Of a DNA stretch of 64,000 nucleotides, positions 1 to 64,000 are shown piece after piece. Positions within the stretch are counted from its first letter, which is position 1; each line of letters opens with the position of its first letter. Below the pieces are notes generated by a model. The model made no database searches, was not told the origin of the DNA, and saw only the letters and a program-made list of their open reading frames with translations. The position numbers and the translations under genes were made by a program. The stretch is from Felis catus (Eukaryota), in contig NC_058368.1 of NCBI RefSeq assembly GCF_018350175.1, positions 25,918,001-25,982,000 of the forward strand, written 5' to 3'.

Positions 1-194
1 CATCTGTATTCAAGTATAAACTTTCGTGTCATTAAAATACTTGAAACACAAAGACTACTGTTAAAATTAGTAAGTTACTAATTTGAAAATTATGTAATTC
101 TTCATGTACTTTTCTAAATGAACATTTGAAGGACTTTGTAATGTTGCATAGTCTTCATCCTGTTAGCTTTGGTAGATGGGTAATTCTGTTTTCT

Positions 195-295
195 TTCTCT
201 TTTTTGAAGTAATCTCTATACACAATGTGGGGTTCAAACTCACAACCCTGAGATCAAGAGTTTCATGCTCTATTGACTGAGCCAGAAAGAACCCC
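195..295 (-). mobile_element. Short old Can-SINE (tRNA-derived head)
   Basis: Can-SINE head on the minus strand; TSD TTCTGTTTTCT (184-194 / 296-306). Confidence 0.8.
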
Positions 296-2599
296 TTCTG
301 TTTTCTCATTTTTAAAGAAGTAGTTTAGTATGTGGTGATCTGGTGAAATACCAACAAAAAGATGATTATATATTTTGCTCTATTAAACCTGTATGTAGGT
401 ATTCAGGAGATACTTTAGATGTGAGAACAGTGTAAATACCTTCATCTTCATGGTAGAAAGCATTTAGTCAGATTCCTAGCAGCAGTTAAATGAGGGATCT
501 CAAGTAATTTTTTTGGTTTAAATGTTGAAACCTTTACCTATACTGAGGATGAAAGATAGCAATGTACCTATATTGAGGGTCAAAGATGATTATGTAAGTC
601 TTGAATATAAAACTCTTACAAGTAAGTTTTAAGTTTATGATAATGTTCTTTAAGGAAATTAAAAAAAAAAACGATCAAATTAGGGCAGCTTTGTTTTGTG
701 GGAGAGATTCCATTTAAATTTATGTTATCCTTTACCTGGGATTTCTTCTGGACTTCTATATTTTCCAAAACAGTGTTTAGAGCATTGGTTCTTCAACTTT
801 TCACTCCAGTTGTAGCTACAAAAAGCTATGTGTACCGTATTTTCACATGCCCAGATATTGTCAGCGTGTCTGCTCTCCAATCTGCCAGTCCTACACTTGT
901 TTGCAGGCAGCTTCCTTCTCCATGGGCCTGAGCCGGCCCACCTTATGATCGGTTGTCATGCTCATTATCCAGGTTATCGTTGACAGGGCACCATTGTAAT
1001 AATATGGCCCTGTTCATGCTCTCAGGTGGCAGTTTTCATCACTAATTTCACTTTTACAATGAAGATTTCTCAATGCTTTACTTTTTTTTTTCTCCTTTTT
1101 TAGGCTCAGAACCTTATGTAGACATCGGCATTCACATCTTAAACAAGGACAGTTTTTAAGGATCTTTATAGACTTCAGATCATGCTTAGAAAACCAGTGT
1201 TTTTTGTGATAGTTGGCAGTATGTGAACGCTCATTAATTGCGCGGGTGCTTTACTGTTACACAGGGAAAGCCTATCATTTGGAGTCTCCCGGTTTATCAG
1301 TTTTGAATATGGCCTGTTGTTACTAGATGTCCTTAATGGTGCTGTATTTTTTTTTTTTTTAATAGTTCCTTGCATATTCTGCTAACCCGTCTCTCAAGGT
1401 GTTGTTGCAAATCTGTTTTTGGTGTCTCATTCGTCGGGACCATGTTTATTTGTTGTTTAAGTATGTATACAACCTGTTTTATGGCTTTCCTGACATGTGG
1501 TTTTAGTAAGTGTTGTCTGAGCTAGAAAGAAAAGAGCTGGGCAATGATGCGTGTCAAGCATCGCCGACTGAAGTGCCTCAGCATCCACAAAACAAAAAAG
1601 ATCCAAGTTGTCAGTTGTATAGTATAAATATAGCTATTGTCATAGAACACTGGGGGACATCAGTCTCTACACTGACATTAAGGTAGGTGGGCTTCTGGCG
1701 TTTAAAAGGTAGATGTGAAAATAAGAAAATAAGCTAGCATGTCAGTTGCCATGAATGCTTGTTAATACTTGTTTTTGAGAGTTGGAAACTGTAAAGCAAG
1801 GTTTCCATTTTTTAGGGTGACTTTTTCAACATACTGCGTTTTCTTTAGAGTACGTAATCGATAAATCTTCACGGAGCTAGAGTGTGTAATTGTGTTTTGC
1901 TTCATAAAGGCTATAGGAAATAGGAGGGGGATGAAGGCGAGAGACACGTAAAGAAAGAAGTTGTAGGAAGAAACCAGATGGGAAGCGTTTACACCTAGGG
2001 TTTATACTTACAAAGTCTGCAAGACTTACAGAGGGCATTTTTTTCCACACTTTTCATTTCAGTAAGGATTTACTTGAGGTCCCACATTCTGCTTGTTCAG
2101 GATTGTAATTTAGAGAAGTTTCTCCCTGCTTTCAAGAAATTCATAGTCCAGTGATAAATTTTAGATTATTATATATATATGTATTTTGGTCAGAGGGCAT
2201 ATGATATGATGTGTGAGAGATTGAGGTGAGGTTTACCCTAAGGAAAGTATTGCTAGGGTTTTAACAGTAAGAGAAATTATTTGAGCTAGTATTTTGTAAT
2301 CATTTTAAAGTTTGATTTTATCATCTTCATTGCTCCTATCTTTATACTGGCATTTTTGGTTTAGAGAGGTGTTTCGGCTGCTTTTGTTAAAAAGTGAGTG
2401 AATTTTCGTTGAGTATTATTTTGTCAGCCAGTACAATGCCTTCAGCATACTCTTTGCAGCCGCTAAAAATGCCTGCGTTTGAACTGCTGGTAGATCCAAG
2501 GGACTTCGGGAATGGCTTTTTATTTATTTATTTTTTTAGATGAAAAGTCATGGTCGAGGACTGTTTTGATAGGGGCAAAAAGACGATCCCCCTTTTCAA

Positions 2600-4202
2600 A
2601 GTGTTATTGCATATCATGGATTCCCAAAACATGCCTGAGGGAGAACGAAAGCGGGGAGCAATTGTTCACTCGTGTGGACTCCTAGCTCTTACCCCTGGGG
2701 AGGGTACTCAAGTACAGCGAACTATGTGACAGTCCTGGTAGTGAGTTCACCAGGCATCCATATTGTGGTTTTACCGTTGTCAAACTGAAGAAACCAGGGC
2801 CTTTTGGAGAAATGATTGACCATAGAGCTGGGACAGAGAAGATACAAAGTGAACCTAGAGCACCTTAATAGTGCCAGAAGGGAAGAAAGTGCTCAGAAAA
2901 ATGTGAGGATGCAGGCGTGTCCAAAGGATGTAGGGACCAACTGGAAAATGCTCCCAAGAGCCGAAGTTGGAACAATTCTACCCACAAAATAAAGAATAAT
3001 AGATTAGAACCCAGAGAACAAATATCCATGAGTCCATACAGATAGAAATAAAAAATGAGGAAGGAAGAACAGATTTTACAGACAAATTCTAATTGATAAA
3101 AGTAGGAGAAATGAAGGAAATAGAAAGTTACCATTAAAACACGACAGCAGTAATTGTTTCAGGCAAGACCCACTGAGGAATGGTAAAATTAGTGGCAAAA
3201 CTTTAATGTAAAACAGGGCATTAATATAGTTTCAAAATATTTCCCCCTTATTAATTATTAGTAAAATAATACTGTGGTGGTTTTAACATATGTCCAAGTT
3301 TCTTTGATATTCCTTATCTAAGAGAGAGGAGTTTAATTCCCTTTCCCTTGAATGTGGGCTGGACTTAATCATTTGAAAAAACAGAATAATAAAAGAGAGA
3401 AATAGTAACTTTATTGCAGAGAAACCAGTCAGACCACCAAGAGATCAAGGTTAATGTCACCAGTAATAAGTGATGTTGATGTCATGGACCCTTGAAATGA
3501 TGTGATGAGAACGGCACTGCCTAAAATCCATAGCTTCCGTGTGATCATCAGAAAACATCAGGCAGACCCTAGCTGAGGGGCCTTCTACAATGACCAGTAG
3601 TCTTTTTTTTTTTTTTTTAATTTTTTTTTTTCAACGTTTATTTATTTTTGGGACAGAGAGAGACAGAGCATGAACGGGGGAGGGGCAGAGAGAGAGGGAG
3701 ACACAGAATCGGAAACAGGCTCCAGGCTCCGAGCCATCAGCCCAGAGCCCGACGCGGGGCTCGAACTCACGGACCGCGAGATCGTGACCTGGCTTAAGTC
3801 GGACGCTTAACCGACCGTGCCACCCAGGCGCCCCGACCAGTAGTCTTTAGAATCTTCAAGTTCATGAAAGACCAGGAAATCCTGACAAATTGTCACAGAT
3901 TTGGAGAAGACACAGATAAGGAGTCATAATGACTAAATTCATTGTGACATGATGGATTGGATCCTGAAACAAGAAAAGGGCATTAGTGGGAAAAGTGGTG
4001 AAATTACTATATAATCTGTAGATTAGGTAGTATTATACCAATGTTAGTGTGGTAGCTATGAGAAATGTGCCATGGTTATGTAAGGTGTTAACAGTAGGGG
4101 AAGCTAGGTGAAGAGGATGTGGAAGTTCTTTGTACTATCTTTGCAACATTTGTGTAAATCTAAAATTGTTCAAATACAAAGTTTTTTATAAAAAAAAAAA
4201 AG
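2600..4202 (+). mobile_element. Old L1 (L1MC/MD-like) 3' region, interrupted by a SINE
   Basis: L1MC-type 3' UTR motifs ending TGTAAATCTAAAATT plus A-tail at about 4190-4202; boundaries approximate. Confidence 0.6.
3606..3834 (-). mobile_element. Young SINEC_Fc
   Basis: CpG-intact consensus-like body; TSD GACCAGTAGTCTTT (3592-3605 / 3835-3848). Confidence 0.95.
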
Positions 4203-4501
4203 GCAGGAAAAGGTGTGATATGTAGGCCAATCAAAGCCTTGCCCTCCACTTCTTGAATTGAATTGTGAGGAAACACTATCCTCCAGGGTTTATTTCCCTG
4301 TGCTTTTCTATTATGTTCTGATTATAAAAACAGAAAAAACTGAAAAGCATTAAAAAAAAAAAAAACCACCCTACTTTTTCTTAACTTACAGAGACAGCCA
4401 CTGCTCACATTTTGTTGTATATCCTTGTAATGTTTTTCTTATCACGTGTATATGATTTTTAAAAATAAAAATGGAATCATGTTATTAAAGAAAAGAAAGA
4501 A

Positions 4502-4584
4502 GGGCCCCTGGGTGGTTCATTTCAGGTCTTAATCTCAGGGTCGTGAGTTCAAGCCCCAGGTTGGGCTCCACCCTGTGGAGACTA

Positions 4585-4631
<47 letters not shown>
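4502..4631 (+). mobile_element. Short Can-SINE with A43 tail
   Basis: GGGCCCCTGGGTGG head with internal deletion; pure A run 4589-4631. Confidence 0.8.
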
Positions 4632-4635
<4 letters not shown>

Positions 4636-4966
4636 TTTGAATCCAGACAGAACTAGGTTTGTGTTGAGGCTCTACCTTTTCCTAACCCTATTGTTCTGTA
4701 CTAGTTAGCCTTTTTTGAACTTGTTGTTATTCATTCATGCAACAGTTTGTTCTTCAAATATTTGTTGAACATTTATGTATTGTTTTAGGCTCTGAAGATA
4801 TGGTACTGAACAAAGCCGAACCCTTTCCCCCCTGTAACTTGTGCTTGTTGACCTCCAAGTAGATCAGGTAGTTGTTTGGAGTTTTGCTAGAACAGGGAAC
4901 AGAGAAATGGAACCATAGCTGGAAGAAGATATTTTTTAGCATTATTATTGACCATAGAGACATTTT

Positions 4967-5197
4967 TTAAAACTTTTTTATGTTTTTTATTATTATTATT
5001 TTTCTTTTTTTGAGAGAAAGAGAGCGAGAGCAAGCTGCAGAGGGGCAGAGAGAAAGAAGGACAGAGAGAATCCCAAGCAGGCTCTGCACTGTCAGTGCAG
5101 AGCCCAATGCAGGGCTCCAACTCACAAACTGTGAGGTCATGACCTGAGCCAAAACCAAGAATTGGACATTCAACCGACTGAGCCACCCAGGTGCCCC
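4967..5197 (-). mobile_element. Can-SINE
   Basis: TSD CCATAGAGACATTTT / CCATGGAGACATTTT (4952-4966 / 5200-5214). Confidence 0.92.
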
Positions 5198-6723
5198 GTC
5201 CATGGAGACATTTTGGTAGGATGGCTTCATTTTAAGAAGAGGACTTTATGTATCTATAGGAGATATTCTAGCCCACTAATTAAGAATTGGGATTTAGAGT
5301 CAAATAGCCCAGATTTAAATTTGATCCAACTGTTGTATAATTTTGTTACCTGAAGGAAAAGTAATTTAGATTCTCTGAATTTTGATTTCATCACCTGTAA
5401 TGAATAGTGAAAACATATGACACCTCCTGAGAATTAAACAAGCTTATACTTTTAGAGAGCATTATAGTCAACTGTGTTGTGCTTTTCAGTACCTCTCTTT
5501 GGGTCTTAGAAGGAAATAATAGTTTGGCATCTCATCATTCAAACAATGAGGTGAACAGTCTCCATACTAATATTGCTGTAGATTTCTCTTTAGTCCACTA
5601 GTAATTTGTATATAAAACTGTGTATTTTTCTTTTCCCTTATTTAATTCATGAGAAGAGATAATAAAATAGCTTAAAATTGACAAGGAGCCGTTTTGGGGG
5701 CTGTGGTGCTGATTAGTATGGATGGGTGGAGGAGAGGGGATTTAACTTCATACACCAGCAGGTGGTAGTTCCGTGTTCACATGGACGTATACCCCATATC
5801 CTACTAGCATGTTTCATTTTCCCCTGGGCTGACTTGGTGAATGTTAAATGCTGTCTTGAAACATTTCATATTGGTTGTGGGTTGAGCTGGTTCATTATTA
5901 CATAGACAGGTTACTTCCTGTTTTCATTCTTCAGTCAGGCTTTCTTTTTATTGGTTGGTTAGAAGAGATTTAATACACTTTTAGAGCTGCCAAAAACACA
6001 TGTAATAGGCAGTGTCCTGAGGCTACTGCCAGGTTCACTGGGCTATGATCAAACACTTTACCTTTGGCAGGCTCTTTGAGACTTGCTCAATTCTCTGGTT
6101 TAACTTGTTTACTTAAGTTCTTAGAAGTTCTAAATAATAAAAACTTCGGGTGAATTCATTTCAGTGTAACTCTTTGAGTAATCCTTTATGTATAAAGTGT
6201 TTTAAATATTACTTGTGCCCTCAAAACCAGTCTTAAAAACAAAAGAGGTAGATTTTTTTTTCATAGTTTACTTATTCCTAAATCTAATTTTTACAGTCAA
6301 CCATCCCAATCTAGTGAAGTTAAATAAATTTCTGGCCTTGGTCTTTCCACTGCCTTAATGAAATTAATTATTAGCACAGTAGCAAAAATGAAGTAAAATA
6401 ATTAATAGCAAAGACTGTATAATTAATTTAGAGAAGGCCCAAATTCCATAACCTGTGAAGCATGGTAAGTAACTGAGCTCTTTGTAACTTCCATTGACCC
6501 TCTGTCTTCTCTTTGGGGCAGATAGCTTCTTTGACCATGAAGGTTTCAAACCAAGGGACATTTTTAGGTTTCCTGAATTTTGTTTTTGGGGAGGATTAGG
6601 GAAATGATCAGAAATTGCTTCCTTTTTATTAACATCTGAGGGAGTGGGGGGCTGTCAGCTTTCTTAAATATGGTGGTGGATGTTTCTGGTTGACTGTTTC
6701 CCTTCTTTCCTGTTCTGTTTCAG

Positions 6724-6840
6724 AGTCTGATAAAGAGGAGAAACCACAGAGTACCGTCATACCTAAGGAAGTAACACCAGCCCTGTGCTCACTAATGAGC
6801 AGCTATGGCAGTCTCTCAGGGTCAGAGAGTGAGCCAGAAG
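6724..6840 (+). CDS. NUFIP1: NUFIP1 internal coding exon (third from last), 117 nt, phase 1-1
   Basis: Pyrimidine tract then TTTCAG| acceptor (6723) and GAAG|GTAAGT donor (6841). Encodes (E)SDKEEKPQSTVIPKEVTPALCSLMSSYGSLSGSESEPE, matching the recalled NUFIP1 C-terminal region. Confidence 0.95.
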
Positions 6841-7209
6841 GTAAGTTGTGGCTTCAGTTGTTACAGGCGGTTTGTTTTGTTTTGGTGCTTTTTGAATTTG
6901 GTGTATACCGTGCATCAGTAGCATCCTTTCATGTGTGTGTTTCTGAGGGCAGGATGTGTCAAGTATATTCTTTATTTAATCTTCACTTTTTTCATCTGAT
7001 TCAGAAGTGAAGTTAGCAGAGGATAAAGGAAAACTGGAGAAATGAGGAAATGTATTGTTAGCCTGGGAGAAAAAGGCAAAAATAATATAATGACAGAAGA
7101 GAAAGAGAAATATTCCATTAAGGAAATAAAAATTCTAAAAGATATGACAAAGAAAGTTAATTTCTTTTTTTTTTACTCTCAAGAACACTTGTCTTAACAT
7201 GCTTATTCA

Positions 7210-7428
7210 GGGATGCCTGGGTAGGTCAGTCAGTTAAGCATCCGACTCTTGGTTTCGGCTCAGGTCATGATCTCACAGTTTGTGAGTTTGAGTCCTGTTT
7301 CGGGCTCTGCCTGGAGCCTGCCTGGGTTTCTCTCACCTTCTCTCTCTGCCCCTCCCTGGTGTGCATGCTCACTCGCTCGCTCGCTCTTTCTCTCTCAAAA
7401 TAAATAAACTTTAAAAAGAAAAAAAAAA
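7210..7428 (+). mobile_element. Can-SINE
   Basis: tRNA-derived head, CT-rich tract, AATAAA and A-tail. Confidence 0.9.
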
Positions 7429-9817
7429 TATTTCGCACCTTTGGTAGGTAGAGAGAGGTCATTTGTGACCAAATGGATAATAGAATTCCTTAGATGTGTA
7501 TGGAGCATTGTTCTTTACAGAGCGCATTTATGTAAACTGCTCATTTGAGGAACACAGTAACTCTGTACTTGGGGTTGAATTAGCCTATGTGTTTTAAAGA
7601 CTGGACGAAGTGGAATCCTTGACTGTTCTTTCTGAGAAGTCAGTGATGTACAGGACACATGTCTAACCTTTAAAGATGTTGACAAGCCAGCTTAATCTAG
7701 CATCCTTTTTTAGGGCCACCTAAAAGAGTTGTGAGTAGGTTATTGATCGTCGTAGTGTTGCAGTTCTAAACCCAGGGTTCATATATAGATAATCAGCAGA
7801 TGCTTACTGAGTAAGCCCGTGTCCTTCTGTTGTGGAACCCTGGCTCTGCATGGTAAATTTATTTGGGCTTTACCATCCATGAGAGAATTCATTTGTGTGT
7901 GTCTCTGGACAAGATGTGTAATCACAGTAGGAGCTATACCGAAGATGAGAATATAGGGTCTACAAGTGAGTGTGTAGAAAGAAGGGAAGATTTGAGTGTA
8001 ATTGGATGAAGAAGGCAGCACTTTCAATATTAATTAGGTTACAGGTAATCACTGTTTGTATAGTTGGAAGATGTTGAAGGAGAAAGAGTTGGGCTTCAAT
8101 ATGAAGGATAATGTTTAGATGTATCCGTAACATAGGGACTTTTTCTTCTTTTTTAATGGACCACGATTTACTATGGTAGCTGGTTAAAAGCTACTTGAAT
8201 TTTGATATATAAACTACTTTGGCTTTATCAGAGTATTTCTTAACAGATGGTTGCCTCTTCTTATTTTTATTTTTACTTTAAGGAAAAGTATTTATTTCTT
8301 TACTCTTGTTTCCAATACACTGATACGATTATGGAGTTATTCTTTAAACACATATTATATTTCCTGCTTATCGCTCTTATTTATGACAGGTGATAGCAAT
8401 GAAAGCTGTTACCAGATTACTGAATCTCATAAAAACAAGCTGCACTAATGCTCTCTTCTCTCTCTCTCTTAAGATAAAACATTTGATACTTTCATTCTCA
8501 TGTCTTCATTTTGAGGCTGCCACCATCTTCCAGTTAAAGGAAGAAAGGAAACTGGGAGGTCCCACTCCTTCATTTATAGAAACTTAAATTTAAAGAAGAC
8601 AAGTTTGTGAAGTTAGTATGTGTCAGAGCTGATATAAAGCCTAGGTTTAGGGACTTAAAAATCTAAAAAAGTCAACTATATTCCTTTCATTATAGTCATG
8701 CTCTGTGTTCCTGAACAGAAATGCATAGCCTTTTCTTAGAGATAATAGAAGATATCATCTATTAAAAGATACATTTGATTTTATATGAACTTATTTTTAC
8801 TGATTGTCTAAAATTCCCTGCCTAAAGGAAAAAGACCTTGCTTCACATTCCTAAGGCTTAAGAATTATTTTCTGTAGTTTGAATTCAGCTTTATTGTACA
8901 TAGTCGCCCAGGTCACTAGCAAGTTTCCAACTTTCATGGTTAATTTTGGGCCACAGGATAGAATATTGACACAGAGGGACTTCGGAAGAAGTAAACCAAA
9001 GAAATAAAGGGGGCTTTCGCTGAACCATGAAATAGCATCTAGAAGGCTGCTTATTCAAGTGGATTCTAAATGGAGAGGAGTAGTCTGATTCATCACAGAT
9101 TTTAACAATTGTATCATCATAATTAAGATCGGTCTCAACTTAGGAATTAATACAAAGGTGTGGAGAGGATCTTAAACATGAATAGTGCTTTTCCAGAAAG
9201 AGTTTTAAACAAGGAAAGGGTCCCTCAAGAAACATTGAAGCAAAACAAGAGGCTGTGCTTGGCTCCGAATCATTAAGGCTGTCCGAATCATTAAGATATA
9301 CATAGGAAAGAAAATTTCAATGAGTAATGTTTCCAAGTGGGTTAGTTTGATATCTGTCCTGGGTTTTGCATGTTAGCTTTTTGTTTTTGTTTTGCCGTGT
9401 TAGAAGTTAAGTGCAGTTTTATAGCTCTTCAAAATTGTTTTTTCAAACTGGTTTGGGCTATGACCGGTGGTCCTCTAAACTGAAAACTCATTTTAAAAGG
9501 CCACAAACCAAAAAAGTATGATTTATAGGTTTGAAAAACTTGAACGGTTATGTTTTAAATTCATTTGGATTGATAAATATTGCATTAAAATATGATACTA
9601 AGCTGGGAAATGTTGTGAGCCTCAAGAAAAACATAACTGGTCCCAGTTCCTCATTCCTTAGCGGAAGATTGACAGTGTGAGCTCCGGTCCATTTGACTTT
9701 CGTGTTCCTGAATTGGAAGAGCAATACTTGGAGGGGAAGGAAATAATAGAAAATCGTGCCCTTTCTGCCATTTGTTATTATTCCCATAGTTTTGAACTCT
9801 ATCAACCACTTTGAATT

Positions 9818-10710
9818 CTTTTTTTAAAAGTTATTTATATATTTATTTATTTTTAATGTTTATTTAAAAAATTTTTTTAATGTTTATTTATCTTTTTTTT
9901 TTAACGTTTATTTATTTTGGGGACAGAGAGAGACAGAGCATGAATGGGTGAGGGGCAGAGAGAGAGGGAGACACAGAATCGGAAGCAGGCTCCAGGCTCT
10001 GAGCCATCAGCCCAGAGCCCGACGCGGGGCTCGAACTCACGGTCTGTGAGATCATGACCTGAGCTGAAGTCGGACGCTTAACTGACTGAGCCACCCGGGC
10101 GCCCCTGTTTATTTATCTTTGAGAGAGGGAGAGACAGAGTGCAAGCTGGGGAGGGGCAGAGAGAGAGAGGGGGAGATGCAGAATCCAAAGCAGGCTGTAG
10201 GCTCCAGGCTCCTAGGTGTCCACACAGAGCCCGACGCGGGGCTCAAACTCACTAACGGTGAGCTCATGACCTGAGCCGAAGTCGGATGCTCAACCAGTTG
10301 AGCCACCCACGCGCCCCAAATGTTTATTTATTTTTGAGAGAGAGAGAAAGCAGAGCATGAGCAGGGGCAGGGAGGGGCAGAGAGAGAGAGAGGGAGACAG
10401 AGAACTCGAAGCAGGCTCCAGGCTCTGAGCTGTCAGCAGAGAGCCTGATGCGGGGCTCAAACTCACAAACTGTGAGATCATGACCTGAGCCGAAATCGGA
10501 TGCTCAATCGACTAAGCCACCAAGGTGCCCCTACTTATTTATTTTTAGAGAGAGAGAGAGAGAGAGAGCAAGTGAGCATGCAAGTGGGGGTGGAGCAGAG
10601 AGAGAGGGAGAGAGACTCTCAAACAGGCTCTGTGCTGTCAGTGGGGAGCCTGACACGGGGCTCAAACCCACACGCCATGAAATCGTGACCTGAGCCAAAA
10701 TCAAGGTGCC
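9818..10710 (-). mobile_element. Stack of four nested Can-SINEs
   Basis: Four SINE bodies with 5' ends near 10105, 10317, 10531 and 10710, linked by nested TSDs (see findings). Confidence 0.92.
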
Positions 10711-10784
10711 AACACCTTGGGGCAAGTACTTCCTTGGTAACTGAGATTTAATGTTATTCCTGTTTGTGCAAGGCAAGGACTGGC

Positions 10785-11400
10785 TACAGTTTAAGGTTGG
10801 TTTCTCGTAGACATTATGTAATTGGTCTTGTGTTTTTCTCCCCAGTCTAACCATTCACCCTTTTAAGTGTGACGTTTAAATTATTTGTATATATGGTAAT
10901 TGATTTGGCTTGTTTCTTTTTGTCTCAGTTGTTTTTTGTTCTCTTTTCCTTCTTTTCCTGCCTTTGCATTTATCTTGTCTTATTTTTAGGGTAGTGCAAA
11001 TATGGGTTTATTAGTTGAACCTCTTTTTTATTTTTTAGGAATTGGTCTAGAGTTTATAGTATGCATCTTCATTCAACTTGTTGCCATATAGTTTCAATGA
11101 TATTGCACCACTTCATAGATAGTTTAAGAATTTTATAGCAATATACTTACACTTTCCTCTTCCCTTCCTTAGTGCTATTGTTATCATGGGTTTTCCGAGA
11201 GATGTTATAAATCCCCCATACACTGTTATTATTTTGGCTTTGAATAAACAGTTATCTTTAAAACCTTTTGCAAATGAGAAAACATGTCTTTTGTATTTAT
11301 CCACATATTGACGATTTCTGACACTCTTCATTTCTTTGTGTAGATCCAGGTCTCCATCTGGTATTATTTCCTTCATAGGGATCACTTTCTGTAGCTCTTT
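10785..11400 (-). mobile_element. Old L1/HAL1-like fragment
   Basis: Minus-strand text …ATAATACCAGATGGAGACCTGGATCTACACAAAGAAATGAAGAG… typical of the ORF1 end of old L1M elements. Confidence 0.55.
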
Positions 11401-11609
11401 ATGGTAATCTCTTCAATTCTTGGCAAATTATATTCCCACCTTGAAAAATATTGTGCTATATTATAAATGCCTAGTTTTTATTACTAAGTAGCCAGTATTA
11501 TGGCTGCTGGGGGGGGGGGGAATTATTGACTTTTTTTTTTTTTAATTATTGTAAGTTTACCAGGTTTTTTTTGTTATTTATTTTTGTATTTTTTGCTCAT
11601 CACATTTAG

Positions 11610-11827
11610 AAGCTCCCATTAAGACTGAAGCAGACGTTCTGGTGGAAGATGAGGTTCTTCATAGTGAAACTCCTAAGAAACCAAGTCAAGATGTTAAAGT
11701 GACTGTTAGAAAGTATGAGAGCCAAAAGAAAAGTTTTAAAAAGACAAACCCTAAGAGGAGAAAAGATTATCACAACTATCAAACATTATTTGAACCAAGA
11801 ACACACCATCCATATCTCCTGGAAATG
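11610..11827 (+). CDS. NUFIP1: NUFIP1 penultimate coding exon, 218 nt
   Basis: TTTAG| acceptor (11609) and ATG|GTAAAT donor (11828). In frame with the previous exon: (E)APIKTEADVLVEDEV...KDYHNYQTLFEPRTHHPYLLEM. Confidence 0.95.
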
Positions 11828-13149
11828 GTAAATGACTGTTCTTTACATTGTAATCTTTGTGTTTTTCTCAGATGATGAAGACAGAGCCACTGGGTCTGTG
11901 TGTGGGTTCACGATGCGTGTTTTTTAAGGTCACCAACAACATTTGCTCCCTGACGACTCAACTGTGTATCTTAACTTTGAAGCTTCATTTCACATATAGC
12001 TGACGTCTGGTAAATGTGTAGAATAGTTACACTTTTCAAAACTGCTTAAAATAAAAGAATCTAGATTTAACTGATTGGCAAGGAAATATGTATTGAGGTG
12101 TGCTGACATTGTTAAAGTTTTCATTGAAAGCACAGATAAATGCAGTGGCAGACTAAAGGGAGAAAGAGGTTTTTATGCATTTATTTTGTGCGTTATTGAC
12201 TTTATTCTCAGCGTGATATGCTGAAAAATCTTATTTCTTCAACAAATTTTAAAAGAGGAAGCATCACATCTTCTGATTCTAAGTAATGGACATGAAGCTA
12301 TTCATTGACCCAGGACTTTCATGCTAAGAGTGATAGAAAATATTCCAAATTTTTTACTAGAGTTGTAGAACTGTTGACATTGTTGAACTGTTGTGTGAAA
12401 GTCTGTTTTTGCTCCGTCAGGTAAGTGCTTATGCTGTAGCTAAAGTGTTCTGTGCCTGCACTCTTTGAGGTGTTACATGTAGACACTGTTGCTTCTTCTT
12501 AAAATTGATGTGAAATGTAAATTTCAGTGTTTATATAAATTGCATTTTCAAAATCTTACCTTATAAGTAGTAAATTAAATCCTCTCTCCACTGAACATTT
12601 GTTCCTCTGTGATGTTTCTAGACTACACTAATGACATCAGAAAAGAAATTGAGTGATCTTCCTCTTTTCTACAAATCACATATGATTCCTTGGTTATGTG
12701 TTTCTTCTAAAAATCAGGGATTTTTAGATTTCTTTTGATTACAATAAGCACAAAAATGAAAAGTTGTAACATTCCAGGAATGTTGGGATTTTTTACTGCT
12801 GGTTTCATTATTACTGTATTTATATATCTGCTTATCAGTTTCTATACTGTTTGTAGGTTTGGTTTTAGGAGGGTCCTCTTTGACAGGATTTGTAGATTAA
12901 AGAATTGCAGACTTTTAAACCTATATTTCCTGTCCTTTGTTAGATACTCCTAGAGAGGACCCCAAATGTGAGCATTGGTGCTGTTTAAAAAGCTAGATAG
13001 TCTTGGTATAAGTTAAAAGGAAATGTTCCTGCATTATTTTTTAACAAATAATTTAAATATAATAATATTTTAGATTGTATTTCTTGGATATATTTTATTG
13101 ACCAGCTAATCATTTTATTGTTTTTGTTTTGTTTTGTTTTTTGTTTTAG

Positions 13150-13266
13150 CTTTTAGCTCCAGACATTCGACATGAAAGAAATGTTATTTTGCAGTGTGTT
13201 CGGTACATCATCAAAAATGACTTTTTTGGACTTAATACTAATTCTGCAAAAACTAAAGATGTATAG
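13150..13266 (+). CDS. NUFIP1: NUFIP1 last coding exon (ZNHIT3/Hit1-binding C-terminus)
   Basis: T-rich tract then TTTTAG| (13149). Translates LLAPDIRHERNVILQCVRYIIKNDFFGLNTNSAKTKDV-TAG, the conserved NUFIP1/Rsa1 C-terminus. Too short for the ORF track. Confidence 0.96.
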   Translation, partial: LLAPDIRHERNVILQCVRYIIKNDFFGLNTNSAKTKDV

Positions 13267-13407
13267 GTACCTGATGTTTCAGCGCTCATGTAACTCCTAA
13301 AGTTAGTAGAGGAAAACATTTTTAAAAGAAGACTGGATTAATAATTAAATTGTCAGCCTCATGGGATATTATGTTGGATTTTTAATTCTTTCCTTTGAAT
13401 CTATGCA

Positions 13408-13458
13408 AATAAATACATAACTGATTTTTAAGAGTGTGTCTGTATTGTTGGGGTTGTG
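13408..13458 (+). terminator. Proximal polyadenylation signal of NUFIP1
   Basis: AATAAA at 13408-13413 followed about 20 nt later by a GT-rich element (GAGTGTGTCTGTATTGTTGGGGTTGTG). Further AATAAA at 14090 and 14879. Confidence 0.65.
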
Positions 13459-15200
13459 CATAATAATTGCTGGCAGAATTCTACTTTTTATTTTTATTTA
13501 TTTGTATGTATTGCTGTCATATAAGGTAGTTTGCTCTTGGACCAGTTAAGAATGGAAGATACTGGTTTAGTAGTGGAGAAAAAAGCTTTAAAAATGTTGA
13601 ATTCAGCTGAGCCAAGCTGTAGGTTAGGGAGAGAAATACAGTCATTTTGCTTTTAATGCAGGAGAGCAAGAATCATTCTTTAACTATAGCAAGGGGGATT
13701 ATTTTAAAAATAAGCCCTATCAATTAATTCAACTCGAAAGTCTTGAAATTTAAAATTTCCCTCTTTATTTCAAAGGACATTTTGAAATTCACCTACTGGC
13801 ACTACTTAAGTAATTCAAGTATATTAATTAATGTTCAAGTTTGGTATATTAATATAGATATGTCCTCCATGTGTGTTTGGAGTCACTGAAAGTACTTCTT
13901 TTTGGTATAGTTCAGAATTGTACCTTTTTAATTTTTCTGTTGAAAACTATGTAAAGCATGGTACTGGATGAGGTCCAACTAATTTATGGCCAAAACAGTA
14001 GTTTGTGAAATAACGGAAAGCCTCAGTTTTAAGATTTAATTAAAATTCGTCCTATGAACATATTAATTGAACCCTTTTAAAATGTCTTAAATAAATAGAT
14101 CTTTTTGAGCCCTGTCCTACCAGAGATTTTGATTTTATGTTGTAGTCACCTGTGCTAGCTAGAGCAGGAACTTTCCCTTTTTGACTGGGTTTTTAAAAAT
14201 CAGTCTGTTGTAGTTGAAAAACTGATTTTATCTGACATGGTGATTATGGAAGTCGATGAATCTTGCCTGCAAGAAAAAGGCAAGAAAGCTGATGGGAGCC
14301 TTGAAGGAAGACCTCATCTTATCCAGCATCCTGGAACACCTGGCATGTAACATTATTTGATTACAGAGCTGAGATTAAAATTCATATTAGGTCTGTGTTT
14401 CCCAACTTTGTAACCACTGTATAGACCGTTTTAGTCTCTTTTATTCTCCTCTTCCAGTGAATCCAGTGCTTTAGAAAATCATCTGTCCAGTACATTACTT
14501 AATTCAGGTTATACAGTACTGTTGAGTGCTTGCTTATGTGCCACCACTATACATGGATTAAAGGTATCAACATGAACGAGGCCTTGCCTGACTTTAAGGA
14601 ACTCAGTTTAATTTTTGTATTAGTCATAGTTGTGACTCTTAACCCGTCCTCTCATCGTGATGAAGTAACCAGGGTTACAAATGGGGTTGATGTTGTAAAA
14701 CATGACTTAGTCTGCAGTTTTATCACAGGTTGGCATGCACATTCCATAGGCTGTAAGTACATAAATGATTCCAGACTCCAGGGCTACTTTCACAGACCCC
14801 TGGGTCTCCAGGGATGTGCACAACCGCTGCCTTAAAGTGTATCGTGCAACGTTTGATTTTCAATTTCTCTTGTTTTCTAATAAATGTATTTAAGACTGAA
14901 AATGCTCTTCTGAGTACTGCCTTGACTGTGTCTGGCAGTCTTGAGCTCTGGTGACTGCTGTTTATTTCTAGTGGGTAATTTCAGATTCAGTTACCTTTAT
15001 ACTTAACCCAGGAATTATTCAAGTGCGTTTAAAATTTCCAGGCACCTAGAATACAGCCCATACTGCTTCTCCTTCATGGAATACATGGTCAATATTTGTA
15101 AATGTTCCGTGAGCTTTTTTGAGGGGAGGGGTGCCTGTTCTTGGATAGAAGGAGTTTTGGATTTAGCTTGTTAATTGCTCATACAGTCTACAATTCTCTC

Positions 15201-15424
15201 TCTCTTTTTTAAAAAAAAATTTTAATGTTCATTTATTTTTGAGTGACAGAGAGAGACAGAGCATGAGCATGAAGGGCAGAGAGAGAGGGAGACGCAGAAT
15301 CCGAAGCAGGCTCCAGGCTCTGAGCTGTCAGCACAGAGCCAGACGTGGGGCTCAAACTCCTAGACTGTGAGATCATGATCTGAGCTGAAGTCGGATGTTT
15401 AACTGACTGCGCCACTCAGGCACC
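15201..15424 (-). mobile_element. Can-SINE
   Basis: Degenerate TSD TCTACAATTCTCTC / TCTACATTCCTCTC. Confidence 0.92.
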
Positions 15425-16602
15425 TCTACATTCCTCTCCTATTCATATAGTAAATTGATTTCTGAGATGTGAAAGCATTCTATGATGATTCTTGCTGAGT
15501 TGTGCCTTTTATAAGTATGCAGTGCTCTTTTTTTGTCCTCAGTCCTGCACTGGCTTCTATTTTCCCTAATTACTCTAGTCAAAACAGCTTTTTGGGAGTT
15601 CAGTCTAATAGTCTCTGGGGAATTTAATCCATTTAATGGAAATTGTTGAAATGTTTGGACTGTCCCTGCCATTTTATTTCAGCTTTTCAGTGGCACGATT
15701 GAGTGTTGTTTTTTTTCTCTTCGTTTTTCTTTCTAGTGCTTTGGAAATAATTAACCATATTGCTGTTCCTTTAGTGGTTACCCTTTTCTCTGTGTTTGCA
15801 GTTACACTGGCCATGTCCTCCACCCCTCTCCCTTAGCATTCTTGCACTTGCCCACCTGGACCTTTTCTCCTGGTGTGATCGTGTATTTGTTTCAGATTAC
15901 TCTCCATTATCTTGGTGTGTGTGTTTGTGTGTGTTTAACAGTATGCGTCGTTATTTAGACAACTAAGTTTTATTGTGTCCTTTTCACTGCTTTTTCTTGC
16001 ATCCCAGGGTGAGGTTTTTGGGGTACTGAAGCATATCTTCAGGTCATTAAACGTTGAATCCTCCATTTGAATTTTTTTAAAATTGAGTTTAGGGTGTTAG
16101 GTTCAACATCATTTCCCTTGAGAATTGTAAAGCCTTAACATGATTGTTTGCTAGCACCTAGTATTGCTGATTTAAAACCCAGACACCAATCTGATTCTCT
16201 CACCTTCTCTTTTTATTTATTGGTAGAAACCTGCTTTTCTGTCACTGAAAAACTTTTAGGATTTTCTTTTCACGGTTTGAGTCCTAAAATTTCACCCTTA
16301 TGTGTCTGGGTATGTGGAACATTTCCCATACCCCATGGTCCTTTCACTTTGCAGAATTGGACCATTCTTGCACTGAGGGCAGCTTCTAGAAAGACATCTT
16401 TAATGACTTTCTTTCCATTTTATCTGTTTTATTTTTCTGCACCTCTTACTGGGTAACTGTGGGACCTCCTGCCTTCATCTTCTGTCATTGGACATTTATA
16501 TTTTGTCTTGGTCTTTTTGCTCCATTCTGGAAGACTTCTTCAGATGTTATTTTCCAGATCACTGATTCTCTCTTCAGGTGTGTCCGTGACATTAGTATTT
16601 TT

Positions 16603-16824
16603 TTTTTTTAATTTTTTTTTCAATGTTTATTTATTTCTGGGACAGAGAGAGACAGAGTATGAACGGGGGAGGGGCAGAGAGAGAGGGAGACACAGAATCG
16701 GAAACGGGCTCCAGGCTCTGAGCCATCAGCCCAGAGCCTGGCGCGGGGCTCAAACTCACGGACTGCGAGATCGTGACCTGGCTCAAGTCGGACGCTCAAC
16801 CGACTGCGCCACCCAGGCGCCCCA
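16603..16824 (-). mobile_element. Young SINEC_Fc
   Basis: TSD TGACATTAGTATTTTT (16587-16602 / 16825-16840). Confidence 0.95.
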
Positions 16825-17526
16825 TGACATTAGTATTTTAACTTTTCTATTTCATCTTAAGTTTAGTAATTTGTTTTTAAATATTCAAGATTTCTTGTTC
16901 TAATTGCTTTTTTCATAGCTGGAGTACCCTTCTGTTTCTGAGGATAGCAATTGGAATTTTCACTTTATTTTCTATTCCTCTAATTACTTTTGTTCCTACT
17001 GCCAACTTTTAATTTGTTCAGTTTATTAATTATCTTTACCACTATTTGTTGTCTTTAAAGGATCACTCTTACATATGAAAGATTTACTTGATGAATGTAT
17101 TGGTAGTTGGGTGTGGACTTTCCCCACATTGGTATAAGCCTTCTTGTCTCCAAAAGACTTTTGACCTAGAAAGGGGGGCTTGTTCATGCAGACTTTTTAG
17201 AATACATGGATGGGGAATGGGCAGGAGATCTAGGTTCTTGTCCCATCATCACCCCCGTCTCTTTGCCAAAATATACCGGGCTTTCTTCTGAGGATATAGC
17301 TCTTCTATGTGGGGCAGAGCTCTCACACTGTACCCACCACTTGGTTTTGGAGGTGGGCAAGGTTAGGACTTGACAGTTGCAGCTAGCTGGAGGCCTCCAC
17401 CTTCTGTCCCTTGTTGACTCAGCTTAGAGTATCCTTGGAATTGCTTTTACCTTTTCTGTTGGTGTCTCCAGGGCTGATTTGGGCTGAGGCTCTCCACTCT
17501 TGTTTTTTGTCAGTCTGATCAGCTTT

Positions 17527-20308
17527 ATAGTGGCTCTCAAACTTCAGTGGGCATCCAGATTGCAGGTCCCCACCTCTGAAGATTATAATTAAGGAGGTTG
17601 GGATGTGGCCTGTGAATTTGCATTTCTCCCTCCCCCCTTTATGTATTTTTTAAATTTACATCGTTAGCATATAGTGCAACAATGATTTCAGGGGTAGATT
17701 CCTTAATGCCCCTTACCCATTTAGCCCAACCCCCCTCCCACAACCCCTCCAGTAACCCTCTGTTTGTTCTCCATATTTAAGAGTCTCTTATGTTTTGTCC
17801 CCCTCCCTGTTTTTCTATTATTTTTGCTTCCCTTCCCTTGTGTGCATCTGTTCTGTGTCTTAAAGTCCTCATATGAGTGAAGTCATATGATATTTGTCTT
17901 TCTCTGACTGATTTCACTTAGCATAATACCCTCTGGTTCCATTCACATGGTTGCAAATGGCAAGATTTCATTCTTTTTGATTGCTGAGTAATACTCCATC
18001 GTATATATATACACCACATTTTCTTTATCCGTTCATCCATTGATGGACATTTGGGCTCTTTCCATACCTTGGCTATTGCTGATAGTGCTGCTATAAACAG
18101 TGGGGTGCATGTGCCCCTTCGAAACAGCACACCTGTATCCCTTGGATAAATGCATAGTAGTGTAACTGCTGGGTCGTAGGGTAGTTCTATTTTTAATTTT
18201 TTGAGGAACCTCCATACTGTTTTCCAGAGTGATGGTCAGTTTTTGTTGAATCTAATGGGAGTCCTCTGTGCTTCTTGGATTTTGATGTCTGTGTCTTTCC
18301 CCAGGTTAGGAAAGTTTTCCGCTATGATTTGCTCACATAACCCTTCTACCCCTTTTTCTCTCTCTTCATCTTCTGGAACTCCTATGATTCTGATGTTGTT
18401 CCTTTTTAATGAGTTGCTGATTTCTCTAATTCTTAAATCGTGCTCTTTTGCCTTAATCTCCCTCTTTTTTCCTGCCTCATTATTCTCCATAAGTTTGTCT
18501 TCTGTATTGCTCATTTGCTGCTCTGCCTTATCCATCCTTGCCGTGGCATCCATTTGAGATTGGAGCTCAGTTACAGCATTTTTTATTTCATCCTGACTAG
18601 CTTTTACTTCTTTTATCTCTGCAGAAAGGGATTCTAATGTATTTTCAACCCCAGCTGGTATTCTTAATATCGTGATTGTAAATTCTGGTTCAGACGTCTT
18701 GCTGGCTTGCTTAAGTCCCTGGCTGTTGTTTCTTCCTGCTCTTTCTTTTGGGGGGAATTCCTTCATTTCATCATTTTGAAGGGAGAAAAGGAATAAGGTA
18801 AAAAAAAAAAAACCTAAAATTAAGAAATGTTTAAAAATCAAATAAATGATGCTAGATCCTAGGTGTATTTTGGTCTGGTTGTTGAAAGGAGCTCGATAGA
18901 TTAGAGAAAAAAGGGAAAGATAAGAAAAAAAAAGTTTGAAAATTTGAAAAAATGAATACAATGAAATAGAACAAAATGAAAAGATGGAAGTAAAATAGAG
19001 TTTGGAAAATTTACAAAATAAAAAATATAGTAAAAAATTAAAAAATATTTTTAATAATTGAAAATAAAAATAAATTTTTTCTTTCTGTATTCAAGAAAAA
19101 GAAAAAAAAATTGAATAGATGGACCAGCAAACAGACTGAAATGTAATTGAAATTACATCGTTTTCCCCTAGAGGTCAAACTATGAAGCACGTTATAGTCT
19201 GTAAACTAAGCAGGCAGAGAGACTTGCGGTGTTCCTGAAGAGCGAGGGTGGCCCAGTTGGGCGGGGCTTAGTGTAATGGCTCCATTCTCCACTAGGTGGC
19301 GCTGCTTAGCTTATTGAGGTGGATTGTTGCGGCGCTTGTCGGTCCCTATGCGCGCGCGCCGAGGGAAAATGGCGTGACCCAACTACCCAGTCTCTAGTAT
19401 GGGAACTCTGTTCTCTGGGCTCAGCCATCCGCACCCGTCCTTTGGCTCCGGCTTCCATCCACTCCCCGCCTTTACACTGTCTGTGGCCCAGCCGTCAGGC
19501 TGCCAGGCGGCACCTCCCTCCTGAGCTTTATCTCCCATGCGGCCGTTTCCCGACCCCTCACTTCTGAGGGACTGTGGCTTTGACCTGCTCAGACCTTCTG
19601 GGGGAGGGTCTCACCAAGCAACCGGCCGGGTGCCGGCTGTACCCAGGAACATTTTGCAGGACGTGTGGCACGGCCTCTACCAGATGTCCTCCCAAGCAGG
19701 TGAACCGCCTCTGCCCGTGGCCTGAGAACCCTTGAACTTCACTCTGCTCCTGGGGATTCGCTCTTCCCACCAGAGCTCCACCAGGTAAAGAGCTGCAGAG
19801 TTTCAGCCTCTGCGCTCCCCCTGTTTATAGAGTCTTAGTGGAGTTTAAACCCTCTCCTTTCTCCGTTTTTTGTTCAGTCCCTGCGGCTGAAGTTTCCACT
19901 TTTCCACTTTCTCTCCAGCTGCCTTTGTGTGTGTGTGGGGGGGGGGGGGTTGCTTTTCCCGTACTCTCCACCCCCCCCCCACCCGTCTCCCTCCTCTCTC
20001 CACAAGCAAAAACAGTTCCCTGACCTCCGTGGCTTCACTCTCCCCCAGTTCACCTCTCCGCGCCATGTACCTGCTGAGTTCTGTGGTTCACGTTGTGCAG
20101 GTTGTTGTGTTAATCCTCGAATCAGTTTTCTAGGTGTGCAGGATGGTTTAGTGTTGATCTGGCTGTATTTCAGGGACTGGAGCTGCAAAAAAGACTTCTA
20201 TGCTGTTCCGCCATTTGGGCCCCTCCCCTCTGAATTTGCATTTCTAAAAACTAGTTTATAGGCGATGCTGATGAGGTTTGTCTGGAGGACCACATTTGAG
20301 GATCATTT
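17527..20308. mobile_element. MER5-like hAT-Charlie element split by the L1 (halves ~17527-17627 and ~20231-20308)
   Basis: AGTGGCTCTCAAACTT…GAATTTGCATTTCT|AA…GATGCTGATG…GACCACATTTGAG resembles MER5A. Confidence 0.65.
17628..20230 (-). mobile_element. Carnivore L1 with both termini but a large internal deletion
   Basis: Perfect 15-bp TSD TGAATTTGCATTTCT (17613-17627 / 20231-20245). 5' end GAGGGGAGGGGCCCAAATGGCGG, GC-rich 5' UTR, decayed ORF1 from 18774 (…LKRNNIRIIGVPE…IIAENFPNLGK…), joined near 18230 to the ORF2 C-terminus (…CTPLFIAALSAIAKVWKEPKCPS…) and 3' UTR. Confidence 0.92.
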
Positions 20309-20811
20309 TGCGGAACTTAGGAGTTTCTCAAAACCCCTGGCACCCCAATATTACCGTCTATCTTGTATTCCTTCCCTGTTGTAAATCTCCAGTTCTTTTT
20401 AAAAATACCATCTCAAGGAATTTGGAGCATGAGGAGAGGGCTAGTCCACGGCTTTAACCTAGACTTTTAACTTAATTTCTTCATTCGTTGTGTTCCTCAG
20501 TTTTAGAGTAAGCATCTTTATTTAAAAATTCTTCTTCTTTTTATGGCTTTTTAAAAAGCATTTTATTTTGGAAAATGTCAAACATGTAAAAGTATAGAGA
20601 GTAATGTAATGACACCCCTCTTCCCAGCTGTCGTGCAGCTTCAATACTTTATCAGTCTGTGGCCAATCTTCTTTTCATCCGTACCTCACTCATTCCTCCC
20701 CACCCTGCCAGAAATTATTTTGCAGCAAATGCCCAGGCATCTTATTTTTATTCATATGTATTTCAGTATGTATCTCTAGAAGGTAAAGACTTAACCCCCC
20801 CCATATCTTTA

Positions 20812-20995
20812 TTTTTTTTTAAGTTTGTTTGTTTATAGAGTATGAGTGGGGGGGGGGCAGAGAGAGAGGGAGAATCTCGAGCAGTTTCTGTGCATGCAGA
20901 GCCCTATGTGGAGCTCGAACTCACAAAACTGAGATCATGACCTGAGCCGAAACCGAGTGGGACACTCAACTGACTGGGCCACTCAGGTGCCCTCT
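20812..20995 (-). mobile_element. Can-SINE
   Basis: TSD CCCCCATATCTTTA / CCCCCATGTCTTTA. Confidence 0.88.
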
Positions 20996-21087
20996 CCCCC
21001 ATGTCTTTAAAATCAATAATTCCTTAATAATAATCGACTGCCCAGTCAGATGAATTTTCTATAACTTGTTAAGATAACATAGTTGAG

Positions 21088-21268
21088 GCGCCCCTGGGGG
21101 GCTCAGTTAGTTAAGCCTCTGACTCTTGATTTTGGCTCATGTCATGATCTCATGAGTCGTGAGTTAGAGCCCCACATCTGACAGTGTGGATCCTGCTTGG
21201 GATTCTCGCTCTCCCCCTCTCTTTCTCTTTCTCTCTCAAAATAAATAAACTGAAAAATAAATTTAAAA
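21088..21268 (+). mobile_element. Can-SINE
   Basis: 17-bp TSD AAGATAACATAGTTGAG (21071-21087 / 21269-21285). Confidence 0.92.
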
Positions 21269-22066
21269 AAGATAACATAGTTGAGATTGTTCTGTATATT
21301 TCATTTTGTATCTTATTGCAAGTGCGGTAGAGCTCGGCGTTACTATTGCTCCCAGGGGAGAGGAAGATAGGAAAGTCCTGCTGAAGGTACAGACCAGGGC
21401 AGGGGGGTTTTGCCACGTATTTAATAAGCATTTGAAAGTTGTCCTGTGGACGGACTTTTTCTGGTAACTATTTCCCTGATACGCAAGGCTGCAATGGACT
21501 GAATGGTCATTCTGGGAGAGGAGAAGCCACTTCAACTGTGATGGAAGCGGGAGCTTCAGAGGGCGAACTTGTTCCAGAACCTTCTCAGAGGGCAGACTTG
21601 TTCTAGAACCTTCTCCTGTTAGCATAGCTGGAGGCTTCTTGGGAGTGGCGTAGGAAACGATGATTATTTCAAAATTGAGAGAGGAGAAAATCAGTACATG
21701 TGAGTATATGGAGGAGTAAAGAAGACAGATATTAAGAGCATATGGAAAAAAAAAAGCCTGAAAAAAAAGACCCTAGATTGAAATTTCTGTTCTTTACAGC
21801 TGTTGCCCTAGACTATGCCCTGCCATGCAGTGCATCCTATGAAACACCAGCTGTAGCTGGTGTTTGGAACACTTTCTCAGTCTTCTATTGATCTTCTGTA
21901 CCGGCTGATTTAAATGTCTCTTTGTACACCCCAAGGACAACCTACAGTGTCCACTTGAGAACTTTTCTTAGGGGGTGTGGTTTCCAATTAGTGGTTTCTG
22001 GCAGTCTTTGTCTCTGGCTATTGGAGGACAATGCCACCATCTCCTGGGTCAAATATTTGCAGTTTA

Positions 22067-22067
<1 letters not shown>

Positions 22068-22114
<47 letters not shown>

Positions 22115-22211
22115 ACATATATATACATATATATACATATATGTGTGTATATGTATATATATATGATATATGTATATACATATATATGTATATATATATG
22201 TATATATATAT
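22068..22211. repeat. Compound (TA)n/(TATG) microsatellite
   Basis: Directly visible; explains the YI-rich spurious ORFs. Confidence 0.97.
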
Positions 22212-22777
22212 TTTAATGTTTTTATTTAATTTGTACAACTAAACTAGAGGCTTTATTTGGATTTCGCCAGTTTTCCATCATGTCCTTTTTGATGATTCAG
22301 TTTGGGATACCACACTGCATTTAGTCACTATGTCTCTTGGTTACCTTGTTTTTCATTTTTTTTTTTTTAATGACAAAAGTGATATGCTCATTGTAAAAAT
22401 TCAAATAATCTAGTAGTATATAAAATTTTAAAAATGAGGTTTGTTTTGCCCTATACTATTCTCTTACTACCCAGAGGTACCACCGTTACCAGTTTGGTGT
22501 ATATTTCCAGACTTTTTTAAGTTACACATATTTACAAATATCTAAATATGCTCATATAAATTGTTTTTAAATAGGAAAAACATCATAGATCTTGCTTTGC
22601 AAATTTTTTCACTTGGCAGTGTGTTATGAATGTTTGTGCATACATATGTAAATATATGCATTATGCATATATATGCTTTCACTTTTTAAATCGTTCCTCT
22701 GTGAGGAAACTTGTTTCCAATTTGTCTCTAATGTTAATGAGACTACAGTGAACACTGCTGAATTTACAGGGATTCAC

Positions 22778-22780
<3 letters not shown>

Positions 22781-22824
<44 letters not shown>
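22781..22824. repeat. (GT)22 microsatellite
   Basis: Directly visible. Confidence 0.98.
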
Positions 22825-22825
<1 letters not shown>

Positions 22826-22984
22826 TATGAATATTTCTGTAGGAGTCTTGGGCTCAAAGGTCAAATTGCCTTTAAAAGGCTGTTTATCAGATTACATTCT
22901 TATTAAAAATATGGTTAGAAAACATATCAAAACTTGAAAGAAGGAAAATAGATTACTGCATCCTCTTTCAGTGTCACACAAAGG

Positions 22985-23699
22985 CATTGGTTCTCAAAGT
23001 GTGGCATCAGACCTCTGGGAGTGTCCAAGACCCTTTTGAGGGTGTGTGAAATGGAAACTGTTTTCATAATTCTAGGACATTAGTTGCCTTTACCATGCTC
23101 ATTCTTTTATGAATGTGTAGAGTTTTCCAAAGCTATATGATATGTGATGCTGTCTGGGAGGTGTCCTGGGAGTATGTTATGTGATGCATACTGGGAGGTG
23201 TCCTTGGCAATTCTTGTGTTGTCTAGAATTTTCTAAAGTGGTAGTTTGAGAATAAACATACATGAGTTTTTAGAGCTTAACTCAGGTTGTTCTCAGTACT
23301 CTTACTAAGCTGTCTTTGGTTATGCCTGTTAATAGTCTTTGTAACCTTGTAATTATTGAATTAATGCCATCAATAAATTGTTATTTTGAAATGCTAATGA
23401 TTTGGAAAACTTTAAAAATGATGCCACTCAGCTCACTCATAGTTGTTTTGCAGTAGAAAATAGAGATTAAAAAATGTTATTTATGTTAGTATGTAGTTTA
23501 TTGTTTTTAATTGAATTAATGTTTAAATTTTAATTTCTAATGCTATGTTTATTAATAAATATAACCCATTTATATATGTTTAAATTTTAATTTCTAATGC
23601 ATATAGCATTATATCAATAAATATAAACCCATATTGGAGATCTTAATTATTTTTAAAAGTGTGAAGGAGTCCTTGGACCAAATGTTTGGGAAGTCACTG
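22985..23699. mobile_element. hAT-Charlie non-autonomous DNA transposon
   Basis: Imperfect terminal inverted repeats CATTGGTTCTCAAA … TTTGGGAAGTCACTG. Confidence 0.6.
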
Positions 23700-25129
23700 A
23701 ACTAGAGCAGTGCCTAAAAATCCACCTAATGGTTAACTGACCCTTTCTGTTTTACTGATTGATTGGGGCCCAGACTCTGTAAGGCCTGATGTTAACTTGT
23801 ACAATATTGATAAGCTGCAAATGATTTATATTTGGTAGAGTGACCTGTTCGTTTTCTCTGGTAGAAAGGAGGGTATAGTTGTTTAGCCTCGTAGGACGTT
23901 AATTGTCTGACTTGTTTGTAATCTTACTCTCCCACATTCTTTTCTAGTATCTTCTTTTGTCATCCTTTGGGGTCCTCTGGTAATAAGTTAAAGAAATCTT
24001 TTGACCTGTGCTTACTATGTAATGTTTCAACTTCTTGAAAATTATTCTTTGACCACTACATGAGAATTTCTTTTTACTCATGTTCTCACCAATGTATTAT
24101 ACATCTTTTTACTGGTTTTCCTGGTGCATGAGATGTGCCAGGGTGTTTGTAAGACTTAAAGTTAAAAAAAAAAAAATTGTAAACATTTCCGCAGAGTTCA
24201 ATGGGTCTTTCCGTTCAGGTGCTTGAAGAGGGTTCTAGATTCTAAGAAGGACTAGGTGATTCCCGGGCTTCCCCTTCCATATCCCAGGTAGCACCTTGTG
24301 GAGGAGGTGTGTGTTTCCTTTGAATGCTCCTACCCGTGAGGTGGGCCTGTCAGCAGCTGCCTGTCCAGAGCAGGAGTAGGTCCCTGGTGTCGGACCTTTC
24401 ACATGTAACAGGTTATATGCAGACAACCTTGTGTAGGGACAAAAACATCTCAAAATAGCACTCTGTCAGGTGAGAGAATGCTATCTTGTTTTGCATTTTC
24501 CCGATGCTAGTGAGGCTAATCATTTTTCCTATGTTTTTTTTTGGCCATTGCACTCTGTGACTTGTGTGTTCCGATTCTTTATTTTCCTGTTGGGGGCTTG
24601 GTTTTTTCTTTTTGGTTTGTACAAATGCTTTGTTATGGATCTCGATCTTTTGTTAAATATTGCAGTCTCTTGCAAGTGTTTTAATTTGGGGGGAAGTTCA
24701 TTCTGTTACTTTTTCTTCGATGGCTTTGTGGCTTTGTGTCATCCTCATACATAGATATATTCTAAAACTTTTGTGATGCTATATTTTGATTTAATCTATT
24801 TTGCATATAGTATGAGATATAGGGATCTGTTACTTTTATGTCCTTATTCGATAAAACTATAGAAGAGGAGCTTCGACCTTTTTTTGCTGTTGTTCTAATC
24901 CTATTATTTTTACCGGTAAAGTGTCAATCTTGATGCTGCCTTCTAGGCCCTGTGCTCTATAGAAGGATTTCTGTTTTGTTTTGTTTTCTTCTTTGAAGAT
25001 GATACCATATAATAGGAAACAATCTATGTTTATTATGTAATTCCACAGTGATTTTTTTGTAATGTCATAAGAGGCAGAGATATTTAATCAAGGCTGCATT
25101 TTCTTTCCATGCTCTTTTCTATGTTTTAT

Positions 25130-25365
25130 TTTATTTATTTATTTATTAAAAAAATTTTCTTTAACGTTTATTTATTTTTGAGACAGAGAGAGACAGAGCA
25201 TGAGCAGGGGAGGGGCAGAAAGAGAGGGAGACACAGAATCTGAAACAGGCTCCAGGCTCTGAGCAGTCAGCACAGAGCCCGACACGGGGCTCGAACTCAT
25301 GGACCACGAGATCATGACCTGGGCCGAAGTCAGACGCTTAACTTACCGAGCCACCCAGGCGCCCC
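25130..25365 (-). mobile_element. SINEC_Fc
   Basis: TSD TTTTCTATGTTTTA (25116-25129 / 25368-25381). Confidence 0.94.
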
Positions 25366-26284
25366 CCTTTTCTATGTTTTAAAAACTACTGTAATTGCTT
25401 CCTTGTGTTATTGGAATGGTAGCAGCAACTACTTCACGAGTTTTGATTTTACACAAAGACTGCTGGCCCCAGACACCAGACTATCTGAAGATAACCAATA
25501 ACTGGGGCCTTTTTTAATGTCACAATGACCACTGATTTTTTTTTTTTTTTTTTGGTCTTTCTCACTAGACTGTGGCCTTTTTATATCTTGAAGGAAGTAA
25601 GTCATATATTATTATTTTGTCTAAAAACACACAAAATTAGCTACCGTAGACCAATCAATATGATTTGCAGATGAGCCGCATAAATCCCAAAATATGGAAG
25701 GATTCCAAAATGGGAAAATTCTTGAAAATGTTACTGCTTGAAAATGAATCTATGGTATCTGTTCTTTCAGCTGGGAAAGTATTTTTGGATTTTGCTTTTA
25801 GACATAATATTGGCTCGGTTCCTCCCATATTTGTTTGTATATATATTTAAAACAATGCTGAATCACTATATTAGAACATCTACTTCCTTACAGAAGCAGG
25901 AAAAAGAAAAAGTTCTGAATTAGATGCATATTTGTATTACAAGGCTGGGTGCTTTCTTTTGGATATTTTGAAACTTGGGGACATTTTCAAGGACAGATTT
26001 TTAGACTACAATTAAAATAACAAGGTTTGAATTTGGTAGGCACTTATTAGATCTCATACTATTTTTGGTGGATATGATGATATAAAACTGAGATGGGAGA
26101 CGTTCATCAAAAAACATCAAAATAAGAAAAAAGGTATCAAGTCAAAATAAGGTATCAGTCAAATTATGTACCGAGTCAGACTCGTAGAGCCTGTGGTATT
26201 TATTACCGTTAATCTCGTAGAAAGGGAAAATGGCATTTGAAAATTAATTGTTCACCATGTGAGACTCTATTATTTGATATCAAC

Positions 26285-26594
26285 CAGTGGCTCCCAAACC
26301 AGGCTGATGATCTGAATACAGGTTCCTACCCTAAGATTCTGGTTTTTGTACACATTAGGAGGAATATTTTAACAAGTTCCGCAGGTGATGAAATGTGGAC
26401 GGACAGGTTTGGGAACCACTGATGTAGACCCCCAAGTGTGTGGGCATCTTGCTTGTTAAAATACAGATTGCTGGGTCTCCCTCCTCCCAAGTGTGTGACT
26501 CCTAGGTCTCTGATTGGGCCTGAGAATTTGCAGTTCTATTAAGTTCCCTGCTGCTGCTTTTGCTGGTCCAGAAACCACACTTTGAGTACTACTG
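26285..26594. mobile_element. MER5-like hAT elements (two adjacent pieces)
   Basis: CAGTGGCTCCCAAAC…TTTGGGAACCACTG, then AAAATACAGATTGCTGGG…ACCACACTTTGAGTACTACTG. Confidence 0.65.
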
Positions 26595-28009
26595 ACATGG
26601 ATCTTTCCCAAGACTTCCCAGTCCCAGACTGGGAAACAACAAACCGGATTCTGTGGCAAGGTCTTGGGTTTCTTTGGTTCAAGCCTTTGCGTTTCTTTGT
26701 CATGTTCTACTTGGTGATTTTCTTCCTCTGGAGTGAGCATTAATTGATAGACCTCTATCCCTGAGAAAAGTTTCGAGTGGAAAGAAGATGATGTTCGCTG
26801 GTTAGGGTGGCTGGGCAGGGGAATGAAAATAGCTGAGGAGTTGTGCAGATCTGGGCTGAGATTTCTGTGCTTGACCCTGGTTTTATTGTGATCTTGGGCA
26901 GGTTACCTAACCTGCTTTCCAGCCATGGAGCTCCAGTCCTGGTTGCTTGCCATGCTTCCCTCCTGCCGGGACGCCTTTTCTCTCCTCCATACCTGGGGAG
27001 TGCTTCCCTTTCCCCTGCCTCTCGTTATTGCTTGCTTAAACTTGGATCTCTGCTCAGCAATCACTTCCTGAGGAAAGCCTTTCCCGACCTCCCTTAGTAG
27101 GTCAGGCCCTCCCTTTGTACACACTCAGCACCACGTGCCTGCAGTTTTATACCTACTTGTGTGATAACTTGATTTGTGTCTCTCTACTAGACTATAAACC
27201 CTGGGACTCAAGCTGTGAAAAAGTCTATCAGTTTGTGTTCCCTTTGTGTTCTGGCCACAACACAAACACTGTGCCTGACACACAGTAGCTGCATGAGTAG
27301 CAGTGAATGGGGTCACATATACAAACAGCAGTAAGGGCAGGGTAGGCATTCCAAAATTGGCTGCATTCCTGCCTGTGGGTTTCCAGAAGACAGTTATTCT
27401 TATAATAAATTCCCTGTTTTGTGCAACCGGACTTATTGGTTTCTGTTATTTGCCAGAGCCCTTACAGTACGCTATTTATTGAGTGCTTCATACATATGTG
27501 AAGCACCAGCTGTGTAGTCTCATGTTGGGCACCGATCTAGGAAGTCAAGAATCTCAGCCTGCTAATATCTTGGGTGTTACTTTTTCCTATGATTCTGCAA
27601 GCCAATGTGTATTATAAAGATAGGATCTATAGATAGAAGATATATTTCCTTAATGCTATGTTAAGGAAGAGCAGCAGAAAGCAATTTTATGCTCAAGCCA
27701 CCGTCTCTGAAGTGGTTTTTGGGATTGGGGATAGATGGTACCAAGGGAGAGTAAGGTAATTTTTAACTACTTGCAAACGTGACTGCTCTCTCCATAGAGT
27801 GGAATCTTATAATGGGTAACATCTGGAAAGTGCATTCATTTTGTAGAGACAGGATGCTTTAGTTACTGGCCAGAACAGGACCTGAGTAACAATATATATC
27901 CCGATTACATCTATGTCAATAAGAAAAGGGATTGATAGGCTATAATTTAGAAAAATAGATTCAAAGAGACATTAACACTAAATAAGAAAGGAGAGACGCC
28001 GGCCCAAAG

Positions 28010-28920
28010 ACTCAACCATTCTAGGTCCTAGAGAGAAATTGCTGGTGTGGAAACATAAGCAATTCAATTATACAATTAATTATTCTTATGTAAATATATA
28101 TGTTTACATGCAAGTTTCAGATGAATGCTGAGTTCTCCCAGGGTCTCTAGTGTTTCCTTTTTTCTGGACTGTCTTTTCAAGAATGTTTAGCTCTCTGGGC
28201 TCGGACCTAGTTTGTGGCAACATGGCTAAACACAACCAAGAAGGTCAGAATTGCCAATAAATACTGGACCCGTTATGGTACCTCCTTCAGGAAAATGGTG
28301 AAGAAGATTGAAATAAGCCAGCACGCCAAGTACACTTGCTCCTTCTGTGGCAAAACCAAGATGAAAAGACGAGCTCTGGGGATCTGGCGTTGTGGTTCCT
28401 GCATGAAAACCGTAGCAGGTGGTACCTGGACCTACAACACCACTTCTACTGTCACAGTAAAGCCGGCTATCAGGAGACTGAAGGAGTTGAAGGACCAGTA
28501 GAAGCACCACCATTTGAAACGTTGCTTACTTATAATAAATGGGTTAATTGATATAACAATAAACAAAACAACAACAAAAAGAATATATAGCAACTGGCCT
28601 TGAAAGACATACTAGCTCTCTGGAGCACAGGGCAAGCAAACTTACTGCACATTATAAAAAAATTAGATTCCCTAAGCTTAGACTTCCTGTCCTCTAACTC
28701 ACCTCACTGCATGTGCAGGTGTCACCTAGCCCTCTTCTCAGGGTCACGTGAGAACTGGGGCTGACGCCCTGCTGACACTCTGGCTACTACTATTGCCATG
28801 AGTAGAAACCGTTTGTCTCTGATCCAGGAGTTTTGTGTCTTCTGGCATCCATGAAACTGGCTGACCCAAGGCTGGCTCGCTTATGGTCACGGTGACTTGC
28901 GTGTCTCTTCCCTTATGACA
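28010..28920 (+). mobile_element. Old ERV LTR hosting the RPL37A retrocopy
   Basis: LTR-like text (GTCTCTGATCCAGGAG…GTGTCTTCTGGCATCCATGAAACT…TGACA) continues across the retrocopy TSDs; family uncertain. Confidence 0.5.
28192..28578 (+). pseudogene. RPL37A: RPL37A (eL43) processed pseudogene, full length
   Basis: Intronless. 5' UTR CTCTCTGGGCTCGGACCTAG, ATG 28222, 1-nt insertion after codon 4 giving a stop at 28258-28260. The downstream frame reads [40 protein letters not shown]...CGSC...LKELKDQ* (28501). AATAAA 28534, A-rich tail, TSD AAGAATGTTTAGC (28179-28191) / AAGAATATATAGC (28579-28591). Confidence 0.96.
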
Positions 28921-29112
28921 GTGAACTGACAGACTGATTTGCTTTTACCTGCTGGCATTGTCAATTCTGATTCTACCAAGCTGAGGACCAGTTCCTGGCC
29001 TTGGGGAATGAATTAATAGAGACAAACAAAGACCTTCTGGAAGACAGAACCAACAGTGGTGTTCTTAGAGAATTTATATGAAATCAGATTGAAAGGGTTC
29101 CTTCTCTGGCCT

Positions 29113-29640
29113 TGCATCAGTCAGAATCCGATCAGGAGGCAAAAACCACAGCAGGCATTTTTGTGAAGAACTTAATATAAAGGATTATAAGCCAGGTTAT
29201 TAGAGAAGAGAAAAGGCAAAGAGGGGGCACCGGGGTTTCATAGAGGTAAGAATCATGGCAGTCACGCCTAGGGCTGGGATAACAAAAGTAAGAGGCTGGG
29301 AGTTTTTGAAACTTAGAAGCTTAGAGGAGGGCTCTGCTGAGCTGGTACTCAGACCTCTGAGGAGGGGATGCTGGCCAGTTAATGTGGGGGTCTCTGAACA
29401 GGGAGGGGTGGTAGTGATCAGGCTGTTCAGGAAGCGTTGGGAACAGTTGCTGCTGCTGCTAGGATGAAGAGTGTTTCGTGGTCATGGTCACACTCGGGAA
29501 CTGGAAGTAAACAACTTCCAAATGTCCTCTTGCTGCCTCCTACCGACGGAACCAAACAGGAAGCCAGCTGGCAAAGAGGCATGGCTACAGAGTGATGCCC
29601 CAGCATCACAGAACAGAGGAGGATGGAAAGAACCAGCACA
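29113..29640 (+). mobile_element. MaLR (MLT1-like) LTR remnant
   Basis: TGCATCAGTCAG…ATCAGGAGGCAAAAACCACA start typical of old MLT1 elements. Confidence 0.5.
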
Positions 29641-30429
29641 AGATTTTTAAAAGCCTGTTTTGACCAAAGGTTGCAAAATGAGAGAAGGAAATAATTTATT
29701 ACCTGGGGGCAGTTGGGAAATTGCCTGAAGAGTCTCCAGCATTAACTTGAACTTAGTATCTTTCTCTAGGTCAGGGAAGGGAGTAGCCATGGACGGCTGA
29801 CTTGGATGTCCTGTATTATTACTTGGTACTGTGGGCAATTACCTGGCCTATTTTGTGGAGTACGCTGGATGGAAAATGTTCATATGATCCAGGGAGATAG
29901 GCCCACTGGCAACTGTATTAGATTGCATACAATTTTATGGGCTTGTGCAAATTCCCATATCTGCCCACACCTTGATAAAGACTCATACCTTTTTAAGAGA
30001 TAGAAAACCACAGATGTTTGAGTATATTTCACCCATAATTTGTGGTCCACATGACTTCATTGTATATGAGCTGATTTATAAGCAGTAAAGTATAATGCAA
30101 ACGACAAGTGGTATTTATTATTTGTGTTCTTTCTGGTCCTTGGCGGAGTTCCAGAGAGGTTTCTGTATCCCAGGGAGGATTTCAGAGGAAATAAATAGAA
30201 CAGAGAGCAAAAGCTCAGAACTTAACAAAATTAACAGAGCAGTTTTACAGTTTTAAGATTTGGTATTTATAAATAACGGCCCTCCTGACAATTCTTTTTT
30301 GAAGTCAGAATTTGGACCCAGATAACTTAGACATACATCTCCATAGAGGTATTTAAAACAGCAGTGACTGACTTTGACTATGTAAGTATTTGAAAGTTTA
30401 ATAATAGACATGCTTTTCAAACTCCATTT

Positions 30430-30658
30430 ATTTTTTATTTTTTAAAACAATTTTAAATGTTTATTTATTTTTGAGAGAGAGAGAGACAGACAGAGCGTGA
30501 GTAGGGGAGGAACAGAGAGAGGGAGACACAGAATCTGAAGCAGGCTCTAGGCTCTGAGCTGTCAGCACAGATCCTGACGTGGGGCTCAAACCCACCAATG
30601 TGAGATCAGACCTGAGCTGAAGTCGGACGCTCAACCAACTGAGCCAACCAGGCGCCCC
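30430..30658 (-). mobile_element. Can-SINE
   Basis: TSD TCAAACTCCATTT (30417-30429 / 30660-30672). Confidence 0.93.
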
Positions 30659-30930
30659 ATCAAACTCCATTTTATTTTAATTGAATGGAATGTATTTAGA
30701 GTCTGGTACCAGAAGCTGGACAATAGCTCATGCCACATCAGACTTTCCTGGTGGATAATGGTGAGGTCTGAGGTGTTTTATGTGATAGGCATGGTTAGAA
30801 CGGGGTGCTGCTATATCAGCCTTTATTATATTTACCCAGTTTATTTTGTTGTTCAGATTATGAATGTGAGGAGGCCTATTTCATTCTTATTATTGCCTTA
30901 TGACTTTTAGTTTAATAGTTATCACAAGTG

Positions 30931-31118
30931 GGGCGCCTGGGTGGCTCAGTCAGTTGAGTGTCCGACTCTTGATTTCAACTCAGGTCATGATCCCAGGGTC
31001 GTGGGATCAAGCCCCATGTCAGGCTCCACACTGAGCCGTGGAGCCTGCTTGAGATTCTCTTTCCCTCTCTACCCCTTTCCCCTGCTTTTGCTCCCTCTCT
31101 CTCTCTCTCTCTCTCTAA

Positions 31119-31154
<36 letters not shown>

Positions 31155-31157
31155 AAT
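30931..31157 (+). mobile_element. Can-SINE with (AAC)n tail
   Basis: TSD GTTATCACAAGTG / GTTATCATAAGTG (30918-30930 / 31158-31170). Confidence 0.92.
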
Positions 31158-31789
31158 GTTATCATAAGTGAAAATTTCATTGAATCAGTAGCTGGATAAG
31201 ATATGTATACATAATAAGTACTCCTCAAACAGAGCCGGGAAACTTTTCTCCCCCAAACATAGAGGATGCATACACGTCTGGAATGCCTTTGCTGCGTTTG
31301 TAAATTTAACAAGAGGGCCTGAGGAGAGAAAGATACCAGCTGAAGTTGAACAGGTTACTGGAAACTCTCCTGACTGCTGGACTGGAATTGCTTCCCACCC
31401 TCCTAATGCATCAGAGCCAATCTTCTGCTATACACCTGTCTGATAGTGGCACTGTCCCAGCCCCCTGACAGTCGTGGAAAAAGGACATAGTCACTGTTGT
31501 TTATGTTAACACTATATGATAAGTCCGAGTGCCTGTAAATAAGTGAATGACGTGTGAACACTTCAGCAAGAAGGGGAACCGGAGCCTTCCGGGGAGGCCT
31601 GTCATCTGGTGCTTTCAAAGTGGTTTTGAGTGTAAAGGAGAGCTCTTGCCCATGTAGACAAGGTGGGAGGGATGGTTCCGACAGAATGAAGGAAGAATCC
31701 ACATTGCCGAGCCACAGGTGAGGGGCAAGTCTGGAAAGCAGAAGGAAGGCGTAAGGAGAAGCTGGATTATGTGTCTTGGCCTGAAGAGG

Positions 31790-32324
31790 TGTTTTGAAAC
31801 TGCCAGAGATGCTAACTCTCTGGGTAATCAGAGACCGTGTGGCCAGACCATATAATAGACATAGAACTCTGACCCACACCCTACAGCTTCCAAGGGAAGC
31901 TTCCCTACAGGTTCCAGGGAAGCAACCCATGCTCTCCAAGAAAACACCCAGGAAGGCAGCCTGCTACAGGTCAGGCTTGTAGGAAGTCCGACTGTTCTCT
32001 CTAGTAACAATCCAGGAAGCTAAACACCTACCCCTGTAACAATCAGCCCCAAATGGCCAGAACTTGATTAATAACTGACAGCTGCCCTATTTTATCTCCA
32101 CTTCCAACTAGGGACCAATCAGAGAAAGCCAAATATGCACCCTCTACCCAACCCCATGGGGCGACCTGCTTCTAGTTAGCCTGCCTCTAGCTTCCCCAAC
32201 AGCCTGCAACCAGGGCGCACCTGCAGCCTTCCCTTTGTTGCACTGTAAAACTCACCCTCTCCTCTGCCTGCCTTTGAGTCCCTGCCAGAACACAAGCGAC
32301 AGAGGCTGACAACCTTGCTCCAGC
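31790..32324 (+). mobile_element. ERV1-type solo LTR
   Basis: CCAAT-containing U3-like motifs, TATA-like CTGTAAAA, polyA-like AAAATAGCC and terminal …ATTTCCACA; start approximate. Confidence 0.65.
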
Positions 32325-33664
32325 GAGCTCTGAGCAAAATAGCCTTTGCTTTTCTCATTTGGTTGGTCTTTCTTTATTTCCACAGGAATATCCTGCTGCT
32401 GCTGGTCGGGATTCATGTGCTGCACAGCTTCCCCCTTGTGTTTCTATTTCTACTTTAACAAGCATCGTTTGTCTTTTGCTTGGCATTTTGCCCAAAGAAA
32501 ATAATAGAAAAAGTTAGATTAACAGCAATGCCGAGGCAAGTCTGCTTTTTTAGGGTCACTAGGAAATGCTGTTGAGTGTCTCCTTTTAGGTAGGGTGGCA
32601 AGAACATGGGCTCACATGGAACGGGCAATGGGAGACAGCACTGTTCTGATGTGGTCTGAATAGCTTTATAATTTTAAAGGATTGCTAAGGGGACATTCAA
32701 CTCCTCTTGACTTACCCTGTACTTAGTAGCACATCCCAGTCCTCCTTATAAAAGTTTTATTGTTCTAAGAGTGGCTCCAAAGAAATATATTGTGGTTCCA
32801 CAGTGTCTAATTGTTGGGAACTGTCTTTCAGCTGCATGAAAGTTAATTATATGTTCTACTGAACGCCCCCTCTGAAAATCACATTTGCTTAAAGATTTGG
32901 GGCAATACTTACTTAGCCTGCTTTCTAATTTGCTGAGTCTCAGCCATCTATGCCTAATGGTAGTAAACGAAAATAATATATACAGTCAAAATATATTGAC
33001 TGTAAGAAGAATTCCAATTTGTCCTTGAGTTTTCTGTTTATAATGCTAATCTGTGCATTGCTAAAAGTCCTAGTCCCAGCCTCCAGATGTTTGGGTTGAA
33101 GCTGCCACTCTGTGCTTGGGAACAGGAAGTGAACAGCACAGGTTCTGAGGACAGTGAATGGTCAATAAACATGGCCATCTGACTGACAAGAGATCGGGAT
33201 ATCTACTCTTCTTGTGCCCTATGATCACATCAGGTGTTTGACACGCTGCGGCTGCAGAGCCAGCTATGACTACAGCGGGGACAAATGAAGTGGGAAGTAA
33301 GGCTTGATGTGGAAGCCCACGCTCCTTGGCTTGCACACGAAGCTTCCTCAGTCGCCTCAGCTTAACTCTCGGCAGTCCCTTCCTCAGGAACCTCCATTCC
33401 AGGCACCTTGCGTGCACACGCGTGTCTTGTAGGTACTTGCTTCCAGGCTTTTGCTCATGTTACAATCTCACACGCCATGTTCTCCCCACCACCTACACCT
33501 GCCCAAAGGTTCCTCATGTTTAGAAGCCCAGCTCAGATTCTATGTCCTTTTTGTTTCTGTGATTGCCCTTACAAGAAGTGATCTTTTACCTCTTAATTCT
33601 TGTAGTGGTTATTGTCCACACCACCCAGAGTGCCCTTCAATGGGCACATCTGTCTAACTGTCTT

Positions 33665-35200
33665 CCTTTGTTCATTTGCCCAACGAATATTTACTGAATG
33701 CCCACTAAAGTCCCAGTTTTGTTCGAGGCACGGGATATATCAGTGATCAAAACAGCAGAAATGTTTGTATTCTGGTAGGAAAGGCAGGTGATGAACAAGA
33801 TAAATACATACATACATACATACATAAAGCACATAGTATATCAAGTGCCAGTAGGTGCTCATGAGAAAAGGCAAAGCAGGAAAAGGCAGGTAACTGAAAT
33901 TTGGGGTAGGGTAGGCAGAAAATGTCTCACTAAGATAATCTCTAAAGGATTTGAGAAGGGTCAGGGAGCAAGCTTATGAAGATGTTCCCCTGCTATGGAA
34001 AGCGCTTTCCTCCCCACACAGGTGCAAAGGCCCTGAGGTGGCAGCGTATCTAGAGGACGTGAAGATGATAAGAGAGTAGTGTGTCTGAAGCCCAATGCAC
34101 TTGGCTGAGGGGAGGGGATAAGAGAGGGGAGGGGGTGGTGGCCTTGTAGGGCCTTGTAGATCATAGTCGGGATTTTGGCTTCTGTTCTGTGTGAGATGGA
34201 AAGCCACTGGAGAGTTGTGGGGAGAGAAGTGACATGATCTGATTTGTTTTAAAAGAAGCCCTCAGACTGCAGTGTTGAGAATAGTCTGCGGGGGTGGGGA
34301 GCTTGTGGGCTGAAGCAGGAGTAAGGCTATTTCAGTGATCCAGGTGAGAGCGGATGGGGACTCGGGCCAGAGGAATGGGGAGAAGTGATCAAATTCTGGA
34401 TATATTTTCATGATTGGGCCAATAAGATTTCCTGAGGGATTGGATGGAGAGAAAGAATGGAATCCGGGGTGATTCCGGATTTCTGGCCAGAGCAACTTGG
34501 AGGATGTTGCTGCCATTAATGCAAGTGGGGAAGATGGCAAAAGAAGCTCGCTGGGGGGAATGCAGGTGCTGGATGCTCAGGAGCTCAGTTTTAAACATGT
34601 CCATTTGGGGGGCACCTGGGTGGCTTAGTTGGTTGAGCGTCTGACTCTTGATTTCGGCTCAGGTCATGATCCCAGGGGCGTGGGAGGCTGCTTAAGATTC
34701 TCTCTCTTGGGGCACCTGGGTGGCTCAGTAGGTTAAGCCTCCGACTTCGGCTCAGGTCATGATCTCGCGGCTCGTGAGTTCGAGCCCCACATGGGGCTCT
34801 ATGCTGACAGCTCAGAGCCTGGAGCCTGCTTCAGATTCTGTGTCTCCCTCTCTCTCTGCCCCTCCCCTGCTTATGCTCTGTCTCTCTCTGTCTCAAAAAT
34901 AAATAAAACATTAAAAAAATTTAAAAAAATTGTCTCACTTCGGCTCAGGTCATGATGCCATGGTTTGTGAGTTTGAGCCCCTGCATCAGGCTCTCTGCCC
35001 CTCCCCCTGCTCATGCTTGCTCTCTCTCTGTCTCTCTGTCTCTCTCTCTCAAAAACAAATAAACATTAAAAAAAATTCTCTCTCACTCTGCCCCCCTCTC
35101 CTACTCGTGTGCTGTCTTTTTCTAAGATAAAAAAATAAACATGTTCAGTTTGAGATGCTCAGTAGCCATCCACGTGCAGATCGCAAGGAGGTTGTGGCTT
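33665..35200 (-). mobile_element. L2 LINE fragment interrupted by SINEs
   Basis: L2 hallmarks (ATATTTACTGAATGCC, GGAAAGCCACTGGAGAGTT…GACATGATCTGA, GTTTGAGATGC). Confidence 0.75.
34608..35135 (+). mobile_element. Three nested or tandem Can-SINEs
   Basis: The outer SINE (degenerate TSD TAAACATGTCCATTTG / TAAACATGTTCAGTTTG) is split by a full SINE at 34709-34929 and a 5'-truncated SINE at ~34938-35074. Confidence 0.88.
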
Positions 35201-35639
35201 CAGAGGGGCAGAATGTCCCCTCATGAATCTGTGCCTAGGCTGCTGATTGCATGAATCAACCAAGTAATCAACAGGAAACAATATCTCTGAATAGAGGTTA
35301 GGGGAAAGGGTTATGAGATTTTTCATCCTAGACTGTGAGAGAGGGAGAACATCAATTTGTTTTTGGATAACCATGAAGGCGGTATTTCTGAAAATGGGAA
35401 GCTGATTAGAGACAAGGGGCCAGGGTGCCATCTCTGTGCCAAGGTCAGCATCTATGAAGCCTTAGGTCATGATATGCTTATTTTCACTGGTTTAAAAAGA
35501 GCCTATAACATCTTTCCTCTCCCCTGAAGATGCCATCAGGCCTCGGAATGCATGTTGTTATTGTTGAAGGCACTGTGGTTATTATTGTCAATGACAGCCC
35601 CCGGTTCTAGGCACTCTGTATAATAGTAGGGGCAGTTAG

Positions 35640-35860
35640 TATGAGTTCAGATTCTGGAATTCTTGAATTCTGCTTCTACTATTTCTAAGTTGTGAGACTT
35701 CTAGCAAGTTGCTTAACCTTCCTGTGTTCCAGTTTTCTAATCTGTAAAATGGGAGTACTATTAGTCCCTATCACATGGAGTCGTGAGAATCAAAATGTTA
35801 ATATATTAAAGTGTTTAGAATTATCTGGTATGTGGTGAATCCTATATGTGATAGCTATTA
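35640..35860 (+). mobile_element. MIR
   Basis: Core CAAGTTGCTTAACCTT…CAGTTTTCTAATCTGTAAAATGGG. Confidence 0.75.
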
Positions 35861-49123: not shown

Positions 49124-49352
49124 TCTTTCTTTCTTTTTTTTTTTTTTTTTTAACATTTATTCATTTTTTGAGAGACAGAGACAGAGTGTGAGTGGGGGAG
49201 GGGCAGAGAGAGAGGGAGGCACAGAATCCGATGCAGGCTCCGGGCTCTGGACTGACAGCACAGAACCCGACATGGGGCTCGAACTCAAGGACCGTGAGAT
49301 TTTGACCTGAGCCGAAGTCGGATACTTCACCGACTGAGCCACCCAGGCGCCC
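49124..49352 (-). mobile_element. Can-SINE
   Basis: 19-bp TSD CATAGATTTGATGTTTCTT (49105-49123 / 49353-49371). Confidence 0.94.
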
Positions 49353-49689
49353 CATAGATTTGATGTTTCTTATGACGATTTCCTGGCAGATGGCAGCAAA
49401 GCGTCTTGAGGAAGGTGTGACTTTTTCTAATTTGTGCAAAGGTACTGTATGAGCTAGCAGAGGCTCTGGGGTGCTTGTTAGGTTTTTTTTTTTATAAGTC
49501 TTGCAAATTTTCCAGTCCCTTCCGATCTTGCTACATTATGTGAGGAGTCACAGACCCTCTGCTACTAATTATTTTGTAAATTGGGCACTTCAACATCTGC
49601 ACATAGCTTCTTGCATGTGCTGTGTGTGTAATTGTGCGATACCCCGGAAAGGTGAGTTGTACAAATTTCATGGAATACCGCTTAGCATA

Positions 49690-50412
49690 TAATATACCTC
49701 AAGAGCCAAAAGCATGTTTCTTCCCCTTACCTGGTAATTCTATTTCCAGAAATCAACATCAAAGGAAGAATCAGAGACGGGCAAAGAAACAGATTTATGA
49801 ACAAGGACAGATTTATGAGCAAGGGTATTTTTCCTTACAGCATCATCCATCACTAAAAATATGTGAGGGGCACCTGGGTAGCTCAGTCAGTTGAGTGTCT
49901 CATTTTGGTTCTGGTCATAATCTCATGGTTCATGAGTTCGAGCCTCTTATCTGGCTCACTGCTCCCAGTGCAGAGCCCCCTTTGGATCCTCTGTCCTCCT
50001 CTCTCTGCCCCTCCCCTACTTGCACTCTCTCAAAAATACATAAAACATTTAAAAAATTTTACCAAAAAATGTGTAAAACGATAAAATGATAAAAATAGCA
50101 GAATGAATGAACAAGTGGTATATCCACATGATGGAATATTGTACAGCTGTTGTTATTTACCGTCAAGATGATTTTATGATACAGAAGAAAGCAGAATCCC
50201 AAACTATATGCATAGTGTGGGTCCAACTTTGTATCACGTATTAATATGTTAATGTAAGTAAACACATGTAAAAACTGGAAAGAAATATGCTAAAAAGTTA
50301 ACAGTGGCTATTTCTAGATGGCAGAATTACAAGTGATATTTTTTCCCTTTACACTTATTTTAATTTTCCAACTTCTTTGAAGTGAGTATATAATTGCTTT
50401 CATAATCACAAA
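49690..50412 (+). mobile_element. Old L1ME-like 3' end interrupted by a Can-SINE (~49867-50064)
   Basis: GTGGTATATCCACATGATGGAATATT and AAAGTTAACAGTGGCTATTTCT motifs of L1ME 3' ends. Confidence 0.6.
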
Positions 50413-50438
50413 CTTTTCCCCCTGAAATAAATCCAGAT

Positions 50439-50552
50439 GGCCCGGGTTCGACTCCCGGTGTGGGAACGCCAAGACTTTTAGGAAAAAGAAAAATCAATTT
50501 AGGCCCTCCTTAACCAGGAGAAGGCTGATGTTTTTAGAAAATGCTATAACCC
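50439..50552 (+). pseudogene. Duplicated tRNA-Glu 3' fragment plus genomic 3' flank (copy of 41664-41777)
   Basis: 114 bp aligned without gaps at offset 8775, with 2 mismatches (50496, 50511). Contains the T-arm/B-box but no A-box or anticodon. Confidence 0.95.
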
Positions 50553-50870
50553 GGAAATCTGTGTTGAGTAGTATGAAAGGTGCTTTCATAGGCTCTCAGA
50601 AACCCTGCAGAAGGGGATTTCAGAGCTCTCCAGCCTTCTGTCAGCCTTTACTGACTGTTCTCACCCTTCAGATTTGGGGTTCTGGGCTGACCCCTGCGGT
50701 GGGTGGGGCCGGCAGCGAAGGGACAAAGCTCCAGGCCCACTATACCAGTCCCTTGTGTCCTCACCCAGGGAGGAATGGTTAGTCCATCTTCTTACCCAGA
50801 AACAAAACTTGGATTGCCCTAGGCCTTGCACAGGAAATGCCAGGATGGTGAGTGGTACGTGACATTCTTT

Positions 50871-51090
50871 AAAAAAAATTTTTTTTTTAACGTTTTATTT
50901 TATTATTGAGAGACAGAGGGAGACAGAGCATGAGCATGGGAGGGGCAGAGGGAGGGGGAGACACAGAATCCGAAGTAGGCTCCAGGCTCTGAGTCGTCAG
51001 CACAGAGCCCGACGCGGGGCTTGAACTCACAAACCACGAGATCATGACCTGAAGTCGGACACTTAACCGACTGAGCCACCCAGACGCCCC
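50871..51090 (-). mobile_element. SINEC_Fc
   Basis: TSD GTGACATTCTTT / GTGACCTTCTTT. Confidence 0.93.
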
Positions 51091-51582
51091 TTATGTGACC
51101 TTCTTTTAATAAACCAAGATTATCTGGTAACCCTTCAGTAAGAGCCCTCCTCCAGAGTTGAGAGACTTTTTAAGTGCCTGACTGAGATCTGATTGGATTT
51201 TCTTCATCTGGAAACTTCTTTTCAGGGCACTGCCTTGCCTTAGTGCTCAGTCACAAATGAAAAAGTCGGGTTTTTTCCTTTTAAAATTGTTTTCATGTTG
51301 AGTTTTGATCCATTACTCCTTAGCTGGATGTGGAAGGCCCTGGGGAGTTTTATCAAAATGAATTTCTATATTGGGAGTCACAATAATTTGAGTTCTTATT
51401 TGAGGGTTAGCAGAAACAACTGGTACTTTCACAAGTTGTAAAGAGGCCAATGTCAGATATTACAAATAAGACAATAAAAGGGGAAAATAGAATTCATTCC
51501 ATATTAGGGTCCGCAGTGATGACAAGACAGTGAAAAACTTGGATATTCAGAAAGAGCTCTCTACCTTTTAAACATGATCTTT

Positions 51583-51979
51583 GAGGCACCTCAGTGGTGC
51601 AGTCGGTGAAGCATCGGACTTTTGATTTCGGCTCAGGTCATGATCTCTTGGTTTGTGAGTTTGAGCCCCGCATCAGGCTCTGTGCTGGGATTCTCTCTCT
51701 GCTCCTACCCCACTTGCTGTCTCTCTCTCTCTCTCAGAATAAATACGTAAGCTTAAAAAAAAAAATAAACATGGGGCACCTAGGTGGCTCAGTCAGTTAA
51801 GCGTCCGACTTCAACTCAGGTCACGATCTCGCGGTCTGTGAGTTCGAGCCCCGCGTCGGGCTCTGGGCTGACATCTCAGAGCCTGGAGCCTGCTTCCAAT
51901 TCTGTGTCTCCCTCTCTCTCTGCCCCTCCCCCGTTCATGCTCTGTCTCTGTCTCAAAAATCAATAAACGTTAAAAAAAA
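51583..51979 (+). mobile_element. Two Can-SINEs, the second inserted in the tail of the first
   Basis: Outer TSD TAAACATGATCTT (51569-51581 / 51980-51992); inner TSD AAAAAAAATAAACATG (51758-51773 / 51972-51987). Confidence 0.92.
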
Positions 51980-53853
51980 TAAACATGATCTTCTGAGGGC
52001 ATGATATAAATACAGCTACATACATATACATATATACATAGATAATCACCCTTCTTCCAAGAAAGTTAGACCCCAAGAGTTCATACATTTCCAGTCTCCT
52101 ATCCAACGAATCCTTTCCTCAGGTTGTATCCACCACAGGGTCAAGAGACTTCTAGGGAAGGGAGACATAGTGAACAAGGCTACAGCTCTTCCCTCAGGTA
52201 AATTACTGTTAAAATTTAAATGTTTTGCCACTCCTTGTGAGTCTGTAACTATTTCAAAACAAAAAGTTACAAGAAGTTAAGTGACGAGGGTCAACAGAAG
52301 GAGCCAGGGGATTATGTAGATTCAAGGTACCAATTACAACTTTGCTGCCGTCCTCAGGTGTGTGACCAAGAGGTCAAGGTAGATGCTGGTGGGTGGAGGG
52401 TAATGGGCTTGGAAGTAGAGGGTGGAGAGCATACGGAGACACTGGAAGAGAAAACCTAGGGTTCCACTCTTCCACCAGGAGACAGAGGAAGCAACACTTG
52501 TATTTCCTTGAACATTTTCAGGGTGAGGTGTGGTTGGGGAGGAGGGGTGGCAGTTGAGTTGGTTGTGTGGGGTTATGTTTTGTTTTGTTGTTTACTGTTA
52601 GAGGACGAGGTGTCGATGCCTGTCCCTGGCATTGAAGCTGAATTCCACTGTGGACACTCGAGGTCCTCTGTTCCTTTCCTTACCCACTGACTTGCCCAAC
52701 GCCCAGTGCCGAGTCGGGTCAAACAAGTATAACGACTCTCGGGGGTGTTCTGAGGGATCAAGTGTGCAGCCAACGAAAGACTGTTTCTTAAGTTCATGTC
52801 GTGGATTCGTTCGCCAGCTTCTGCTTGGGCCACAAGCCACTGGCGAGGAAAATGACCTCAGTGACCAGATGCTGAGCAGAAGGCATTGCCCGCGGGACAA
52901 TGTTGCTTCACGGTTTCTGCCTGCCCTGGATGCTGTAGCTAGACCAGACTTTTTTTTTTTTTGGCAAAATTCTCAACCAGTCTAAACTTGGAAAAAGCTA
53001 GCATTTCTGGTCAGGGAGCCTTGGCTACTTGCACGAGGCTTTTGGAGCACAAAAGCTGGTCCCACACAGTGAGTGGTTGCCCAGCACACAGCTCTGAATG
53101 GAGCCCTTGGCAAATCCTTTTTGCTTCACCCTGTAACTCGAGCTCAGGCTCCCTTTCTGGCAAGGACACTGTGGAAAATTCCCCGGACATAGAGAGCTGG
53201 CTCTATTTCCTAGCAATTCTACGAAGTTCTCTCTCTGTGATGGCAAAAATGGAGCAGCCTAAACATCTTCAGATCACTGGGATCTAAAACAAAGAGTCCC
53301 TGGGGCACTCGTGACAAGAAACAGGGCCCCACTTTTCAGCACGGAGCTTTCAGACTTTAGATCTGGCATCAAAGGTTTGGTCACAGTGATTGCTTCCACT
53401 TGGGGCCTGCTGGGACTTTAGTGGGTCTGCAAATATTTTGAATTTCTTGGCAAAGCTGTCCCAGACTGTGTAACCTTTCTTTTGTCATCTGTAATAATAG
53501 GCAAACAGCTACCAGTTTTATAGAGAAATAAAGCTGGAGTGAATCAAATAGCCTGGGGTAGGTGGGTGGGAGGGAGCACAGCTTCAATTTTGACAGAGGA
53601 CTTGGAAGAGATCTGCCAATGTGTAACCTTAGGGGAAATTCTGTATTTTCTTCAAATCCGACTTCTTCATCTAAAAAGCAGTAAAAACACAATGCCTGTG
53701 TGAGAAGGTCAATGTGAGGATGAATGAATAAACACGGAAGGTGCCCAGGAGGCACTCCAAGAGTCTTAGCCTTCCCTCTCTCTCCTCCTGATCTCCACCC
53801 CCTTCTCCTCTCTCTAAAGCTATGATTTTCCAACTGTTTTAACTGCTGGAACT

Positions 53854-53855
53854 AA

Positions 53856-53898
<43 letters not shown>

Positions 53899-54083
53899 AA
53901 TGTTTATTTATGTAGAGAGTGAGAGAGCCTGAGTAGGGGAGGGGCAGAGAGAGAAGGAGAGAAAGGACCTCAAGCAGGCAGCGCAGAGCCTGATGCAGGG
54001 CTGGAACCCATGAGCTGTGGAATCGTGACTTGAGCCGGAAGCAAGAGTCAGACGCTTAACTGACTGAGCCACCCAGGCTCCCC
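53854..54083 (-). mobile_element. Can-SINE whose tail is a (CTAT)10 microsatellite (53856-53895)
   Basis: TSD ACTGCTGGAACT (53842-53853 / 54084-54095). Confidence 0.92.
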
Positions 54084-57000
54084 ACTGCTGGAACTTTTTA
54101 AAAATTCAAATAAATGTGTATGTAGAAGCCCAACATAGAAAACAGATAAAAATCCCAAGCTGCTACCAAGGAAGCACCTGCTCTGTCCCCTCTTCTCCTT
54201 GGTAGAAGCTTCCTGCAATTTCAGTGCCATCGGGGTGGGCTTTCTCATGTGCTGGGAGACCCTGTGGAATAGGGGCACCTTTGATTGGTGCCCCCCCCCC
54301 CGTGCTGCTCCCCACTCTTCCCAGATCCTGACAACTGAAATCTTCCCATGGAGGGCTCTGGTGTGTTTTGTGTTTAAATGAAAGCACTTTGAGTCAGAGT
54401 TCTTTCTATTCTGGTGTTTTTTCTGATGAACTCACTTTTCTGAGGAATAGTGGGACTAGCTGCCTGGGAGCTCTTGCTGAGCCTGAGGTGCGAATGTTCT
54501 TGTGCAGGAGCTGGACGAGAGCAGTGAGGGTTCTTGTTTTGTGCTCCTGCGTCAGAAACGGGGGAAATACTTGGACTGCACAGCCCTTTCTTTACTCAAG
54601 TTGGTGTGCCTACCAGATCTTATTGGCACCTGAAAAAGACATAGGATTAGGCACGCTGGTGCAAGGAGGGGGTCACAGGGTCAATCACAAGACACTTGGC
54701 TGTGCACTAAGGTCTAGTGTGAACTGGCCTCTGTGTGCGCCTCTACCTCAGGGGGTTGGCTCTGCAAGAGGCTGTTCCTGAAGGGACCGCCCTCAGAGGG
54801 TGCCCAGGTGGGCAGGGAAGCCCAAGGGCAGTGAGGGCTCCAGCAGGTGCACTTCCACGACTCACCCCATCTCTGCCTTCTTCTCATGTTGGCCACCATT
54901 TCCTTTCCTGCGGGATCATCTCGAGGCTTGTGAGAAGGGGCACATTCCTCCCTCCCAGGGAGGAGGAACATTTGAGGGCTGGGCAAAGGGCTTCTCTTCC
55001 TTTCTGTGTCTCTGATTATATAGATTGCTGGGTCTGGAGGATGAGGACGGGCTGGAGTCCTGCCTGAGCCGGGAGTTGGGATGTACAGTATTGCTTTCAA
55101 GACCTTAGTCATCAGTAAACAGCTATTATGCTCGGGCTCTAATGTGCTCTCTCTTCTGCTGGGTCGCCTGTGGTTGCCATGGATATGGCTTTGTCTTTGG
55201 AGGCCTATAACCAAGGAGGATTTAAGTAAATCCTCATGGGTCAATATTACCATAGCCCACCCCACCCCACCCCCCTGACCCCTCCCAAAAAAAAAAGAGA
55301 GAAAGAAAAAGAGAAAATGAGGCCACACTTAAACAACTCCAAGAAATCCTTAAACAGTTCTGCACTCATCACCAAAACAACAACAAAAACCCCGGGCTTT
55401 AATTGCCGGAACTTACAGGGCACACATTTTAAAAGTGTACTCAGAATTAGAAAGATGAGGTCCATTAATGGCTCTGATTGCAGCGAGTGCAAAATGATGG
55501 TATTTCCCGGTCTGGTGTTTTGGACAATATAAAGTTACATTTTGTTTTCTTGCCAGTGCTTAGTTTTTAGAATGCTTCTTGATTTGCCGTTTCTAAGATG
55601 TGTCATATTCCAGCATATAAACGAAGCGGTGTTTCAAGCAAACAGTAGTTGTTTCTGGCCACAGAGGATTCGGTGACATTTGGTAATGACTATGGAAGAT
55701 GGGTAGATTGATTTAAGAAGGCTGAAAAAAGAAAGAAGACTGGGTCCTGAGCAGTGACCAAAGAGCTCCAGTGTCTTTGTTTGAAAACACACGCACGCTC
55801 CCCCCGGGATTGCTCATAAGTCACCCCAGAGAAAGGTGCTGTCCCCTGGTAAAGCAGAGGTCAGAGGCTGAGAGCCCATGTGTGGCCACAGCCCCTCCAT
55901 GCTTTGGTTCTTTGCTCTAGAGTTGCATCCTTTTAATGGGCTGCCCTTTGTGTATGTTTCTTTGTGTGTGTTTCCCGGGACCACACGGCTCAGGCAGGGA
56001 GGCAGGCTGTGGATGCTGGGATGAGGACCCCAGCCGAGGTGCCCACAGCACAGAAAGGGCTGTTTCCGTAGCAGTGTTCATGCCGGCATCGCCAGGCTGC
56101 CCCCTTCCCTCCTGGTAACAACCCGAAGTTTTGTCACCCATCTTACTAGCTTCCATGTTCACTGTCATTGGCAGCAAGACACTTCCAGTGAAGAAGTTGG
56201 GTCTGAGTTGCAATCACCCAGAGATCTCTTCCACTGAAGTGGGAAAAAGTGATGTCAATTTCCTCTCTGTGGGCTTTTCCTCTCTTGAGTTTTCTCGTGT
56301 CTGTGTCAAACTCCGGATTAATCCACAGCCTCTCTTTGCTTGCCTTCCGAAACTCTCCCCGGTCTCTGCCTATCGTGTTACCCGGCAACCGTTGGGACTT
56401 CCCGAGTGGAGGATTATGACACTCTTGCTTTGATGCCAGGCGACCCAGTGCAAAGCCCCCTGTGATTGTCAGGAGCAGAGAAGGTGATAATGCTGCTGGC
56501 TGGTGGCCACCAGGGTCAGTGCTGGCCTGTCTGGACGAAAAAGGGAAGCTCACGCCTGAGCTGCCTCTGGAGGGTGCTGGGAGAAGTGGCCTGCCTCCTA
56601 CATCAGGTAGGAGTTGGCTCCCACCTTGCCCCCATCCTGCCTTGAGCTGCCTGGGAGGCCGAGGCCAAGTTCTAGAGTGGCGGGTCGGCAAACAGAGGCC
56701 CAGCTTCCGGGTTCGATGAGGTCTGCTGGGATGGGTGTCTTGGAGGCCTAACACAGCTTCAGGGTGTGAGAGGAGTCCCCAGATAAACCGCTGCTAGGTT
56801 GTCTGAGCCGCCTTATCAGACTCTTGAGGAAATTCTGGTCCTCATGGCTTCCATGTAGTTCTTCCGGGACCACCACCAAACAGGATAGATTTCATGGAAA
56901 AGCTGAGGGCTGTGCTAATCCTTAGTTGGCATCAGGCCAAGAGAGATAATTTTGATGTGGGTTAAAAGGAGTTTTCTGATTTTCCAAGCTGGTAGATGGA

Positions 57001-58558
57001 AAGGAAAAGGGGATGTCTGGGGTTTGGATTTGTGGATGACGGAAAGGACCTGGGAAGGTTATGAACCTTTAAATAGCATCCTATCTGTACCGTTACCAAA
57101 GATCCCAAGAAAGAAAAGGCAGAAGCAGGCAATGTGGTGTAGAGGGAAAGCCGCCATAGCTCTGATTTTAAATGAACACAAACAAAAGATGGAAGGAGGG
57201 GCACGACATGAAGGGTGTCACAAAAGAATAGCAGGAATCTGTATATTAGTGTCAGAAAAACTGAAGTCCAGAATACGCTAAGACTCGTGAAATAGCAGCT
57301 GACATGAGAATAATACTCTGTCATTTGCAAAGCATTTTCATGTAAATGATCACATGGATGCTCACAGTAATCCTGTGGGGGTGGGGGTGGGGCTGGGGGT
57401 GGGGTAGTTATTATCCTCAGAGTGTGTGGGGACTTCTCAGAGGCAAAGCTGGGATTTGAGCCCAGATCATCTTGGGCCAAATGCTGGGTCTTTCCACCAC
57501 ACCACATCACTTTTTGTCACATCGTTTAGAAGTATATTTAGAGAAAGGTGGGCAGGCCCATGGTTCCAGAGACAGTGTGATAGTAAGAAAAACTAGGTGC
57601 TCCTATATTTCCTTCAATTCATCACGAAGCAACACAATCTTCAAAGGATAGAACCAAATTTCTTAAAGTGGATGAGACCTTCAAGGAGAATCGAGTTCTG
57701 TAAGCGCAGGCCTGGACATCGTAGATGGCTGTTTCCAAAGGGACCTGACTTTCTCTTGCATGGCACTTACTTAAGAAATTGCTTGCTCAGTATCTGTGTT
57801 CCCCACTAGCCTTAGCATCTTGAAGGCAGGATCTATGGCCATCGTGTCCATCACGGTGTCCCCTTTGGCTGCCCAGGCAATGAATAAATAACTAACCACA
57901 GAACAACGAGCAGTAATTTTGGTGAAATTATAGAGAATGGGAGGTATGCCACAGAGAGAGGCAGAAGTCATCATGATTTACCAAAAAAAAAAAAAAAAAG
58001 ATTCTAGAGTCTACTTGCCAATTAACTAGCATTAGTCTCTAAGGTATTTGTATTCATTTCAACGATAAAAATGAGGCCCAGATATAGAAAGTGACTCCCA
58101 TGAACTCATTTCAGTCATCCCAGGGATCCAATCAGAACCTCTGTTTTGGGTCAGTCAAGGCTGAGATTGGGCCATCTGGGCTGTAATGTCAGGAATAAAT
58201 GCAGGAAAGAAAGGATTTCAAGGCAAGAATCTTTTGTTTTAGAGTCTAGGCTCTGGTTTCAGAATGAATTGTTCTATTAAGTACTCAGGCTTAGCAGAAG
58301 CAGCTTTACTTTCAGCTTGTGCTAGAAGGTACATATTTTAGAGACGGCGGGAGAGGATACATTCAACACCAAAGCCAAGCGATGCTATCAGTTATCAATA
58401 CTTAACCATCATGACCATAGGCACCAGATGTGCAAATGTGAACACAGGCAGAATGTTCTCTAGAAGACATTGACTCGATTCAACTGAAGCCAGATTTCCA
58501 GAGATTTCTGAAGCTCCACTCTTCTCAGGAAGGACACTAGTTAAAGGGAAGCTTCTCA

Positions 58559-58791
58559 GGGTGCCTGGGTGGCTCAGTCGGTTGAGCGTCCGACTTCGGC
58601 TCAGGTCATGATCTCACGGTCCGTGAGTTTGAGCCCCGCGTTGGGCTCTGTGCTGACAGCTCAGAGCCTGGAGCCTGTTTTGGATTCTGTCTCCCTCTCT
58701 CTCTGACCCTCCCCCGTTCATGTTCTGTCTCTCTCTGTCTCAAAAATAAATAAATATTTTAAAAAAATTAAAAAAAAATAATAAAATAAAA
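58559..58791 (+). mobile_element. SINEC_Fc
   Basis: 17-bp TSD TAAAGGGAAGCTTCTCA (58542-58558 / 58792-58808). Confidence 0.95.
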
Positions 58792-60909
58792 TAAAGGGAA
58801 GCTTCTCATCTCTTTTCCTGAACTCCAGGCACACCTTTCCAACTCCACGTGTGAACTTTCATGGGGCTGGAAGGACCTCGAGCTAAGTCCATCTCATGCC
58901 TTTATCTTCCTCATTCACTTCACGGTAGTCACGGTGGTCTTGTCTTCTCTTGGCTCCTCAACACACTCAGGTGTTCCTGCCCCAGGGCGCTGGCACCTGC
59001 CGTTCTGTCTTCCAGAACCCTTCCCTAGATCATCATCCCCACCACTGGCTTGGTGTCATTCAGGCCTCAGCTCAGAATCTCCTGGAAGAGGCCTGCCTGA
59101 CCCATTTCCTGTTGTGTTTTCCTCATGGTGCTTTCATCACAATACAAAATTGTTTAATTTCTCTTCTCTCCCTTCTCCCTCCCCTTCTTCTCTCTCTCTC
59201 CTTCCTTGTGCCTCTTCTTCCTTGTTTGTCTTCCCCACTAAAATGGGAGCTCCATGAGGCTGCTCCTTATCAGTCTTGCTTGCAGACGTATCTTCAGTGC
59301 CCGGGACGGCACCTGAGCAGGTGCTCAATATACATTTGTTGTGTGACTATGTTGACTCGCCCCACCTTCTTCCTTGGCTGCTTCCATTTAGAACACTTAC
59401 GGACACTACAGTCGTCTATTTTCAACACATGGTAAATGAGGAAAGGTAAATGGAGACCATTTGAAAGCCCTTTGATATTCCGTAAATAGTCTTAATTTTT
59501 GAGGTGTTTCTGATAACCTGAAAACAATCCGCAGTGACAGGCTCAGATCACCAGTTCTGGAGGCATCCAGAGGCTGAAGGAACTGTCCTGCAGTACAGGA
59601 AACCTCAGGGAAAGCTGAGGAAAGGGAACCCGGTGAGTCTATCTGGGAATGCAAAAAGCACTGCTGGCAGGAGATAAGCCTGTTCGGGGTCTCTCAAAAT
59701 ATCCTTTATTCAGATTATGTTGTGCCACCTGATCAGTGCCCATGGGCAAGCTCAGGGTTGGAAGGGGCTAGGAGCAGGCCAAGGATAGGCAGTAAAAGAG
59801 AAGCTTGGGTGGCAGAGGAAGCTGAGGAAAACACATCCCAGGAGGTACTGGCTCCAGGTTAGCATTTCTGCTGATCTTACTGAACGATGTGGGCATGCCC
59901 CCTCCCCTGCCCTTTACCTCGGTTTGAAGAAACAGGGGTGTTAGTGGGGAAGTTAGGAAGGGGTGAGGCTGTCAGACCGTCTTGTGGAACCATACCCCCA
60001 ATAACAGTCAATTAAATAAAATTCTGAGCTTAAGCAATACAGGTCTGCACAGCAGCTATGATGTCATTGATCCAATTGCCTTTTCCTCATTGTTCTGCCG
60101 TCTTTGGACTTCGCCCTCATTCGGACTACCACATCCACATTTCAGCCAGAAGAGGAAAAGAAGGGGAAGGAGCTCAACTTTCAAGCTTACCACGAGGAAG
60201 GTGCACGGGTACTCTCCATTCTTATCCCATTGGCCAGAACTTTGTCTGTGGACGTACCTCAGTCCAAAGGAGTCTGGGAAATGTGGTCTTGAACTGGGTG
60301 GCCGTGTCCCACCTAAAAATTCCACAACCGTGAAAAAGAAGGAAGAGATGTATCAGGAAACGGCATTTCTGTCACAGGTGAGCGGAAGAAATTGCCTTGT
60401 GAATGCGATGATGATTATCCTTTGCAACTGGCCCCGGGAAGAAGTAACTGCCCCGGGAGGAAAATCATTCGGCTGTCTGCCAGGTCTTTGCACGGCAAAC
60501 TATAGATTTTGATAAACAGACCACTGCACATCTCTCCCTGGCAAGAATATAAAGCCCAGTGATAATAAGCCATATGAGTGCCATAAACCCTAAGTAGCTG
60601 TTTTGAAGTCATCAGAATGCAGCGCCTACCAGATAATTTACCCAATCTGTCAGAATGCTGCTTCCTGCTTCCACCATCAACCATTTGGAATTAACTATAA
60701 AGCACGTCTGCTGTGGAGTCTAAATCTAGAAACAGTAGAATGTAAGCTCTGGAGATATTAAATTTGTGGCAGGCACTTATTCACTCGATGTGTAACTACT
60801 AGGTACCCACTGCACCAAGCTGGCCTATGGGGTGGGGCAGCTGTGATATTGAGAACGACAGAGATGTATGTTCACGAGTTCAGTGACAGAACATCTGCTT
60901 ATGAATGAG

Positions 60910-61640
60910 GGCATTCACTCATTTGTTCATTCGTTCAACGACTATTTAGTGAACCCCTACTTTGAATCAGACCCACGGTACTGGGACACATTGATGAACA
61001 AGCAGGGTTCTGAGGTTCTTGCCTCAGAGCATATATTCTAGTGTGAGGAAAAGGCAGGAAAGAAGAAAGCAAGCCTGTGAACAGACAGGATACTATAGAG
61101 TGATAAATACTGAAGGAACTAAATAGAGATGTGATGGAGAGCTTGGGCAGTGAATAGGAGGGTCAGTGAGGGCCTTTCTGAAGTGATGGTTGAATCCTGA
61201 AGGATGAGAAGTCAGCCACATGGGAAGCCAGGAGCAGGGAGGTGGCAAAGAGCTTGTGTGTTAGTGTGTCTGGTGTGGCCGGAGTGTTTTGAGTGAGGGG
61301 ACATGATGCAAGATGCGACTGACTGGACAAGGCTGGTCCCAGAGAGTTTTCTGGAAAGGGTGGAACTTGAGCCGATCCTTGCAGGACAGGTAAAGTTCGA
61401 GTCTGCGAGAGGGGAAACATTTGCAAAGTAGGGTGAGCTGTGAGGGGCTTGAGCCAGGACTGTGCCGACCCAAGATGGTGGGTGAGAAGGGTTCCTGATG
61501 GGAGGAGTGAGAGAAAAGGCTGGAAAGGCAACCTCAGGAAACTTCTGGAAGGCAAAGGGACTTGAATTCTCAAAGATCATGCATGTACAGCCATTTGATC
61601 AGGAGAGAGGCATGATCGAAGCGTGGTTTTAGAAAGATTT
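60910..61640 (-). mobile_element. L2 LINE 3' fragment(s)
   Basis: CATTCACTCATTTGTTCATTCGTTCAAC tail and L2-like body. Confidence 0.65.
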
Positions 61641-61654
61641 TCTACAAGCTAGGT

Positions 61655-61870
61655 AGTAGCCTCTCAGTCTTGGCACTATTGATGCTTTGGGCCAGATCAT
61701 TCTTTGTTGTGAAGGATCCTGTACACTGCAGGATGTTTAGCAGCACCCCTGATCTCTAAATGCCAGGAGCACCCACCCTTCCTAGTCCTGACGATCAAAA
61801 ATGTCTCCAGATATGGCCAAATGTCCTAGGGGGTGGGGGAAGGGAAAATCACTTCTGGTTGAAACCACTA
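61655..61870. mobile_element. MER20 hAT-Charlie element
   Basis: GGCACTATTGA…GGATGTTTAGCAGCA…AAAAATGTCTCCAGA…GGTTGAAACCACT. Confidence 0.85.
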
Positions 61871-62328
61871 CTTTAAAAAAAAAAAAAAGGTTTTGTTTAT
61901 CTTTATGTTTTTGTTTTTGAAATCAGATTTTGGACCTGAAATATCTTGATCATTGACTGTTTTCTCTCACTGTGATTGTATGGACATAGGAACTCCAGAT
62001 TTAAATAGGAAGGCAACCTTAAGTTGTAGTTACTGAATATTTTTGACTTAAAGAAAAGCTTATACAAATAAGTTTCAGTTCACTCTAAAATGAAGTTTTG
62101 CAAGCTTTGAGGGATCTTTCCTCTGCTGTGCCATCCCTTGATGTTTTCGATCTTCTTACAGTGTGTCCCCCTCTACTCGGGTGGATGAGCTCCTTAAGGC
62201 CACCCCTAGGGGGAGTGGGGGAGGTGGGGCACAGAAGGAAAGGCCCTTTTCCAGCGAGAAGATGTGTAAGCTGAGCTGAAAAAACATTAAGGAGGATTGT
62301 TTTGAGATTTTTTTCAGGCCCCTAAATT

Positions 62329-63177
62329 GTTTTTTGTTAAAAAAAATTTTTTTTTAATCTTTATTTATTTTTGAGAGAGTGAGAGAGAGACAGAGTGAGG
62401 GCAGGGGAGGAACAGAGAGAGAGGGAGACACAGAATCCGAGGCAGGCTCCAGGTTCTGAGCCGTCAGCACAGAGCCCGACGTGGGGCTCGAACCCGCGAA
62501 CCGTGAGATCATGACCTGAGCCGAAGTCAGACACTTAACTGACTGAGCCACCCAGGTGCCTCCAGGCCCCTAAATTTAAATTAGCTTTGTGGGAACTCTT
62601 TGGGATTAACTCCCCCTCAAAACACCCCCTGAAATATATCCCTTCGTGGCTTCCCTTCTCTAGATGATATTTGAAAGATATGCAAGAGAATATGAACTCC
62701 AGAGAAAATGTATTTTTTAAAACCTTTTTTTTAAAGTTTATTTATTTTTAAGGGAGAGATAGAATGTGAGCTGGGGAGGGGCAGAGAGAGAGGGGGACAC
62801 AGAATCCGAAGCAGGCTCCAGGCTCTGAGCCGTCAGCACAGAGCCCGATGCAGAGCTTGGGCTCACAAACTGTGAGATCATGACCTGAGCTGAGGTCAGA
62901 CATTTAACCGACTGAGCCACCCCGGTGCCCCATGGAGAAAATGTATTTTTAAAACCTATCTTCCTATGTCTTTAAAAAAAAAATTAATGTTTATTTATTT
63001 TTTGAGAGAGAAGTCCTGAGCAGGGGAGGGGCAGAGAGGGAGGGAACAGAGGATCCGAAGCAGGCTCCGTGCTGTCAGCAGTGAGCCCCCTGTGAGGCCC
63101 GAACTCACAAACCGTGAGATCATGACCTGAGCTGAATGAAGTTGGATGCTCAAGCCACCAAGCCACCTAGGTGCCCC
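62329..63177 (-). mobile_element. Three independent Can-SINEs (62329-62562, 62726-62931, 62974-63177)
   Basis: Each has its own TSD: CAGGCCCCTAAATT; GAGAAAATGTATTTTT(T)AAAACCT; TCTTCCTA(T/A)GTCTTT. Confidence 0.93.
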
Positions 63178-63199
63178 TCTTCCTAAGTCTTTTGAATAG

Positions 63200-63638
63200 T
63201 ATACTGGGTTGAGTCGCAAATTCACCCACCCTCCCACCCCAATTCATGTCGGCTTGGAACCTCAGATTTGGAAATAGTCTTTGCAGGCGTAATTAGTTAT
63301 GATGAGATGACACTGGATGAAAGTGGATCCTACACCCAGTGAATGGTGTGCTTAAAAGAAGGGGGGACCCACAGAGACACAGTGGGAAGGGGGCCATGTG
63401 AAGAAGGGGGCAGAGGTTGGAGTGACACAGTACAAGCCAGGGAACACCAGGATTGCCCGGAGCCAGAGAAGTGGAGAAGAGGCAAGGAGGTATCTTGCCC
63501 TCGGGAGCTACAACAGCCACGGACACCTTGACTTTGGACGCGTAGCCTCCAGACCTCCCACAGAATGGATTGCTGTTGTTTTAAGCCCTGCCATTTGTGG
63601 TTAATTTGCGGTAATTGCAGCCCTAGGAAATGAATACA
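63200..63638 (+). mobile_element. MLT1B-like MaLR LTR
   Basis: CCCCAATTCATGTC…GGAAATAG…GGCCATGTGAAG…GACACCTTGACTTTGGAC…GCAGCCCTAGGAAATGAATACA. Confidence 0.85.
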
Positions 63639-64000
63639 AATGGTTATGTTATAATCGGGTTTAGTTTTTTTTGTTGACACGTGGGCTTGCTAGTTTCTGC
63701 TTCAGACTCCTTGCTTTTCAGAGCTGGCCATTAACTTGCAGCAGAAGGCTAACCTTCGGCCACATGCCTCACCAATCGGTTCTAAACGAGACCGCTTCAT
63801 TCCCGTGCCACCGAAACCACAGCCCGCAATCCTGGGCGACGTACAGGTCTCCCCTCGGAAGCCTGCACGTGGCAGAAACGCTTCCTTCAAAGCAAATTCC
63901 AAGAAGCGAGGCCTGGGTAGTCCTCTGGGGTGGGCGTTGGTGGGTCATGGCTCCCGGTGTCCTAACTAAAGGAGAGGATGCGGCGACTCTAAATTAAAGG

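Follow-up and report, generated by a model that had tools for sequence, protein, structure and literature searches.

A stretch of about 128 bp in the cat genome repeats the 3′ half of a tRNA-Glu gene together with the DNA that follows it, and we conclude that this copy was probably produced in the germline by a DNA-templated, repair-mediated duplication in which the tRNA gene served as the donor. The copy lies in a 64-kb window, by which we mean the whole stretch of DNA that was analysed, and its features and those of the donor are collected in Table 1. We regard the event as an ordinary local duplication of the repair type, an accident of a sort already described, in which a tRNA gene was the donor.

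The core of the copy (50439-50552) aligns with 41664-41777 on the same strand over 114 bp at an offset of 8775, as the initial annotation had proposed, and the two mismatches are 41721G/50496A, a CpG transition, and 41736A/50511T, with no others. The imperfect homology that had been described beyond each end is also borne out, as the extended local alignment pairs 50433-50560 with 41658-41785 over 128 bp, ungapped, with six mismatches (E = 2e-54). The copy begins at tRNA position 39-45, takes in the 3′-terminal 28-34 nt of the tRNA, and continues through 86-94 nt of flank past two T-tracts, whose positions in the donor (T4 at 41701 and T5 at 41756) had been given correctly. By self-BLAST this is the sole two-copy pair in the window; the donor sequence occurs at one other place there, and one donor-type contig is found among the seven records of run X16. 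No CCA follows the tRNA end of the copy, and no A tail is seen, the longest A run in 50545-50590 being three, so that both absences claimed earlier are upheld. Neither ARAGORN nor Rfam calls a tRNA at the copy, and a full cloverleaf with A- and B-box is therefore not recognized in it. No Rfam family is found (five matches, E 4.8-8.9), the RNA fold of the copy is unremarkable (z = -0.81), and a 118-codon frame that crosses it (50426-50782) has no Pfam match.

Table 1. Features of the donor locus and of the copy, in window coordinates.
Feature	Position	Strand	Description	Basis
CpG island	40900..41620	.	GC 0.62, CpG o/e 0.92; directly upstream of donor tRNA	
Donor tRNA-Glu(TTC)	41620..41691	+	Intact gene	ARAGORN; Rfam RF00005, 62.3 bits, E 4e-11
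Donor gene boxes	41627; 41670	+	A-box-like word at 41627; B-box at 41670	Scan with assumed consensus patterns
Donor segment	41658..41785	+	Final 34 nt of tRNA and 94 nt of 3′ flank	Alignment
Left flank	50065..50432	+	AT-rich, GC 0.30; repeat-derived stretches	
Left copy of candidate target duplications	50420..50433	+		Enumeration of flank repeats
Left junction zone	50433..50438	+	CCAG equal to donor, then 2 mismatches	Alignment
Copy core	50439..50552	+	114 bp, 2 differences (50496, 50511)	Alignment
Orphan B-box	50445..50455	+	GGTTCGACTCC, same as donor's; no upstream A-box	
Right junction zone	50550..50560	+	9/11 bases same as donor 41775-41785; contains right copy of candidate target duplications	

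The donor locus has been left intact, and copying ran from the complete gene to the partial copy. The trailer of the tRNA-Glu up to T4 is only 13 nt long. The gene lies 28 kb downstream of NUFIP1 within the window, an arrangement that we take to be shared by a human tRNA-Glu-TTC gene. No protein gene start was seen at the CpG island upstream of this lone tRNA-Glu, and the island could drive a Pol II transcript across it. The last coding exon of NUFIP1 (about 13150-13263, + strand) matches PDB 5L85 chain B (E = 4.9e-17), and exons near 6.7 and 11.6-11.8 kb, which gave no Pfam or PDB match, are presumably NUFIP1 3′ exons as well (span 6633-13263, + strand).

The window is rich in a SINE of roughly 220 bp, which we assume to be a carnivore/felid tRNA-derived family; about 3.4 head-to-tail SINE copies stand at 9906-10615 (period about 214, 74% matches). 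A feline metagenome is among the runs in which the window sequence is present. Five of the six ARAGORN tRNA calls (SeC and Arg, at 10015, 25275, 30570, 49263 and 62472 on the - strand) are false, falling in multi-copy SINE intervals and being absent from Rfam. An intronless, diverged RPL37A-like frame at 28211-28501 (+ strand; Pfam PF01780, E = 1.4e-38) is probably a processed pseudogene. An L1 remnant at 17918-19090 (- strand) contains an ORF1 piece (PF02994) at a distance of about 300 bp from a second frame, which presumably resembles the ORF2 end and gave no Pfam match; most of the middle of this element seems to be missing. Two-unit tandem duplications occur at 21556-21615, 23519-23632 and 42838-42868, with periods of 29, 57 and 14, respectively.

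The duplication is real. An assembly artefact is so improbable that we set it aside, because all 82 words sampled from 50050-50860 (a fraction of 1.00) are present in 14 of the 24 listed runs; of these, eight may be the source, and six (two studies, organisms A and B) are unflagged as source. Furthermore, one X16 contig is identical to 50050-50444, left junction zone included, while a separate X16 contig carries the donor alleles and the donor 3′ flank, and donor and copy differ at two to six sites. What speaks for an artefact is that no contig from the runs compared reaches 31 letters to either side of a junction at once, the length we required of a bridge, with the contig at 50050-50444 crossing the left junction by fewer than 31 letters. 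The comparison with 50050-50860 covered four of the 24 runs, and its records come from X16 alone (n = 7), the zero counts from X19 and X20 being of a kind that can be false; the small shares of sampled words in X18-X20 are given no weight. None of the seven X16 records aligned to 50050-50860 shows an empty-site junction. Eight metagenome loci retrieved with an 18-base pattern from the right flank were rejected as chance matches, as none aligned to 49-52 kb of the window beyond 18-19 bases.

The ends of the copy carry short homologies that can be read in more than one way. The left junction zone may be either target-derived imperfect microhomology or mutated copy, one of its changes being CpG to TpG, and the right junction zone is likely to be microhomology, with mutated copy as the alternative there too. 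To the left of the core 4 of 6 bases match the donor, which is equalled at 3.1% of window positions, and to its right 6 of 8 match, which is equalled at 0.67%. The left 9-mer is matched at 7/9 or better in 92 places within 10 kb, and the end homology therefore fails to single out the donor. The initial annotation saw no clear target duplication (TSD). Overlapping short candidates do exist: AAATC is repeated perfectly over 5 bp at 50429-50433 and 50555-50559, and CCCTGAAAT (50420-50428) resembles CCCGGAAAT (50550-50558) over 9 bp with one mismatch, at a distance of 4 nt from the start of the insert. With the left flank held fixed, a perfect 5-mer was found with 104 of 3000 random right flanks and a 9-mer with one mismatch with 16 of 3000, frequencies that are suggestive only, as the search zones were picked after the data had been seen. 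A short TSD would in any case not prove retroposition, because 6 of 39 inspected proximal repair duplications carry one (PMC2671141).

The left flank itself presumably resembles an old L1M element at its 3′ end. Four unrelated X16 contigs match 50115-50147 or 50270-50309 with loose ends, which shows that the flank derives from an old interspersed repeat. An L1 3′ transduction by this element was considered and appears untenable: donor and copy share 95-98% identity, whereas the left flank matches its relatives only in patches of 33-40 nt.

We propose that a break occurred at about 50430-50560, possibly staggered so as to leave a target duplication of 5-10 bp, and that one broken end would have annealed, over a short and imperfectly matching stretch, with the tRNA-Glu locus at a distance of 8.8 kb, with the template on the same chromosome, the sister or the homolog. 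About 115-125 nt would then have been synthesised before the new strand rejoined the other end, either in an SDSA-like manner or as a templated insertion of the Pol-theta type. The strongest argument for a local template is that the donor is so near: a random genome-wide insertion would fall this close to its donor with p of about 7e-6 (2.4 Gb assumed), a value on which we also reject retroposition in trans that happened to reach this site. Only general support comes from work on template switching at meiotic breaks (PMC7615360). The microhomology-assisted local repair insertion favoured by the initial annotation is thus the best-supported reading and fits a described class (PMC2671141), but the arguments given for it were weaker than stated. 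In particular, the crossing of two T-tracts had been held against an RNA template, and this does not stand, as human Pol III is reported to read through such tracts often (10.1101/2025.10.17.683076). Counting against the repair reading are the distance of 8.8 kb, which exceeds the 5-kb cutoff of the described proximal class, the candidate TSDs, and two features expected of RNA priming, namely the sense orientation of the copy and the greater extent of its homology at the 3′ side.

These last features would suit a template of RNA acting in cis, where either a read-through pre-tRNA still being synthesised or a transcript made across the locus by Pol II is reverse-transcribed near its gene by L1 ORF2p or Pol theta. 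A broken or nicked target strand would prime internally at the A-rich 41779-41782, and the product, 5′-truncated after about 120 nt, would be tailless and have a short TSD. This account is stronger than the initial annotation allowed, and we nevertheless consider it unlikely. The two flank repeats favour it, with the same reservation about zones chosen post hoc. Tailless retropseudogenes are described as priming internally on 2-18 nt, including unprocessed tRNA and being 5′-truncated in some cases (PMC5322556); human Pol III is reported to pass several terminators, sometimes by hundreds of bases (10.1101/2025.10.17.683076); and experimental templated insertions can be RNA-derived (PMC5110952). 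On the other side, the candidate nick sites (CC/CCCTGAA, CT/GAAATAA, TG/AAATAAA and AT/AAATCCA) compare poorly with the TT/WAAAAWW target, the third and best of them being two mismatches off; the perfect TSD is shorter than the 8-35 nt given for the tailless class (PMC5322556); and the 5′ half of the tRNA is missing. The transcript would also have to extend 17-25 nt past the second terminator, the donors in the RNA-templated experimental system as described are distant (PMC5110952), and DNA repair duplications carry TSDs too (PMC2671141).

Two further origins involve DNA. A free piece of the tRNA gene, such as a flap, a reversed-fork fragment or a small circular fragment, could have been end-joined into a nearby break without strand invasion, which agrees with the intact donor and with copy-paste insertions described in yeast from fragile sites, R-loops and tRNA-proximal DNA (PMC12214859, PMC11724301). 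We give this little credence: the yeast data are reported from mutants or stationary cells with donors genome-wide, and the imperfectly matching 8-11 nt at either end would better suit annealing and synthesis than blunt capture. Still harder to credit is the idea that later deletions trimmed a larger tandem or segmental duplication to these 128 bp. It would account for a local copy on the same strand, but 41000-43000 shows no further homology to the region at 50 kb, nor does 50040-50860 to the donor side, no other two-copy pair exists in the window, and two extra deletions would be required.

The DNA-templated repair reading can be set against the repair-mediated duplications (RDs) of Pace, Sen, Batzer and Feschotte (2009), who described 1,136 two-copy insertions in human (824 with a donor at ≤5 kb; median length 147 bp) and 192 cases in dog (PMC2671141). 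Like these, the copy is a short, same-chromosome, non-tandem repeat of nearby DNA without polyA, and within the window it is one of two copies. Its size and spacing (114-128 bp, offset 8775 bp) lie within the limits used for RDs (≥50 bp, and >50 bp from the donor), and a polyA/T tail of 5 bp or more is absent. RD junctions show microhomology, filler or a short TSD, and factor-binding sites can be copied with them (PMC2671141); among 39 proximal RDs that were inspected, polyA/T was seen in 0, and microhomology, filler and deletion occurred at the breakpoints (PMC2671141). The present case differs in that its donor is 8.8 kb away, past the 5-kb proximal bin, and is a tRNA gene, the word tRNA occurring 0 times in the main text of that paper (PMC2671141). 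According to its authors the distance scarcely exceeds 5 kb, the proximal cutoff being ad hoc; 58 of 882 same-chromosome cases lie beyond it, and some of these they regard as true RDs (PMC2671141). We therefore file the copy as an RD-type event that stands outside the proximal set and belongs with the same-chromosome group beyond 5 kb.

Other known classes fit in part. The doublets of Thomas et al. are likewise short, local, near-identical pairs ascribed to break repair, but as summarized in PMC2671141 the surveys took pairs under about 100 bp, whereas this pair measures 114-128 bp at 95-98% identity. Class 2 templated sequence insertion polymorphisms (TSIPs; Onozawa and Aplan 2016) share with the proposed event the patching of a break, the probable microhomology and the lack of polyA or a polyadenylation signal. 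They are described with distant donors and no TSD (PMC5110952), in contrast to the local donor and possible short TSD of the present copy, of which no empty allele was seen. An A tail and a canonical TTTT/A nick site, as in class 1 TSIPs and tailed L1 retrocopies, are both absent. The tailless retropseudogenes of Noll et al. (2015) resemble the copy in being tRNA-derived, tailless and in sense orientation, with a target-like 3′ end at an A-rich stretch (PMC5322556). The typical examples, though, retain the 5′ end, break off within the tRNA and have a TSD of 8-35 nt at a TT/WAAAAWW target (PMC5322556), whereas here the 5′ half is missing, the copy runs 86-94 nt into the flank, the TSD is 5-9 bp at best, and the copy sits beside its source. 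A near-complete 5′ end with 3′ truncation within the RNA, as their main screen required, is thus not what the copy shows; for rRNA and histone RNA they admitted 5′-truncated forms as well (PMC5322556). Their TSD threshold (PMC5322556) was 8-35 nt at no less than 70% identity, against 9 bp with one mismatch or 5 bp perfect here, and their priming threshold was 2-18 nt of target-RNA complementarity, against 6 of 8 matches past the core here, with those bases either target- or copy-derived.

The copy can be dated roughly. If the clock is set by the mutation rate reported from cat pedigrees, 0.86e-8 per generation at 3.8 years each (10.1101/2021.04.06.438608), an age of 4.4 My (95% range 0.5-16) follows from two differences and one of 12 My (4.4-26) from six, for a rough age of 4-12 My. 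Over this time the copy would have drifted neutrally with CpG decay, and the B-box would be a passenger. The claim that the CpGs are intact holds for the B-box and fails elsewhere, as two of the six donor CpGs in the 128 bp read TG/CA in the copy, which also has one CpG of its own. Assuming a tenfold CpG rate, 1.1-2.5 CpG losses are expected in methylated neutral DNA against the two observed, and a Fisher test shows no significant excess of CpG sites among the differences (p = 0.05, 0.08 or 0.17, depending on the span counted). Under the same assumed rate, the 11 bp of the B-box would be left intact by neutrality with p of 0.45-0.75, so its intactness is no sign of selection, and we infer that the copy is probably neutral.

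The box scan agrees with the annotation that the copy has a perfect B-box and no recognizable A-box: over four assumed consensus patterns, the best A-box word in 50370-50430 has 2-4 mismatches, compared with 0-2 in the source. By these patterns the copy has the sequence hallmark of extra-TFIIIC (ETC) sites, a B-box without an A-box (PMC12409998, PMC3245943). What defines such sites, however, is that TFIIIC has been measured there in the absence of TFIIIB and Pol III, often at an extended B-box (PMC12409998, PMC3245943); the copy is at most a candidate. That the box is functional, binding TFIIIC without Pol III and acting as an insulator or boundary, would be compatible with any origin. In its favour, human tauB is reported to bind the B-box alone with high affinity (10.1101/2023.05.16.540835), the tauB footprint upstream and downstream of the box would be included in the copy, the box is one of three strict GGTTCGANYCC matches in the 64 kb, and ETC sites are described in mammals (PMC12409998, PMC3245943). 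Against it, about 1,865 ETC sites (human K562) and 2,233 (mouse ES) are reported per genome (PMC3245943), whereas this window alone holds 13 GTTCGANNC cores, and the SINE intervals up to 1.4 kb from the copy include four B-box cores. The CpG decay suggests methylated chromatin, with CpG o/e values of 0.37 and 0.19 in the copy flanks. With the box as intact as neutrality predicts, CpGs decaying elsewhere in the copy and SINE cores abundant around it, the proposed ETC or boundary role finds no support, and we hold it to be most doubtful. An approximately 2% sample of the polyA reads of run X24 gave 0 reads on the stretch and is too small to test expression, and the X16 coverage of the copy region may be host DNA and so gives no sign of expression. 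The warning that the copy would confound read mapping is justified for T-arm and trailer reads. It concerns a known general problem, however, with 716 such short tRNA pieces reported outside tRNA space in the human genome (PMC4785646), and here the copy lacks CCA and the trailer is short.

It is conceivable, though in our view a long shot, that active tRNA genes are preferred donors of germline repair duplications in mammals, seeding B-box-only TFIIIC sites within about 10 kb, and that this copy is a young ETC site. Such a preference would possibly arise through an exposed non-template strand or nascent read-through RNA, and in yeast mutants the donors of templated insertions are reported to be over-represented close to tRNA genes and R-loops (PMC12214859, PMC11724301). 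With random donors, 0.02-0.03 tRNA-donor repair duplications are expected per genome (a rough figure, with the dog density extrapolated and the tRNA gene number assumed), so that even one such case is mildly unexpected; a single post hoc case from a very large scan cannot show a donor bias. A literature search on templated insertions, repair-mediated duplications, tRNA genes and R-loops gave no mammalian account of tRNA genes as repair-duplication donors, and the supplementary table of Pace et al. could hold cases.

On its own the copy is of small import, being one more local repair duplication. It can serve as a presence/absence marker in felids, and it calls for a small caution when T-arm and trailer reads of tRNA-Glu are mapped. 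Its weight would grow if tRNA genes proved to be donors more often than expected, or if TFIIIC did bind the orphan box. In that event the donor and copy would form a natural experiment on two questions: whether TFIIIC needs no more than a perfect B-box to bind in mammalian chromatin, and whether local repair in the germline can use nascent RNA as its template.
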